Notes: generated from the sequence alone by a model not told the origin. Shown: positions 1-64,000, numbered from the stretch's first letter. The stretch: DNA of 64,000 nucleotides from an uncultured Cytophagales bacterium (GCA_963761725.1 CAVXHP010000006.1:637534-701533), one strand, 5' to 3'. Made by a program: numbers and translations.

Positions 1-1317
1 ATCAGTGGACAACTTCTCTCTACTTTAGATTCTATTACAAGAGCACAAAATCAAAATGGTTCGCATACCTATGAACTTCAATTTGAAGTAAAGAATGGAT
101 TAGCTTCAAGTAGCCAAAGTACAGAGCTTATTCTTCAACCCATGACAAAATATGATGTTCGTGATCCAAAAATTGCTTGGGAAGAAAACAAACGCAGAAG
201 AATAAATAAGTCTCAGATTATATCTGTTATTGCCGAAAAATTATTTTTTCAAAATCAAGAAAAACCTATCCAACATCGTACTAGTCGTCCTGTAATTGAT
301 TCAATTTTACAGGAGGAAATGCAGAATAAAGGTGTTGCATTGGATTATGATTTTGCAGTTTTTAATCACGCTCAAAAGAAATGGTATTTTGCAAGCCCTA
401 ATACAAGTAATGAGTTTTTAATTGAAACGAATTATTGTACAAAGCTGTTTCCGAATGATATGCGTAATCCAGACAATTTGTTGTGCGTCTATTTTCCTAC
501 CGAATCCAAGTATTTAATGGGGAAAATGGCAATGATATTATCGTCTTCTATTATTTTTATTGGTGTAATTATTTTGTGTTTTGGAGCTGCTATTTATACA
601 ATTATTCGTCAGAAAAAGGTATCTCAAGTAACCAATGATTTTATAAATAATATGACTCATGAGTTCAAAACTCCAATTGCTACTATTTCTCTTACTCGTG
701 AAATTTTGCAAGACCCTACTATTCAGCAGAGTCCAGAAAAAACAAATCGATATTTGGGAGTAATTGCAGATGAGAGCAAACGCCTTAGTGCACAGGTAGA
801 AAAAGTATTACAGGCAGCAAAATTGGATAGAAAAGATTTTAAATTAAATATAAAATCGTTAGATATTCATCAGATTATTGAAAAAGTAATTCGTAATAGT
901 GCTGTCCAAGTAGAGAATAGAGGAGGTAAAATTTTTACGGATTTGAAGGCGACCCAAACACTTTTCGAAGGCGATCAAGTGCATATTACTAGCATTGTTT
1001 CGAATCTTATAGATAATGCAAATAAATATTCGCCCGAAATACCACGCATAGAAATTCAAACCAAAAATACTTCAAATGGAATTTCAATCAAGTTTATTGA
1101 TGAAGGACAAGGAATTCCGAAGAAGGTAATGAACAAAATCTTTGATAAATTTTATAGAGTTCCCACAGGAAATGTCCACAATGTAAAAGGTTTCGGATTA
1201 GGACTCAGTTATGTAAAATCTATGGTGGAGGCACATCACGGAACAATAAGTGTAGAAAGTGAACTTGAAAAAGGTTCTGTCTTTACAATCAAATTACCTT
1301 TCAAACAACCTGTATAG
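1..1317 (+). CDS. Two-component sensor histidine kinase (HisKA + HATPase_c), 5' partial; reading frame is open from window position 1
   Basis: Frame 1 is open from nt 1 through the ATG at 142. TM segment (MAMILSSSIIFIGVIILCFGAAIYTII), H-box HEFKTPIATISL, N-box LIDNANKYS and G-box GFGLGLSYVKSMVEAHHG. Confidence 0.85.
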   Translation: MSGQLLSTLDSITRAQNQNGSHTYELQFEVKNGLASSSQSTELILQPMTKYDVRDPKIAWEENKRRRINKSQIISVIAEKLFFQNQEKPIQHRTSRPVIDSILQEEMQNKGVALDYDFAVFNHAQKKWYFASPNTSNEFLIETNYCTKLFPNDMRNPDNLLCVYFPTESKYLMGKMAMILSSSIIFIGVIILCFGAAIYTIIRQKKVSQVTNDFINNMTHEFKTPIATISLTREILQDPTIQQSPEKTNRYLGVIADESKRLSAQVEKVLQAAKLDRKDFKLNIKSLDIHQIIEKVIRNSAVQVENRGGKIFTDLKATQTLFEGDQVHITSIVSNLIDNANKYSPEIPRIEIQTKNTSNGISIKFIDEGQGIPKKVMNKIFDKFYRVPTGNVHNVKGFGLGLSYVKSMVEAHHGTISVESELEKGSVFTIKLPFKQPV

Positions 1318-1397
1318 AAATTGAGGAAAGGAGAAAAGGAGTTTAGAGAATGGGAAATATTTCATTGAAGTGTTTCCCATTTTTTATTTTTATCTTT

Positions 1398-3185
1398 TTA
1401 CCCAACTTTCAAACTCTTCAATAGAAAGTGTTTTAAGCGTTTTTGATTCTTCAAAAGTCCTCCTTTCTGAGCTATTTTTACGCCCCATTGTGTATCTTTC
1501 AAGCCTTCGATAGTGTGTGCATCAGGACTGATACAGAGCCAAACATTTTTTTGCATAGCGTAATTAATCCATTTCCAATCCAAATCCAGACGATACGGAT
1601 TTGCATTTATTTCTATGGCTACATTATATTCTGCACAGGCATCAATTATTTTTTGGTGGTCTATTGGATAGCCTTCTCTTCTCAAAAGTAGCCTTCCTGT
1701 TGGGTGTCCTAGTATTTTTGTGTATGGATTTTGAATAGCTTTGAGTAGTCTTTCCGTTGCTTTTTCCTCACTCATTCCCAAAACAGAATGCACAGAAGCA
1801 ATAACGACTTCAAAACCTTTTAATACATTCTCATTATAATCCAAACTTCCATCATTCAAAATATCGGATTCTATTCCTTTAAAGATACGAAAGGGAGCTA
1901 ATTTTTTATTAAGTTCTTCTATTTCTCTCCATTGCTGTTCTACTCGTTCTTTATTTAGTCCATTTGCATAAAAAGCAGATTGAGAATGGTCAGAAATTAC
2001 CAAATAAGAATGACCTAACTTTTGTGCAGCTAAAGCCATTTGCTCAATAGTATTCTGACCGTCGCTATACTTGGAATGGTTATGAATTGTTCCCTTTAAA
2101 TCTTCCAATTGCAAAAGGTCATTTTGATTATTTTCTTTTGCCCATTTCCATTCTTGTAAATCATTCTAAACCATTTCTCTGAAAAGCAGGAATAAAATTC
2201 GAACCTACTTTTTGATAAATTTCTTCTTCTGAATTTGCTTTTTGATAAGAAGCCGAAAGCAAGGAAGTTTCTAAATGATTCGGATTATTTGAGGAATAAT
2301 TAAGATGAGAAATGGAAGCCGATTCTCTCAAAAGTTTGCCATAAAAATTATATTTGTCGGTAAAATGAATTTGGATATTCAAATCAATTTCATCAAAATT
2401 TCCTTTCCATAAAAAAGGCGAATTTTCTTTTTTGTTTTTACTCTCACTTATTCCGTCCAAATTATTCAAAAACTCAACTACTTCTTTACTTGATTTATTT
2501 TCATGTAAAACAATTACAAAAGAAAGCGTATCAATAATCGGTTCGTGCCTTGCTACTTGTCCTGCAAGGCTTATTTTTTCTATTAGTTCTTTCTTATCTA
2601 TTTTTGGAAACTTTCTAAACTTTTGAGAATATAATCAGAATACTGAAAAGCAATATTGATACGCTGTTTTCCTTCCTGTTTTCCTAAAAATTCTATTTGA
2701 CTAGCTATATTTTCGGCTGTCTTTTTGCCGAACCCTTTTGTTTTTTCTAAAGAACCATCTTGGGTAGCTTCGTACAAATCCTGAACTGTTTCAATGTCTA
2801 GTTCTGTCCAAATAACACGAATTTTTTTTGCTCCCAAACCTTTAATATTCAACATTTCAAAAACTCCTACTGGCGTTTGTTCTGTAAGTTCGTTCAATTC
2901 TTTAAAACTTCCATTTTCTAAAAGTGAAGCTATTTTATCACTCATATTCTGACTAAAACCTAAAGCGATAAGTTCTTTTTGAGATAATTTTGCAGCTTCT
3001 TCGTTTAGATTTTCTAATCGTGTAGCTGTTCCAGTATAAGAACGTACTTTGAAAGGGTTTTCATTGTGAAGTTCTAGTAAAGAACCTGTTAGTTTGAAGG
3101 CTTGAGCAAGCTGTTTGTTAGTCATCTTTTGAAGTAGAAAGGGATAGAAAAGAGGTAGATTTATTTCTCTGGCAAAGATAAGCAA
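1398..3185 (-). pseudogene. polX: DNA polymerase X family (Pol beta-like N-terminal 8kDa/HhH domain + C-terminal PHP phosphoesterase), broken into at least 3 ORFs (2598-3185, 2161-2469, 1398-2114)
   Basis: N-terminal fragment has the PolX lyase/HhH signature (NPFKVRSY, GLGAKKI, GFGKKTAENI). C-terminal fragment has the PHP motif HNHSKYSDG...ISDHS. The three pieces total ~535 aa over ~1.79 kb, the size of an intact PolX. Frame changes and an uncovered 128-nt gap (2470-2597) separate the fragments. Confidence 0.65.
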
Positions 3186-3223
3186 AAACTACTATTCTTG
3201 TTTCCTTGTTTTGAAGCATTACA

Positions 3224-5146
3224 TCAAACTCTTAAACCCAAAATAGTCATATCATCTCGTTGAGCTTCTCCATCTTTGAAGGTTTCAAATTCTTCCAAAA
3301 GTTCTTGTTTTTGAGTAGCAAAAGGATGTTCTTTGATTTGCTCTAGTAGTTGAACTAATCTTTGAGTTCCATATTTTGTTCTTTTAATGTTGTTTTGGTC
3401 TGCAAATCCGTCTGTTGTGAGGTATAATGTATCACCAACTTTCAAGTGAATGGTATGTGTTACAAACTGTTGATTTTCCTGTTTTTGCTTTCCTCCTATA
3501 CTTCTTTTATTTCCTTTTATTTTCAAAAATTGACCTTCTTGAATGTAATAAAGTGGACGATGTGCTCCTGCAAAAGTTACCTGTTTTCCAAAATCTGTAT
3601 TTTCGATAGCACAAACTGCTACTTCCATGCCATCATCATTTTTTCCTTCATTTTGCTTTAGAGCGTGCTGAATTTCTAAGTGCAAAATTTCCAAAATCAT
3701 AGCAGGGTCATAGATTTTGCTCTGACCAATTATTTTATTCAAAAGCGTTTGTCCAATCATTGACATAAACGCACCTGGCACTCCATGTCCCGTACAATCT
3801 ACAACAGCAACAAAGGTTATCCGCTTTTTCCGATATACCCAGTAAAAATCTCCAGAAACTACTTTTTGAGGTTTGTAAATAACAAAACTATCTGAAAAAT
3901 ATTCGTTCAGTTCTGATTCGGTAGGCAAAACAGCATCCTGAATCTGACGAGCATAGCGAATAGAATCCATAATCTGAACTTGTGAACGTTCAATTTCTTT
4001 TGTCTTTACCTGACTTTCCTGCAAACTATTCTGTATTTTATTGAGCATCAAACCAAAGTCTTTCGAAAGCCAACCTATTTCATCGTTTGTACTAATCGGA
4101 CTAATAGAATAATTTTCTGAAAAATCATTTTTTATCACTTTATGAATAGATTTGGAAAGTTTACGAACAGGCAGGCTCAATTTCTTACTAATCAGATAGC
4201 TGACAAACATTCCCAAAATAAAACACAAAACAACAATAGCACCTAATGTATATTTTATTCGAAACGTAATTTCTTTCGCTTGTTGTTTGCCTTCTTCGTT
4301 CATCTCTGCTATGATATCAGCAATTTGATAGGCTTTTTGCTGCGTTTGGTGACGCATTCCTTGATGAACATTCAGTCCAATTTGTTTTTCATAATCTACC
4401 ATATCCAGAAACGCATATTGATACTTCCGAAGCAAGTCTAACATTTCTTCTTTACGTTTTTTATCTTTTACAGTTGAGCGAATATCTGCACGAAGCTCTT
4501 GAACGGAAAGAGAAAGCTTGTCAATATATGCTTCTTCTTTACGAATCATAAAATCTTTTTCGTGCCTTCTTACCATCAGTAATTTTTCTCTTTTGAAAGG
4601 CAAATCAGAGTTTTCTATCTCGTGAATAAACTTACGCATCTGTCCTACCTTCCCAAAATCTTTATGTCCTTTTCGCTCTACAATTTGCACAAGATGTTCA
4701 AAAAGTACTTCATATTCTCCTACGGCTTGCTGAAGTTTTAACAATTTTTTGTCAATAGTATCATTACGTAGTTCTTCTCTACTCTTGAGAGCTATTAAAC
4801 CCTTTTGAACATTATATAATTTCTTAATACGAGTGTTCAAATATTGGCTTTCTCCTGTTTTGTAGAAATCATTATTAATAGTTTCGTAGGTAAAAAAATC
4901 CTTTTCTAATCCGTTTAGCGTCTGAATATCAATATAGAGTTGTGTAAGAAGGTCTGTAATATTTACTATACGTTCTCGTTTTTCGTAAAACATAAAGATA
5001 GAACCTATGATAAGTGCCGTAAGAATTAAATAAACACTAAAATAAATTTGCAATTTATTTTTTATCCCTCTAAATTTTTTATTTGGCTGAACAGAAGTGG
5101 TAGAATTTTGAATCATTTTTGAAAAGTATAATTGTAAGCCAAGCAT
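3224..5146 (-). CDS. Membrane sensor protein with HAMP domain and C-terminal PP2C/SpoIIE-type Ser/Thr phosphatase (RsbU-like)
   Basis: N-terminal TM segment and periplasmic region. Second TM followed by a HAMP-like segment. C-terminal PP2C motifs GDFYWV, VDCTGHGVPGAFMSMIG, DGFADQ. Confidence 0.8.
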   Translation of the reverse strand: MLGLQLYFSKMIQNSTTSVQPNKKFRGIKNKLQIYFSVYLILTALIIGSIFMFYEKRERIVNITDLLTQLYIDIQTLNGLEKDFFTYETINNDFYKTGESQYLNTRIKKLYNVQKGLIALKSREELRNDTIDKKLLKLQQAVGEYEVLFEHLVQIVERKGHKDFGKVGQMRKFIHEIENSDLPFKREKLLMVRRHEKDFMIRKEEAYIDKLSLSVQELRADIRSTVKDKKRKEEMLDLLRKYQYAFLDMVDYEKQIGLNVHQGMRHQTQQKAYQIADIIAEMNEEGKQQAKEITFRIKYTLGAIVVLCFILGMFVSYLISKKLSLPVRKLSKSIHKVIKNDFSENYSISPISTNDEIGWLSKDFGLMLNKIQNSLQESQVKTKEIERSQVQIMDSIRYARQIQDAVLPTESELNEYFSDSFVIYKPQKVVSGDFYWVYRKKRITFVAVVDCTGHGVPGAFMSMIGQTLLNKIIGQSKIYDPAMILEILHLEIQHALKQNEGKNDDGMEVAVCAIENTDFGKQVTFAGAHRPLYYIQEGQFLKIKGNKRSIGGKQKQENQQFVTHTIHLKVGDTLYLTTDGFADQNNIKRTKYGTQRLVQLLEQIKEHPFATQKQELLEEFETFKDGEAQRDDMTILGLRV

Positions 5147-5978
5147 ATTCTATAAGCCTTAATTCTTAGTTACAAAATTACTAGAAAGCTACTTTAAAAG
5201 ACCACAAAACGTTTTGCTAAATAATTACACTTTTATAAATTTTGATAAAACATAGAGTTTAAAAATAAAAAATACTTCTTTAAAGTTAGATTAATAAAAG
5301 AATAAACATAACTTTTTATTTTAAAAAAGAGTCAAATTATTTTTATTTGAAGATTTTGTAAATTAATTGTTACAGCTAAAAACAAGTTTTTTCTATTAAT
5401 AAGTTGCTCAACAAGAGAAAGAAAATAGGAAATAAATAGGTTTTGATACATTTTTATTTCCTAAAGATAAAGTAGTAATTATGTTAGATGAAAAAGAAGT
5501 TGCTAAATTTTTGAAAGGAAAAATAGTACTAGAAAATAACAGCACTTTCTACTTCAATACTTACGTTTTTTAAATAAATAAGTGCGTTATCATTTTTGAT
5601 TTGTGAGATTGATAAATCACCTGAATTATTATTAGTTTTATTTTGGCAAAACGATAAGGAAATAAAACAGAAGTAAAGCAGAGTAATAAAACTAAATTTG
5701 TGTAGAAGTGAACTCATAACATTACTAACTAGTGATTGAATTGCAAAAAAAGCTAAATAATTCTTAAAACCTTTATGATAACTTTTATAAAAAACGGTGT
5801 AAAAACTAATTTATACCGTTCTTAGGTCATACTATTTGTGATATGCCAAATGAATGTATATTGGCAAGATTTTTTCCTTATAGTTTGTGATAGTTTTGTA
5901 CATTTAATTTTTGAGTCAAAAATTAGCCTTTTTACTCACTCTCATTATTTATCTTAATTTACCTTACGATAGAATTTT

Positions 5979-6818
5979 ATGAAAACTCGTTTTACTTCTA
6001 CTACTATTTTTTCAATTTTACTTTCTGCTTTCGGATTAGCTATTCTGATTTTGGGAAGTAGTTTTTTTCCTATTTCTTTGAAAGAAAATAAAGTATATTC
6101 CACTTCCTCTACTTTTCCTTCTACTTTTTTATTTCCTTCTCATTTGCTCAAAACCCAGCAAGACACAACAGGAATGGTTTTCGTAAAAGGAAGCGTTTTC
6201 AATATGGGTAGTACTGTCTTTGAAAATGAAATGCCCATTCATGAAGTGGAATTAGATGATTTTTATATTGGAAGATATGAAGTAACAGTAAAACAGTACC
6301 GAGAATTTTGTGAAGCAACAGGAAGAGATATGCCCAAAAAACCTATGTGGGGTTGGGATGATACGCATCCAATTGTTGGTATAACTTGGGACGATGCAAG
6401 TCAGTACGCAGAATGGGTAGGTAAAAGATTACCGACAGAAGCAGAATGGGAATATGCAGCACGAGGAGGTTTGAAAACTCAAAATTATATCTATGCAGGT
6501 GCAAATTATGCCGAAGTAGTAGGGTGGTTTGAAAAAAATTCAGTAGAAATGGTACAGCCTGTTGGTCTAAAAAGACCTAATGAATTAGGAATTTATGATA
6601 TGTCTGGAAATGTTTGGGAATGGTGTTCTGACCATTATGGACGATATAGACAATTGCGTGAAAAAAATCCTAAAGGTGTCCCGCAAGGACTGAATCGTTG
6701 CGTTAGAGGAGGTAGTTGGTTTGGAAATAAAGGAAATCTACGTACAGCAAATCGCTATTACAATCCTCAAGGTTTTGGTAGTAATTTGATTGGATTTAGA
6801 GTAGTAATGGATAAATAA
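5979..6818 (+). CDS. FGE-sulfatase / formylglycine-generating enzyme (SUMF1)-like domain protein with N-terminal signal/TM segment
   Basis: Motifs GRYEVTVKQYREF, WEYAARGG, YDMSGNVWEWCSD, RCVRGGSWF are typical of the FGE-sulfatase (DUF323) fold. Confidence 0.75.
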   Translation: MKTRFTSTTIFSILLSAFGLAILILGSSFFPISLKENKVYSTSSTFPSTFLFPSHLLKTQQDTTGMVFVKGSVFNMGSTVFENEMPIHEVELDDFYIGRYEVTVKQYREFCEATGRDMPKKPMWGWDDTHPIVGITWDDASQYAEWVGKRLPTEAEWEYAARGGLKTQNYIYAGANYAEVVGWFEKNSVEMVQPVGLKRPNELGIYDMSGNVWEWCSDHYGRYRQLREKNPKGVPQGLNRCVRGGSWFGNKGNLRTANRYYNPQGFGSNLIGFRVVMDK

Positions 6819-6820
6819 TC

Positions 6821-6925
6821 AGTTATCAGTTATTAGTTATTAGTTATTAGTTATTAGTTATTAGTTATTAGTTATTAGTTATCAGTTATTAGTTATTAGT
6901 TATCAGTTATTAGTTATTAGTTATA
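6821..6925. repeat. Heptamer tandem repeat (AGTTATY) x15, starting right after the stop of 5979..6818
   Basis: Direct reading: agttatc/agttatt units with no interruption over 105 nt. Confidence 0.9.
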
Positions 6926-6983
6926 GAGTGCGAAACTGCGTTTCTCTGATAATTATTGTAAATGAAAGTTTTTTAATAAAAAA

Positions 6984-7043
6984 AATTCGTAATTCGTAAT
7001 TCGTAATTCGTAATTCGTAATTCGTAATTCGTAATTCGTAATT
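6984..7043. repeat. Heptamer tandem repeat (AATTCGT) x8, between convergent gene ends
   Basis: aattcgt repeated 8 times then a partial unit. The same heptamer recurs at 47771-47795 and degenerate copies occur at 49041 and 54455-54532. Confidence 0.9.
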
Positions 7044-7060
7044 ATAATAAAATTAACTGA

Positions 7061-8386
7061 TTACTGTTCACTGATTACTGACTTAAGTTCCCAGTTTGCA
7101 GCATCTTGGTAGATTTCTCTGTTTGCTTCTTGAAATGCTTTTTGTGCTTCTGCGTAGTTTTCCATTCGTTTATAACATAACCCTAACAGAAAATAGTATT
7201 TCGAACGGTCTTCGTTTTCTAGTTTTGGAAACTGTTTGAATAGTTCTTTTAATACTACAATTCCCTCCTTATCTCTCACTGTTTTATAATTAGAAAGAGC
7301 TTTTAAAAAGTAGATTTCGTGTTTATTTTTTTCTAAAAACAAACACGAATCTGCCATTTTTATAGCTTCATTATACCGTTTTTCGTGTACATAAAGGCGT
7401 GTAAGATCAGCATAATAATTTGCATTTCTCTCCTTTGAATACTCTACTTTTCTTCTCAAAAAATTAATCACATCAGATTTGTCATCTTTTCGTCCTTCTA
7501 CTTGATTGATAAAAATTTGTGCAGGCGAATAATCTGGCTTTATAATAAGAGCAGTTTGGAGATAGCGAAGACTTCTATCAAAATCATATAGAAAAAAATA
7601 AACATAACCCAAATTATAATAATATTGAGGTGCCGTATTTTCTAACTCTGTTTTAAGTTTTTCATCCTTTATGCGTGCATAATACGTTTTCATTTCTTCT
7701 AAATCTTGCATACGAAAAGCACAACTGGTATAAATAAAAGCAGCTTTTTGAATGGGGTAAGCGTTTGAAGACGTTTTTTCTAAGATAGCTTTTGTGAGTT
7801 TTTGAGCCGTTTGATAGTCTGAATTTTGATACAAAATATTCGCTAAACAAAGAGCAATAGGAGGAGGAATATTATTTATATCTTCACTTTTGAGATAATC
7901 AGTTGCATAGCCTAGCGTTTTTTTATCAAATTTACTAACCTGATCAGAAAGAATAATTATACTTCCTAAAATTATACTTTTCTCTTCTTTATCAGAACTA
8001 GAAACATGTGATAATGCTGTTTCATAGTACGAAAATGCTTGTGGAATAGAATCCACTTTTTCATGCAAAATCCCTAATCTATAATTGGCTTCAAAATTAG
8101 TTTTGTCTACTTTAATGGCTTCTTTGTAGAGTTCAACAGCTTTTGGAATGTTTTTTAATTGTTCTAAATAAAAACCTGTATAATATAATAGTTCTGTATT
8201 TTCTGAATCTGCACTTAATTCTGTTCTCAAAAGATTTAATCCATCTTGAGGGTTTCCATTTTGAGCCATTTCTACAGCTTGTGTGTAAACTTTTGGTTGT
8301 GCTTGTAAAAAATTTACAGTAAAAAGTATAAAAAATAGAAAACTATTCAAAATAAAAAATCTAATAAATAACAAATTATTTCTCAT
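7061..8386 (-). CDS. TPR-repeat protein with N-terminal signal peptide
   Basis: Hydrophobic N-terminus. Recurring TPR-like A/Y/L patterns (ELYKEAIKVDKTNFEANYRLG, AFSYYETAL, AEAQKAFQEA). Confidence 0.7.
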   Translation of the reverse strand: MRNNLLFIRFFILNSFLFFILFTVNFLQAQPKVYTQAVEMAQNGNPQDGLNLLRTELSADSENTELLYYTGFYLEQLKNIPKAVELYKEAIKVDKTNFEANYRLGILHEKVDSIPQAFSYYETALSHVSSSDKEEKSIILGSIIILSDQVSKFDKKTLGYATDYLKSEDINNIPPPIALCLANILYQNSDYQTAQKLTKAILEKTSSNAYPIQKAAFIYTSCAFRMQDLEEMKTYYARIKDEKLKTELENTAPQYYYNLGYVYFFLYDFDRSLRYLQTALIIKPDYSPAQIFINQVEGRKDDKSDVINFLRRKVEYSKERNANYYADLTRLYVHEKRYNEAIKMADSCLFLEKNKHEIYFLKALSNYKTVRDKEGIVVLKELFKQFPKLENEDRSKYYFLLGLCYKRMENYAEAQKAFQEANREIYQDAANWELKSVISEQ

Positions 8387-8452
8387 ACTTTTTTAGCTGG
8401 TTCAATTAGTACAACCGTCGTTGAGGTCTGAACCATCAACAAGGATTTAGAT

Positions 8453-9064
8453 TTATTTAATTTCGAAATCTAACATTTTTTTCTCTCTTATAAAACCCTC
8501 TAATTTGTCTCCTATATTTACCTTTGCTACACCTGCTGGCGTTCCCGTAAAAATAATATCTCCTATTTTAAGAGTAAAGAATTTAGAAATATAAGCTATT
8601 ATTTCATCAAAATTCCAAATCATAAGGTTGTTATTTCCCTTCTGACGAACTTCTCCATTTACCTCCAAATGAAAATCAATAGAATTTATATCTCTAATCT
8701 CTGAAAGCTCTACCCATTCAGAAACAGGAGCAGAACCATTAAAACCCTTTGCAATATCCCAAGGAAGACCTTTTTCTTTTGCTTTGGACTGCAAATCTCT
8801 TGCTGTAAAATCTATTCCTAATCCTATTTTGTCGTAATAAGAAGATGCAAATTTTTCTTCAATATGCTTTCCTTCTTTACAGATTCTCAAAAGCAGTTCT
8901 ACTTCGTGGTGAATATCGCTGCTAAAATCTGGATGATAAAATGGGTCATTATTTTTAAGAATTGCAGTATCTGGTTTTAAAAATATGACAGGTTCGGTAG
9001 GTCTTTCGTTTTGAAGTTCGGCAATATGGTCTGCGTAATTCCTGCCAATGCAAAGTATTTTCAT
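8453..9064 (-). CDS. Fumarylacetoacetate hydrolase (FAH) family protein (2-keto-4-pentenoate hydratase/YcgM-like)
   Basis: MKILCIGRNYADH, PVIFLKP, ELLLRI, DFTARDLQ, GLPWDIAKGF are characteristic of the FAH-family C-terminal domain. Confidence 0.8.
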   Translation of the reverse strand: MKILCIGRNYADHIAELQNERPTEPVIFLKPDTAILKNNDPFYHPDFSSDIHHEVELLLRICKEGKHIEEKFASSYYDKIGLGIDFTARDLQSKAKEKGLPWDIAKGFNGSAPVSEWVELSEIRDINSIDFHLEVNGEVRQKGNNNLMIWNFDEIIAYISKFFTLKIGDIIFTGTPAGVAKVNIGDKLEGFIREKKMLDFEIK

Positions 9065-9150
9065 TTTTTTTAAAGAGTTTAAAGAATAGGGAATGGAGAA
9101 TAGTGGTTCTATATGATTTTGGTTGCAAACTTAATCTTATATTTTTTCAA

Positions 9151-9247
9151 GTCTGTACCGAAGGTCTGACTTGAATAAAATAAGTCTTTTCAAAGTAAAA
9201 CCACTTATTTTTGATAGGTCAGACTTTCAGTACAGACCTATCAAAAA
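9151..9247. promoter_or_regulatory. Inverted repeat (20-bp arms GTCTGTACCGAAGGTCTGAC / GTCAGACTTTCAGTACAGAC, 57-bp spacer) in the divergent promoter region between the FAH gene and the GCS2-CBS gene
   Basis: Arms are reverse complements with 2 mismatches. Each arm contains a mini-hairpin (accGAAggt / actTTCagt). Confidence 0.5.
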
Positions 9248-9448
9248 CACAAGTTGCAATCAGATTCATAAAGAACTTTTAATTTACACAAAAATACAAA
9301 ATCAAGTTTGTTTTCTTAAAACATAATTTGAAAAGTAGTGATTAGTTTTATAAAAATTTGGTAACAAACTAAAATAATAAATTAAAATTCGTATTTTGGA
9401 TTAATTTAGAATAGAATAATTTATACAAATACATATATATAAAATTTT

Positions 9449-11515
9449 ATGGGAGATTTAAATGTACGTATAGCAGATAATCAGCTTGACCTCAATGAAT
9501 TTACAAGGCATTTATTAAAAGATATTCAAGCTCTGGATATGATGCTCAAAAAAGATTGCTTTGATAATGAGCAGATGCATATTGGAGCAGAACAAGAAAT
9601 TTGTTTGGTCGACGATCATGGAAAACCCTCCGCTACCTGTTTGGAAGTTTTGGAAGCATTAAACAATGAAAAATTCACAACCGAATTAGCTCGTTTTAAT
9701 GTTGAATGTAACCTAGAACCTCAACCTTTTAAAGGAGATTGTTTTTCCAAATTGGAAGCCGAAACATTAGGATTATTGAAGCAATTGGAAGAAGTTACCA
9801 AAAAACATGATATTGATTATGTCTTGACAGGAATACTTCCCACCATTCGAAAATTTGACCTTACAACAGATAATATTACGCCTTTAGATAGGTATTATGC
9901 TCTCATGAATGCACTCAAAAAACTAAGAGGAAATGAATCCTATGAACTTAAAATTGAAGGAATTGATGAATTAAATACAACACAAGATACGGCACTTGTT
10001 GAGGCGTGCAACACCAGTTTTCAGGTTCATTTACAAATCAAGCCAGAGGAGTTTGTAGCCAAATATAATGTTGCTATGGCTATTTCTGCACCTATTTTGG
10101 CAGCAGCTTGTAATTCTCCGATGCTTTTTGGAAAGCGTCTTTGGAGTGAAACTCGGATTGCACTTTTCCGTCAATCGGTTGATACTCGTATTGCTTCGGA
10201 GCATTTGCGTGAACGTAGTCCTCGTGTAATGTTTGGTAATAAATGGCTTAAAGGTTCTATTTTAGATTTGTACCGTGAAGATATTATGCGTTTTAGAGTT
10301 TTGCTAACTACTGATATTGATGAAGATGCTTTAAAGATGGTGCAGGAAGACAAAACGCCTAAACTTCGTGCTTTAAATGTTCATAATTCGACGGTCTATC
10401 GTTGGAATCGTCCTTGTTATGGCATAAGCCCGAATGGAAAACCCCATTTGAGAATTGAAAATAGGATTTTACCAGCAGGTCCTACAGTTGTAGATGAGGT
10501 AGCAAATGCTGCTCTTTGGATTGGTGCCATGAATGCTTTTGAAGACACTTATCCAGATGTGAGTGAAATAATGGAGTTTGATGATGCTCGTGCTAATTTT
10601 ATGAACGTAGCTAGACATGGTTTGCGTGTTGATGTAAGGTGGGTAAATGGTAAAAAAATGAGCGTAAAGAATCTACTTTTGAAGGAAATAATTCCGATGG
10701 CAAGAAAAGGATTAGAAAAAGCAAAAGTCAGTCAGACGGATATTGATAAGTATATGGGAATTGTGGAAGCTCGTGTAAAATCCGAACAAACAGGCTCTTC
10801 TTGGATGTTACAATCCTATTCCAAACTCATCAAACAGACTACAAAAGAGGAAGTAATGACAGCCATTACCGTTGCCATTGCAGCCAAACAAAAAAGTAAT
10901 AAGCCGATTCATACATGGAAATTAGCAACCATTGAAGATATTTCAGATTGGCAACCGTCCGATTTATTAGTAGAGGAATTTATGGATACCGACCTTTTTA
11001 CTGTTACAGAGGACGATGTACCCGAATTTGCAGCCGATATTATGGACTGGCAAAAAATCCGTTATATTCCTGTGGAGTGTGGAAATGGTGTTTTGGGTGG
11101 TTTGGTTTCTTCTCGTATTTTGTTGCGTCATTTCAAATCAAATCCTAGTCAGTCAAATCAAAAAAATAATATAACAACAGTAAAAGATTTGATGATAAAA
11201 GATGTTTATACCGTTTCACCAGAAGCAAATATCCACGAAGCAATGGATTTGATGCGGAAATACAAAGTCGGTTGTTTGCCTGTGGTGGCAAATAATAATC
11301 TAGTTGGAATAATTACAGAAGCTAATTTTCTGAATATTACAGCTAGTCTTTTGAAACGAATTGCAGAGCGAAGAAGAAAACGTAAGGAAGACAATGAGAA
11401 AAGTGATAAAACTAAAGTTAGTTCCAAACCTCAAACCATAAAAGATAGAGAAATTAAGATTCAAGGAGTAGATTCTCTTCGAAATGTAATGGCTGATGGA
11501 GAAGAGGAGGAATAA
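9449..11515 (+). CDS. Glutamate--cysteine ligase family 2 (GCS2/YbdK-like carboxylate-amine ligase) domain fused to a C-terminal CBS pair and a Lys/Glu-rich tail
   Basis: N-terminal ~470 aa resembles GCS2 carboxylate-amine ligases (HIGAEQEICLVD, FQVHLQI). Two CBS modules (TVTEDDV...IRYIPV; VYTVSPEANIHEAMDLMRKYKVGCLPVVANNNLVGIITEANFL). Confidence 0.65.
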   Translation: MGDLNVRIADNQLDLNEFTRHLLKDIQALDMMLKKDCFDNEQMHIGAEQEICLVDDHGKPSATCLEVLEALNNEKFTTELARFNVECNLEPQPFKGDCFSKLEAETLGLLKQLEEVTKKHDIDYVLTGILPTIRKFDLTTDNITPLDRYYALMNALKKLRGNESYELKIEGIDELNTTQDTALVEACNTSFQVHLQIKPEEFVAKYNVAMAISAPILAAACNSPMLFGKRLWSETRIALFRQSVDTRIASEHLRERSPRVMFGNKWLKGSILDLYREDIMRFRVLLTTDIDEDALKMVQEDKTPKLRALNVHNSTVYRWNRPCYGISPNGKPHLRIENRILPAGPTVVDEVANAALWIGAMNAFEDTYPDVSEIMEFDDARANFMNVARHGLRVDVRWVNGKKMSVKNLLLKEIIPMARKGLEKAKVSQTDIDKYMGIVEARVKSEQTGSSWMLQSYSKLIKQTTKEEVMTAITVAIAAKQKSNKPIHTWKLATIEDISDWQPSDLLVEEFMDTDLFTVTEDDVPEFAADIMDWQKIRYIPVECGNGVLGGLVSSRILLRHFKSNPSQSNQKNNITTVKDLMIKDVYTVSPEANIHEAMDLMRKYKVGCLPVVANNNLVGIITEANFLNITASLLKRIAERRRKRKEDNEKSDKTKVSSKPQTIKDREIKIQGVDSLRNVMADGEEEE

Positions 11516-11593
11516 ATGGGAATTGATTTAAGTAGTTGTCTAGTACAATTTTGTTGTTTTTAATTTTATTTTGTTAATAGTGCTATTTTGACT

Positions 11594-12181
11594 TTATGAA
11601 TCTGCAAAATTTATAGTATATTTTTTTCCAAACTGTGCTAATATCTCTAAAACGGCTTTTTCAAGTGTTTTTACATTTGTCCAAGCTGCTATATCCAACC
11701 AGTAATGTTTAATATGTTTCCATAGCATTTCAATGTAATTTAAGTCTGAACAATAAGAAGGAAGGAATTGAATGAATACATTTTTTTCTTTCCATTTTTT
11801 TATTGCTTCGTCCACTTTATGATTTCTGTGAGAACTAGCTCTATCTAAAATCAATATTATTTTCTGTCCTTTTGCTCGTTTTTCAATAAAATCATCTATA
11901 CAAACGATAAATGTATCTGCGTCCATAGCTTGATAAAATTCATAAAATTCATAAAATTCACTTTCATTATTCGTACGCATAAATCCTAAAATATTAGCTC
12001 CTCTAGCTCGTTGAGCAGGTAAAAACACCTTTTTAAGTGCTTCAGTAGCTTTTTCTTGCCAACCATACATACTATTAGGATTGAGATGAAAACTACTTTC
12101 ATCACTAAACCAAACTTCAACTTCTCCTTGAGTTTCTTGATTGAGCCACCATGCAATTTCAGATTTAAAAAAATCGTGCAT
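11594..12181 (-). CDS. IS630-family transposase, DDE_3 catalytic part (OrfB)
   Basis: DDE_3 signature DESSFHLNP...ILDRASSH...FLPSYCSDLNYIEMLW, typical of the IS630/Tc1-mariner DD(34)E transposases. Confidence 0.8.
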   Translation of the reverse strand: MHDFFKSEIAWWLNQETQGEVEVWFSDESSFHLNPNSMYGWQEKATEALKKVFLPAQRARGANILGFMRTNNESEFYEFYEFYQAMDADTFIVCIDDFIEKRAKGQKIILILDRASSHRNHKVDEAIKKWKEKNVFIQFLPSYCSDLNYIEMLWKHIKHYWLDIAAWTNVKTLEKAVLEILAQFGKKYTINFADS

Positions 12182-12201
12182 CCATTCGTCTCGTTGAGAT
12201 T

Positions 12202-12636
12202 TTAATGATTTTTGTATTCGTCTCCAGCTCCAATTCTTTTTTTTAAAAAGCGTTTGAGGACAGAGGGATTGGTTTCAATTTGATGTTCTTCTTTCAATAA
12301 AACAACAGTTCTTTTTAAATTTTGAGGTGTATTTTTTACACACTCTAAAATAATATCTTCATTCTCAACAGATAAGCTACTTTGAGAATGAGCCATGTTT
12401 TTATCTAAAAGACCCAAACAACCCATTGATTCATACTTATCAAACCAACTTTTTATGCTATTTTCACTCACATCAAATTGTATGGAAAGCTCCTTAATAG
12501 TCAATCTATGTTTGGAGCTTAAATAAATAGAACTAAATCGTTTACGTTCTCTTTCTAAGAGTTTTATATCTGTACTAGATAAATAACGGCGAAGTTCTTG
12601 TTCTTGAAAAATACTTAGAGTAGCTATGAAACGCAT
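12202..12636 (-). CDS. IS630-family transposase, N-terminal HTH part (OrfA)
   Basis: Winged-helix/HTH-like N-terminal region. Ends at a T8A5 run (TTTTTTTTAAAAA, 12238-12250). Confidence 0.7.
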   Translation of the reverse strand: MRFIATLSIFQEQELRRYLSSTDIKLLERERKRFSSIYLSSKHRLTIKELSIQFDVSENSIKSWFDKYESMGCLGLLDKNMAHSQSSLSVENEDIILECVKNTPQNLKRTVVLLKEEHQIETNPSVLKRFLKKRIGAGDEYKNH

Positions 12637-12796
12637 GAAAAATATAAAATTGTGTTTATTGAACTAAAAAACTAAATTTAACAAAATTGTAGCACATAAC
12701 TACTTAATTAAGATAATCAGAAATTAATTTCTCTAAACATTTGACCCACAACTATAATTGTGGGTTTCTTTATTGACAAAATCGTATAGAATTTTT

Positions 12797-13363
12797 CTAC
12801 CTAAAAACTCCCACCAAACGATAATAATCCATCATTGTAATACGGAAAGTTTCTCGTTCTTTTCTAGTTTCTAAAATAGGAATTTCGTTAGGCATCATGT
12901 AAAACTCATGATTATCCAAAATTCCATTATAAAGTCGTGTCGCAAATTCATATTGTGTATCTACGTGTCCTGCCATATAAAAAAGTGTTCCTTGTGCTTT
13001 GGTTTCTGGATTTTTCCACCTGATTTTGAGCGTATCGTTTTTAGATTCGTCAAAATAATCTTCTATGTATTTATTTGGGTCTGTAATAATATAGGCTTTG
13101 TCTTTGTCCCATAAATAAACAATTGTCATATTCAAAATAGGAGAAATACTATCTTGATTGGCATCTTCATGGACATAAATTTCTCGTTTGAGTTTGGGTT
13201 CATCTTTTTTATCGTAATCCAAACTTCTCATGTTCTTAAAAAACAAAACCGAATTATAGGTAGTAGAATTTTCTGGTGTAGTGGCAGAAACTCGTTTTTC
13301 TTTATCTGGATTACAAGAGAAAAGTAAAATAGATAGAAACAAAGTAAAATAAATAAATTTCAT
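12797..13363 (-). CDS. Hypothetical lipoprotein
   Basis: Signal peptide with lipobox LLFSC. No recognisable domain. Confidence 0.5.
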   Translation of the reverse strand: MKFIYFTLFLSILLFSCNPDKEKRVSATTPENSTTYNSVLFFKNMRSLDYDKKDEPKLKREIYVHEDANQDSISPILNMTIVYLWDKDKAYIITDPNKYIEDYFDESKNDTLKIRWKNPETKAQGTLFYMAGHVDTQYEFATRLYNGILDNHEFYMMPNEIPILETRKERETFRITMMDYYRLVGVFR

Positions 13364-13836
13364 AGAAGTAGAATAAAGAATTTTAGATTTTCAAAAATCA
13401 ACTTTTTGTTATCAAAATGGTTTTATATAGTATTTTTGTAGCGTACACTTTAGTGTGCGAATGTATTTTGTAGCGAATGCTTTAGCTTTCGTGATTTTCA
13501 AAATAAGAAAAATTAAATTTGATATTAATTTCAAAAAAATTCTTCAAATAAAATCAAAATATTGACCTTTGTAAAAGAAGCAAATTAAATTAATAAAACG
13601 ATAGAAAATACTATTAAGAATTTTTCGTTTATGAAATAGCCAACCATTACAAAATCAAAATTAATTAGTTCAAATGGGGAAAAATAAATCTGTTATTTTT
13701 TTTAACTCTTTTCCTCAACAGTTTCTTTGATAATTATTTAGATTATCTTCCAAAAAAATACTATTCTAACTTATAAATTTATATACACTATATAGGGTTG
13801 TTTTTTACGCTCTTTTACCTAAAAAAATATCTTTTT

Positions 13837-14838
13837 ATGTCAAATACAAATTCTAATACAAAAGAACTTTTACACGAGCCATTACTTGCCGAAAATCCAA
13901 ATCGCTTTGTACTTTTTCCTATCAAACACGACGATATTTGGCAAATGTACAAACAAGCAGAAGCCAGTTTTTGGACGGCTGAAGAAATAGACCTTTCCAA
14001 TGATATGAAGGATTGGGAAGCCATGAGCGATAATGAACGTCATTTTGTAAAACATGTTCTTGCTTTCTTTGCAGCTTCTGATGGAATTGTGAATGAAAAT
14101 TTAGTTGTTAATTTTATGAAGGAAGTTCAGCTTCCAGAGGCTCGTTGTTTTTATGGTTTTCAGGTAATGATGGAAAATGTTCATGCCGAGACCTATTCTC
14201 TTCTTATCGATAGTTATATCAAAGGCACAAAAGAAAAAGACTATTTATTCAATGCACTTGACAATTTGGAATGTGTAGCCAAAAAGGGAGAATGGGCTTT
14301 GAAGTGGATTGAGAGCGATAATTTTGCTGAACGTTTGGTAGCTTTTGCTGCTGTGGAAGGCATTTTCTTTAGTGGCAGTTTCTGTTCTATTTTTTGGCTC
14401 AAAAAACGTGGCTTGATGCCAGGGCTTAGTTTTTCGAATGAGCTTATTTCAAGAGATGAAGGCTTGCATTGTGATTTTGCTTGTCTTTTGTATAATAACT
14501 ATATTGAGAACAAATTGCCAAAATCACGTATTATTGAAATCATTACAGATGCTGTAAGGATTGAGCAAGAATTTGTAACCGATGCTATCCCAGTAAGTTT
14601 GATTGGAATGAATTCTGATTTGATGAATCAATATATTGAGTTTGTAGCTGATAGATTATTAGGCGAACTTAATTGTGAAAAGCAGTATGGAAGTGCAAAT
14701 CCATTCCAGTTTATGGAAATGATTAGTTTGCAAGGAAAGACAAATTTCTTTGAGAAACGTGTTGCAGAGTATCAAAAAGCGGGTGTAATGAATGCAAATG
14801 ATGATTCTCCGAAGTTTTCTTTAGATGAGGATTTTTAA
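13837..14838 (+). CDS. nrdB: Ribonucleotide reductase class Ia small (beta/R2) subunit
   Basis: Ferritin-like di-iron ligand motifs ([44 protein letters not shown]). C-terminal acidic tail for R1 binding. The ATG at 13837 is preferred over the TTG at 13798. Confidence 0.9.
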
Positions 14839-14964
14839 GAATTGAAATTTGTTTGAGCGTTGAGGCTTGAACTAATCAATAGATTTTTATATAGGAAAGC
14901 CGAAATTCAATAGTTTTGAATTTCGGTTTTTTGTGTAATATATTTTAATTTAGTTCTTTTATTT

Positions 14965-15244
14965 CAATATGAGTGTCATTAATTCAATTTAAAATAGCTC
15001 TTCATTAGCTATAGAGTAGCATAACCTTTAGCTTCGGTGACTCGCTGCTCTTCGGGTGTAGAAAGGAATAGAAAATTAATTTTAAAAGCTACAGAGTAGC
15101 GTAACCTTGTTTTTAATTCTAATTTTCTCGCAAATCACAGAGTTTCGCTACTCTGTAGCTCTAATAAAGCTGTTCATAATGTTCTACCAAGGTTACGTTG
15201 CTCTGCAACTGAAAACCAAATACTTAAAAATGACACTCATATTG
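14965..15244. mobile_element. MITE-like element copy 1 (280 bp): 16-bp perfect TIRs CAATATGAGTGTCATT/AATGACACTCATATTG, TSD TTATTT
   Basis: Perfect TIRs. Flanking 6-bp direct duplication (14959-14964 and 15245-15250). Internal complementary modules AGCTACAGAGTAGCGTAACC / CGCTACTCTGTAGCT. Near-identical to copy 3. Confidence 0.8.
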
Positions 15245-15265
15245 TTATTTATAAACTCTTTTTTT

Positions 15266-16387
15266 ATGAAAAATCCTTCTGAAAACAAAGAAATAATTCC
15301 TATTATTGATGAGAATAAAAAGAAATTATCTAAGCTAGAAAATCTTTTTAATAATCGCATCAAACATATAAAAGATTTAAAAGAAACTATAAACTTGGCT
15401 CGTCAGCAAATTCAATGGTATCATCAAGAGTCGGTTGCCAAAATTTTTCCTATCAAAACAGAAATAGTAACCAAAGAAGTAGTATTAATAAAACTATTAG
15501 TAAAAGCCTTTGATGAAAATGTATTAAAAGAAAAAAAACAAATCAGAGATTTCAAAAAACTTTTGATTTTCTTTATTGAAGACTTGATTTTTGAAAAACA
15601 GCAAAAAGATTTAGACAAACTCTATGAGCGTTTTGCAGGAAAAACTATCGAAAAAATTAAGGAAGAAACTGAGCAAGAAGAAAGGCAAAAACTCATTCAG
15701 ATAATAGATACATTAGGACTCAAACTTACCGAAGAGGAAAGAGAAAAATTGCTATTAAAAGATTCAAATCTAGATTTTATAAATGAAATAAAAGCAAGGT
15801 TATATGAAGATAAAAGAGGAAAACCACACAAAAAAAGTAAGAAGAAACTAAGAAAAGAAGAGAAACAAAATCAAGAATTAGAAAACATCAGTGCAATAGT
15901 AAAACAGGTTTATAAAGAATTAATGAAAGCATTGCACCCTGACAAAGAACTGAACGAATCTAAGATAGTAGAAAAAACTACACTTGTTCAGCAAATTACG
16001 GAAGCCTATCGCAATGACGATTTATTTACCTTATTATCCATAAAATTTATTTGGCTTGATAATGCTGATACTACAAGTCTTGGTGATGATAAAATAGAAT
16101 ATTTTAATAAAATGCTTCTCAAACAAGTTCAGGAATTAGAAGAACAAAAGCGACAAATAGGCTTTAGTTTGAAAATACATCCTGTATTAATCAATTTTTT
16201 GGGTAAAGCAGAATTTGATAAGTTTTCAAAACGAATTATTGAACAAACTCAAAAGGAGGTTGAGAAAAAATTGCAAGATATAAATAGTCAGATAGAAAGA
16301 ATAGAAATTAAGGATAAAAAACACATAAAGAGATTTGTAAATGAGCAGTACAAACTTCTTATTGAAGATAAAACTGAAAATTATTAG
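15266..16387 (+). CDS. Hypothetical coiled-coil protein with a J-domain-like HPD segment (KELMKALHPDKELNE...ITEAYRNDD)
   Basis: The ORF-track start at 15107 lies inside the MITE; the first ATG outside it is 15266. Lys/Glu-rich predicted coiled coil. The HPD tripeptide sits in a DnaJ-like context. Confidence 0.45.
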   Translation: MKNPSENKEIIPIIDENKKKLSKLENLFNNRIKHIKDLKETINLARQQIQWYHQESVAKIFPIKTEIVTKEVVLIKLLVKAFDENVLKEKKQIRDFKKLLIFFIEDLIFEKQQKDLDKLYERFAGKTIEKIKEETEQEERQKLIQIIDTLGLKLTEEEREKLLLKDSNLDFINEIKARLYEDKRGKPHKKSKKKLRKEEKQNQELENISAIVKQVYKELMKALHPDKELNESKIVEKTTLVQQITEAYRNDDLFTLLSIKFIWLDNADTTSLGDDKIEYFNKMLLKQVQELEEQKRQIGFSLKIHPVLINFLGKAEFDKFSKRIIEQTQKEVEKKLQDINSQIERIEIKDKKHIKRFVNEQYKLLIEDKTENY

Positions 16388-16479
16388 TTTTTCTATTAAA
16401 AAACATTATATCAAAAAAAACAGAATTATTTTTTCTTGTCTTTCTGAATAACTATACTCATTTTTGTATGGATTAACGT

Positions 16480-16543
16480 AGCTGACACTTTCCAAGTGTC
16501 AGAATGTGATATGTATTTTATTGACACTTGGAAAGTGTCGGCT
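16480..16543. promoter_or_regulatory. Inverted repeat with internally palindromic 23-bp arms (AGCTGACACTTTCCAAGTGTCAG ... TTGACACTTGGAAAGTGTCGGCT) immediately upstream of the next gene
   Basis: Each arm is a 9-bp stem hairpin with a 3-nt loop (TCC vs GGA). Arms are reverse complements separated by an 18-nt AT-rich spacer. Confidence 0.45.
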
Positions 16544-16559
16544 ACTTTTGAATTATTTT

Positions 16560-18209
16560 ATGACAAAATTGAAGATGCGTCTTTTACGCTTTCGTGTGTG
16601 GTTTCAAAATCAATGGAAAAGCCGTTCTCAAAAGGAAAAATATACGGTCGGAATGGCTGGACTTTTGGGTGTTTTGCTAATTTTTGCAGTCGCTTTTGTG
16701 ATTTGGAATACGAATAGAGAAGCCTCTGTTTGGGAACTTGTGCCTAATGATGCCATTTTGGTTTTGGAAACTACGGAAGCACAGCGAATGAGAGAAAAAA
16801 TTGATTCCCTTCCCTTTTGGCAGCCTTTCAAAAATTTGCCTTATCTTCAATCCTATCACTCACGCAAAACGGTTTTGGATTCTGTTGGTAGAGATTCTTT
16901 AGATATTATGAATTATCTAAAAGGCAGGAAAATATATGTTTCATTGCATCAAACTTCACGTACAAGTGCTGATATTATGTTTTTTGTTCCGATGTCTTTG
17001 CAATCAAGGATTATAAATAGTCTATCCAAAAAATTACAAAAAGATATTCCTTTTACACATTCAGAGCGTCTCTACAATGAAATTACGGTTCACGAGCTAA
17101 AATATGAATATGAAAAGACCGATAAAGATGGAAATATAGAAGCTAGAAAAAACTCAAATCGCAAAAACGAAACGGAAAGCGTAATTTTTACTTATGTAAT
17201 CTACAAAAACTTTTTTATAGGAAGTTATACACCTTTTTTGGTAGAAGATGCTGTTCGTAAAATAGCAAATAATGAAGAGACGCCTTTTTTTAAAGAAAAT
17301 AAAGACCTTCTCAAACTCACAAAAATAGAAGATGACGATGCAAACCTATATGTTTCGGCTTCACAAATTCCAAAACTTTTTTCCCTTTTTACGGAGGAAG
17401 AAAACACAGCTCTACTTTCTAGTTTTGGTAATTGGGCAAAATCAGCTATGCTTGATGTTTCCTTGAAGGAACATTTACTTTTATTAAATGGCTATGTTTT
17501 GACGCAAGAAGAAGGAACAGAAAGAGATTATTTGTCTATTTTAGAAACTCAAAAATTGATTGATTTTATTGATTTACAGCAATTTATCCCTCAAGAAACC
17601 GCTCTTTTGTATAGAATTGGACTTTCAGAACCCGAAAAGTATTTTAATGAATTAGAAAAATATAGAAAAGAATATTTACCAAGACAGATTGAAGCAAAGG
17701 AAACTTTGATTGATAATTATAGCTTCTCACCTACTCGTTTTTTGGATAATCTAGGAAATGAAATTGCTGTTGCTGTCTTGGAAATGCCAGAAAACCGAAA
17801 AAACCCAGAAAAATTAGCCTTCCTAAAGATAAAATCAGAAGACGGACAAACCGAAAAATACGAACAAAAAGCAGTCGCCTTATTAAAACAACTTGCCGAA
17901 AATTCATTGGTACAAGTAAAAAGTGAAGATGGTAAAGAAAATGAAACCAAACCATTGACAGAAATCTATGAAGAACTTCCAATTACACGTATTGAAGTAG
18001 CAGATTTTCCCAAAAAGATGTTTGGAGAAGGTTTTAGTGGATTTTCGCAGTCTTATTACACTGTTTTGGAAAGTAAATATATTGTGATTGGAAGTAGTTT
18101 TCAGGCTATTCAAAAATTGATTGATGATTATAAAAATGAACGTGTTTGGGGAAAACTAGTCAGGCAAAGACAGTTTTTCGAACAAATCGGAACTCGTTCG
18201 AACAGTTAG
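16560..18209 (+). CDS. Hypothetical membrane-anchored protein (single N-terminal TM, large extracytoplasmic domain)
   Basis: The ORF-track start (GTG at 16506) lies within the palindrome, so the ATG at 16560 is preferred. TM YTVGMAGLLGVLLIFAVAFVIWN. No recognisable catalytic motifs. Confidence 0.45.
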   Translation: MTKLKMRLLRFRVWFQNQWKSRSQKEKYTVGMAGLLGVLLIFAVAFVIWNTNREASVWELVPNDAILVLETTEAQRMREKIDSLPFWQPFKNLPYLQSYHSRKTVLDSVGRDSLDIMNYLKGRKIYVSLHQTSRTSADIMFFVPMSLQSRIINSLSKKLQKDIPFTHSERLYNEITVHELKYEYEKTDKDGNIEARKNSNRKNETESVIFTYVIYKNFFIGSYTPFLVEDAVRKIANNEETPFFKENKDLLKLTKIEDDDANLYVSASQIPKLFSLFTEEENTALLSSFGNWAKSAMLDVSLKEHLLLLNGYVLTQEEGTERDYLSILETQKLIDFIDLQQFIPQETALLYRIGLSEPEKYFNELEKYRKEYLPRQIEAKETLIDNYSFSPTRFLDNLGNEIAVAVLEMPENRKNPEKLAFLKIKSEDGQTEKYEQKAVALLKQLAENSLVQVKSEDGKENETKPLTEIYEELPITRIEVADFPKKMFGEGFSGFSQSYYTVLESKYIVIGSSFQAIQKLIDDYKNERVWGKLVRQRQFFEQIGTRSNS

Positions 18210-18222
18210 TGTAATTGTAGAT

Positions 18223-19503
18223 TTGCCTCGCTCTTGGAATTGGCTTATGACAAATATTTCTCCAGAATGGCAAAAGACGTTTGAAGCCTATAAATACGAT
18301 CTTTTGAAAGTAGAGTTTTTGGCGTGGCAAGCAGAAGGAGAAGAAAAGCGTTTTGCTAGTTCGATTATTTTCCAACAACAAAAAACAGCTGAATTAGTAG
18401 CTCAAAGCAAGAAAGAAGAAGCCAAAACGATTTTTAAAAGTAGATTAGAAAGTCCTCCCTATTTGGTTAGAAATCATTTGGATAGAAGTCAGGAAGTGTT
18501 GGTTCAAGATGAAAAAGATATGTTGTATTTGGTTTCGAAGGAAGGAAAAATACTTTGGAATTATTATCTAAATGGAACAATGCGACCACAAGTTTATCAA
18601 ATTGATGCTTATAAAAATGGAAAATTGCAGTATTTGATTGCTACGCCTACAAAGGTTTATTTGATTGACCGTTTGGGAAGAGCAGTTTCTGGTTTTCCGA
18701 TTTGGTTTCCAGAAAACACATTTATTACGCATCTTTCAGTCATTGATTATGACAATTCAAAGAATTATAGAATTAGTGTAGCTACTAGTCAGGGCAATGT
18801 TTATTTATACGACAAAACGGGTCAGAGTTTACCAGGCTGGCAACCTCGTAAGGTTGGCATGGCTCTTTCTGCTCCTTTAGAACACGTTCGGGCAGGAAAT
18901 AGAGATGCCATGATTGCGATTGAACAAAACGGAATTGTCAATTTACTAAAACGAAATTCTCAAAGTTATTCCAATTTTCCACTCAATTTTAGTTCGGATA
19001 TTACCAATGATTTTCATGTAGATTATGGCAACACACTTTCCACAACAGAAGTAAGTATGCTGACCGAAGCTGGCGAACTAATTCGTTTTAATTTGGAGGG
19101 AAAAATAGTAGATAGAAAATTCTTTGAGAGAGGAGAACAAGGTGCAATTTTTACGCTTGCAGCCGACAAACAGCGTGAACAAAATTTTGTAATTGCACGA
19201 CAAGACAGCAAAAAACTAACGCTTTATTCGTCGGAAGAAGAACTCTTGTTTTCTAAAAATTATGACAATGAAGGAACAAAACTAATTCAATATTTCAATT
19301 TTGGAGCAAGTATAGAAGTCATTGCTGTTACAGATATGCACGCACAAAAAACCTATCTCTATTACACTAACGGAACAATGATAGGAGGAAAACCAATACA
19401 AAGTAACACAACGATTGCACTTTTTTATTCGGAACAAACGAGCCTTTTTACGCTTTACAGAACACTTGACAATGAATGTCAGAAACTGGTTTTTGGGAGG
19501 TAA
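18223..19503 (+). CDS. Hypothetical protein with beta-propeller-like (PQQ/WD-like) repeats; possibly the continuation of the preceding gene via a frameshift
   Basis: Track start is TTG, 13 nt after the stop of the previous ORF in another frame (alternative ATG at 18247). Recurrent beta-strand repeats (LYLVSKEGKILWNY, VYLIDRLGRAVSGFP, GNVYLYDKTGQSLPGW). Confidence 0.4.
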   Translation: MPRSWNWLMTNISPEWQKTFEAYKYDLLKVEFLAWQAEGEEKRFASSIIFQQQKTAELVAQSKKEEAKTIFKSRLESPPYLVRNHLDRSQEVLVQDEKDMLYLVSKEGKILWNYYLNGTMRPQVYQIDAYKNGKLQYLIATPTKVYLIDRLGRAVSGFPIWFPENTFITHLSVIDYDNSKNYRISVATSQGNVYLYDKTGQSLPGWQPRKVGMALSAPLEHVRAGNRDAMIAIEQNGIVNLLKRNSQSYSNFPLNFSSDITNDFHVDYGNTLSTTEVSMLTEAGELIRFNLEGKIVDRKFFERGEQGAIFTLAADKQREQNFVIARQDSKKLTLYSSEEELLFSKNYDNEGTKLIQYFNFGASIEVIAVTDMHAQKTYLYYTNGTMIGGKPIQSNTTIALFYSEQTSLFTLYRTLDNECQKLVFGR

Positions 19504-19521
19504 AATAACTATTCTATTTCT

Positions 19522-19544
19522 GTTCTTAGCATCACGCTAAGAAC
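19522..19544. terminator. Hairpin (9-bp stem GTTCTTAGC/GCTAAGAAC) between convergent genes
   Basis: Perfect stem-loop read directly. Lies between the 3' ends of 18223..19503(+) and 19661..23041(-). Confidence 0.45.
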
Positions 19545-19615
19545 CTATAAAACTAAAAGCTTCACGCTGTATTTATTATACGAAATACAAAGCGTGACGC
19601 TTAAATACATTTAGG

Positions 19616-19635
19616 TTCGTAGTGGACACTACGAA
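19616..19635. terminator. Hairpin (TTCGTAG-tggaca-CTACGAA) between convergent genes
   Basis: 7-bp stem with 6-nt loop, 25 nt from the stop of the minus-strand giant gene. Confidence 0.45.
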
Positions 19636-19660
19636 CAGGTGGGATAAAATCTTATAAATC

Positions 19661-22600
19661 CTAACCAATTTTACCTTTTATATATGATTCAAATTCTTCA
19701 AAATTTAGAACATTTTTATTGTTCTGATGCTCCCAAATACTTTTATTAATTTTGTATTTGTAAGTCTGATTTTCAAACTCTAATAGAATATTCTGATTTT
19801 CATTAATTGTTTTATCTAGGAAAAACTCTTCAGTTTCATAATATTTTTCACTTAGTAAAAATTTTATATCAAGTATAAATCTAGCTTTTTGCTTGAAATT
19901 TTCTGGTGTAGAGTCGGAAACATCAGGAAACACACATAGAACATATTCTTCTGTACAAATAACAGCATTTTTTGCTTGAGCCTTTGTCATTAATACATAA
20001 TCTCCTTTCCGACTTCTTGATTTTATTTCTAATCTAATTCCAATTTCCAATAATGAATTTAAAAGCAAAAAATCTTGTCCATTATCTTCAACTTTTGCAT
20101 TTGAACCTGTAATAGATTGAAATATATTTTCCACAGTCTTTCCTAAATTCCTATAAAATTTGGCATTTTGTATTTTTTCATCTTCTTTCTCTAAACTTTT
20201 CATTATAACTTCAATCAGTGGTTTTCTATCTTTATCATCTTGTTTCTTTATCACTTCAGTAATTTGTGATAATTCGTTCAAATATCCACTATAAATAATA
20301 TTGCCAGACTTTTCTTTTTCTTCAATAGTTAAAGTATTGTAAGCAATTCCTGCTCTTAATTTAAAAAACTTTGGAAAATAATCTTCTAATCTTTTATTAT
20401 TCCAAAAATCTGTTTTTTGCATTTGGCTTTTCTTAGAAATCCAATTATCCAACTTTCTAATATTTTGCTTTATATCTGGCTCTGTATTATCTCTAAGTTC
20501 CATAACAGTTTCATCAAGCTTTTTACATATATCACTAATATCTAAGGTTTTTTTCAATATTATATTAACTCCATGATGTCTCAATTTATTTTTGAAATCA
20601 AACTCTTTTCCAAAGTCTACTAATATCATTTTTAATTCACTAGGTATTTTTTGACTATTATAATTATTTTTATTCTCTTCCATGTTATAATTGTCTTTAT
20701 CAAAAACATCATTATAAATCTCATCATGATAAGAAAGTAAATTATTATTTTGGTTAGGAATGATTGCGTATTTATCAAGTAATTCCACATAATAGCATTC
20801 TATAAATTCAATTATTTCATTTATACAATAATCTATTTCAGAATCGCCTTCAATACTATAAGGTCTATGAAACAATCTTTCACTAAAATCATTTAAGTTT
20901 GAAATGCCTTCAAGATTATTAGAATTCTTAAAGTTAGATAGAATCTCGTCAATTAATACTTGATTTGCGAATGACCAATCAAAATCTAAAGCATTATCTA
21001 TTATAATTACTTCCTTATTTTTTTCTCTATACATTGTAAAAAAATAACTTGCAATCTTATGTAATTGAGTTTGCTTTTGTTCGTTTTCGCTACTTGAGTA
21101 AGAGTTTAATATAAGTATTGCGTTCAAGAACTGTTCTTTTTCATTTGAGGTAGTTATTTTCTTTCCATTTTCAATTGCTAAACGAATTGAATTAGAAAAC
21201 TGAACAAGAGTTCTTTTATTATCACTAATAAAAGCTTCTTTAAATTCTTCTTTTACTAATATTCTGTTGTAGTCATACTCTTTACCGAAATGCTCACTAC
21301 ATTCAATTAATTTCATTGGTATATTTTCATTCTTAAAAAGTGTATCTTTTTTCTTATAATCTCCATAGTAATTAGGGATTATACAAAAATAATTTTCTGG
21401 TTTTATCAATAAATCTAGCTTGTTACTTTCAATAAATCCTATAACCTTTATTAAAGCAGAACAAGCTGTAATTCTTTGATTATTAAACAAAAATGCTATT
21501 GTGTTTTCAAGTTTTAGGTTTTCTCCCTGTATGATATTTAGCAAATCTTCTATATCAAACTTAATTTCAGCATTCCAGTTCTTATATTCATTTTTATTAG
21601 GATGAATTATGTTTTGCCAAGTATAAGATTGAGACAAAATTGGAATTTTTTCACTAATAAATTCATTACATAATTCCCAAAAATGTTTATACTCTGCTTC
21701 TATTTCATAAATAGGAAAAAGAGTATTAATTGGTTTAATATTTTTATTTCCTTTTGATGGTTTTACAATTTCAGACTCAAGTATTGTTGTTCTTATTTTT
21801 CTCTGAATATCTCTAAACCATTCTTTATCAACATTTTTAGGAGTATTCGTTTTTGCTAATAATTCTATATTTTTCCAGTCCTTTTCTATACCATGAGACA
21901 GTATCGAAAGATAAAGTTCAACTCCCTGCTCATAAATTGATTTATTTAATTTGGCTTTTTTTATAGCAATATCATTTTCTTGTAAATCTTCATTTGATTG
22001 AATGATCAAACTATCTCTTGGTTCAGTAGGATTAAAAAGAGGACTATTAATTATGACAGGAAAATCAAACTTTATATCACTTATCAAGGGAAAAGAGAGA
22101 AATTGGGTGGAAATATTATCATCAATAAATTCTAAAGAAATTGTGCCATTTTCTTGTACTGAAATAGGAATAGCAACTTGAACTATATTGTTTTTTGATG
22201 ATGCTACTACTATTTTTACAGATTTTTCGTTTTCCAATATTTCTATTATATTAATTCCTTCTCTTAAATTGTCAGATTTCTTTTCATAAGAAGTGATCTG
22301 CCCGTCGTTATCTATTTCGATTGATTTTATTGAATCTACAAAAGCTAGTGTATAATAAACTGAATTTTGTAGATTATTTATTCCTTTTAATGCAATTCTA
22401 TGTGCTGATTCTTTACCATTGAATTTGTATTTAAATTTTGTGAAATACTTTCTTTCTTCAAATCCTATTATGTAATCTGACGAATTCAGATTTTCAATCA
22501 CATCTAATACCTCAAAGGAAGCATTTACTTTTTTTTCCATGTCAAAAAGATTATCAGCTTCTCTATCTAAGTTAATTTCTAATTTAGAATAGTTTTTTTT

Positions 22601-23041
22601 ATCATCAGCATAAATAGTTTCAAGTTCTATATTGTAGCTTAATAAGTATGTTGTCATAAATCCTGTTCCAAACTTCCCAGTTTTATTTAAATACTCTTCT
22701 ATTTCTTGTTCTGTTAATTCTTCACTTATTATAGCTTTTTTAAAAAAAGAAAATTTATCATCATCACTAAAATTTGGTGTTTTTGATGAATCTTTTGTTA
22801 GTAGACTTATCAAATCATTTTGGTTAAAAGGTTTACCGTTATGAGAAAATTCAATATACTCAGGTGTTAGCTTTATTTTTATATCGACACCCTTAGGAAA
22901 TGAACAGTCTTTAGCATTTTGAAGTAACTCCCATATCCAACGTTGTGAAGCATTTATATTTGGTTCTGCAAAATCAGCTAAAATATCTTTTGCTATTTTT
23001 CTTGGATAACCTTCTAACAATTTTTTATATATTGATGACAT
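19661..23041 (-). CDS. Large (1126 aa) protein with N-terminal sacsin/NOV-like GHKL ATPase (HATPase_c_3) domain; remainder uncharacterised
   Basis: Bergerat-fold motifs: N-box IWELLQNAKDC, G1 HNGKPF, G2 TGKFGTGFMTTYLLSYNIELETIY. Very Asn/Lys/Ile-rich, AT-rich coding sequence atypical of the surrounding genes. Confidence 0.6.
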   Translation of the reverse strand: MSSIYKKLLEGYPRKIAKDILADFAEPNINASQRWIWELLQNAKDCSFPKGVDIKIKLTPEYIEFSHNGKPFNQNDLISLLTKDSSKTPNFSDDDKFSFFKKAIISEELTEQEIEEYLNKTGKFGTGFMTTYLLSYNIELETIYADDKKNYSKLEINLDREADNLFDMEKKVNASFEVLDVIENLNSSDYIIGFEERKYFTKFKYKFNGKESAHRIALKGINNLQNSVYYTLAFVDSIKSIEIDNDGQITSYEKKSDNLREGINIIEILENEKSVKIVVASSKNNIVQVAIPISVQENGTISLEFIDDNISTQFLSFPLISDIKFDFPVIINSPLFNPTEPRDSLIIQSNEDLQENDIAIKKAKLNKSIYEQGVELYLSILSHGIEKDWKNIELLAKTNTPKNVDKEWFRDIQRKIRTTILESEIVKPSKGNKNIKPINTLFPIYEIEAEYKHFWELCNEFISEKIPILSQSYTWQNIIHPNKNEYKNWNAEIKFDIEDLLNIIQGENLKLENTIAFLFNNQRITACSALIKVIGFIESNKLDLLIKPENYFCIIPNYYGDYKKKDTLFKNENIPMKLIECSEHFGKEYDYNRILVKEEFKEAFISDNKRTLVQFSNSIRLAIENGKKITTSNEKEQFLNAILILNSYSSSENEQKQTQLHKIASYFFTMYREKNKEVIIIDNALDFDWSFANQVLIDEILSNFKNSNNLEGISNLNDFSERLFHRPYSIEGDSEIDYCINEIIEFIECYYVELLDKYAIIPNQNNNLLSYHDEIYNDVFDKDNYNMEENKNNYNSQKIPSELKMILVDFGKEFDFKNKLRHHGVNIILKKTLDISDICKKLDETVMELRDNTEPDIKQNIRKLDNWISKKSQMQKTDFWNNKRLEDYFPKFFKLRAGIAYNTLTIEEKEKSGNIIYSGYLNELSQITEVIKKQDDKDRKPLIEVIMKSLEKEDEKIQNAKFYRNLGKTVENIFQSITGSNAKVEDNGQDFLLLNSLLEIGIRLEIKSRSRKGDYVLMTKAQAKNAVICTEEYVLCVFPDVSDSTPENFKQKARFILDIKFLLSEKYYETEEFFLDKTINENQNILLEFENQTYKYKINKSIWEHQNNKNVLNFEEFESYIKGKIG

Positions 23042-23202
23042 TTGAATTTAGTTTTATAGATTACACAAAATTTTAACTACATAAAAATCTACCACCAATT
23101 CAAAAAAAAGAACCAATAGTGTTTACAATATACAAAAAATAAGTATTTACACAGAATAAAATTTGGTTGTAATTTATCTTTTGTAAAATATTACAATGTT
23201 GG

Positions 23203-24322
23203 TTAAATAATTACAAACTCTCTAAAATTATCTCTATGTATTAGTTTTTCTTCTGCGTTGTATTTTTCTATAAATGTTTTGGGTAAGTTTACTTTCTTTT
23301 TTGGATTCCATTTAAACTCATAACCATATAATTTTTGATTCGTACTTTCTACATAATCAATTTCTTGTTGTTGAGTTGTTCGCCAAAAATAAGGTTGTGA
23401 TAAAGTAAGCTTATATTTATTTTGTTTCATTCTTTCCGAAATCAAGAAATTTTCCCACAAAGCACCTACATCTGTACGCAAACTCAAATCAGTAAAATTT
23501 CCTATAATCATGTTTCTAATTCCATTATCATAAAAATAAATTTTCTTGCTCTTTTTTCAGTTCATTTCGCACGTTTTTACTATAACTTCCCAACCTAAAT
23601 ATAACATATCCCTTTTCCAAAATCTCAATATATCTCTGAATTGTATTTCTATCTACTCCAATAAGTTGGCTCAATTCATTATAATTGACCTCACTACCTA
23701 TCTGTAAGGCTAAAGCCTGAACCAATTTTTCTAATACTTCTGGTTTTCTTATTTCTGCATAAGAAAGAACATCTCTATACAAATAACTATTGACTAGATT
23801 TTTCAAAATCTCTCTTTCTTCTCCATCATTATTAATCACATCTGGATAAAAACCATATATCAGTCTATTTTCTAGCTGTTGTTGTGCCTGTAAATAGCCA
23901 ATATTATTTTGGTACTCTTCCCAACTAATCGGAAATAGTTCATATTCCCATTTTCTTCCTGTCAATGGTTCACTTAGTTCATTGAAAAGAATAAAAGACG
24001 ACGAACCACTAATCCATAATTGAACATCTTTAAATTGATCTATAATAATTTTAAGTGTCAGATCTATTCCTTTGATGCGTTGAGCTTCATCTATAAAAAC
24101 TATTTTTTTTCCTCCAATCAGATTCTTAATTTTTTCTGTATTAGGAGTATCAAGAATAGATCGAACAGTTGGGTCATCTCCATCAAAGAATTGATAATCC
24201 AAACCTTTTAGTTGTTCCAAAATAAAAGTTGTCTTTCCTACTTGGCGAGGTCCTACTATTATAATAGCCTTTCCCTTCCCTATCTTACTTATAACTTGTT
24301 TTTTTATCAGTCTTTCAATCAT
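23203..24322 (-). pseudogene. COG1373-type AAA+ ATPase (AAA_14 + DUF4143), split into two ORFs (23528-24322 and 23203-23511)
   Basis: N-terminal Walker A GPRQVGKTT. The 102-aa downstream ORF matches the DUF4143 C-terminal region (WENFLISE). Combined ~366 aa is the typical length. Confidence 0.65.
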
Positions 24323-24437
24323 ACTCTAAATATAACAAAAACAGAACATATTCACAAATTATTATACTTTTATGTGAACGTATTCATAGATTGTTATGAT
24401 TTTATAGGAATAGATTCACAAATTATTTATTTTCTTA

Positions 24438-25403
24438 TTAAATCTTAATCACTTTTACGGTAAATAAAACATCAATAATTGCTAAAAATAAAGTTGCATA
24501 TAAGAAGTAATAATATTTATTTGTCGTTGTGTCTATTTGTTTTACACCTCTTACTTCTCCTTGAATAGATTGAATGGCATTTATGAGTCGCTGAACATCA
24601 TTTTGAGTTTCTCCAATTTCGTAATATTTTCCTCCTGTTTGGCTTGCTAAATCTTGTAAGTCAGACGGATTTAGTTTTGTAATAATCGTTTCTCCATTTC
24701 TATCGTCTTTCTTAAAACCACTACCAGATGGTATTTTTCCACCTTGTTCTGTCCCGATTCCTAATGCAAAGAGTTTGATTCCCAAATCTTCAATTTCATC
24801 TATTGCATCGCCTGTTTCTTCTCCAAAATCTTCTCCATCACTTATCATAATAATGATTTTCGAATTCGTTTTGGTATCTTTATCACTTTCAAATTTTTCT
24901 AAAGCCATTTGTAAAGGAGGTGCAAAATCAGTTCCTCCACTGGGTACAAGTCCAGTATTCAGAGATTCTAATATTAATCGCAATGCACTTTGGTCACTTG
25001 TAAGAGGACATTGAAGAAATGCTTCCGATGAAAAAATGATAATTCCTTGCCTGTCAGAAGAAAAAGCTGTCGTAATTGCTTTAAGTTCGTGCTTGATACG
25101 CTCCATTCTGGAAGGCTGAATATCTATTGCATCCATTGAGCGAGATAAATCTACCAAATAAAAAATATCTTTTCCTATACTTTTTACTTCTTGCTTCGTT
25201 TCTCCAAAAGAAGGACCAAGAAGAGCCAAAATGAGCAAAATAAAATAGCTGCTTCGAAGCACAAATTTAAGCCAGACATATTTTGAAGAAGTGCGTAAGT
25301 ATTTTGCTTTTTTGTGTGTTCTGAAAATATACAAACCATATAAAAGTAAAAACACACAAATAAATACAGTTTCAAGAATGCCTAAGTCGTTGTTCCAAAT
25401 CAT
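24438..25403 (-). CDS. von Willebrand factor type A (vWA) domain protein, BatA-like, N-terminal TM
   Basis: vWA MIDAS motif DLSRSMDAIDIQPSRMERIK, ISDGEDFG. The track start (25445) is the ATG inside the MITE TIR; the start at 25403 (MIWNND...) is preferred. Confidence 0.7.
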   Translation of the reverse strand: MIWNNDLGILETVFICVFLLLYGLYIFRTHKKAKYLRTSSKYVWLKFVLRSSYFILLILALLGPSFGETKQEVKSIGKDIFYLVDLSRSMDAIDIQPSRMERIKHELKAITTAFSSDRQGIIIFSSEAFLQCPLTSDQSALRLILESLNTGLVPSGGTDFAPPLQMALEKFESDKDTKTNSKIIIMISDGEDFGEETGDAIDEIEDLGIKLFALGIGTEQGGKIPSGSGFKKDDRNGETIITKLNPSDLQDLASQTGGKYYEIGETQNDVQRLINAIQSIQGEVRGVKQIDTTTNKYYYFLYATLFLAIIDVLFTVKVIKI

Positions 25404-25430
25404 AGTACAATTAAAATCTATTTGAAATAT

Positions 25431-25671
25431 CAATATGAGTGTCATTTTGAGTCATTGACTTTTAGTTGCAGCCGCAACGTAACCTTGGTAGAAGCTCAAA
25501 AGCGTATTTCAATAGAGCTACAGAGTAGCGAAACTTGCAATTGGGCAATTAAGAATAAAGTTACGCTACGTTGTAGCTTTTCAAATCAATTTTATTTTTG
25601 TTCTACCAAGGTAAAGCTACTCTGTAGCTAATAAATGCCTATTTTGATTTCTGCCAATGACACTCATATTG
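25431..25671. mobile_element. MITE-like element copy 2 (241 bp, inverted orientation relative to copy 1), TSD AAATAT
   Basis: Same perfect 16-bp TIRs. Flanking direct repeat AAATAT (25425-25430 / 25672-25677). Internal AGCTACAGAGTAGCG and GGTTACG..GCAACT modules. Confidence 0.8.
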
Positions 25672-25929
25672 AAATATATCAGAATTAAAATAAAGTATTT
25701 TTAGTAAAATAATTAAGTGAAAGTAAGCAAAAACTATCGTTTATGGGAATTTTTTAGTTTAATTTATTAAAAATACTTTTCAAAATTGAAAATCCTAAAA
25801 TCTTTTTGTATCTTTTAGTTTATTTATTCTGTGTCGCTCGTAGGGATACAAGCAACGGTAGAGCAAGTTTTTGTTCTAACAAATTATCTTTTTTTAAAAT
25901 AAAACGGTTGTCTGACAATTTTTGTGGAA

Positions 25930-26001
25930 GTCGTTGGTGAGACACCAACAACGGAAAAAAAGAGTCATAAATACCTCGCCATTGTCGGTGTCTCACCGAC
26001 G
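25930..26001. repeat. REP-like palindromic pair (GTCGTTGGTGAGACACCAACAACGG and CGCCATTGTCGGTGTCTCACCGACG)
   Basis: Two hairpins with stems GTTGGTG/CACCAAC and GTCGGTG/CACCGAC. Related copies at 53301-53332 and in the element at 40735-40918. Confidence 0.55.
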
Positions 26002-26019
26002 ATTTTACCATCACCACTT

Positions 26020-28194
26020 ATGAATATTAAACATCTAAAAATTAGTCAAAAATTAGCCATTCTGTTTTCGGGACTTTTTGTGATGCTTTTACTTCACTAT
26101 TTTTTAGTTTTTAGGCTTGATGCAATTATTTTAGATGATGGAACAAAATTAGATATTGCACAACGCAATGGAATGTCTATTCAACAAGCCATTTTTTACC
26201 TTCGAAATGTAATAGATGGTAATCAACAAACCGACCTCAATGACCTTAGCAACCGAGTAGGTTTGGTTAATTCTAATTTGGATATTCTTCAAAATGGAGG
26301 TATTTATAAACTTCGTTTTGATGAAAAAATTCAAGTAGAACCTGTTTCAGAAGAGATTAGTAATCAGTTACTTTCCTTCCAACGCCTCTGGAAAGAATTT
26401 GACAAACGATTTACAAAAATAAGAACAACTAGCCAGTTACATCACGATAGTACACTTGTCTATTACATAAAAGAAAATACAACTGGTTCTATCAATCCAC
26501 TTCCAGTAGAAGAAGATTTATTTTCATTAGGAAACTTGGGTTTGGGCAATTTAGATGGAGATTTAGACGACTTAGGAAGTTTGGGAGATTTATCACTTTC
26601 CTTTGATGATAATACAACAAATACAGTTCTTTCTAGTACCTATAGAAAGATGGAATATCGGTTTGATAATGTTTTGAATGGAAGTATTGCACCCGATGTA
26701 AATTTTATTATTCGAAATGCTGAAAAACTGATTTTACTCAACAAAAATTTAGAAAACTCACTTTCTACTCGCTTGTATTACGACCAAGTTCGTTTACGTT
26801 ATTGGATGGTTGCACTTTTTTTGATTAATGCTATTGTTATTGGTGTAGGATATTGGTTCGTCGTAAAGACTTCTTTGCACCCACTTTTGAAAATTCGTCA
26901 GCTTATTAATCGTCTTGCAGCAGGAGATATTTCTCGTACACTTTCAGCTCGTTCTCACGATGAAGTAGGCAATTTGATTCAAGATTTAAGTCGTTTTTCT
27001 CAAGGATTAGAGCAGATTACAGATTTTGCAACACAGGTAGGAAAGGGAAATTTTGATGAAGAATTTGAGGTCAGAAGTAAAAAAGACAAACTAGGATTTG
27101 CACTTTTAGAGATGAGAAATGACTTAAAACAAAACTCTGAAGAAGACAAACGTAGGAATTGGTCTAATGAGGGAACAGCCAAATTTTCAGATATTTTGCG
27201 TCAGCATGCACAAGATATGCAAGCTCTTTCTTATCAACTTATTTCTAATTTAGTACATTATTTAGGAGCCAATCAAGGTGGAATTTATAGTTTGGAGAAA
27301 GAAGGAGAAGATGATACAAAGTCAAATTTAGTTTTAAAGGCTGCTTATGCCTACAACAAACAAAAGTTTATACAACAATCTATTCCTATACAGCAAGGTC
27401 TTTTAGGGCAGGCGGTTATGGAAAAGGGACATTTGTATTTTAATCAAATTTCGTCTGATTATATTCGTCTTACTTCTGGTCTGGGAGAAGCAACGCCAAG
27501 TTATTTGCTAATTGTTCCCTTGATTTCGAATAATGAAGTACATGGTGTAATTGAAATTGCTTCTTTTAAGCCGATTGAAGAATATCAACTTGCTTTTGTA
27601 ATTAAATTGTCTGAGAGTATTGCTGCTACGCTTTCCAATGTGAGAAGTAATGAGCGTACCAAATTACTCTTAGAAGAATCTCAAATGTATGCCGAACAAA
27701 TGGGAGCACAAGAAGAAGAAATGCGTCAGAGTATGGAAGAACTGACTACTACACAAGAAGAATTAGAACGCATTCAGAGAGATTTGAAAGAGCGATTGAC
27801 AAATTATGAATCCGTTGTGAATAGTACAAAAAGTATGATTTTGGCTCTTGATGGAGAATATAATATTAAGGTCTTAAATCGTTCGTATTCTATTATGTTA
27901 CGAAGGTTAAAAGGAACAGAAGTTCCGAATGGCTCAAATATTTTAGAGATTCTGACACAAGAACAACTAGAATATTGGAAACCTTATTACGAACGTGCCT
28001 TGGGTGGCGAATCCTTTACGATGGTTTCAAACGTTAAAAATTCGGAGTTTGAAGACGTCTATTACGAATTGGAATTCTTCCCTCTTATTACCACTAATGG
28101 CGTTATTACAGGTTTTGCCATCGTAAATAGAGATGTAACATCACTTAATCCTATTCGTTTTACAGAATATGAGGATATTATTCCGATTGAGTAA
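26020..28194 (+). CDS. Signal-transduction protein: TM, periplasmic PilJ/NarX-like sensing domain, HAMP, GAF, coiled coil, C-terminal PAS; no kinase or other enzymatic output domain
   Basis: HAMP (LINRLAAGDISRTLSARSHDEVGNLIQDLSRFSQGL). GAF (GLLGQAVMEKGHLYF...LIVPLISNNEVHGVIEIASF). C-terminal PAS-like region. The track start at 25924 lies in a REP-like hairpin, so the ATG at 26020 is preferred. Confidence 0.6.
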   Translation: MNIKHLKISQKLAILFSGLFVMLLLHYFLVFRLDAIILDDGTKLDIAQRNGMSIQQAIFYLRNVIDGNQQTDLNDLSNRVGLVNSNLDILQNGGIYKLRFDEKIQVEPVSEEISNQLLSFQRLWKEFDKRFTKIRTTSQLHHDSTLVYYIKENTTGSINPLPVEEDLFSLGNLGLGNLDGDLDDLGSLGDLSLSFDDNTTNTVLSSTYRKMEYRFDNVLNGSIAPDVNFIIRNAEKLILLNKNLENSLSTRLYYDQVRLRYWMVALFLINAIVIGVGYWFVVKTSLHPLLKIRQLINRLAAGDISRTLSARSHDEVGNLIQDLSRFSQGLEQITDFATQVGKGNFDEEFEVRSKKDKLGFALLEMRNDLKQNSEEDKRRNWSNEGTAKFSDILRQHAQDMQALSYQLISNLVHYLGANQGGIYSLEKEGEDDTKSNLVLKAAYAYNKQKFIQQSIPIQQGLLGQAVMEKGHLYFNQISSDYIRLTSGLGEATPSYLLIVPLISNNEVHGVIEIASFKPIEEYQLAFVIKLSESIAATLSNVRSNERTKLLLEESQMYAEQMGAQEEEMRQSMEELTTTQEELERIQRDLKERLTNYESVVNSTKSMILALDGEYNIKVLNRSYSIMLRRLKGTEVPNGSNILEILTQEQLEYWKPYYERALGGESFTMVSNVKNSEFEDVYYELEFFPLITTNGVITGFAIVNRDVTSLNPIRFTEYEDIIPIE

Positions 28195-28249
28195 AAATAG
28201 GAATTGTACAACTACTGACTGCACAAGTAGAAAATAGAGTTTCATAATC

Positions 28250-30325
28250 CTACTTCAAAACCCTAACTTCAATTCTTCGATTTAGTTCTCGTCCTTCCTT
28301 TTCGTCATCATTACTGGCTATTGGTCTCTCTTGTCCATATCCATTTGCTTTCAGTCTTGACTTTTCTACTCCTTTATCTACCAGAAAATCAATAATACTT
28401 TGGGCTCGCTCTTTTGATAAAATGAGATTTGTAGAAGCATTTCCACTATTATCTGTGTGTCCAATTATTTCCAAAGAAAGAGATTCATTTTCATTCAAAA
28501 AAATTGCTAATTCTTCTAAATTTTGATGCGATTCTGTTTTTAAAATAGCATTTCCTTTTTCAAAATAAATATTTTTCAGCGTAATACTCTCGTTTTTACT
28601 TACACTCAAATCATCAATTAGTTTTTGTAATAATTTTATGTTTTCTGATTGATTTTCATCTTCATAAACATTTTCCTCTTCTACATACAAATACGCATTA
28701 ATTACATAATTCCTAGAATTTTTTTGTGCTAATATATAAGGGTTTAATGAAATTTGGTCTTGATAAGCTAATCTATCTTTATGACGAATTTCTATGTTAT
28801 AAAATGTAATTTCCTGAACCGATTTATCTAGGTTGTAAAAATTATTTGAGTTAGAATCATCCTTAGCTTTGTCTTTCAAATAAATCGGAACATTGATTTT
28901 ATAATTTCCATCTTCATCTGTTTTGGTTTGAAAAGTAGTGCTGTCTATTTTATAATTTATACTTTTGAAAATAATGTTAGCATTCTGAACTGCTTTTTTC
29001 TCTAGTGTTCGTTCTCTAAATTGTCCTTTTACTTCTATCGAATCAAAAAAGAAAACTTCATAAATATCGTCCCCTCCTTGTCCATTTATACGGTTAGAAA
29101 CAAAATAACCTAATTGATTATTTTTATTATTAGAATAATCAATACTAAAATAGAGTTCATCGGCAACGCTATTAATTGGATAGGGAAGTAATAATGGATT
29201 TGTCCATTCGTTGGAAGTGGTATCAAATTCTGCCTTAAAAATATCAAATCCACCTGTCGTATTTTCTCTATTCGAACTAAAATAAAGCGTATTGTCTTTA
29301 TCCAAAAAAGGAGTTATTTCACCTGATTTTGAATTTATTTTTTCTAACAAAATAGGGTTTTCAAAATCATTTTTTATATCTTCTCTTCTTGATACAAAAA
29401 GTTCGTAGTTTCCTTTTGATTTATAATCAGAAGCAAAAATGAGTGTTTTTTTGTCGTTTGACAGACAGGCATATTCTTGAATTCCTTTTTCTTCGCTCAA
29501 TGTTTGTGAAAATAACTGTGGTTCTTGCCAAACTCCTTTTTCTCTTTTTAGAGTTTTTAAGTCTCCATTCTGGGAGATAAGAAATGTTTTATCACTACTT
29601 GTAAACTCATACTTCAAAATCTGTAAGACACTAAATTGAGAATCCAGAGACTCAGATTTGTTCCATTGCTCAATTTCTTCTATTGTTCCATCTTTTTGTA
29701 TTTGTGCATTGTAAAGCGTAAATATTTGTGTATCATAAACATCAGTAATTTTATCTTTAAAAGTAAGGCGATTACTACTATAAATTAGATTATCAGAAAA
29801 CGTAATCTTGCTTACTCCAAACTCATCAAAGGGAGAATTAACGTGAATTCCCATATTTCTGACAATATAATTCTCTGGTCTTTGATAGATTTCTAAGGCC
29901 GTTTTGAGATGAGAAAGAAGTATATCATAACTTTCTATTTTATTTTTTGAATTTTGATTAGCATAGAGTTTCAGCATCTCAAGTGCATTTCCGAAATCTT
30001 CATTTAGAAAATAGGCTTCTGCCAACCAATAAAAATAATGTGTATTTTCTTTGAGATGATTTGTATTGACAGCCTTCAATTCATTCAAAGCCTGTTCTTG
30101 TAAATGCAAGTGAAGTTTGCAGATAGCAGAATAATATTTTGCGTCTTGATGAAGATTATTTTCCTTTTTTATTTCTTCAAAATAATAAAGTGCATTTCTA
30201 TACTTTCCATTTTTGAGGTCTTCCTTTCCATTCAAAAAATACTCCTTTTCATTATAACCTATTTGTGAAAAACAAAGAGGAATATTTACAGCTATCAATA
30301 AAATTATAACTATTGTTTTTTTCAT
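28250..30325 (-). CDS. OmpA-family outer-membrane protein with TPR repeats and TolB-like beta-propeller region
   Basis: C-terminal OmpA domain (NIYFEKGNAILK...IIGHTDNSGNASTNLILSKERAQSI...RRIEVRV). Signal peptide MKKTIVIILLIAVNIPLCFSQ. The start at 30325 is preferred over 30394. Confidence 0.75.
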   Translation of the reverse strand: MKKTIVIILLIAVNIPLCFSQIGYNEKEYFLNGKEDLKNGKYRNALYYFEEIKKENNLHQDAKYYSAICKLHLHLQEQALNELKAVNTNHLKENTHYFYWLAEAYFLNEDFGNALEMLKLYANQNSKNKIESYDILLSHLKTALEIYQRPENYIVRNMGIHVNSPFDEFGVSKITFSDNLIYSSNRLTFKDKITDVYDTQIFTLYNAQIQKDGTIEEIEQWNKSESLDSQFSVLQILKYEFTSSDKTFLISQNGDLKTLKREKGVWQEPQLFSQTLSEEKGIQEYACLSNDKKTLIFASDYKSKGNYELFVSRREDIKNDFENPILLEKINSKSGEITPFLDKDNTLYFSSNRENTTGGFDIFKAEFDTTSNEWTNPLLLPYPINSVADELYFSIDYSNNKNNQLGYFVSNRINGQGGDDIYEVFFFDSIEVKGQFRERTLEKKAVQNANIIFKSINYKIDSTTFQTKTDEDGNYKINVPIYLKDKAKDDSNSNNFYNLDKSVQEITFYNIEIRHKDRLAYQDQISLNPYILAQKNSRNYVINAYLYVEEENVYEDENQSENIKLLQKLIDDLSVSKNESITLKNIYFEKGNAILKTESHQNLEELAIFLNENESLSLEIIGHTDNSGNASTNLILSKERAQSIIDFLVDKGVEKSRLKANGYGQERPIASNDDEKEGRELNRRIEVRVLK

Positions 30326-30441
30326 ATATTTCTCTAAGTCACTCAAAGACATTTTTTTCATAATTCTACAAAAATAACTAAAAAGGCTTTGCATCGGAAA
30401 TGATACAAAGCCTTTTTATGAGAAACGATTCTTTAAACTAT

Positions 30442-30645
30442 TTATTTTTCCTCTTCTTTTTGTCTTGCCATTTGCTGGTAATATTCTTTAGACAAACCTA
30501 CTTTTGCTAGATGTGCTTTTGCTTTTTTCACTTTCTCGGGAAAAAGAGATATTCCTTTAAGTTTATCTAACTCTGGATTATAAGTAACTTTTGCGTTCTT
30601 TATAGAATCACAGAACTCTTTTATTTCTTGTTCTCTAGTTTTCAT
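30442..30645 (-). CDS. Small hypothetical protein (67 aa), paralog of 30649..30831
   Basis: Same conserved core as the preceding small ORF, separated from it by 3 nt. Confidence 0.45.
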   Translation of the reverse strand: MKTREQEIKEFCDSIKNAKVTYNPELDKLKGISLFPEKVKKAKAHLAKVGLSKEYYQQMARQKEEEK

Positions 30646-30648
30646 AAT

Positions 30649-30831
30649 TTATGTCTTTTCATTTTTCTTCCTAGTAATTTCTTTAGGTAAACCATATTTT
30701 TTAATAAATTGGTTTGCCATTTCTAGTTTTTCAGGAAACAAAACCACGTTTTGTAATTTTTCTAATTCCTTATCAAAAGCTACAATAGGAGTTTTTGATT
30801 TATTTAGTTCTTGTATCTTGTCTGATTTCAT
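30649..30831 (-). CDS. Small hypothetical protein (60 aa), paralog of 30442..30645
   Basis: Shares the pattern D/PELxKLxxxxLFPEKxxxAxxxxxKxGLxKE with the downstream 67-aa ORF. Confidence 0.45.
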   Translation of the reverse strand: MKSDKIQELNKSKTPIVAFDKELEKLQNVVLFPEKLEMANQFIKKYGLPKEITRKKNEKT

Positions 30832-30835
30832 TATT

Positions 30836-31282
30836 TTATTTTTTTGTAATTAAAAATGCAGCATACTCTTTTCCTATTACGAAATTTTCCCATTCTTCGT
30901 TGTCAGTTTGAAAACCGAGTACTTCAAAATCTTTCGTAATTTCCTCCAAATTATTAGATATACCCATTCTGTAAAGTCTAGTTCTAGCCTTTGTACTTCC
31001 TGTTGCAAATATAGTAGCATTCGGATATTTTTTAATAAATGAATAAATCGTAGAGGCTACAGTAGCTAAAACTTTTTGACTATCCCCATTATTTGTAACA
31101 TTTATATCATCTATCGTTTTAGTTTTTTCGTCATAATCTCCAAAACCTAGATTGTAAATTCCTTCTGCATCTGTTTCAGTATATTCTACCATTTTACGAA
31201 TTTTCCCTTTTACGCCTTCACTTACAAATTCAAAGTGCTTACGTAAAGGTTCTGACTTATACAGATATTTTGGTTGATTCAT
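30836..31282 (-). CDS. Conserved hypothetical protein (148 aa); first gene of a compact 3-gene operon
   Basis: No recognisable catalytic motif. Contains ATIFATGSTKARTRLYRMGIS. 4-nt gap to the next ORF. Confidence 0.5.
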   Translation of the reverse strand: MNQPKYLYKSEPLRKHFEFVSEGVKGKIRKMVEYTETDAEGIYNLGFGDYDEKTKTIDDINVTNNGDSQKVLATVASTIYSFIKKYPNATIFATGSTKARTRLYRMGISNNLEEITKDFEVLGFQTDNEEWENFVIGKEYAAFLITKK

Positions 31283-31432
31283 ATTTTTTTAATTACTTCT
31301 TACCCAACAACTCATCTATTTTTTTCTCTAATAAAGATAGCTTTTCTCTTAGTTCTTGATAAAAATAAAGTTCTAAAATTAGTATATTTATGCTTCACTA
31401 AGTTAGCTTAATTTTACTAATTCCTCAAAATT

Positions 31433-31735
31433 ATGAATATAGAAACATTTTTAAATAATTATGCAGCAAAAATTATAGGTTTTTCTATGATTGTTTGTAA
31501 TTCATTATTTTTATTGCAAAATATAAAACTGTTTTATGAATATCATTTTACAAATATATTATTCTGTCTAATGATTCCTAATACAGTTTTATTTATTTCT
31601 GCTATCCTATTTTCTATAGGAATTGGTATAGGAATCTTAGTTTTTAAAGACAAAATAAATTATTTAAAATGGTCTTTGATTGATTTAGGAATTATAGTTT
31701 TAGTTTTTTTAATCGAAAATTTACTTGTAATGTAA
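31433..31735 (+). CDS. Small hypothetical membrane protein (3 predicted TM helices)
   Basis: Hydrophobicity pattern only. Confidence 0.35.
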   Translation: MNIETFLNNYAAKIIGFSMIVCNSLFLLQNIKLFYEYHFTNILFCLMIPNTVLFISAILFSIGIGIGILVFKDKINYLKWSLIDLGIIVLVFLIENLLVM

Positions 31736-31867
31736 TTATAAAAATACCTTCCAAAAAGCCGTCAAAACAAGCATTCCCAACGAAAAAGGAAGTAAATATT
31801 TTTCCAAACCTAAAACTCTTATTTTCGTTTTATTCAAAAGTCAAGATTATTCTGTAACTTTATAAAA

Positions 31868-32119
31868 ATGAAAAATAGTATAGCTATGAATATTCAATTA
31901 GATGTAAATGATGATTTAGTTTCTAAATTAGGAAAAGAAGCTATCACAAACAAAATAAAAAAATGGTTGGAGTGGGAAGAACTGCGTATGTTGGCTACTT
32001 CTATTAATGAAGGAATTAAAGATGCTGGTTTAGATGCAAATGAAATTTCTCAAACTGCTCGCTCTCAAGCGTGGGAAGAATACAAAAAGAATAATTTACC
32101 TTTCCTATCTAATCTTTAA
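31868..32119 (+). CDS. Small hypothetical protein (83 aa)
   Basis: ORF only; no motif recognised. Confidence 0.3.
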   Translation: MKNSIAMNIQLDVNDDLVSKLGKEAITNKIKKWLEWEELRMLATSINEGIKDAGLDANEISQTARSQAWEEYKKNNLPFLSNL

Positions 32120-32582
32120 TTTACTTTGAAACATTTTGTAACTGATGCTAATGTTCTTTTTAGTGGAAAAATTAGTGTAAACGAATAAATAGTACGACTT
32201 TTTGTTTATATACAATTTTAGCTCCCGAGTAGCTCACTTTGTTAGAACATTCAGCGAAGCAAATATGAAGAAATGATATTTATCAAAAACAGAATTGGTA
32301 ACCTAAAAGTTTATGAGATTATACACTTCGTTTAATCAAAAAGTTTGCAGCTTGTTGTTCTAAATCTTATCAATCTCTAATCAAAGCTATTATAAAGGTT
32401 AATTTATGCTACAAGGTGTAGATGAACCAAAGATACGTCCTTATTTAGCTTTATGCGATTAACTAGAAATTGAGTGAACATACATCAAGATGAAAAATTA
32501 TCTATTCATTTGATACAAGAAGGTTTTGATAAAGTAATTTCTTTGACAAACTTTTTGAGCGAAATATAAGCTCGTCATCTGG

Positions 32583-32660
32583 TGCAAGGTTTTACCTTGT
32601 ACCTACTATTTCAGCAAGCATATGCTTGAGAAATTATAAGCACAAGATAGAATCTTGCGC
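32583..32660. repeat. REP-like palindromic element (CAAGGTTTTACCTTG; GCAAGCATATGCTTG; CAAGATAGAATCTTG), family shared with 36727-36807
   Basis: Three adjacent perfect or near-perfect palindromes. About 45 nt is near-identical, in inverted orientation, to 36727-36773. Confidence 0.55.
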
Positions 32661-32675
32661 TAGAGATAAAATAAT

Positions 32676-33791
32676 TTAACACAAAAACACCTTCCAAAAA
32701 GCCGTCAAAACAAGCATTGCAAGCGAAAAAGGCAACAAGTATTTCCAACACATGCTCATCAGTTGGTCGACTCTTAATCTTGGAAAACTCCATCGAATCC
32801 ACATCTGAATCAGCATAAAAATAATAGTTTTGCTCATTAGCCAAAAGAAAGACCACAGATAACTAGAAAAATGATTTAATTCTCCACTTGTATAAGTAGC
32901 TAATTCAAAACTACCTATGTTTGGAAAAGGTGTATTCCAACCTCCAAAAAACAAAATACTGGTCAGAAGTCCTATCAAAAGCATCATTCCATATTCTGCA
33001 AGCATCAAAAAAGCCCAACGCATTCCTGAATACTCCGTTTGAAAACCTGCTACGAGTTCCGATTCTGCTTCGGGAATATCAAAAGGCGTTCGGTTAGCTT
33101 GTGCAAGTCCTGAAATAAAGAAAATCAAGAAGACAATAAAGAAAAAAGGCATCGAAATAATATTCCAAGACAAAATTCCTCCAATATTCTGCGTTTCGAT
33201 GTTTAAAAATGAAAGTCCAAATAAATACGTCGTTTGTTCTGCAAAAATTCCTTGTGCTTTGCTTATCTCCTGCAAATCCAGAGAACCATTCCAAACCACG
33301 ACACACAAAATAGAAAGTCCTAGAGGCAATTCATACGAAACCATTTGAGCCAAAGAACGAACAGCACCGTACAAAGAAAACTTATTGGAAGAAGCCCAGC
33401 CAGCCATCAAAATCCCGATAACATCTAAGGCTACAATTCCGAGCCAAATCAGAATACCTAAAGGCATCTTGGTTTCTGTATTTGCAGAAAAAGGAATAAT
33501 CGCAAACCCAGCAAAAACAGCCATAAAAACCAAAACAGGAGCAAATTTGAACAAAAAGGTATTAGAAGAGGAGGGAATAATGTCTTCTTTGAATAATAGT
33601 TTTACAACATCAGCAAAGGTTTGTAAAAGTCCATATTTTCCTGTCTCGGTAGGACCAATACGATCTTGAATGAAAGCCGAAATTTTTCGTTCTACATAAA
33701 CACCAACAAGTGTATTAAATAAAATCAAAGAAAGTGTAAGAAATATTAGGAGAATAATAGGCATACTATTATATTTGGTAGTAAAATTCAC
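32676..33791 (-). CDS. nuoH: NADH-quinone oxidoreductase subunit H / ND1-family membrane subunit, apparently solitary
   Basis: VERKISAFIQDRIGP...GLLQTFADVVKLLFKEDIIP matches the NuoH/ND1 signature. ~8 TM helices. Start probably at M10 (33764). Confidence 0.7.
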   Translation of the reverse strand: MNFTTKYNSMPIILLIFLTLSLILFNTLVGVYVERKISAFIQDRIGPTETGKYGLLQTFADVVKLLFKEDIIPSSSNTFLFKFAPVLVFMAVFAGFAIIPFSANTETKMPLGILIWLGIVALDVIGILMAGWASSNKFSLYGAVRSLAQMVSYELPLGLSILCVVVWNGSLDLQEISKAQGIFAEQTTYLFGLSFLNIETQNIGGILSWNIISMPFFFIVFLIFFISGLAQANRTPFDIPEAESELVAGFQTEYSGMRWAFLMLAEYGMMLLIGLLTSILFFGGWNTPFPNIGSFELATYTSGELNHFSSYLWSFFWLMSKTIIFMLIQMWIRWSFPRLRVDQLMSMCWKYLLPFSLAMLVLTAFWKVFLC

Positions 33792-34017
33792 AAATTGAAT
33801 TAATGTACTAATTTCTAAGTCAGAATGATTTTTTTCAAAATTTTATACCAAAAAACAGCATTTTTTCAAAATTTTGTTTTTAATTCTTCGCTTTTTAAAA
33901 AAATGCTACTATATTAGTGATTCAATTAGAAAAATATCAATTGTAAACTAACATTTAAAATTGTTTATTTGCTATAATTACAAAATTACACACAAACCTC
34001 AACAAAACTCTTATTTT

Positions 34018-35139
34018 ATGAACAAAAAACATTACAAGAAATACCATTTATTTGCTATCGCCTTCGTTTTCTGTTTTCTTTTCTTTAGCAACTCCTTCTT
34101 TGCAAACGCACAAGTAGATACAGGTGATGTAATTGCACCAGACGAGGAAGAAGAATTTAGTATGGACAATTTCGAAGAAGCAGATGATACAGTCATTAAG
34201 CAATACTGCAATAACAAAATCAACAATCTAAATCCAACGACGCTTATCGGACTTAGCTATGATTTTATGTTTGGGGCAGAACTTGAATCTACAAATCCAG
34301 AAGATAGTGATAGTACCTTCATGTACAATTCTCCGATTAACCTAAATCACGGTATTCGATTAGATGCAAATATTCCTTTGATATTGAAGAGCAATATCAT
34401 TTTGAATGCTACTTTTTCGTATTGGGAAAGTCGTTATGATTTTGATAATATTGATAGTAGAGACCCTTTGGCTATTGCCTTAAGCAATAACCCACTTCGT
34501 ACAACTACTTTAGGAATCTTGGCATTCAAACCACTTGATGAAAAACATTTTCTTATCTTTCAAGCTGCCACTTCGCTCAATGGAAATTATAGTTTTGGAA
34601 CGTTTGATGCTGGAGAGGTTGAGCCTGATTTTGGTAAAATGAAATATACAGCCTCTATACTTTATGGTTGGAAGAAAAGTGATAACCAAAATATAGCAGT
34701 AGGACTTACTCGTACCTATCGTGGTGGTCGTCTTCTGCATATTCCTATTTTCCTCTGGAACAAAACCTTTAATAATAAGTGGGGAATGGAATTATTGTTG
34801 CCTGCTCGTGGTGCTTTGCGTTATAATTTTACGGCTAAATCTTCTCTTAATTTTGGATATGAGTTGGAAGGACAAAGTTACCTTTTACAAAACTCACCAG
34901 GTAGAGAAACATTTGCTACCAACAACTATGAGCTTTTAAAATCTGAAATTCGTGCTCGCATAGAACTCAATAAAGCCATTACTAGTTTTATTCGTCTGAA
35001 TCTTCAAGCTGGTGTAGCTCCTGCATATCGTTTTGGTTTGGATAGTGAAGCAACTGGAAGTAGTGATAATGAAGTATCGATAGGAAGTTTGGGTTTACCA
35101 ATGTATTTCCGTATTGGTCTTAATTTTGTAAGTCCTTAA
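34018..35139 (+). CDS. Hypothetical outer-membrane beta-barrel protein with signal peptide
   Basis: Signal peptide MNKKHYKKYHLFAIAFVFCFLFFSNSFFANA. Alternating amphipathic beta-strand pattern through to the C-terminus. Confidence 0.45.
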   Translation: MNKKHYKKYHLFAIAFVFCFLFFSNSFFANAQVDTGDVIAPDEEEEFSMDNFEEADDTVIKQYCNNKINNLNPTTLIGLSYDFMFGAELESTNPEDSDSTFMYNSPINLNHGIRLDANIPLILKSNIILNATFSYWESRYDFDNIDSRDPLAIALSNNPLRTTTLGILAFKPLDEKHFLIFQAATSLNGNYSFGTFDAGEVEPDFGKMKYTASILYGWKKSDNQNIAVGLTRTYRGGRLLHIPIFLWNKTFNNKWGMELLLPARGALRYNFTAKSSLNFGYELEGQSYLLQNSPGRETFATNNYELLKSEIRARIELNKAITSFIRLNLQAGVAPAYRFGLDSEATGSSDNEVSIGSLGLPMYFRIGLNFVSP

Positions 35140-35325
35140 TTATTAGATAATTAGAATAAAAATAATTCATCAAGAAACGATGATTTACATAAAGGGCATA
35201 GTTTTTGGATTTTAGATATATAAATAACAAAACTATTACTTCAACTACAAAAGCAATCTAAGTTTTTTGGATTGCTAGTTTAATAAAAACCTATTCAAAC
35301 AACACTTTAATTTTAAAACTTCATT

Positions 35326-35841
35326 ATGAAAAAATTTCAAACTTTATTTATAGCTCTTTTTGCTTCTTTATTTGTTTTGACTAGCTGGACAGCAGCCGAA
35401 TATTACTCTCCTACACAAGATAGTCCTGGTGATATTTTGTTAGGTGATTGGAGACCAAGTAACGGACGTTCTGTAATTCGTATCTCAAAAGGAGAAACTA
35501 GCAAAGGTCAAGACCCTAATAAATACTACGGTCGTATTGTTTGGGTAATAGAAAAAAACAATCCTGATGGAACTCCTCGTGTAGATGTTAATAATCCTGA
35601 TGCTTCCAAACAATCTGAAAAAATATTAGGAATGACTAATATGAGAGGATTAGAATTTGTAGGTGATGAGAAGAATTTAGTTTGGGAAAATGGAAATATC
35701 TATGACCCAAATAACGGTTCTGATTATAGCTTTGAAATGACTATGGATAAGAAAAACACAAATATTGTAGATGGTCGTGGTTATATCGGTGTTTCTATGT
35801 TTGGTCGTACTGATACGTGGAAGCGTATGGTTAAAAAATAG
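35326..35841 (+). CDS. DUF2147 domain protein (secreted)
   Basis: Signal peptide. GDWRPSNGRSVIRI...GRIVW...DPNNGSDYSFEMTMD is typical of DUF2147. Confidence 0.65.
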   Translation: MKKFQTLFIALFASLFVLTSWTAAEYYSPTQDSPGDILLGDWRPSNGRSVIRISKGETSKGQDPNKYYGRIVWVIEKNNPDGTPRVDVNNPDASKQSEKILGMTNMRGLEFVGDEKNLVWENGNIYDPNNGSDYSFEMTMDKKNTNIVDGRGYIGVSMFGRTDTWKRMVKK

Positions 35842-35859
35842 TAACTAACTGTTTGATTA

Positions 35860-35881
35860 CGCACACTAAAGTGTACGCTAC
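35860..35881. repeat. 22-bp palindromic element CGCACACTAAAGTGTACGCTAC (reverse complement of the copy at 13437-13458)
   Basis: Exact 22/22 match to the reverse complement of GTAGCGTACACTTTAGTGTGCG at 13437-13458. Confidence 0.6.
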
Positions 35882-35955
35882 ATAAATGCAAAAACTCTTT
35901 CTATTGACTTAGGAAGAGTTTTTTTTGTGTTCACAAAGTAAATCAAAAAAATAAG

Positions 35956-36693
35956 TCAAAACATTAGTTTTTTCAGGTTTTCCATATATCCTCTACTTAC
36001 TCGCACTACTTCATTATTCTCCATTACTACATCATAACTACTCGTGTATTTATTGACTTCTTTTATAAAATTGATGTTTATTATCGCAGAGCGATGAACA
36101 CGTACAAAAAATTCTGGATTTAGTTTTTGTTCTAATATTCCGATTCCAAAATTGCTTACAAAAATACCATCGTTAGTTATGAGTTTTGCATAATCTCCGT
36201 AGGCTTCAATTCTGATAATTTCTCTGGTAGAAATATTGATTAGTTTCTTATTATGCTGTACCAAAATCCGTTTTGGATATGTATTTTGTTCTAACATCAA
36301 ATTTTCAGTAAGTGGCTGAAGAGCTTTTTGTGGTTCTGAAAAATTGAGCTTTTTCATGGCAGCTTCAAAACGCTTTAAGGTATAAGGTTTCAATAAATAA
36401 TCAATAGCATTTACCTCAAAGGCTTGCATAGCATATTCATCATAAGCCGTAGAAAAAATAATCTTTGGTAGTTCTTCTAAGTGTTGCAATACTTCAAAAC
36501 CAGTAAGTCCAGGCATTTGAATGTCCAAAAAAATTAAATCTGGCTTAAATTCATTAATCACTTTTACAGCATCGACACCATTATTTGCTTCTGCTACTAC
36601 AAAGAAATTTTTATATTTTTCTAAATATTGATTTATCAATTTTCTTCCTGCAGCTTCGTCGTCTATGAGTGCTACTTTTTTTAGTTCTTTCAT
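35956..36693 (-). CDS. LytTR-family response regulator (REC + LytTR DNA-binding domain)
   Basis: REC: VALIDDEAAGRKL...DLIFLDIQMPGLTGFEV. C-terminal LytTR region (ISTREIIRIEAYGDYAKL). Confidence 0.85.
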   Translation of the reverse strand: MKELKKVALIDDEAAGRKLINQYLEKYKNFFVVAEANNGVDAVKVINEFKPDLIFLDIQMPGLTGFEVLQHLEELPKIIFSTAYDEYAMQAFEVNAIDYLLKPYTLKRFEAAMKKLNFSEPQKALQPLTENLMLEQNTYPKRILVQHNKKLINISTREIIRIEAYGDYAKLITNDGIFVSNFGIGILEQKLNPEFFVRVHRSAIININFIKEVNKYTSSYDVVMENNEVVRVSRGYMENLKKLMF

Positions 36694-36726
36694 TTTTTTA
36701 TAAAATCATTTTCCTTCGCAAGATTC

Positions 36727-36807
36727 TATCTTGTGCTTGTAAATTCGCAAGCATATGCTTGCAGAAAAAGAGTGTCCAAGCAATATGCTTGAACAAGAGA
36801 TACATAT
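36727..36807. repeat. REP-like palindromic element between the LytS-like kinase and LytTR regulator genes (GCAAGATTCTATCTTG; GCAAGCATATGCTTGC; CAAGCAATATGCTTG)
   Basis: Perfect 16-bp palindrome GCAAGCATATGCTTGC plus two flanking palindromes. Same family as 32583-32660. Confidence 0.55.
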
Positions 36808-37883
36808 TACAATTCAAATTCAATGATTAATCCTGTTGGATAATTATCATTTACCTTCAAAACAGAATTATACATTTTTTCCAGTCTTAATTTTGTATTT
36901 GCAAGTCCTACTCCTTTTTCCAAAATAGAATCTCTTTCTTCTGTGTCTATTCCTGCTCCTGTATCACTTATTTTGAAGTGTAATTTTTTGTTTTGTTTAT
37001 AAATTTCAATCGTAATTTTTCCACCTTCTATAAGAGGAGAAATTCCATGTTTAACTGCATTTTCTACCAACGGCTGTAAAATCATAGGAGGAATTTTAGA
37101 GTTTAAAATACTTGAATCTACATTTATTTCTACCTCCAAACGTTCTCCGAAACGAGCTTTTTCTAGCTCCAAATAACTTTTTACGAAATCTAATTCTTCT
37201 TTTAATTTTACAAAATCTTGTCTTGATGCTTTGAGTTGATATCTAAAAAGGTCAGAAAGTTCGGCTATTAATTGTCTTGTTTCTTCTTGTTCTGGTGGAA
37301 TGGCTGCATTGATTGTATTAAAGGCATTGTACAAAAAATGAGGATTTAATTGTGCTTTGAGTGCTGAGAGTTCACTTTGCAATGCTGCTTCTTTCAAAAC
37401 TGCTTCTTCTTTAAGCTGTTTTTGAGTTTGAGAATAATAATGATAAGCGTGAAAAATTCCGAATTGTAGGATATAGAAAAGAGCAGGAATATAAATATCC
37501 CAAACTTGTCCATTTCCTTGTAGATGATAAAATCCTATATAATCGCAAATTTGATAATAAAGAAAACGAAAAGTAAAAGCAAAAATAGGTAATGCAATGA
37601 CGTGAACAGATAAGCGAAGCCAAAGAGGATAGTTTTTTAAACCTCTAAAAATAAGCCACCAAATAGGAATAGTAAGAATGAGTTTGATACCATAATTAAG
37701 CAAACCACTATCAAAAAAATCCATTAAGTCAAAAAGATCTTTTAAATCTTGTCGTTCTACTGGACGATTGAGCCACAAAGTAATGTAATAACTATAACCA
37801 GAAGCTATATAAAAGATGAATACAAAAAGTAGCTCATCAATTCTAATTCCTGCTATTTTTTTTGAACGTATTTTTTGTAGCAT
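36807..37883 (-). CDS. LytS/YehU-type sensor histidine kinase (His_kinase PF06580 + HATPase_c), multi-TM N-terminus
   Basis: LNPHFLYNAFNTINAAI signature of LytS-type kinases. HATPase motifs LVENAVKHG, DTGAGI. Confidence 0.85.
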   Translation of the reverse strand: MLQKIRSKKIAGIRIDELLFVFIFYIASGYSYYITLWLNRPVERQDLKDLFDLMDFFDSGLLNYGIKLILTIPIWWLIFRGLKNYPLWLRLSVHVIALPIFAFTFRFLYYQICDYIGFYHLQGNGQVWDIYIPALFYILQFGIFHAYHYYSQTQKQLKEEAVLKEAALQSELSALKAQLNPHFLYNAFNTINAAIPPEQEETRQLIAELSDLFRYQLKASRQDFVKLKEELDFVKSYLELEKARFGERLEVEINVDSSILNSKIPPMILQPLVENAVKHGISPLIEGGKITIEIYKQNKKLHFKISDTGAGIDTEERDSILEKGVGLANTKLRLEKMYNSVLKVNDNYPTGLIIEFEL

Positions 37884-38259
37884 TTTTTAATTTTTTAGGG
37901 TAGGGAAAAGACACATCTTTTGCTCTATATGTACTTTCAAAATTGCACAACATGTTTAGGAAAAGGCGTACCTTTTCCCTACAAAATGCAAATTATTACG
38001 TTTTATTTCTATCAAAACTAATCTTTACACAATCAGAAAATAAATAAAATCCGATAAGGTGCAATATAGTCCGATGAGCTGCAAATCTATTTCAGTCTGT
38101 TCATTCAACGGCTTATTTTACCACTTATCAGAAAGGAAGTGCAACAGAATTTTTTAAAGTAGATATTTGTTGTATAGATTTTCAATTGGTCTAACCAAAA
38201 ACCTATTTGACAAATACCTTTAATCCGAACAAATTAATTACTCAATAAACTCTTTCACT

Positions 38260-40688
38260 ATGAAACTTCTTTTTTCTACTTTCGCACTTTTTATTTTTAC
38301 TTCATTTGCTCCTCTTTTTCCTCTTATTGCTCAAAATTATTCTATTATAGGAATTGCAGAGTCTGAAACAGAAGAGCCTATTTCTTTTGCTGCTGTCGGC
38401 TTAATGAATGCTTCTGATTCTTCTCTTGCAAAAGCTACCGTTGCTGACGAAGAAGGAAAATTTCGTTTAGTAGGAATTCAAAAAGGGAATTATTTCCTAA
38501 CTATTTCAAGTGTTGGATATGATAAATATACTCAAAAAATTACTGTTTCTGCTACTTCAAATCAAACTATTGATTTGGAAAAAATACTTGTAAAATCAAA
38601 TAATGTCTTAGATGCCGTTGAAATAAAAGCTCAAAAACCAATGGTAGAAGTTTTTGCAGACAAAACCGTTTTTAATGTAGAGGGAACAATCGCAGCAACA
38701 GGTTCATCAGCCTTAGATGTAATGAGAAAAGCACCAGGTGTAATGTTAGATAACAATGATAATTTAATGGTAGAAGGAAAGACAGGCGTACAGATTTTTA
38801 TAGATGGAAAACGCTCCATTTTGCAAGGTGAAGCACTTACCAATTATCTCAACACATTACAGTCTTCCGATATTGAAAGCATTGAAATTATTACTCAACC
38901 TTCTTCCAAATACGATGCAGCAGGAAGTGCAGGAATTTTGAATATCAAATTAAAGAAAAACAAGAATTTTGGCACAAATGGAAGTATAGGAGTTGGCTAT
39001 TCAGTTTGGGATAATAATAGAATGAATGGTTCGCTTTCACTCAACAATCGCACAAAAAAGACAAATACTTTTTTGAGTTATAGTAATAGTTTTGGTAAAA
39101 CGGGAAGTTTTATCAATTTATACAGACAACAAAACGAATCTAATTTTTGATGCTAGAACTGATAATGTAAGAGAACAAAATAGCCATAATTTTAGAGCAG
39201 GAACGGATATTTTTGCCAGCAAAAAAAGTACATTCGGAATTTTGATTGATGCTAATTTGAGTGACAATTATGCAGAAACAGACTCTAGAACGCCAATTAT
39301 TAATCAAACTACTAACGAAACGCTACAAGTTTTGAAAGCAGATAATACAGACGACTCTAATTTTTATAATCTTTTGGGAAACCTCAATTATCGTTATGAA
39401 GATACATTGGGACGTTCGTTTAATGTGGATTTTGATTATGGAAAATACAATTCGGATAGACAAAATTACCAGCCTAATCTGTATTTCAATGGAAATGAAG
39501 CTCAAGTTTTGAGTAGTGTAATTTATGAAATGATTACGCCTACTACGATTGATATTCTGACAGGACAAGCAGATTACGAACAAAATTTTTTGAAAGGAAA
39601 ATTAGCTGTGGGAGTAAAAGCATCGCAAGTAAAGACAGATAATAGCTTTTGAATTTTATGATGTTTTGGATGGGAATTCTGTTTTCAATGAAGACAAAAG
39701 CAATCAGTTTTTTTATACTGAAAACATCAATGCAGCGTACTTTAATTACAACAGAAAGTGGAAAAAAATGAATGTTCAGGTAGGTTTGCGTGTAGAAAAC
39801 ACAGTTTCTGATGGAAGACTAGAAAGTACACAGGTAGAAAACAACGAGCGAGTAAAACGAAATTACACAAACCTTTTTCCTTCTGGCGGACTTACTTACA
39901 ATCTAAATCGTCAGAATTCTTTTGCTCTTACATACAGTCGTAGAATTGAGCGACCAAATTATCAAAACCTAAACCCTTTTGAAATGCAGATAGATGAGCT
40001 TAGTATAAGAAAAGGAAATGCCTTTTTGCAGCCTCAATATGTAGATAATATAAAATTTTCGCATACCTATAAATACACGCTCAATACTTCGATTAGTTAT
40101 AGTCATGTTCAAGACTTTTTTGCACAAGTTACGCAAGCACAAGACGAGCGAAGAAGTGTTCTGCAAACTCAAAATGTAGCTAGTCAAGAAGTATATAGTT
40201 TTTCGTTGAGTTATCCTTTTGAGATTACCAAGTGGTGGAATGTTTATGCAAGTATGAATGCGTATCATAGTGTTTATGAAGGAACAACAGAGGCATTTTT
40301 GTCAGTTTCACAAAGTACAGTTACAGGTTATGGACAGAATACATTTTCGCTTCCCAAAGAGTTTAAGTTTGAAGTTTCGGGTTGGGTAAGTTCGCCTTCC
40401 GTTTGGGGTGGAACGTATCTAACAAAAACTTTGGGTTCTCTTAATTTAGCGTTACAGAAGAAGTTTTTAGATGATAAGTTATCACTTCGTTTGTCTCTGA
40501 ATGATGTTTTGTTTACCTCTCCTTGGCGTGGCGATACAGAGTTTGATAATGTAATTATTCGTGGAAATGGTGGTTGGGAAAGCCGTCAGTTTAGAATAAA
40601 TTTGAGTTATAATTTTGGTAGCAAACAAGTAAAGTCAGCTAGGAAACGCAAGACAGCAGCAGAAGATGAGAGTGGAAGGATTGAATAA
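38260..40688 (+). pseudogene. TonB-dependent outer-membrane receptor (carboxypeptidase-regulatory-like N-domain + plug + beta-barrel), split into 3 ORFs (38260-39150, 39092-39652, 39666-40688)
   Basis: N-terminal CarbopepD_reg-like beta-sandwich (IGIAESETEEPISFAAVGL). Plug region (DAVEIKAQKPMVEV...DVMRKAPGV). Beta-barrel-rich C-terminus. Overlapping ORFs in different frames; total ~820 aa. Confidence 0.65.
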
Positions 40689-40734
40689 GAACTTGATGTA
40701 AAATTTTGAAAACTAAAAACTCCTTATTTCCCGA

Positions 40735-40918
40735 GCCGTTGTTGGTCTTTAACTTCGGCTTGCCGTTGTGATTACCAACAACAGACATACACGAACAATT
40801 TATGAACTCACCACCAAAACTAAAAAGTTAAATGCGAAAAAAGTGTTTATCTTAGCTTACACATGTTTGAGTTGTTGGTCATCGTAACGGCAAGCCGAAA
40901 CTAAAGACCAACAACGGC
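40735..40918. repeat. ~184-bp element bounded by ~47-bp imperfect inverted repeats (GCCGTTGTTGGTCTTTAACTTCGGCTTGCCGTTGTGATTACCAACAAC ... GTTGTTGGTCATCGTAACGGCAAGCCGAAACTAAAGACCAACAACGGC)
   Basis: Long arms are reverse complements with a few mismatches. Shares the CCGTTGTTGGT/ACCAACAACGG core with the hairpins at 25930 and 53301. Confidence 0.6.
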
Positions 40919-41065
40919 ATTGTAGCATTTAAACCTAATAAAAAAACTCTTTATTCCTTCCATAAAAAAGAAATAAAGAGTTTAAAATTAAATTTACAAA
41001 AAAAGCAATTGGCATTTAATCTTCATTCATCATATGAATCATTTACCAATAAGTTCAAAAAAATA

Positions 41066-42571
41066 TTACATCGCAATAGCAAAAAATCCTCTTCTACCTG
41101 TTGGATGAAAACCTTCAATCAAAACGCCTCCTGTTTTTCCTTCTAAAAGTCGGATTACATCAGCAGAGTTATCTACTTTTTCTTTGTCTATATGCGTAAT
41201 AATAAATCCTTCAGGAACTTGTGCCTCCTTAAACTTTCCTTTCTCAATACTTGCTATCTTTACACCTGTTGTTCCTATTTTGGTAGCATCTTCTGGAGAA
41301 ATATTCTGGATATCAATTCCTAAAGTCTGAATTTTCATTACTTTCCCAGCTTCATTGGTAACAAGTTCGGTAGTTCCCAAACGATTTTTGAGTTCTACAT
41401 TGGTGTTTCGTTCTTTTCCATTTCTAAGATAAACTACCGCCACCTTATCACCTGGACGTTTTCTTGCAATACGCTCTTGAAGCTGTGCCGAAGTGTTTAC
41501 TTGAACGCCATCTATTTCAATGATTACATCACCTGTTTCTAGACCTGCTTCTATGGCTCCACTTTTTTCGGTTACACCTGCTACATAAATTCCACGTACA
41601 ACAGACAAATTCATTTCCTTGGATAATTCTGCTGTTACATCTCTGATTTGAACTCCCAAAAGACCACGCTGGACAATTCCATGTTCTCTCAAATCGGTTA
41701 CTACTTTTTTCACAATTCCAATCGGAACAGCAAATGAATATCCTGCAAAAGAACCTGTTGTGGAAGCAATAGCTGTATTTATTCCTACTAATTCTCCATT
41801 TACATTTACCAACGCACCACCACTGTTACCAGGATTTACGGCTGCATCAGTTTGTATAAATGCTTCTACTCCCAAACCATCTCTACGACGCAAAATATTT
41901 ATATTTCTAGCCTTTGCACTCACAATTCCTGCCGTTACGGTAGAAGTAAGGTCAAACGGATTTCCGACAGCAAGTACCCACTCACCTACTTGTAAATCAT
42001 CTGAATTTCCAAAAGGAACGGGTTTTAATTCTTCATCAGCATCAATTTTCAGAAGTGCCAAATCTGTACTTGGATCTGTTCCGATAAGCTCTGCCGTATA
42101 ACTTTTTTGATTATTCATTACTACATCAATACGAGTAGCATTTTCCACAACGTGATTATTAGTTACGATATAACCATCTTGCTGAATAATAACTCCCGAA
42201 CCCGAACCCATTCTAACCTCTCCATTATTCTGATTTCTATCTGGCATTTGTCCACCAAAAAAATCTTTAAAAAGATCTTCCATAGATTGTTGCTGACGAT
42301 TACTCATAGCCGAAGGATTTCCAAAGGTCTGAATATGAACAACGGCTGGTGTTGCTCGTTTGGCAGCTTCTACAAAATTCAAATTTTGAGGAGAAAGGTT
42401 TGGACTTGCAGGGTCTGGATTTCCAAAACCTGTTTGTAAAAAAGGTTGATTGACTTGTAAAGCTCCGTTTTGATAAACTGGTGCAAAAAAGTTTAGATAA
42501 ATACCCAAAGCAACTGTTGCACCCACAACACCAGAAAATAAGGCGATAAAAAATAATCCTATTCGTTTCAT
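41066..42571 (-). CDS. htrA: Periplasmic serine endoprotease DegP/HtrA family (trypsin-like domain + 2 PDZ)
   Basis: Catalytic triad context TNNHVV (His), D, GNSGGAL (Ser). Two PDZ-like regions. N-terminal signal/TM. Confidence 0.85.
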   Translation of the reverse strand: MKRIGLFFIALFSGVVGATVALGIYLNFFAPVYQNGALQVNQPFLQTGFGNPDPASPNLSPQNLNFVEAAKRATPAVVHIQTFGNPSAMSNRQQQSMEDLFKDFFGGQMPDRNQNNGEVRMGSGSGVIIQQDGYIVTNNHVVENATRIDVVMNNQKSYTAELIGTDPSTDLALLKIDADEELKPVPFGNSDDLQVGEWVLAVGNPFDLTSTVTAGIVSAKARNINILRRRDGLGVEAFIQTDAAVNPGNSGGALVNVNGELVGINTAIASTTGSFAGYSFAVPIGIVKKVVTDLREHGIVQRGLLGVQIRDVTAELSKEMNLSVVRGIYVAGVTEKSGAIEAGLETGDVIIEIDGVQVNTSAQLQERIARKRPGDKVAVVYLRNGKERNTNVELKNRLGTTELVTNEAGKVMKIQTLGIDIQNISPEDATKIGTTGVKIASIEKGKFKEAQVPEGFIITHIDKEKVDNSADVIRLLEGKTGGVLIEGFHPTGRRGFFAIAM

Positions 42572-42931
42572 AAATTGATTGATTGTAATTTAATTACTGA
42601 TTTTATAATTTTTATAACTATTGATAGAAGACGGTATATTCTTTCGCTTCTAAACTACTTTATACAAATTTAGTTCTGAATTTTAATTTTTGATATACGT
42701 AATCTACTATCTTATACTCATTCCAACTGCCAAAGTCGTACTAATTTTACTCCTTGTACTATGGATTAACAATTTCTAAGAAAAATAAGAAAAAATAGTA
42801 CAAAATTAAGATTTTAGAATGTCGTTTTGTCAGTTTTGATTCAAAAATTAGTACATCAAATTCAACAAAAAAACCCTATTCATTTTCATAAAAAATAGGG
42901 ATTTTACTGTTCTAAAACATAGTATAAAAAA

Positions 42932-43084
42932 CTAGCTATTTACAGAACTCTGAACCGTCTTTGTAGTCTGTTTTGCATACGTCGGACAGGTTTTGAAAGA
43001 AGTACAAGAACTAGCCGTAATTATTAAAAGACAACCAATAATTGCCGATGCTCTGCGAAAGTTTTTGATTGAAATATTTTTCAT
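42932..43084 (-). CDS. Putative small secreted/lipoprotein-like peptide (50 aa; MKNISIKNFRRASAIIGCLLIITASSCTSFK...)
   Basis: Own translation of the minus strand in the 930-bp ORF-poor region. Signal-like hydrophobic stretch followed by Cys. Below the 60-aa track threshold. Confidence 0.25.
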   Translation of the reverse strand: MKNISIKNFRRASAIIGCLLIITASSCTSFKTCPTYAKQTTKTVQSSVNS

Positions 43085-43502
43085 AGAAGTAGGATTTGAA
43101 GTATAAAATATCTTTTTTTTGGAGAAATATGAATAGTAGGAATGTAATACTAGAATGAAAACTACTACTGCAAAAGTACAAAATCTAGATCAATTTAGTA
43201 GCACCTATATCAGTACCTAGATTAGCACCTAATTATGTTTAAAGAACGTAATTTTGTGTCAATTGGTATAAAATTAATGCTATATACAAATCAAAGCAAA
43301 TAACTTGCCTTTTTATTGTGTAGCGTGCAACAAATCTACTACTTTACAAATAGTTATAAACTTGTTTTTTCGTTGAGTATTTCAGATTACTTACCGAGCG
43401 TTTTGATTAGATAGCTTCTTTATGGATATAAGTTTGAAAAGTATAAAAAAAAGGTACAACAAAAATCCTATCATTCTATACGCCTATTTAATATTTTGAA
43501 TT

Positions 43503-46500
43503 ATGAAATCCCTATCTTCTAAATTCTTGTCTTCAACCCATTCAATTATTCTACCAAAGCAAATATCTTTATTTTTTGAAGGTATTTTTTCATTATCCTT
43601 TTTTGCTCTTTCTTTTATAGGTTATTTAGCCATTCTGTTAGTTTTCTTTTTTGGAAATACTGTTTCTTTATTTGCTCAAAAAACTAATTCTATACAACTA
43701 CAAGAACAGCAAAATCAACAAACACAGGCAATAATGGGATTGCGTTTTAAGGGGTTTGATTCTGATGATGGATTAGCACAAAATAATGTTACGGCAATTT
43801 TGCAAGATACTCGTGGCTTTGTTTGGATAGGAACAGGTGACGGACTAAGTAAATATGATGGGTATGAATTCAAGAATTATACACACATAGTAGAAGATTC
43901 TTCTTCACTTTCGGCTGGAATGGTAACTGCTCTGCATCAAGATGCACAAGGCATTCTTTGGGTAGGAACTACAAACGGAATCAATAAATATGACTTTACA
44001 AAAGACCGTTTTATACAATATAGACTTAAAGAAAGCAGAATTTCTAATCTAAATACTCGTACAGTAAGAAGTATTTTCCAAGATAGCAATGAAACATTAT
44101 GGATAGGAACAGAAAATGGAATCAAAATCTATGATAAGCTAAATAATAGTATCGAATATTCGCAAGAATATAATGGTCTTTTAGAAGTTCCTGTTTTGGC
44201 TTTGTATGAAGATAATGATAGTACATTTTGGGTAGGAACTGAAAATGGACTTTATAAATTAGATAGACAACGTAGAGCTTTTGTTCCTGTTTTTGTAGAT
44301 GGAACACAACTTACACAGTTTCCTGTCTATACTTTTTTTGAGGACAGACAACAAAATCTTTGGGTAGGAACGCAAGAAGGTGCCTTCAAATTAGATAGAA
44401 AACGAAAAAAAGCAAAAAAATATTCTTCTACCAGTTTCCCAACTACACTTAGTAATGATATTGTCAAGACCATTTCGCAAGACAAAAAGGGAGATATTTG
44501 GATAGGAACCTATGGAGGAGGAATTAATCGTTTGATTACTACCACTGGACAAGTTGCAACTATTCGCCAAAATGAAGCCGAGCAGTATTCCTTAAGTGAT
44601 GATATTGTACAAACTATATATCATGATAGAAGCGGAATTCTTTGGATAGGAACGTATGACGGACTTAATAAATACGATGAGGAAAAAGAAGTTTTTTATA
44701 ATTATCCTATTCCATTACAATACGTAGCTCGTAATCTCCAAAAAGAAGTTTGGGCTGTAGAAGAAGATTATTTAGGAAACACATGGATAGGTACAGAAGA
44801 AGGGCTGTATGTTTATATGCCAAAACCTGAATCTACACAATGGGAACTTACCAAAATCGGAGACAAACTTGGACTCAAGAACAAACATATAGTGAGCCTT
44901 TTAGAAGACAAAAAAGGAACTCTATGGATAGGAACATTACAAGATGGTCTCTACAAGTATAATCTCAAATCATTAGGCGTTGGAGGAAATTCTACTACTG
45001 AAGCTATCCCCTTTGACCTTACCAATCTGGCAAACAAAAAAGCAGAGATAAATCTACAACTTGCTGATAATAGCATCTGGACAATGATGCAAGATACTTA
45101 TAATGATATATGGATAGGTACAAATAATGGACTTTATACCATAAAAGATAAGACCGAAAAAGTCAATAAATATACAGAAAGAGATGGTTCGGGGTTGAGT
45201 GATAATTCTATTTGGGCATTATTACAAGACCGATATGGGGTAGTATGGGTAGGAACAAGCAATGGACTAAACCGTTTTAGAAAACAAAGTCGTGATTTTA
45301 TTACCTATAATCAAGCAAATAATGATTCTGGTGGATTAAGTAATGGCTATATCGTTACTCTTTTTGAAGATGAAACGGGTGTACTTTGGGCAGGAACGCA
45401 TGGAGGAGGTCTTAATCGTTTCCATAAAGAAGCTGATAATTTTACACACTATACCGAAAAAGATGGATTACCTGATGGTGTAATTTATGCCATAGAGCAA
45501 GATAATAGCCGTCATTTATGGATTAGTACCAACAGAGGTTTATCAAGATTTAATATTGATACGCAGGTTTTTAATAATTATGATGTAAATGATGGACTTC
45601 CAAGTAATCGTTTTAATCACAATGCTGTTGAGAAAACTAAAAATGGAGAACTTATATTTGGTACAGTTTACGGAATTACGGTTTTTCATCCAGATAGTAT
45701 AAAGGATAATAATTATATTCCACCTGTTTATCTTACTAATTTGAAAGTATTGGGTAGAGATATTCGTGCAGGCGATGGAACAGGAATATTGACTAGAAAT
45801 ATTGCTCAAACAGATATGATTACGCTTCCTCATGGACAGAATAGTTTTGCTGTAGATTTTGTAGCTCTAAATTACCGCCTTCCCAAAAAGACAGTTTATA
45901 TGTATAAGCTAGAAGGTTTTGATAACGAATGGCATTATACAACGTATAGAAATCATACGGCTTCTTATACTAATTTACCAGAAGGTAGAGAATATATTTT
46001 GAGAGTAAAAGCTGCAAATAGTGATGGCTATTGGAATGAGAGTGGTGCGACATTACGCATTTATATCAATCCTCCTTATTGGGAAGCAATTTGGTTCAGA
46101 ATTGCATTAGCTATGCTTTTGATTGGTGCTGGAGCTTCATTTTGGTTTTGGAGAAATGGCGAAATGCAGAAACAAAAAAACCGCCTTTCGATGGAAGTTC
46201 ATCAACGCACAAATGAATTAGAAGAAGAAAAAGAAAAATTACAGACTGCTTATAATGAAATATCAAACCAAAGTCGTCAGATTTTGGATATGAATGCAGT
46301 CTTGAAACAAAAGCAGACCGAAGTCATGATACAGCGTGATGACCTTTCAAAACAAAGAAATGAAATTGAGAATTCGTATCAAAATGTACGTGTTCTTTCT
46401 GATATTGGTCAGCAAGTAACAGCTACCTTAGATTTTGACCAAATGGTAGGCGTTCTTTATCAGCACGTTAATAGTTTAATGAATGCTCCTGGTTTTGGAA

Positions 46501-47681
46501 TCGGTGTTTTGAACGAAAAAACAAGTTTGATAGAATTTAGAGGTTATTCTGTTGAAGGACAACCACTTAATTATGATTTTAACGCAGCAAGAGATAAGAC
46601 ATTACTTTCTGCTTGGGCAATCCGAAATCAGAAAGAAGTAAAGATAGGAGATTTGCAAAGCGAATATGCAAAATATGTAGCTGGAGAAGTAGTAGCAGTA
46701 GGAACTACAATTCCAAAATCGCTTATTTATTTACCTTTAGCTATCAAAAATCGTCCTGTTGGTGTTCTGACTGTACAATCTTTGGAAAAGGGTGCGTACT
46801 CTGACCGTCATTTGACATTACTAAAAGGTCTTGCTTCTTACGTTTCGATTGCACTAGATAATATTCAAAATTATTCAGAATTAGGACAAGCCAAGAATAC
46901 AATTCAGGAAAGTAGTGTTCGTATTATGGACAGTCTGCGTTATGCTCAAACCATTCAGCAAGCCATTTTGCCTACCGATGATATGCTTCAAAGTAGTTTT
47001 GATGATTCTTTCATGATTTTCAGACCAAAAGATGTAGTTTCTGGAGATTTTTATTGGCTCAGAGAAATAGAAGGACGTACTTTTATTGCTGCTGTTGATT
47101 GTACAGGACACGGAGTTCCAGGAGCTTTTATGTCTATGATTGGAAGTAGATTGCTCAATGAAATTATTAATGAAGCAAATATACTTGAACCTGCCAAAAT
47201 TTTAGATGAATTACATATTCGTTTGAAAAATGCACTAAAGCAAGAAGAATCAAGAAATGACGACGGTATGGATGTTTCTTTGTGTAGAATTGATGCACTA
47301 GAAGAAGATACATTAGAACGAGAAATTGTTTTTGCAGGAGCAAAACGTCATGCAGTTTGGGTAAGTAGAGGAGAATCTCATATTTTGAAAGGAGATAAAA
47401 AGTCTATTGGAGGTTGGAGAAAGAGTAAAAAACGTCCGTTTATACAACTTCAAATGACTGCAAAAAAAGGAGATGCTCTTTATTTATTTACAGATGGGAT
47501 AACAGACCAGAATAATATCGCAGGTGCAAAATACGGCTCAAAACGTTTGCATCAATTATTAAATCAAAGTTCAGATTTTGATATGGGTGAGCAAAAAACT
47601 ATTTTGGAAGAAGATTTAGACCGCCATCAGGGAAATCAAAAGCAAAGAGATGATATTACTCTTATTGGAATCAGACTGTAA
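43503..47681 (+). CDS. Large sensor protein: two-component-regulator beta-propeller repeats + Y_Y_Y domain, TM, coiled coil, GAF, C-terminal PP2C/SpoIIE Ser/Thr phosphatase
   Basis: Multiple Reg_prop repeats (W.GT..GL..YD). Y_Y_Y-like region (YMYKLEGFDNEWHYT...YILRVKAANSDGYWNE). TM after it. GAF. PP2C motifs GDFYWL, VDCTGHGVPGAFMSMIG, DGITDQ. Confidence 0.75.
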   Translation: MKSLSSKFLSSTHSIILPKQISLFFEGIFSLSFFALSFIGYLAILLVFFFGNTVSLFAQKTNSIQLQEQQNQQTQAIMGLRFKGFDSDDGLAQNNVTAILQDTRGFVWIGTGDGLSKYDGYEFKNYTHIVEDSSSLSAGMVTALHQDAQGILWVGTTNGINKYDFTKDRFIQYRLKESRISNLNTRTVRSIFQDSNETLWIGTENGIKIYDKLNNSIEYSQEYNGLLEVPVLALYEDNDSTFWVGTENGLYKLDRQRRAFVPVFVDGTQLTQFPVYTFFEDRQQNLWVGTQEGAFKLDRKRKKAKKYSSTSFPTTLSNDIVKTISQDKKGDIWIGTYGGGINRLITTTGQVATIRQNEAEQYSLSDDIVQTIYHDRSGILWIGTYDGLNKYDEEKEVFYNYPIPLQYVARNLQKEVWAVEEDYLGNTWIGTEEGLYVYMPKPESTQWELTKIGDKLGLKNKHIVSLLEDKKGTLWIGTLQDGLYKYNLKSLGVGGNSTTEAIPFDLTNLANKKAEINLQLADNSIWTMMQDTYNDIWIGTNNGLYTIKDKTEKVNKYTERDGSGLSDNSIWALLQDRYGVVWVGTSNGLNRFRKQSRDFITYNQANNDSGGLSNGYIVTLFEDETGVLWAGTHGGGLNRFHKEADNFTHYTEKDGLPDGVIYAIEQDNSRHLWISTNRGLSRFNIDTQVFNNYDVNDGLPSNRFNHNAVEKTKNGELIFGTVYGITVFHPDSIKDNNYIPPVYLTNLKVLGRDIRAGDGTGILTRNIAQTDMITLPHGQNSFAVDFVALNYRLPKKTVYMYKLEGFDNEWHYTTYRNHTASYTNLPEGREYILRVKAANSDGYWNESGATLRIYINPPYWEAIWFRIALAMLLIGAGASFWFWRNGEMQKQKNRLSMEVHQRTNELEEEKEKLQTAYNEISNQSRQILDMNAVLKQKQTEVMIQRDDLSKQRNEIENSYQNVRVLSDIGQQVTATLDFDQMVGVLYQHVNSLMNAPGFGIGVLNEKTSLIEFRGYSVEGQPLNYDFNAARDKTLLSAWAIRNQKEVKIGDLQSEYAKYVAGEVVAVGTTIPKSLIYLPLAIKNRPVGVLTVQSLEKGAYSDRHLTLLKGLASYVSIALDNIQNYSELGQAKNTIQESSVRIMDSLRYAQTIQQAILPTDDMLQSSFDDSFMIFRPKDVVSGDFYWLREIEGRTFIAAVDCTGHGVPGAFMSMIGSRLLNEIINEANILEPAKILDELHIRLKNALKQEESRNDDGMDVSLCRIDALEEDTLEREIVFAGAKRHAVWVSRGESHILKGDKKSIGGWRKSKKRPFIQLQMTAKKGDALYLFTDGITDQNNIAGAKYGSKRLHQLLNQSSDFDMGEQKTILEEDLDRHQGNQKQRDDITLIGIRL

Positions 47682-47683
47682 TT

Positions 47684-47739
47684 GGAGAATGAGAGTTGGA
47701 GAATGGGAATTGGAGAATGGATAATGGAGAATGGAGAAT
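47684..47739. repeat. Heptamer tandem repeat (GGAGAAT) x8 immediately after the stop codon
   Basis: ggagaat gagagtt ggagaat gggaatt ggagaat ggataat ggagaat ggagaat. Confidence 0.85.
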
Positions 47740-47770
47740 TATCATAACTAGAATTTTTATAACAAGAAAA

Positions 47771-47795
47771 AATTCGTAATTCGTAATTCGTAATT
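47771..47795. repeat. Heptamer tandem repeat (AATTCGT) x3 abutting the stop of the GNAT gene
   Basis: Same heptamer as 6984-7043. Confidence 0.85.
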
Positions 47796-48280
47796 TAAAC
47801 CTTATAAATCATTTTGTAGTGTTTTATTCCACTTTCATCAAAAATATCTCCATCTTTTTTGAATCCACAACGCTCATATAACGAAACAGCAGTTAATTGG
47901 GCATGTAAATAAATCATCTCTACAGTCTTGAATTCTTCTTTTTTCTGAATTTGTTCTAAAATAAACTCTACCATCTTTTGTCCTGTTTTTTTTCCTCTGT
48001 CTTCTTCCAAGACAGCAAAACGCTCCAATTTTATTCTCTTAGGAGAATTATCTTTATGCTTTTGTGTTATTCTAAAACGAGCCGTTCCGACAGCTTTTCC
48101 GTTGCCATACTTCTCTTCATCAATTGCTAAAATATGAGTAGCTATTTTGTCTAACCCATCCAAATCATCTTCTTCTGGGACATCTTGTCCTTCTATAAAA
48201 ACAATCCTGCGAATAGAAAAAGCACGCTCTAGTTTTTCTGAGTTTTCTGATGGGGTGCCTTCGAAAATCTGAATATTCAT
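47795..48280 (-). CDS. GNAT-family N-acetyltransferase
   Basis: Acetyl-CoA binding motif RFAVLEEDRGKKTGQKMV and the C-terminal YERCGF. Confidence 0.7.
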   Translation of the reverse strand: MNIQIFEGTPSENSEKLERAFSIRRIVFIEGQDVPEEDDLDGLDKIATHILAIDEEKYGNGKAVGTARFRITQKHKDNSPKRIKLERFAVLEEDRGKKTGQKMVEFILEQIQKKEEFKTVEMIYLHAQLTAVSLYERCGFKKDGDIFDESGIKHYKMIYKV

Positions 48281-48408
48281 AATAAATTGAGAAAAAATAA
48301 GTAAAAAAGATACTTTTTAAAATTAGGTTCTGTAATTTTGCAGCCACAAAAATAATTTATTTAATTTACAAAGGACAACGTTTTACTAAAAAATATCTTC
48401 AAATCATT

Positions 48409-48688
48409 CAATATGAGTGTCATTAATTCAATTCAAAATAGCTCTTCATTAGCTACAGAGTAGCATAACCTTTAGCTTCGGTGACTCGCTGCTCTTCGGG
48501 TGTAGAAAGGAATAAAAAATTAATTTTAAAAGCTACAGAGTAGCGTAACCTTGTTTTTAATTTTAATTTTCTCGCAAATCACAGAGTTTCGCTACTCTGT
48601 AGCTCTAATAAAGCTGTTTGTAACGTTCTACCAAGGTTACGTTGCTCTGCAACTGAAAATCAAATACTTAAAAATGACACTCATATTG
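48409..48688. mobile_element. MITE-like element copy 3 (280 bp), TSD AATCATT
   Basis: Perfect TIRs. 7-bp flanking duplication (48402-48408 / 48689-48695). Differs from copy 1 by a few SNPs. Confidence 0.8.
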
Positions 48689-48747
48689 AATCATTAATGA
48701 CTTAATTAAAAGATTTAATAGACAAGTTATATTTTAAGTTAATTTTA

Positions 48748-48999
48748 CAATATGAGTGTCATTGGCGAAAATCGAAACAAGTATTTGTTAGCTACAGAGT
48801 AGCGTAACCTTTGTAGAAAAAGAATAAGAATTGATTTGAAAAGCTACAGCGTAGCGTAACCTTATTTTTAATTCTAATTTCATGAAAGTTGCAAGGTTTC
48901 GCTACGCTGTAGCTCTAATGAAGGTTATTATTTACTGTTCTACCAAGGTTACGTTGCGATGCAACTAAAACTCAATACTTAGAAATGACACTCATATTG
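48748..48999. mobile_element. MITE-like element copy 4 (252 bp), TSD ATTTTA, 59 bp downstream of copy 3
   Basis: Perfect TIRs. Flanking ATTTTA (48742-48747 / 49000-49005). Internal hairpin carries a compensatory pair change (CAGCGTAGCG/CGCTACGCTG vs CAGAGTAGCG/CGCTACTCTG in copy 1). Confidence 0.8.
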
Positions 49000-49086
49000 A
49001 TTTTAATTCGTAGTTTTTAATTGACTTCGTCGCTTTGACAGGTCGTAATTCGTAATTATTTAATTCATTCATAAATTCATAAAATT

Positions 49087-49554
49087 ATGATTCAACGTAT
49101 TCAAAGTATTTTTTTATTAATGGTTTCTATTTTTATGGGACTTACTGTTTTTCTTCCTATCTGGGGAAAATCAGACGGAACAAATAAAATTGAGATGAAC
49201 TCTATCGAAATGGTACAGACTTTAGCAGGTGATGTAGTAATGGAGCAAACAACCGTTTATCTTGCCATTATTGCAGCTCTAACGGCTATTCTTTCTTTTG
49301 GAAATATTTTTAATTATAAAAATCGTCGTTTTCAAATGAAAATTTCACTTTTTTGTACTCTTCTTATCGCTATTTTTATTGGAGCCTCTACTCTCCTAAC
49401 ATTCTATGCACAAGACAATTTTTCTCCTCAAGTAGGCGGAGTATTTGGTACGGGTTATTTTCTGCCTGTAGCAGCAGTTTTATTTAATTGGCTTTCTATT
49501 CGTTTTATTAAAAAGGACGAAGATATGGTTCGTAGTGCAGACCGTTTGAGATAG
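49087..49554 (+). CDS. DUF4293-like small membrane protein
   Basis: N-terminus MIQRIQSIFLLM and four predicted TM helices are typical of the Bacteroidota DUF4293 family. Confidence 0.55.
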   Translation: MIQRIQSIFLLMVSIFMGLTVFLPIWGKSDGTNKIEMNSIEMVQTLAGDVVMEQTTVYLAIIAALTAILSFGNIFNYKNRRFQMKISLFCTLLIAIFIGASTLLTFYAQDNFSPQVGGVFGTGYFLPVAAVLFNWLSIRFIKKDEDMVRSADRLR

Positions 49555-49646
49555 ATTTTGCACACAGTTTTAATCAAAAAAGCCATTTCTATTTATGTAG
49601 AGATGGCTTTTTTGATGTAGTATAACTTATGATTTGTAACCAAAAA

Positions 49647-50834
49647 TTAATTCATAGTATTATCTGGTGCGTCTATTTTATCTCCCTTATTGACATTAAA
49701 TAAAAGAGAAAAACGAATGGTATCAGCAAGGGGATGTTGTTGTTGATTTGGAATAAGATACGCAAAATCAAACCCGAAAACTTGATAACGCAAGCCCAAA
49801 CCTACCGTAAAATAACGACGATTTCCTTTGTCTTGGTTTTCGTGGAAATATCCACCACGAAGTGCAATCAAATCAGCATACCAATATTCTGCACCCACCG
49901 CAAAAATCATTTCCTGTACTTCTTCACTAAAACCATTAGGAGCATCTCCGAAAGATTGAAAAATAGAAGACAATACAGGAGCGTTAGCACCGTTAGTAGC
50001 TGTATTTTCAGGAGTAGGAACTAATAATTTGCTCATATCAAAAGCAAGTGTCAGTTTATTAAATTCATCAAACTGACCATTAAAAGCCGTTCCGATACGC
50101 AAGTTAGCTGGCAAATAATCTTGTTGAGCAGCATCATTATAAGTAACTGGAGCACCCACATTTGAAATATTTACTCCCAATGCCCAATCTCCTTCAAAAC
50201 TAGTAAAGTTGAGTTTACTCTTATAGAACATCGATACATCTACTGCACCTGTATTGGCTGCTTTTACATTATTTACAGGACCATTATTGGTTACATTTCC
50301 TGCCAAATTGGAGTGAATATAACGAAACGTACCTGCAATACTCAATTTTTCGGAAAGCTGTTGTGCAAAGGTAACATCAATAGCTGCTTCACGAGGATTA
50401 AAATTTTGCAAAGGTTCGCCTCTAGCATCTGTAAATTGAAGACTTCCCATATCAAAATAACGGAAAGAAACCCCTATCGTCTGTGTTTTGGAAATTCGTT
50501 TTACACCACTAACATAACCCAGCCACATATCATTTACTAATCTCTGTAACCACGGAGAATACGCAACTCCAAACGACCAATCATTTTCTATAAAAGCTAA
50601 TTTTGATGGATTCCAATGCACTGAATTTGCATCAGGAGAAGTGGCTGCACCCAAATCTCCCATACCAGCGGCACGAGAATCAGGTCCCACTAATAAAATA
50701 GGAACAGCAGTTGTGATTACTCTGCGTCCAGTAGAATCCAAACCAATTTGAGCTGAAACTGTATTAAAATTTGAGTAGAAAAAACTTACTATTAAGCAAC
50801 CTAAGACGGCTGCAAGAACTTTACGTATCTGCAT
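49647..50834 (-). CDS. PorV/LptO-like outer-membrane beta-barrel (T9SS-associated, FadL-like family)
   Basis: Signal peptide. N-terminal motif VPILLVGPDSRAAGMGDLGAATSPDANSVHWNPSKLAF resembles the PorV/PorQ family signature. Beta-barrel-like remainder. Confidence 0.5.
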   Translation of the reverse strand: MQIRKVLAAVLGCLIVSFFYSNFNTVSAQIGLDSTGRRVITTAVPILLVGPDSRAAGMGDLGAATSPDANSVHWNPSKLAFIENDWSFGVAYSPWLQRLVNDMWLGYVSGVKRISKTQTIGVSFRYFDMGSLQFTDARGEPLQNFNPREAAIDVTFAQQLSEKLSIAGTFRYIHSNLAGNVTNNGPVNNVKAANTGAVDVSMFYKSKLNFTSFEGDWALGVNISNVGAPVTYNDAAQQDYLPANLRIGTAFNGQFDEFNKLTLAFDMSKLLVPTPENTATNGANAPVLSSIFQSFGDAPNGFSEEVQEMIFAVGAEYWYADLIALRGGYFHENQDKGNRRYFTVGLGLRYQVFGFDFAYLIPNQQQHPLADTIRFSLLFNVNKGDKIDAPDNTMN

Positions 50835-51202
50835 ACAATTATTTAATTTTTAGAAATATAAAATTTCGAATATAATTTACTAATATAATTTAGTTAAGAG
50901 CTGAAGGGATTAAGCCTCGTTATATCTTTTTTTATTTGAAAATAATACTTTTAAAACTACTCTACAATCAGAGTATTATTTTTGGATAGACGTGTTGAGA
51001 CAAAAGATAAGTAAAGTTTTTATTCATAGGCTAATCAGCACGCAAACTAGGGGAATTACCAAAGGGTTTGGCAAAAATGGATATTTAAGGACTACTACAA
51101 AAATATAAAAAAAAATTATTAAATGAGACTAAACGAAATTAAATCTATTCAAAACTCAACCAAAATATTGTTCTTTTTCAAACAATTGATTCATTATATG
51201 AT

Positions 51203-52250
51203 TTATTTATTAATAAATTGTTTTATTAGAAGAATAATTTTTTGAACCTGTTTTACATAAAAAGGCAGTTTGTTGTAATCTAAAACAAAAAATAATTTTT
51301 CTTCACTTCCAAAACTAGTATTAAAACGAGCTATTTCTTTTTCTTGTGCCGATTCAAAATCTAAGATTTTAGATACATTACCAATTGGTTCCTTTTCTTG
51401 ATTACTTTTTTCTTGAATAAACTTATCTAAAAACCACCTTCTGCTTTCATTTTTTTGACTATTTTCTTTTGTAGCTGCATTAAATAGATAAATCCATTTT
51501 GTACTAGAGTAATTTTGATTATTCTTTTGATAAAAGGACTCACTTTTTATCAACATAATTCCACTCACAATTTTGCCTTTGCTATTTTGAATATAAACCA
51601 ATTTAGTCAAATCTTTTTCTATCAATATTTTGAAAAGAATTTTCAAAGTTTGCTTCGCCTGACTTGATACTCCATTTTTCAAAAAAACACTTTCTTCAAA
51701 AAAACCATATAATAAATCAATATTATTACCTTCTATAATTTTGAAATTTTGTTTTTTAGCTCTATTGATTTTGTTTTTAGTATTCTGTTTATAATTTTGA
51801 CGAATTTTAGAATACTTATGCTGCAAAGAAAGATGATGTGTTTTGTATTTTTTTAAAACTTTACTATCAAATACTTCTTCAAAAATCTCATTGTACTCTT
51901 CGTAATTTGTAGTATTGAATGGATAATTTGAAACTAAATCAAAATTTCTTTTGAAGTAAAATTAAAAAAGCTTTGAATTCTAAATTAGACAATTTTTGAG
52001 TAGAAAAAATTCCCAATTGTTGTGCAAAAAGAGGTATGTTGCAAGAAATAAAATTCCGTATTTTTTCTTAACAGGCAAGGGGAAGTACAGCTACATAATT
52101 TTGATTCTTATCTTCTAAAATAAATGCTTCCCAAGCAGGAGAAACACAATCCAAATACCACGAAAAGGCATAAATTATATTTTCTTTTGAAGAAGAAATA
52201 CAATTATCCCATTTTTTTTTGTTTATTTGATGATGTTTGAAATACTTCAA
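51203..52250 (-). pseudogene. FemAB/BioF2-like GNAT acetyltransferase (PF13480-like), apparently disrupted (fragments 52068-52250 and 51203-51826)
   Basis: N-terminal fragment (KKKWDNCISSSKENIIYAFSWYLDCVSPAWEAFIL) resembles the start of PF13480 proteins. Combined span ~349 codons matches family length. Uncovered segment between fragments. Confidence 0.4.
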
Positions 52251-52256
52251 ATGGGA

Positions 52257-52425
52257 TATTAGGAATTAGAGATTAGGAATTAGGAAAATACAGTTTTGAA
52301 TTACAGAGGTATTAGAGGAACTGCAGAGTTAGCAGGGAAATTAGGGATTAGGAATTAGGAAAATACAAATATAGTTTTGAACCACAGAGGTAAGAGAGTT
52401 AAGAGAGGAACTGCAAAGTCAGCAT
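52257..52425. repeat. ~80-bp tandem direct repeat x2 (ATTAGGAATTAGGAAAATACA..GTTTTGAA..ACAGAGGTA..GAGGAACTGCA.AGT.AGCA)
   Basis: Two adjacent units with ~80% identity read directly. Followed at 52476-52496 by (AACTGAT)3, the reverse complement of the CAGTTAT heptamer at 6821-6925. Confidence 0.7.
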
Positions 52426-52473
52426 AGCAATAAATTTTATACTTCTAACTTTATTCAACTGGTTACATTACTG

Positions 52474-53367
52474 CTAACTGATAACTGATAACTGAAAAGC
52501 CATTTCTTGCTGAATTTGCTGTGCTGCTTTGGCTGCCATTTCTGCAAAATCTCTGTCTTTGCTGGCATAGATAATCTGACGAGAAGAGTTTATCAGAAGT
52601 CCACATTCTTTTGTAAGTCCTGCTTTTGATACTTCTGCTAAATTTCCTCCTTGAGCTCCAACTCCTGGAACCAACAAAAAATGATTGGGTATTATTTTGC
52701 GAATATTCTCTATGTATTCTGCCTTTGTTGCACCCACAACATACATTAGATTTTCTTCTGTCCCCCATTCTTTACTTTTTTCTAAAACTTCTTCATATAC
52801 TTTTTTTCCATTTTTGAGTTCTAACATTTCAAAATCTTCTGCACCCGAATTTGAAGTAAGAGCTAACAGAATTGTCCATTTATTTTTTATTTCTAAAAAA
52901 GGTTTTACAGAGTCTTCTCCCATATAAGGTGCAACTGTAATGGCATCACAATTCAAGTTTTCAAGAAATGCTTTTGCATATTGAGTAGAAGTATTTCCAA
53001 TATCACCTCGTTTTGCATCAGCAATAATAAAGACATTGTGAGGTAAGTATTCAATTGTTTTTTGCAGACTTTCCCACCCTTTTGTTCCTAGAGCTTCGTA
53101 AAAAGCAGTGTTTAGTTTGTAAGAAACAGCATATTTTTCTGTCGCATCAATAATGCGTTTATTAAACTCAAAAATAGGGTCTTTTGCATTTAATAAATGA
53201 AACGGAATTTTTTTAATATCACTATCCAAACCTACACAAAGGTAAGATTCTTTAGCTTTTATTTGAGAGATGAGTTTAGTGCGATTCACTTTTAATATAT
53301 GTTGTGTCGTTGGTGGAGACACCAACAACGGCGAAGAGAAATGAGTTTTGAAACCAATTTTATACAA
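52474..53367 (-). CDS. pyrF: Orotidine 5'-phosphate decarboxylase (type 2)
   Basis: [35 protein letters not shown] motifs. The N-terminal ~25 codons of the track ORF are encoded by a REP-like hairpin, so the true start is probably further 3'. The C-terminal codons overlap the heptamer repeat. Confidence 0.85.
53301..53332. repeat. REP-like hairpin GTTGTGTCGTTGGTGGAGACACCAACAACGGC
   Basis: Near-identical to 25930-25954, and shares the CCGTTGTTGGT/ACCAACAACGG core with the 40735-40918 element. Confidence 0.55.
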
Positions 53368-53444
53368 AAATAGTATTTTTAAAACTATTTTTTAGTTGAA
53401 AGCTAAAGCATTCGGTACATTTTCTTACGCTAAAGTGTAAGCTA

Positions 53445-54449
53445 CTAATATTGCTGTAATGTATTCTCCAATTCTGCTTGTATTTGTTTGGCTAATGGAT
53501 TTGGACTAAGCACACGAACCGACGAACCATATCCCAAAATCATCATTTTGAGTTCGTAATTTACAATCAAATGCAAACGAATTCTATATTCATTATCATC
53601 TTCTACCAAAACTTCCTGTGTGTGATGAAGAGGTTGAGATTTGATATACTTTCCTTGAAAAACATCAAAGCTCAAAACTACATCTTCTGGTTTTTGATTC
53701 AGAGCCGAAACACCAATACAGTAATGATAAAATTCTTCTGGATTGAATTTGGCTTGTTCGGGAGTAATGAAAAGGGACTCATCTGATGGTTCTATGTCCA
53801 TTATTCTATCCAAACCAAAGGTTCTGACTTCATTGTATTTTCTTACCCACCCAATTAAATACCACATATTACGGTATTCTTTTAATAGATAAGGATGAAT
53901 ATTGTAAGGTTTTGTATGTGGTTCATTGTGTTTTTGATAGAATATTTTGATTACATTTTGCTCTGAAATATGATAAATCAAATCCTTTAACTGGTGCGTT
54001 CCTTTTCCTTTATAGATCGATTGTTCGACTTGAATAATTCGCTGTACATTTTTTTGGATTTCCGAACTTTTAGCAATTTCCATTCCGTCCAAAACTTTAT
54101 CTACTGCACCAGAAAACTCATTGAAAATAGGTAATTCTCTAAATTCTCCCAAAAGAGATTCTACAAAAGCCATAGCAAGCTGCTCATCATCAGAAAGATT
54201 GACAGACAAAAATTTGTACTTTGCATCTGAATACGAATAGCCTTTCATTTTTTTATTGTAATCAATCGGTGCATCAAATTCATCACGCATAGCAGCCAAA
54301 TCTTTTTCGATGGTAGAAGCTGAAGAAACACCAAAACGCTCTCTACACGCCTCCAACAATTCATCTTTAGTAGGAAAAGGTTTGAATTTGCTGCGTAACA
54401 TTTGATCGATGAGCAAATAGCGAAAAAAAGCGAGTTTGGTAGCTGCCAT
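53445..54449 (-). CDS. WYL-domain transcriptional regulator (N-terminal HTH + WYL domain + C-terminal WCX-like region)
   Basis: N-terminal HTH pattern FFRYLLIDQMLRS...FPTKDELLEACRERFG. Signature WYL motif in NMWYLIGWVRKYNEVRTFGLDRI. Confidence 0.75.
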   Translation of the reverse strand: MAATKLAFFRYLLIDQMLRSKFKPFPTKDELLEACRERFGVSSASTIEKDLAAMRDEFDAPIDYNKKMKGYSYSDAKYKFLSVNLSDDEQLAMAFVESLLGEFRELPIFNEFSGAVDKVLDGMEIAKSSEIQKNVQRIIQVEQSIYKGKGTHQLKDLIYHISEQNVIKIFYQKHNEPHTKPYNIHPYLLKEYRNMWYLIGWVRKYNEVRTFGLDRIMDIEPSDESLFITPEQAKFNPEEFYHYCIGVSALNQKPEDVVLSFDVFQGKYIKSQPLHHTQEVLVEDDNEYRIRLHLIVNYELKMMILGYGSSVRVLSPNPLAKQIQAELENTLQQY

Positions 54450-54454
54450 AAATG

Positions 54455-54532
54455 AATTACGAATTATGAATTATAAAATAATCAGCGTAGCTAATTAAAA
54501 ATTACGGATTACGAAATAATAAGTGTAGCTAA
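54455..54532. promoter_or_regulatory. Two ~35-40 bp direct repeats (AATTACGAATTATGAATTATAAAATAATCAGCGTAGCTAA / AATTACGGATTACGAAATAATAAGTGTAGCTAA) immediately upstream of the WYL regulator gene
   Basis: Direct repeats read from the sequence. They contain TTACGAATT, the reverse complement of the AATTCGT heptamer. Confidence 0.5.
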
Positions 54533-54698
54533 ACGATAGTTTGGTAAAGACAATTAAAGATTATTATTTTCTTTGACTATGAAAGGCAAAACAACTTTTA
54601 TGTCAAATCATATTTCTAACAAAAAACGCATTTTAAAATGGCTTTGCCAAAAAAATAATGAGTTTTTTATTATTTGAAAGATAATGTATGCCTTATCT

Positions 54699-55784
54699 CT
54701 ACAAACTACTTTCTCGTATTTCAATCAATGCTTTTTCCAAATTAGCTACATTTGGAAGCTCTGGCAATGTAGAATTTTGATAAGCTATTTCTAAAAGTTC
54801 AATTTTTTGGTCTGCTTTTTTTAGTAGTTCTTCATACGTAAAAAAACCACTTCTTATTTGTAGTAATTCTTCTCTATTAGGTCTTTTGACAATTACTTCC
54901 TGCTTTTCCAAAATCTCAATTGCCATATCTAAAAGACGAAAAGTGTGCATCATATTTTTGGCATCGTAATTTTTGCCATGTTCAAGTGTGTTTTCATAGC
55001 GTGCCTCATTTCTATTGCTTACCCATTCCCAATACTGTTTGTATTTCTTGCAATGTGCAGCGTAACCTTCTTTATTGAAATATAGATAGGCTACTGCTTT
55101 TTCACCTTTTGGAATATTGCTCAAACTGACTTCATTTGATTCTGTATTTTTCAAAATTCCTTTATAATAAAAATCAACTTCACCTTTTTGATGAAAAAGC
55201 AAATACATATTTTTGACATGATTGACAGCCGAAAGTCCACAATTTTCTTGTTTGTAATTAGTTGATTTTAGCCATTTTTTTAATGAAATACTTGTATTTT
55301 TGTCTTGCTGATTATCCAAAATATAACAAAAATCCAAAACTGTTTTTCGTTTTTCTGGCATTGGATTAAAAATTTTCTTGTTTAATCCTTTTGCTTTTCT
55401 GATTTGTGAAAGTGCATAACCTGCAAAGGTATCTTTACATAATTTGGATAAAATATCTTCTGACTTTATCAAATCCAAAATTGGATTTTTGTAGATAATA
55501 TCTTCTTTTGAAGTATATAAAATCTCAATTATAGACGGATTATTTTTGGCTAATAGCTCTATAAAACGTTTTATTTCATAAAAAACAACATCATTTTTCT
55601 CATCGCTTACTTGTGGAACATATTCCAAACCATAAAACTGTTCTTTAGGTAGAATAAAAATTCCTTTTATATCTGTGTCCGAAGTAGGTAAATCTGTTCC
55701 GTAGGCTTTGCTTCCTGCAAGCGTTTCTAGGAGGATGAGATTTTCTTTTTTTAGGGTTTCTATGTTTATCATAAATTGTAGCAA
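54699..55784 (-). CDS. Pol-beta-superfamily nucleotidyltransferase domain protein (361 aa) with uncharacterised helical C-terminal region
   Basis: Canonical NTase motif hG[GS]x9-13Dh[DE]h in LAGSKAYGTDLPTSDTDIKGIF. No other motif recognised. Confidence 0.6.
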   Translation of the reverse strand: MLQFMINIETLKKENLILLETLAGSKAYGTDLPTSDTDIKGIFILPKEQFYGLEYVPQVSDEKNDVVFYEIKRFIELLAKNNPSIIEILYTSKEDIIYKNPILDLIKSEDILSKLCKDTFAGYALSQIRKAKGLNKKIFNPMPEKRKTVLDFCYILDNQQDKNTSISLKKWLKSTNYKQENCGLSAVNHVKNMYLLFHQKGEVDFYYKGILKNTESNEVSLSNIPKGEKAVAYLYFNKEGYAAHCKKYKQYWEWVSNRNEARYENTLEHGKNYDAKNMMHTFRLLDMAIEILEKQEVIVKRPNREELLQIRSGFFTYEELLKKADQKIELLEIAYQNSTLPELPNVANLEKALIEIRESSL

Positions 55785-56089
55785 TATTTTTTAAAATTAT
55801 CATTTCAAGAGAACAGAAAAATCATACAATAAAAGCAAATAAGTGTAAATTTAAGTTCAATTTTATATTTTCTAGCTTTTTCTATTGCTCTTTTTTTTAG
55901 ATTTGGTTTTGCCATAGTTTTCGACGACTATTTTGGGTAGTCGAAGTACAAGGTATAATAGAAGTGCTAGATTGAGTATTTAGAATTTCATTGTATATTT
56001 GTGTTTCTAATTTTCACTACTTTGGTAAATCCTGAAAATATCATACAGGAAACTAAACTAGGATACAAACGCATAACGAAGACTATAAT

Positions 56090-57271
56090 ATGAGATTGAT
56101 AAAATTTACCATTCTTTTTATCCTGATAACTCAGACCTTGCTTGCTCAAAAACCAATAACCAATGAGTCTTCAGCCATCGATAAAAAAGCATTGGAACTC
56201 CCTGACTCATTGACAAAAAACACAGATCTTATTGCAAATTATATTACTTCCAACTTTGCAACTGATGAAGACAAATCACGAGCAATATTTATTTGGGTTA
56301 CATCAAATATTGAATATGACATTGAAAATATGTTTGCAATGAATTTTTACGAAAAAAAAGAAGAAAAAATAGCAAAACCTCTTAAAACAAGAAAAGGAAT
56401 CTGCGAAAATTATGCTTTATTATTTACAGATATCTGTATTAAATCAGGTATTAAATCTTTTGTAGTTGAAGGTTATACAAAGCAAAATGGTTTTACTGAC
56501 TATATTCCTCATGCTTGGAGTGCAGCACTAATTGACAGTTCATGGGTTCTCTTTGATCCAACTTGGGGTTCAGGTTATGTAGATGGTGGAAAGTTTTTTA
56601 GAAAAATAAATAATGAATACTATAAAGCTAATCCAACAACACTCATCAAATCTCACATCCCTTTCGATTACTTATGGCAATTTGTGAATTATCCAATAAC
56701 AAACCAAGAATTTTACGAAGGAAAGATACAACAAGACAAAACTAAGCAGTTTTTCAACTTCAAAGACACATTGCAAGTTTATGAGAAACAGAATCATATT
56801 GACCAGTTAATTTCTACAGCATATCGTGTAGAAAAAAACGGAGTAAAAAACTCAATGATTTTTGATCAACTTCAACATTTGAAATTAGAAATAGAAAATG
56901 ACAGACAAAGAAAAACTGTAAATCTATACAATTCAGCAATTGTTGAATATAATAATGCAATTAATGGTTTAAATGAATTTATAAATTACAGAAACAAAAA
57001 ACTCACGCCAAGTAAAACTGATCCTGAAATACAGAGCATGATTGATATTATAGACAGTAAAATAGAAGAAGCAAAAGGTAAATTAGACCGAATTGCAAAT
57101 CCTGATGTAAACACAGCTAATATGATTCAGCAATTAACTAAATCAATAAATGATGTTTCAAAACAAGTGGAAGAGCAACAAGATTGGCTAACACTATATT
57201 TTAGTAAAGGTAAATTAGGACGGAAATCTATGTTTTATAAAGTAAGTTGGTTTGGTGTTCCTTTAAATTAA
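56090..57271 (+). CDS. Secreted transglutaminase-like cysteine-protease-fold domain protein with C-terminal coiled coil
   Basis: Signal peptide. Cys-His-Asp triad context GICENYALLF (Cys), IPHAWSAAL (His), VLFDPTWG (Asp). Confidence 0.65.
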   Translation: MRLIKFTILFILITQTLLAQKPITNESSAIDKKALELPDSLTKNTDLIANYITSNFATDEDKSRAIFIWVTSNIEYDIENMFAMNFYEKKEEKIAKPLKTRKGICENYALLFTDICIKSGIKSFVVEGYTKQNGFTDYIPHAWSAALIDSSWVLFDPTWGSGYVDGGKFFRKINNEYYKANPTTLIKSHIPFDYLWQFVNYPITNQEFYEGKIQQDKTKQFFNFKDTLQVYEKQNHIDQLISTAYRVEKNGVKNSMIFDQLQHLKLEIENDRQRKTVNLYNSAIVEYNNAINGLNEFINYRNKKLTPSKTDPEIQSMIDIIDSKIEEAKGKLDRIANPDVNTANMIQQLTKSINDVSKQVEEQQDWLTLYFSKGKLGRKSMFYKVSWFGVPLN

Positions 57272-57379
57272 AAGTTGTTTATCCCCTGCTTCTAATCTTA
57301 ATAGGCTTTTTTTATACCTTTCACTCATTTCCAAATGAGTAAGTAATCTATATTCAACACCTTGTCCTGTATTTACTAG

Positions 57380-57593
57380 TATAACGTGAACTCGGTATTA
57401 TGATTTAGTTCATTTGTGTATTTCCCCATTATCAACGTCTATTTTTTCAAAATAGACGATTGCTAAGGGAGTTTTGTGTTTTTTTACCTTAGCAATCGTC
57501 TGTTATCGCAGATAACAAGACGTTGATAATGGTGAAAAAATACAAAACGGTTACTAATAAGAACTATTTTAATACCGAGTTCACGTTAGTATA
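57380..57593. repeat. Nested palindromic element (214 bp): outer 20-bp IR TATAACGTGAACTCGGTATT / AATACCGAGTTCACGTTAGTATA enclosing perfect 14-bp IR pairs (CCATTATCAACGTC/GACGTTGATAATGG; GACGATTGCTAAGG/CCTTAGCAATCGTC) and the central palindrome TTATCGCAGATAA
   Basis: All arms read directly and verified as reverse complements. Confidence 0.65.
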
Positions 57594-57721
57594 TACACTA
57601 AAAAAACTCAACCAAAAACTTCAAGCAGAAATTAAGGAGGTTACAACTCTGACAGTTAGAAACTGTCAGCTATGTGACACAATGAAGGCATCACTTTTGC
57701 GTTTTGCTAACAAAATGTATC

Positions 57722-57777
57722 ACAGACTTCCCAGTCTGTGCAAAAATATAGTATTTCTAACAGACTAGGAAGTCTGT
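57722..57777. promoter_or_regulatory. Inverted repeat with internally palindromic arms (ACAGACTTCCCAGTCTGT ... ACAGACTAGGAAGTCTGT), 24 nt upstream of the C1 peptidase start
   Basis: Each arm is a 7-bp stem hairpin with a 4-nt loop (TCCC / AGGA). 20-nt AT-rich spacer. Same architecture as 16480-16543 and 9151-9247. Confidence 0.45.
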
Positions 57778-57800
57778 TTTACTTATAAATTCTATCTCAA

Positions 57801-59240
57801 ATGAAAATTCCATTGTATAAATATAATTCAAAATACGCTTTTTTGTGTGTTTTCCTGTTTTGTTTTACTCTTAATTCTGCTTTTCTTTTTGCTCAACAAA
57901 GACCAACACTTGATAATCGGGGAAAAGGATTGAACTTAGAAGCAGAAATGGAAACAACCAAAGATATTCCCTTAAAATCTCAACAAACTCAAGAGAGTTA
58001 TAGAGGTTTGCCTTCTGCCGTTTCTTTAAAGCAATACTGCCCAACACCAGGCGATCAGGGAACATATGGAACGTGTGTAGGTTGGACGACAGCCTACGCT
58101 GCACGTACTATCTTAGAGGCTCGTCAGTTAGATTTACGCTCACAAGAAGAAATTGATGAACTTATCTTTTCACCTGGTTTTATTTACAAATTAGTAAAAG
58201 AAGAACAAGATAATGATTGTACCTATGGTGCAATTATGACCGATGCACTCAAAAAAATGCAGGTTCATGGAGTAGCAAAGCGAGCCAGTTTTCCAGAGCA
58301 ATGTGTCGATTATGTACCAGAAAAAATCTATAAAGAAGCCGAAAATTATAAATTAAAAGATTATGTTCGTTTATGGAACTTCAATTTTACGCAAGAAGAG
58401 CAAATTTTGGCACTCAAAAAAAGCCTAACAGAAGGAAATCCTGTGGTAATTGGGATGGAAGCACCGCCTTCTATTTACGATGCAAAAGAATTTTGGCGAC
58501 CTACTGAAAAGGCAGGAAATGGCTGGGGAGGACACGCAATTTGCGTTATTGGTTTTGATGACAAAAAAGGTAAAAAAGGTTCTTTCGAAATAATGAATAG
58601 TTGGGGAACAGGCTGGGCAAATGGTGGTTTTACGTGGATAGAGTATGACACCTTTACTGATTTTGTTCGTTTTGCGTATGAACTTGTACCGTATTACAAA
58701 CCCAAAAAAGAACGTCCTTTACTTGCTGGAAGTTTGCGTTTTGAGCTTGCCAATGGAAACAAAATTGACTTAGAAAAGAATGGAATAGCTTCTTATAAGA
58801 CGTCTCAAATTTTCAATGGAGGAACTAATTTTCGTCTTTATCTTTCCAATTTTGAGCCTGCTTATGTTTATGCTTTTGCAACTGATAAAACCAAAAATAT
58901 ACAAGTTGTATTTCCTCACAAAGCCTATATAAGTCCGTTTTTGCCCTATCATAATGGGGAAATTGCATTTCCAGATGAAAAGCATTATCTCACAATGGAT
59001 AACGTAGCAGGAACAGATTATTTTTGCGTTATTTACTCTCGTTATCCTTTAGAAATTAATGAAATTTATAAGGAACTTGGAGAACGAAGAGGAGATTTGA
59101 GAGTGGGCTTGGAAGAGATTTTGGGAAATAAACTTATCAGAACTAATGAAATACTATATTCTGCTAATGAAGTGAAGTTTTCTACAAGTTCAATAAAGGG
59201 AACAGTTGCCTTTTTTGTGGTAGAATTAGAACATAAATAG
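57801..59240 (+). CDS. Secreted papain-like (C1 family) cysteine peptidase with C-terminal extension
   Basis: Signal peptide. Catalytic Cys context QGTYGTCVGWTTAYA, His in GGHAICVIGFDD, Asn/Trp in NSWGTGWANGG. Confidence 0.8.
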   Translation: MKIPLYKYNSKYAFLCVFLFCFTLNSAFLFAQQRPTLDNRGKGLNLEAEMETTKDIPLKSQQTQESYRGLPSAVSLKQYCPTPGDQGTYGTCVGWTTAYAARTILEARQLDLRSQEEIDELIFSPGFIYKLVKEEQDNDCTYGAIMTDALKKMQVHGVAKRASFPEQCVDYVPEKIYKEAENYKLKDYVRLWNFNFTQEEQILALKKSLTEGNPVVIGMEAPPSIYDAKEFWRPTEKAGNGWGGHAICVIGFDDKKGKKGSFEIMNSWGTGWANGGFTWIEYDTFTDFVRFAYELVPYYKPKKERPLLAGSLRFELANGNKIDLEKNGIASYKTSQIFNGGTNFRLYLSNFEPAYVYAFATDKTKNIQVVFPHKAYISPFLPYHNGEIAFPDEKHYLTMDNVAGTDYFCVIYSRYPLEINEIYKELGERRGDLRVGLEEILGNKLIRTNEILYSANEVKFSTSSIKGTVAFFVVELEHK

Positions 59241-59436
59241 AATATTTTTTAAAGAATGATTAAACAAATTTATATACTTTATGTTAAGAAAATAGAAGTA
59301 ATACTATTCTTCTGAACCTTCTGATTTTAGACTTTTATCTCTCATTTGCCAATTACCTATCCATTACTATTTTTTTGAATTGATAGAAATTTGTAGCATA
59401 AAAAACTACTTTTTAACCTTTTATTTTTACGACTTT

Positions 59437-59898
59437 ATGCAACAACTTATTTACGAAGATTATGATAAGCCAAATGATGCTTATTATAAGTTATATGTAG
59501 ATACTACTGACAACTATTTTTACATTGATATTGGAGGCGATACGAGTCTAGAATTTGACACAAAGACTCATCTTAGATTTTTGGAAGAAGTTGAGAAATA
59601 CCAGTACAGCAACTTTGTGTTTAATCTTACAAATCAAAAGTCATCTACTGTAAAAGGACGTATCTGGTTTGTGTCTTATGTTATGAAAAAAGGGTATAGA
59701 ATACTTAGAGGCAAAAAAATGAGAGGTGCAGTACTAAGCTCGTCCAATTCCTTACAAAGAGCTGTTATTTCTATCTTGATGAGTTCTGCAACTCGTGTTG
59801 TTCCTAATGCTTATATGAAGTCATTCGATTCTAAGTCATTGGAAGAAGCCATAAATTGGATAAAAGCAGGCAAAGAAGAAACGTTACTAGCAAGCTAA
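59437..59898 (+). CDS. Hypothetical protein
   Basis: ORF only. The ATG at 59437 is preferred over the TTG at 59380. Confidence 0.35.
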   Translation: MQQLIYEDYDKPNDAYYKLYVDTTDNYFYIDIGGDTSLEFDTKTHLRFLEEVEKYQYSNFVFNLTNQKSSTVKGRIWFVSYVMKKGYRILRGKKMRGAVLSSSNSLQRAVISILMSSATRVVPNAYMKSFDSKSLEEAINWIKAGKEETLLAS

Positions 59899-60221
59899 AA
59901 TCAGCTACTTTATTTTATCTATTTTGATGAAAAATGTTTTTTAAACTCCCACTTTTATACATTAACTTTATCTGCGAAAAGGAGAAAAGCAAATGTCATC
60001 TATTGAGTTTTATAGATTCAATAAGAGAATATCTGATAATATGACATTTTGAGTGATAACAAATGTTTGTCTATCATTTTTCTGTCGTTTTTTGTCATTT
60101 CTCTGTTTTAATTATTTTTGAAAGAAAAACAAAAAAAACAGAGATACTACATCATTCGCTAAATTACACTACCTAAAAAAGTAGTCTATTTTCCTATAAA
60201 ATTATAGTACCAATTACTATT

Positions 60222-61358
60222 TTATTCATTCAAAGGAATTACTTTTCCAGGTCTTTGCCTATCAACTACTCCTTCTTCTACCAGCATTTGTTGTATCTGT
60301 TCGGCTTTCTTTTTACTCCAATAATTTCCATACAAGATTTTGAATGTAAAATCAGGACCATAATGGTCTACCTCTATATAAGCTTCTCTGTAACCAGCTT
60401 CTATAAGTCCTGCACAAAACTCTTGAGCTCCTTCTTGTTCTGGAAAATCTGTTAGATGAATTACCCAACGCCTTTTATCAATTCTATGTCCTTTATGGTC
60501 GTACATAAAATCATTTTTAGGGTCAAAGGGTTGATAAGGTGGATAAAAAGTTGCAATTTCTAGTACTTTATTGTCTTTCTTGAAAGGCATAAACCAATCG
60601 TATTGAACCACAGAAAATGCTTGTATGTCTTCATCAACAGGTTTTACATAGATATAATAGGGATTTCCGTCTTCTTCTTTTTCCATTCTTGCAAGCTCTC
60701 CATTTACAGTTGGTGTATAAACTGTAATGAGAATATTCAAACGGCGGTCATCTTCTGGAGATTCTACAAAACTTTCAGGGGTTTTGGGAAGAGCTGTCAG
60801 TACATCCATTTTTCCATCAAAATTGAAATCACCAAATGATTCTATTCCTGGTAAAATACTATTGAAAGCATAAGCAACTACTTTGTCTGGATTTGTAATA
60901 TCAAATAAATTATAACACTTAAAACGACATCCTTTTGTCATACATTCTTCGCTAAGTGTATAAAAACAAAGGTATTTCCTTCCCAAGAAGTCAAATTCAT
61001 AGACATCTAAAAAAATACTTAAATATTGAACCAACGAACGCTCAATACTACAATAAAATTTGAAATGTTGCCCATTTATATAAACGCCTGTTGGAGCAGG
61101 ATTAATAATTGGATGAAATTGTGGACCATTGAGAACATAAAGAGAAAGAGGAATACTTGACCCTTGATAATCCGTAAAACTAGTATCACTCTTTTCTCTA
61201 GGAAGAGACGGAGTAGGTTGCATCGTAATGGTAATAGGCTCTTGACTAAGCTGTCCTATTTGATAATCTTGTGCCGAAGCAGAATGTACAAATAAAATAA
61301 AGGAACCAATAAATAAAACAAATGCGATTATATTTTTCATAAACTTCGCTTTTTTCAT
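60222..61358 (-). CDS. Secreted hypothetical protein with conserved Cys motif and SPOR-like C-terminal domain (paralog A)
   Basis: Signal peptide. Shared block with the next gene (YLSIFLDVYEFDFLGRKYLCFYTLSEECMTKGCRFKCYNLFDITNP). C-terminus (AGYREAYIEVDHYGPDFTFKILYGNYWSKKKAEQIQQML) resembles SPOR peptidoglycan-binding repeats. Confidence 0.5.
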   Translation of the reverse strand: MKKAKFMKNIIAFVLFIGSFILFVHSASAQDYQIGQLSQEPITITMQPTPSLPREKSDTSFTDYQGSSIPLSLYVLNGPQFHPIINPAPTGVYINGQHFKFYCSIERSLVQYLSIFLDVYEFDFLGRKYLCFYTLSEECMTKGCRFKCYNLFDITNPDKVVAYAFNSILPGIESFGDFNFDGKMDVLTALPKTPESFVESPEDDRRLNILITVYTPTVNGELARMEKEEDGNPYYIYVKPVDEDIQAFSVVQYDWFMPFKKDNKVLEIATFYPPYQPFDPKNDFMYDHKGHRIDKRRWVIHLTDFPEQEGAQEFCAGLIEAGYREAYIEVDHYGPDFTFKILYGNYWSKKKAEQIQQMLVEEGVVDRQRPGKVIPLNE

Positions 61359-61513
61359 GTGTAGTATACTAAGCAGATTTTTATAGTATGATTATTATAA
61401 CAATTTTAAGGAGGCTTTTTTTAGTATTATCTTTAAAACGCTAAGTTAGCTGATTATGGTATAGAAAATAAAAGTTAAATAGTAGATTTAGAAATCTGTA
61501 TTTAAAACGTATT

Positions 61514-62629
61514 TTAGAACTCCACTTTCATATTTATCACTTTTCCATTTACTCCTGCTTTTTTCAAATCTAGCTGTAGTTTTTGTATTTTTTCTCTATT
61601 TTGATAATTGCCTGCCAAAACTAAAAAATGCAAATCTCTATTGTATTGGTCTATATAAACAAAAACATCTTCCAAACCTCCTTGCATCAAGTATTCGCAA
61701 TAATCCAAAGCTCCCTCTATTTCATCAAATTCTGCTACTTGCACAGCCCAAAGATTTTGAGCTACTCGGTAGCCTTTTGCATCATACAAAAAGGGTTCTT
61801 TAGGGTCAAAGGAAATATAAGGAGCAAAATAAGGGGTAATAGGAGCAATTTTTCCAGATTGGTCTTTTAATGGAATAAACCAATCATTTTGTACAATCTC
61901 AAAGCCTGAAAACTCTTCGTCTGTTGCTTTTACAAATAAATAATAACTGTTTCCTTCACGTTTTAAATCAACTGCTTTTCCTTCCTTATCAAATGAAAAA
62001 ACAGTAACAAGTCCATAAAGCAATCTATCTTCTGTTGGAATTTTGTCTTCTGCAATATTAGGAGGAAGTTGTGTAGCTACACGTATAAAATCCATTACGC
62101 CATCACTATTGTAGTCTCCAAATGTAAAGGTTTCGCCATAAACACTTGCAAAAGAATTAGCAGTTACATTTTTTGGGTCTGTAACGTCAAACAAATTATA
62201 ACAACGGTACAAACAACCTTTATGCAAACAATCTTCTCTAAAACTAAAAAAACAAAGGTATTTTCTTCCCAAATACTCAAATTCATAAATATCTAAAAAG
62301 TTGGAAATATTTTTCTTACTTCCTCTTTCAGAATCACAATAAAAATTATACTCTTTTCCATTTATTAAAAGTCCTGTTGGATTTGGATTCAAGATATGAT
62401 GATACTGAGGTCCATTGACAAAATAAACCGAAAAGTCTCCAAACAGACCCGAATAAACTGTCAGTGTAGTATCTCCTTTCTCATCAAAACCTGAAGGCAA
62501 AGGGTGTGATTTTACTTCTACCTGCTCCTGCACAAGCATAGGGAAGGTGTAAATAGCTTGTGCCTTACTAAGTTGAGTAGAAATTAGAAGAAAGAAAAAA
62601 GAAATGAATAATAAAGTATATTTTTTCAT
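61514..62629 (-). CDS. Secreted hypothetical protein, tandem paralog of 60222..61358 (paralog B)
   Basis: Same architecture and conserved Cys block (FLDIYEFEYLGRKYLCFFSFREDCLHKGCLYRCYNLFDVTDP). Confidence 0.5.
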   Translation of the reverse strand: MKKYTLLFISFFFLLISTQLSKAQAIYTFPMLVQEQVEVKSHPLPSGFDEKGDTTLTVYSGLFGDFSVYFVNGPQYHHILNPNPTGLLINGKEYNFYCDSERGSKKNISNFLDIYEFEYLGRKYLCFFSFREDCLHKGCLYRCYNLFDVTDPKNVTANSFASVYGETFTFGDYNSDGVMDFIRVATQLPPNIAEDKIPTEDRLLYGLVTVFSFDKEGKAVDLKREGNSYYLFVKATDEEFSGFEIVQNDWFIPLKDQSGKIAPITPYFAPYISFDPKEPFLYDAKGYRVAQNLWAVQVAEFDEIEGALDYCEYLMQGGLEDVFVYIDQYNRDLHFLVLAGNYQNREKIQKLQLDLKKAGVNGKVINMKVEF

Positions 62630-63022
62630 AGTATATTAAAGGACATTTTTAGAATTATCAAACAGATAGTAAATAGTTTGAAATAAGAAAGTTTAAAAAA
62701 TGGAATTAGAAATAGTGTTTTGTATTCTCTAATCAAAATTATATATCCAAAATACGAACCAAAAATTTTATTTGCATTTTTTCAATCTTATTTGAGCTTC
62801 AATTTAGCCAAAAATATAAAAAAACAGAAAACCTATCTCTTCAAAATTATTTCTTCAAGACTTTATTATAAATAAATTCGGTAGTGTTAAAGATGTAATG
62901 CTGCAATTCTAAAAATCTGTGTTTTATTCGTTCAATCTGTGTTATCTGTGTTCTATTTTTTATTTACAGCATTACTTGTTATAGACTACCATAAATTCTA
63001 TTTACTTATTTACTATCTATAC

Positions 63023-63556
63023 TTACTCTTTGTTTTGTCTCTGACTTTTATAAAATGTAGTCAATTCTTTTACACGCTGGTCAAACGTTATTTTTTCTGC
63101 ATCAAACTCTTCTAAAACTACTTTTGAAAAAAATTCTTTGATATTTTCGGTGTGATTTGTTCTTCTTCCATTAGTAAGATTGATAAAAACTAATTTCATC
63201 CAAAGAAGTGATTTTAATTGTGTTTCATCTTTGTTGAGCATTCGGCATTCGATCATCAAATTAGAATCGTCATAGAATACGCTTGCCGTTCGAATTACAA
63301 TTTCTTCTCCATACACAGCAGAACGCAAATAAGCTAGTTCTTGCTTTTGTACTACCCAGCCTTTTTTTTCTTCATTGATGAAATCTACCAATTTCCAGCC
63401 ATAATCGTAGGTAACTTGATTATCTCTTCCATCAAGAAAATAATCTAAATAGCGTCCGTTATTGAGGTGTCCGTAAGGGTCACAATCTTGGAAGCGAACA
63501 AGGAATTCAGTTTTTGATAACGGATTTATTTTGTGGGTAGGTTGAGGGAGTTGCAT
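63023..63556 (-). CDS. Hot-dog fold acyl-CoA thioesterase (YbgC/4HBT-like)
   Basis: VRFQDCDPYGHLNNGRYLDYF matches the 4HBT thioesterase active-site region. Confidence 0.7.
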   Translation of the reverse strand: MQLPQPTHKINPLSKTEFLVRFQDCDPYGHLNNGRYLDYFLDGRDNQVTYDYGWKLVDFINEEKKGWVVQKQELAYLRSAVYGEEIVIRTASVFYDDSNLMIECRMLNKDETQLKSLLWMKLVFINLTNGRRTNHTENIKEFFSKVVLEEFDAEKITFDQRVKELTTFYKSQRQNKE

Positions 63557-63875
63557 AACTAATAAAATGAATGATTTGAATAATTTATAAGTTTACAAAA
63601 CTACCTAATTTTGATTGAATTTTTGTGTTTACGATTCTAAAATTAAAATTCTTTATTTATTTTACTACACTACCCAAATCTTATAAAGCACACTAAAATC
63701 TATAGACGATTAAAATCATGTTTAATTTTACTCAATTACTTAAAAAGAAGTAAACCCTACAAATAAAGTTAAATTTTAAATAAAAAAATTAGTGGATTAA
63801 TTTGTATAATAAAACTTGATAAGCTAACTTTGTAGATACTATTTTTTTACAATTTAATTCAAAAACAAAGTTATT

Positions 63876-64000
63876 ATGAAAGTATCTCAATTCTTAGGTT
63901 TTGCTAAAAAGCCTTTTTCTATATCGTTCAAATTAGCAATGGTATTGTTTATTTTGGCAGCTACCTTTACATCTTGTGATAGTGATAAAGAAGATCCTAT
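63876..64000 (+). CDS. Putative lipoprotein, 3' partial (runs off window end)
   Basis: ATG at 63876. Lipoprotein-like signal (MVLFILAATFTSC). Open to the end of the window. Confidence 0.35.
   Translation, partial: MKVSQFLGFAKKPFSISFKLAMVLFILAATFTSCDSDKEDP

Follow-up and report, generated by a model that had tools for sequence, protein, structure and literature searches.

The nested palindrome at positions 57380-57593 of the window (the whole 64-kb stretch of DNA that was analysed) is very probably a MITE, a non-autonomous derivative of an IS982-family insertion sequence (IS) living in Bernardetia (Cytophagales, Bacteroidota). A MITE was the first candidate listed in a preliminary description of the palindrome, and that choice is borne out by IS982-family ends, a 7-bp target-site duplication, copies at other loci and an apparent empty site in a relative. 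This identity explains a striking palindrome and marks the call of an 81-aa ORF through it as probably spurious. It also reveals a previously unannotated Bernardetia MITE family, with several subfamilies that have one terminal repeat, together with its IS982-family parent. A MITE is an ordinary kind of mobile DNA and not a regulatory RNA, and there is IS982-derived precedent for it in Cardinium.

The inverted-repeat structure was confirmed by direct reading of the sequence and by a repeat finder applied to the 64-kb window (Table 1). It lies, as had been described, in a gap of some 530 bp before the C1 peptidase gene (57272-57800, measuring 529 bp). The three nested arm pairs are real, but only the outer pair is fully perfect; the middle and inner pairs, with the degrees of pairing given in Table 1, contain perfect 15-nt cores (CCATTATCAACGTCT / AGACGTTGATAATGG and AGACGATTGCTAAGG / CCTTAGCAATCGTCT, respectively). 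The outer repeat had been given as 20/18 nt with a leading 'TA', and the perfect repeat is instead 19 nt without that leading 'TA'. The arms are concentric only roughly, since the centres of the pairs differ (57485, 57479 and 57477.5). The mini-palindrome that had been placed at the centre is found instead on the 3' side, flanked by the 3' arms of the inner and middle pairs; what occupies the geometric centre of the palindrome (about 57478-57485) is the inner pair's 18-nt loop. The off-centre position of this mini-hairpin is kept in related elements at the loci L011, L039 and L016.

Table 1. Coordinates of the MITE, its ends, its interior and the ORF that touches it (window positions)
Feature	Position	Strand	Remarks
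MITE body, non-coding, ACGTG...CACGT	57384-57586	.	203 bp; ends identical to IS982-family IS terminal repeats
Left target-site duplication TAGTATA	57377-57383	.	7 bp; direct reading; identical to right copy
Right target-site duplication TAGTATA	57587-57593	.	7 bp; direct reading; identical to left copy
Left terminal inverted repeat ACGTGAACTCGGTATTA	57384-57400	+	17 nt; matches IS terminal repeats
Right terminal inverted repeat	57570-57586	-	perfect complement of left repeat
Outer inverted repeat TAACGTGAACTCGGTATTA	57382-57400 / 57570-57588		19 nt, 100% complementary, 169 nt between arms
Middle stem, 5' arm, part of unit U1	57421-57440	+	95% pairing with 57518-57537 (20 nt)
Middle stem, 3' arm, part of unit U4	57518-57537	-	repeat-finder pairing
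Inner stem, 5' arm, unit U2 (inverted copy of unit)	57451-57468	-	94% pairing with 57487-57504 (18 nt)
Inner stem, 3' arm, part of unit U3	57487-57504	+	repeat-finder pairing
Mini-hairpin GTTATC-GCA-GATAAC, off-centre	57503-57517	.	seen in RNA and DNA folds
Unit U1	57413-57440	+	
Unit U2	57451-57480	-	
Unit U3	57473-57501	+	
Unit U4	57518-57548	-	
Segment homologous to IS interior (within transposase gene)	57512-57538	+	includes 18-nt exact match TAACAAGACGTTGATAAT
81-aa ORF, TTG start	57523-57768	+	no Pfam family match

The structure is far from what chance would provide. With up to three mismatches allowed, the outer 19-mer occurs in the 64-kb window just at its two arm sites, and none of 100 shuffled sequences contained any match. 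The predicted RNA fold of the plus strand has an energy of -90 kcal/mol, compared with -38.9 +/- 4.4 for shuffled sequences (z = -11.7); the minus strand gives z = -13.2, and a fold with DNA parameters z = -12.8. Equal stability of the two strands is to be expected of a DNA palindrome and points to no particular transcript.

The boundaries of the element were set at ACGTG...CACGT, and the 7-bp duplication follows from that reading. The true terminal repeat is therefore 17 nt long and appears to be 19 nt because the targets are AT-rich and often have TA at their start and end. Ends of IS982-family elements are described in ISfinder as 'AC'. Other short elements with these ends are flanked by the duplications TAAAATA (L011), AAATTTA (L012), TTTTTTA (L039) and TAAATA (L001; 6 bp), and full copies of the IS by TATAATA (L014), TAATTAA (L061) and TCATTA (L009; 6 bp); the duplications are imperfect for the short elements of L002 and L004 and for the IS of L062. 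The element in the window is short and has no transposase gene, the single ORF touching it being without a Pfam match.

A feature of the flanks lies outside these duplications. In three independent left flanks the sequence TTTACT is found exactly 7 nt from the element end (window 57371-57376, L011 4954-4959 and L002 1901-1906), and the left flanks of L011 and L002 have 13 nt in common, TTTACTTAAAATA. The common TTTACT flank may reflect a preferred target, coincidence or an element end longer than the one set here.

The same ends also bound a complete insertion sequence. An IS of 1048 bp in L009 (6542-7589), bounded by the terminal repeats of the MITE, has a single ORF of 301 aa, the product of which scores 212.9 bits against the NCBIfam model NF033520 'IS982 family transposase' (cutoff 130) and matches Pfam DDE_Tnp_1_3 at 1.6e-56; the same protein falls far short of the cutoffs of the IS5 and IS4 models. 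A transposase 99-100% identical to it is present in L003, L007 and L014, and homologues with the same ends are found in L061 (98% identity) and in L062, from Bernardetia sp. MNP-M8 (87%), the MNP-M8 homologue being labelled 'IS982 family transposase' by NCBI. In L009, L014, L003, L007, L061 and L062 the IS with these ends is 1048-1050 bp long, with a transposase of 301-302 aa. According to the ISfinder description, IS982-family elements measure about 1 kb, have one ORF and short target duplications, and carry terminal repeats that end in AC; the Bernardetia IS, at ~1 kb with one ORF, ends ACGTG...CACGT and 6-7-bp duplications, agrees with this description. Since the same 17-nt ends bound an IS with an IS982-family transposase, the outer arms of the palindrome are IS terminal inverted repeats.

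The 64-kb window contains no IS982-type transposase. The DDE transposase of the full-length IS would bind the 17-nt terminal repeats and move the MITE in trans, probably by making a staggered 7-bp cut at AT-rich targets and so duplicating 7 bp.

Other mobile elements were seen near the parental IS. The IS copy in L014 is interrupted by a second, IS630-like element (2038-3213; two ORFs, DDE-type), to which positions 11527-12707 of the window are 85% identical; the ORFs of the window copy lie at 11594-12181 and 12202-12636, on the minus strand. In L061 (sample SRR14415815) a Y1_Tnp gene of IS200/IS605 or RAYT type occupies positions 1-515, ~850 bp from the IS982 copy, and could be relevant to the REP-like small hairpins in these genomes.

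A scan with the 19-mer, covering one genome per species, found it in 14 loci, all in genomes or MAGs of Bernardetia or closely related Cytophagales. With mismatches allowed, the repeat motif forms inverted pairs in which ACGTG is always outermost. In L001, L004, L011, L012 and the window the members of a pair are 174-207 bp apart and enclose several differing interiors; wider pairs occur in L002 (412 bp), L009 (1052 bp) and L014 (2.2 kb). The window has one copy of the MITE. The same MITE is present in L011, a locus of a Bernardetia MAG, with 95.6% identity over 225 nt, where it lies between different genes and has another duplication, and in L008, from the same MAG, a copy is cut by the contig end. 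A diverged copy, L039, on a metagenome contig, keeps the order of the internal units and has its own duplication. It was the only true relative among the 40 loci of a metagenome-wide scan with the 17-mer; the remaining 39 were set aside as chance, being isolated single matches on contigs of 34-66% G+C with no partner repeat. The search for other copies and target-site duplications, proposed in the preliminary description as a check, was thus positive on both counts. The perfection of the arms, which had been read as pointing to a recently active or selected structure, fits recent activity rather than selection.

At least five short elements with different interiors carry the same ends. Besides the MITE of the window, at least four further subfamilies with the 17-nt repeat and unrelated interiors can be distinguished: L005/L010/L013, L006, L001/L012/L002 and L004. 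L002 looks like an L001-type element with a palindromic insertion of ~230 bp. The 1.2-kb contig L006 has one of these ends at either limit, evidently because assembly breaks at such repeats. Such elements are of practical interest: they break assemblies, both L006 and L008 ending in them, and they mark recent insertions, which is useful in strain typing. In L011 (4935-5200) a flanking hairpin, CCTCAGAAGCGT ... ACGCTTCTGAGG, holds the MITE copy in its loop, which suggests that the MITE inserted into a pre-existing palindrome or terminator.

The interior of the MITE consists of four copies of a unit of ~30 nt, in + - + - orientation (Table 1), and this arrangement explains the nesting of the arms, which would be a by-product. 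U1 and U4, and likewise U2 and U3, pair almost perfectly. U1 and U3 form a direct repeat with 74% similarity, so that U1 can also pair with U2, and U3 with U4. The predicted fold of L039 is this alternative one, with two side-by-side hairpins inside the terminal stem instead of nested ones. Several interior blocks are conserved (CAACGTCT, TTG(C/A)TAAGG, CAATCGT, ATYGAAGATAA and ACGTTG..AATGG), being kept in copies down to ~73% identity.

One part of the interior can be traced to the IS. The segment at 57512-57538 matches L009 at about 7217-7246 with a score of 38, against a mean of 22.7 (sd 2.4, maximum 30) for 200 shuffled sequences; the match comprises 18 nt that are exact, or 29 nt with one gap, and the motif is also present in the IS copies of L003 and L014. 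These 18 nt, exactly as found within the transposase gene, favour a derivation of the MITE from the IS. Outside the 17-nt repeat, the subterminal 50 nt are not significantly similar to the ends of the IS, with 45 of 500 shuffled sequences scoring as well. The MITE probably arose when an IS copy lost part of its interior and the ~30-nt unit was then duplicated in inverted orientation.

Alternatively, the interior could be a palindromic module that propagates independently. It might be an additional element that has entered, or been taken up by, several different MITE shells, or else an array of protein-binding sites under selection at the sequence level, for example subterminal sites for the transposase or sites for a host factor. 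This reading is rather unlikely. If it were true, the palindrome would be a composite of two mobile layers and not a simple deletion derivative.

Units of this kind were also seen in other settings. L016 (7300-7540, minus strand) has an interior 73% identical to that of the MITE in the window, with the same unit order and mini-hairpin, and has different outer arms, which are longer and richer in G+C (GCTCGTGTCCCCACCATAGCCGTCAAGCTAT / ATAGCTTGATGGCTATGGTGGAGACACGAGC); possible explanations are the nesting of one element in another, a related IS982 terminal repeat and module capture. L008 (3810-3970) contains another nested palindrome, with outer arms GGGTTGTGTAGTAAAATTGTGTTT / AAACACAATTTTACTACACAACCC and an inner single hairpin built from the same kind of unit (CCTTATCAAGGTCT ... 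AGACCATTGCTAAGG).

The surroundings of the MITE are consistent with a recent arrival. The stop codon of the co-directional upstream gene lies 112 nt before the element, and the peptidase start codon 213 nt after it. Four other Bernardetia assemblies yielded peptidase orthologues (80-85% identity) together with neighbouring sequence, and none has the MITE. In L015 (Bernardetia sp. MNP-M8) the sequence TTATTTACTATTATC...CTAAAAAAAACTTGACC, also delimited as TTATTTACTATTATC...CTAAAAAAAACTTGACCAAAAATTTCAAGCAG, spans the insertion point in the alignment and lacks the element. The left-flank homology in this one relative is short, ~12/15 to 14/16 nt (about 15-17 nt), because a separate indel, that of the transglutaminase-like gene, ends close by. 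The alignment is thus good but not conclusive evidence of an empty site, the probability of its arising by chance being very roughly estimated at ~0.003. To the right of the MITE, continuous homology resumes at 57600, just beyond the right duplication, and the leader that is conserved in relatives corresponds to window 57600/57675-57800 only. In L018-L020 the entire intergenic spacer is 122 bp, and therefore the peptidase promoter most likely lies downstream of the MITE. The MITE would here be a recent, probably neutral insertion, and its target appears to have been a non-conserved spacer between the transglutaminase-like gene and the conserved promoter-proximal leader of the peptidase. The first 64 nt of the 81-aa ORF are inside the MITE, and that part is absent from the orthologous leader of L015; together with the absence of a Pfam match, this is consistent with the earlier judgement of the ORF as spurious, which it probably is.

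The transglutaminase-like gene (56090-57271; 393 aa, Pfam Transglut_core 1.4e-15) stands between an RlaP-family gene and the peptidase gene. It is missing from this place in the four relatives, MNP-M8 having an unrelated 107-aa ORF instead, and the right edge of the indel is within about 20 nt of the MITE insertion site.

A very stable predicted fold on both strands, 213 nt upstream of the peptidase start codon and on the coding strand, could also be taken for a regulator of the C1 peptidase gene at the RNA level, either a structured cis-acting RNA (an attenuator or riboregulator in the 5' UTR) or a small RNA, its nested stems having been maintained by selection. This is highly improbable. Any DNA palindrome would fold with equal stability on both strands; the MITE is absent from the orthologous leader in the four Bernardetia relatives; the 122-bp spacer of L018-L020 would place the promoter downstream of the MITE position; and in L011 the same MITE is upstream of unrelated genes. 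A scan of Rfam with permissive E-values found no family and only generic microRNA-precursor hairpins, the best match (MIR5380) reaching 34.3 bits against a gathering score of 150; the plant and animal microRNA-precursor models that were matched have gathering scores of 117-150, and all matches were at 34.3 bits or less. The inner helices show disruptions without compensatory changes: in an alignment of four copies, for which the power is low, no pair of the middle and inner helices was changed on both sides and 11 vary only by unpairing. Some pairs in helix 1 seem to be changed on both sides, but these were rejected as evidence since they come from aligning the unrelated outer arms of L016. 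The topology of the L039 fold differs as well. Thus the covariation check suggested for the RNA fold gave no compensatory changes in the middle and inner stems of the four copies, and the riboregulator, terminator and cruciform candidates are left unsupported (no Rfam family, no compensatory changes, a differing L039 fold and no T-run). Some caution follows: similar hairpins in these genomes are not to be read as riboregulators.

A perfect 19-nt inverted repeat around ~170 bp of intergenic DNA, upstream of a gene for a secreted protein in a Bacteroidota genome, is also reminiscent of an invertible DNA switch (inverton), in which a site-specific recombinase would flip a promoter upstream of the peptidase gene, as in the Mpi-type switches of Bacteroides. 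Repeat pairs with different interiors at several loci would suit such a switch, and AACGTGAAC within the repeat is, presumably, vaguely like the Mpi consensus. However, the same repeats bound a 1.05-kb IS with an IS982-family DDE transposase, and the flanking direct repeats of 6-7 bp, which are specific to each copy, are not made by inversion. The Bacteroidetes -7 box TAnnTTTG is absent from 57382-57588 on either strand, and the neighbouring genes and their orthologues (WYL, RlaP, transglutaminase-like, peptidase and metallo-beta-lactamase-fold) include no recombinases. An inverton here is scarcely credible.

The MITE may, on the other hand, have been co-opted, either as a terminator, an insulator or an mRNA-stabilising 3' structure for the transglutaminase-like gene, or as an outward or hybrid promoter for the peptidase. 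The stem is extremely stable, the element lies 112 nt past the stop codon of the co-directional upstream gene, and the IS982-family elements IS1187, ISAba4 and ISAba825 supply outward or hybrid promoters (PMC9330008). Given such promoter creation in the IS982 family (PMC9330008), the insertion could conceivably influence the secreted cysteine peptidase downstream, though there is no indication of this here. No T-run follows the stem on either strand, and a terminator scan is silent at the MITE. The single sigma-70-like match, at the left junction, is weak (9/12), points into the element and is no more than is found in shuffled sequences; nor is there a Bacteroidetes -7 box. Since the insertion is absent in relatives, any role would be recent and unselected. 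Co-option is accordingly unlikely, and an incidental effect of the hairpin on read-through or mRNA stability is given a similarly low probability.

As a MITE of IS982 origin, the element has its closest described counterpart in Cardinium, where the ~240-bp MITECca01 is derived from the IS982-family ISCca4, and where there are 169 MITE copies and two closely related MITEs (PMC9769881). Like MITECca01, which is found mostly in intergenic regions, the Bernardetia MITE is short and non-coding, has terminal repeats matching those of an IS982-family IS in its own lineage, retains a small piece of parental sequence, and belongs to a Cytophagales/Bacteroidota host. The two differ in that the terminal repeat and interior are presumably unrelated, the comparison being by description, and in the four-unit nested-palindrome interior found here. 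A single terminal repeat is combined with at least five interiors in Bernardetia, in contrast to the two closely related MITEs of Cardinium. A search of a literature library for transposable elements of Bernardetia found no paper. Relative to the IS982-family IS of Bernardetia itself (L009, L061 and L062), the MITE has an identical 17-nt repeat beginning with AC, 6-7-bp duplications at AT-rich targets and a common interior segment of 29 nt, but it lacks a transposase gene, is 203 bp long as against ~1050 bp, and has halves that are near mirror images, whereas those of the IS are not.

Other bacterial MITEs derived from IS elements include the Correia elements of Neisseria and the RUP elements of Streptococcus pneumoniae, which are IS630-related. 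These resemble the present MITE in their size of 100-300 bp, terminal repeats, target duplications, intergenic location, several subtypes and the long hairpins that they form if transcribed, and differ from it in parental family. For Correia elements promoter, IHF-site and RNase III processing functions have been described, and none of these is evident for this MITE. The interior, made of short units of ~30 nt in alternating orientation, is also similar to the REP and BIME sequences of enterobacteria; these are, however, without IS982 terminal repeats and target duplication, both of which enclose the units here.

Further repeats and hairpins occur elsewhere in the window. A second MITE-like family is present at 14963-15244, 48407-48688, 48741-49007 and 25427-25675, with two 282-nt copies that are 97% identical and further related copies; its ends are (T)CAATATGAGTGTCATT in inverted orientation, its interior has GCTACAGAGTAGCGTAACC hairpins, and two or three copies lie side by side at 48402-49007. 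This is presumably the 'other family' hinted at in the preliminary description, which had suggested that the palindrome might be a MITE of a different family. The longest inverted repeat in the window, at 40735-40918 (GCCGTTGTTGGTCTTTAACTTCGGCTTGCCGTTGTGATTACCAACAAC...), is 48 nt long and 90% complementary, with 88 nt between its arms.

The peptidase leader also contains hairpins, perhaps a true structure of the leader, perhaps a repeat of REP-like kind. Twin hairpins at 57717-57782 have the same stem and near-complementary loops, CACAGACT-TCCC-AGTCTGTG (57721-57740) and AACAGACT-AGGA-AGTCTGTT (57759-57778). Both recur without any base change in Bernardetia sp. MNP-M8 (L015 3921-3980), and both are flagged as terminator-like; L018-L020 seem to retain the second of the twins only. 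A third leader hairpin, CTGACAGTT-AGA-AACTGTCAG (57650-57670), corresponds to one in L015 that differs in its stem. Heptamer tandem arrays are found at 6797-7047, where (AGTTATT)n is followed by (ATTCGTA)n, and (ATTCGTA)n recurs at 47751-47795 with a similar A-rich lead-in.
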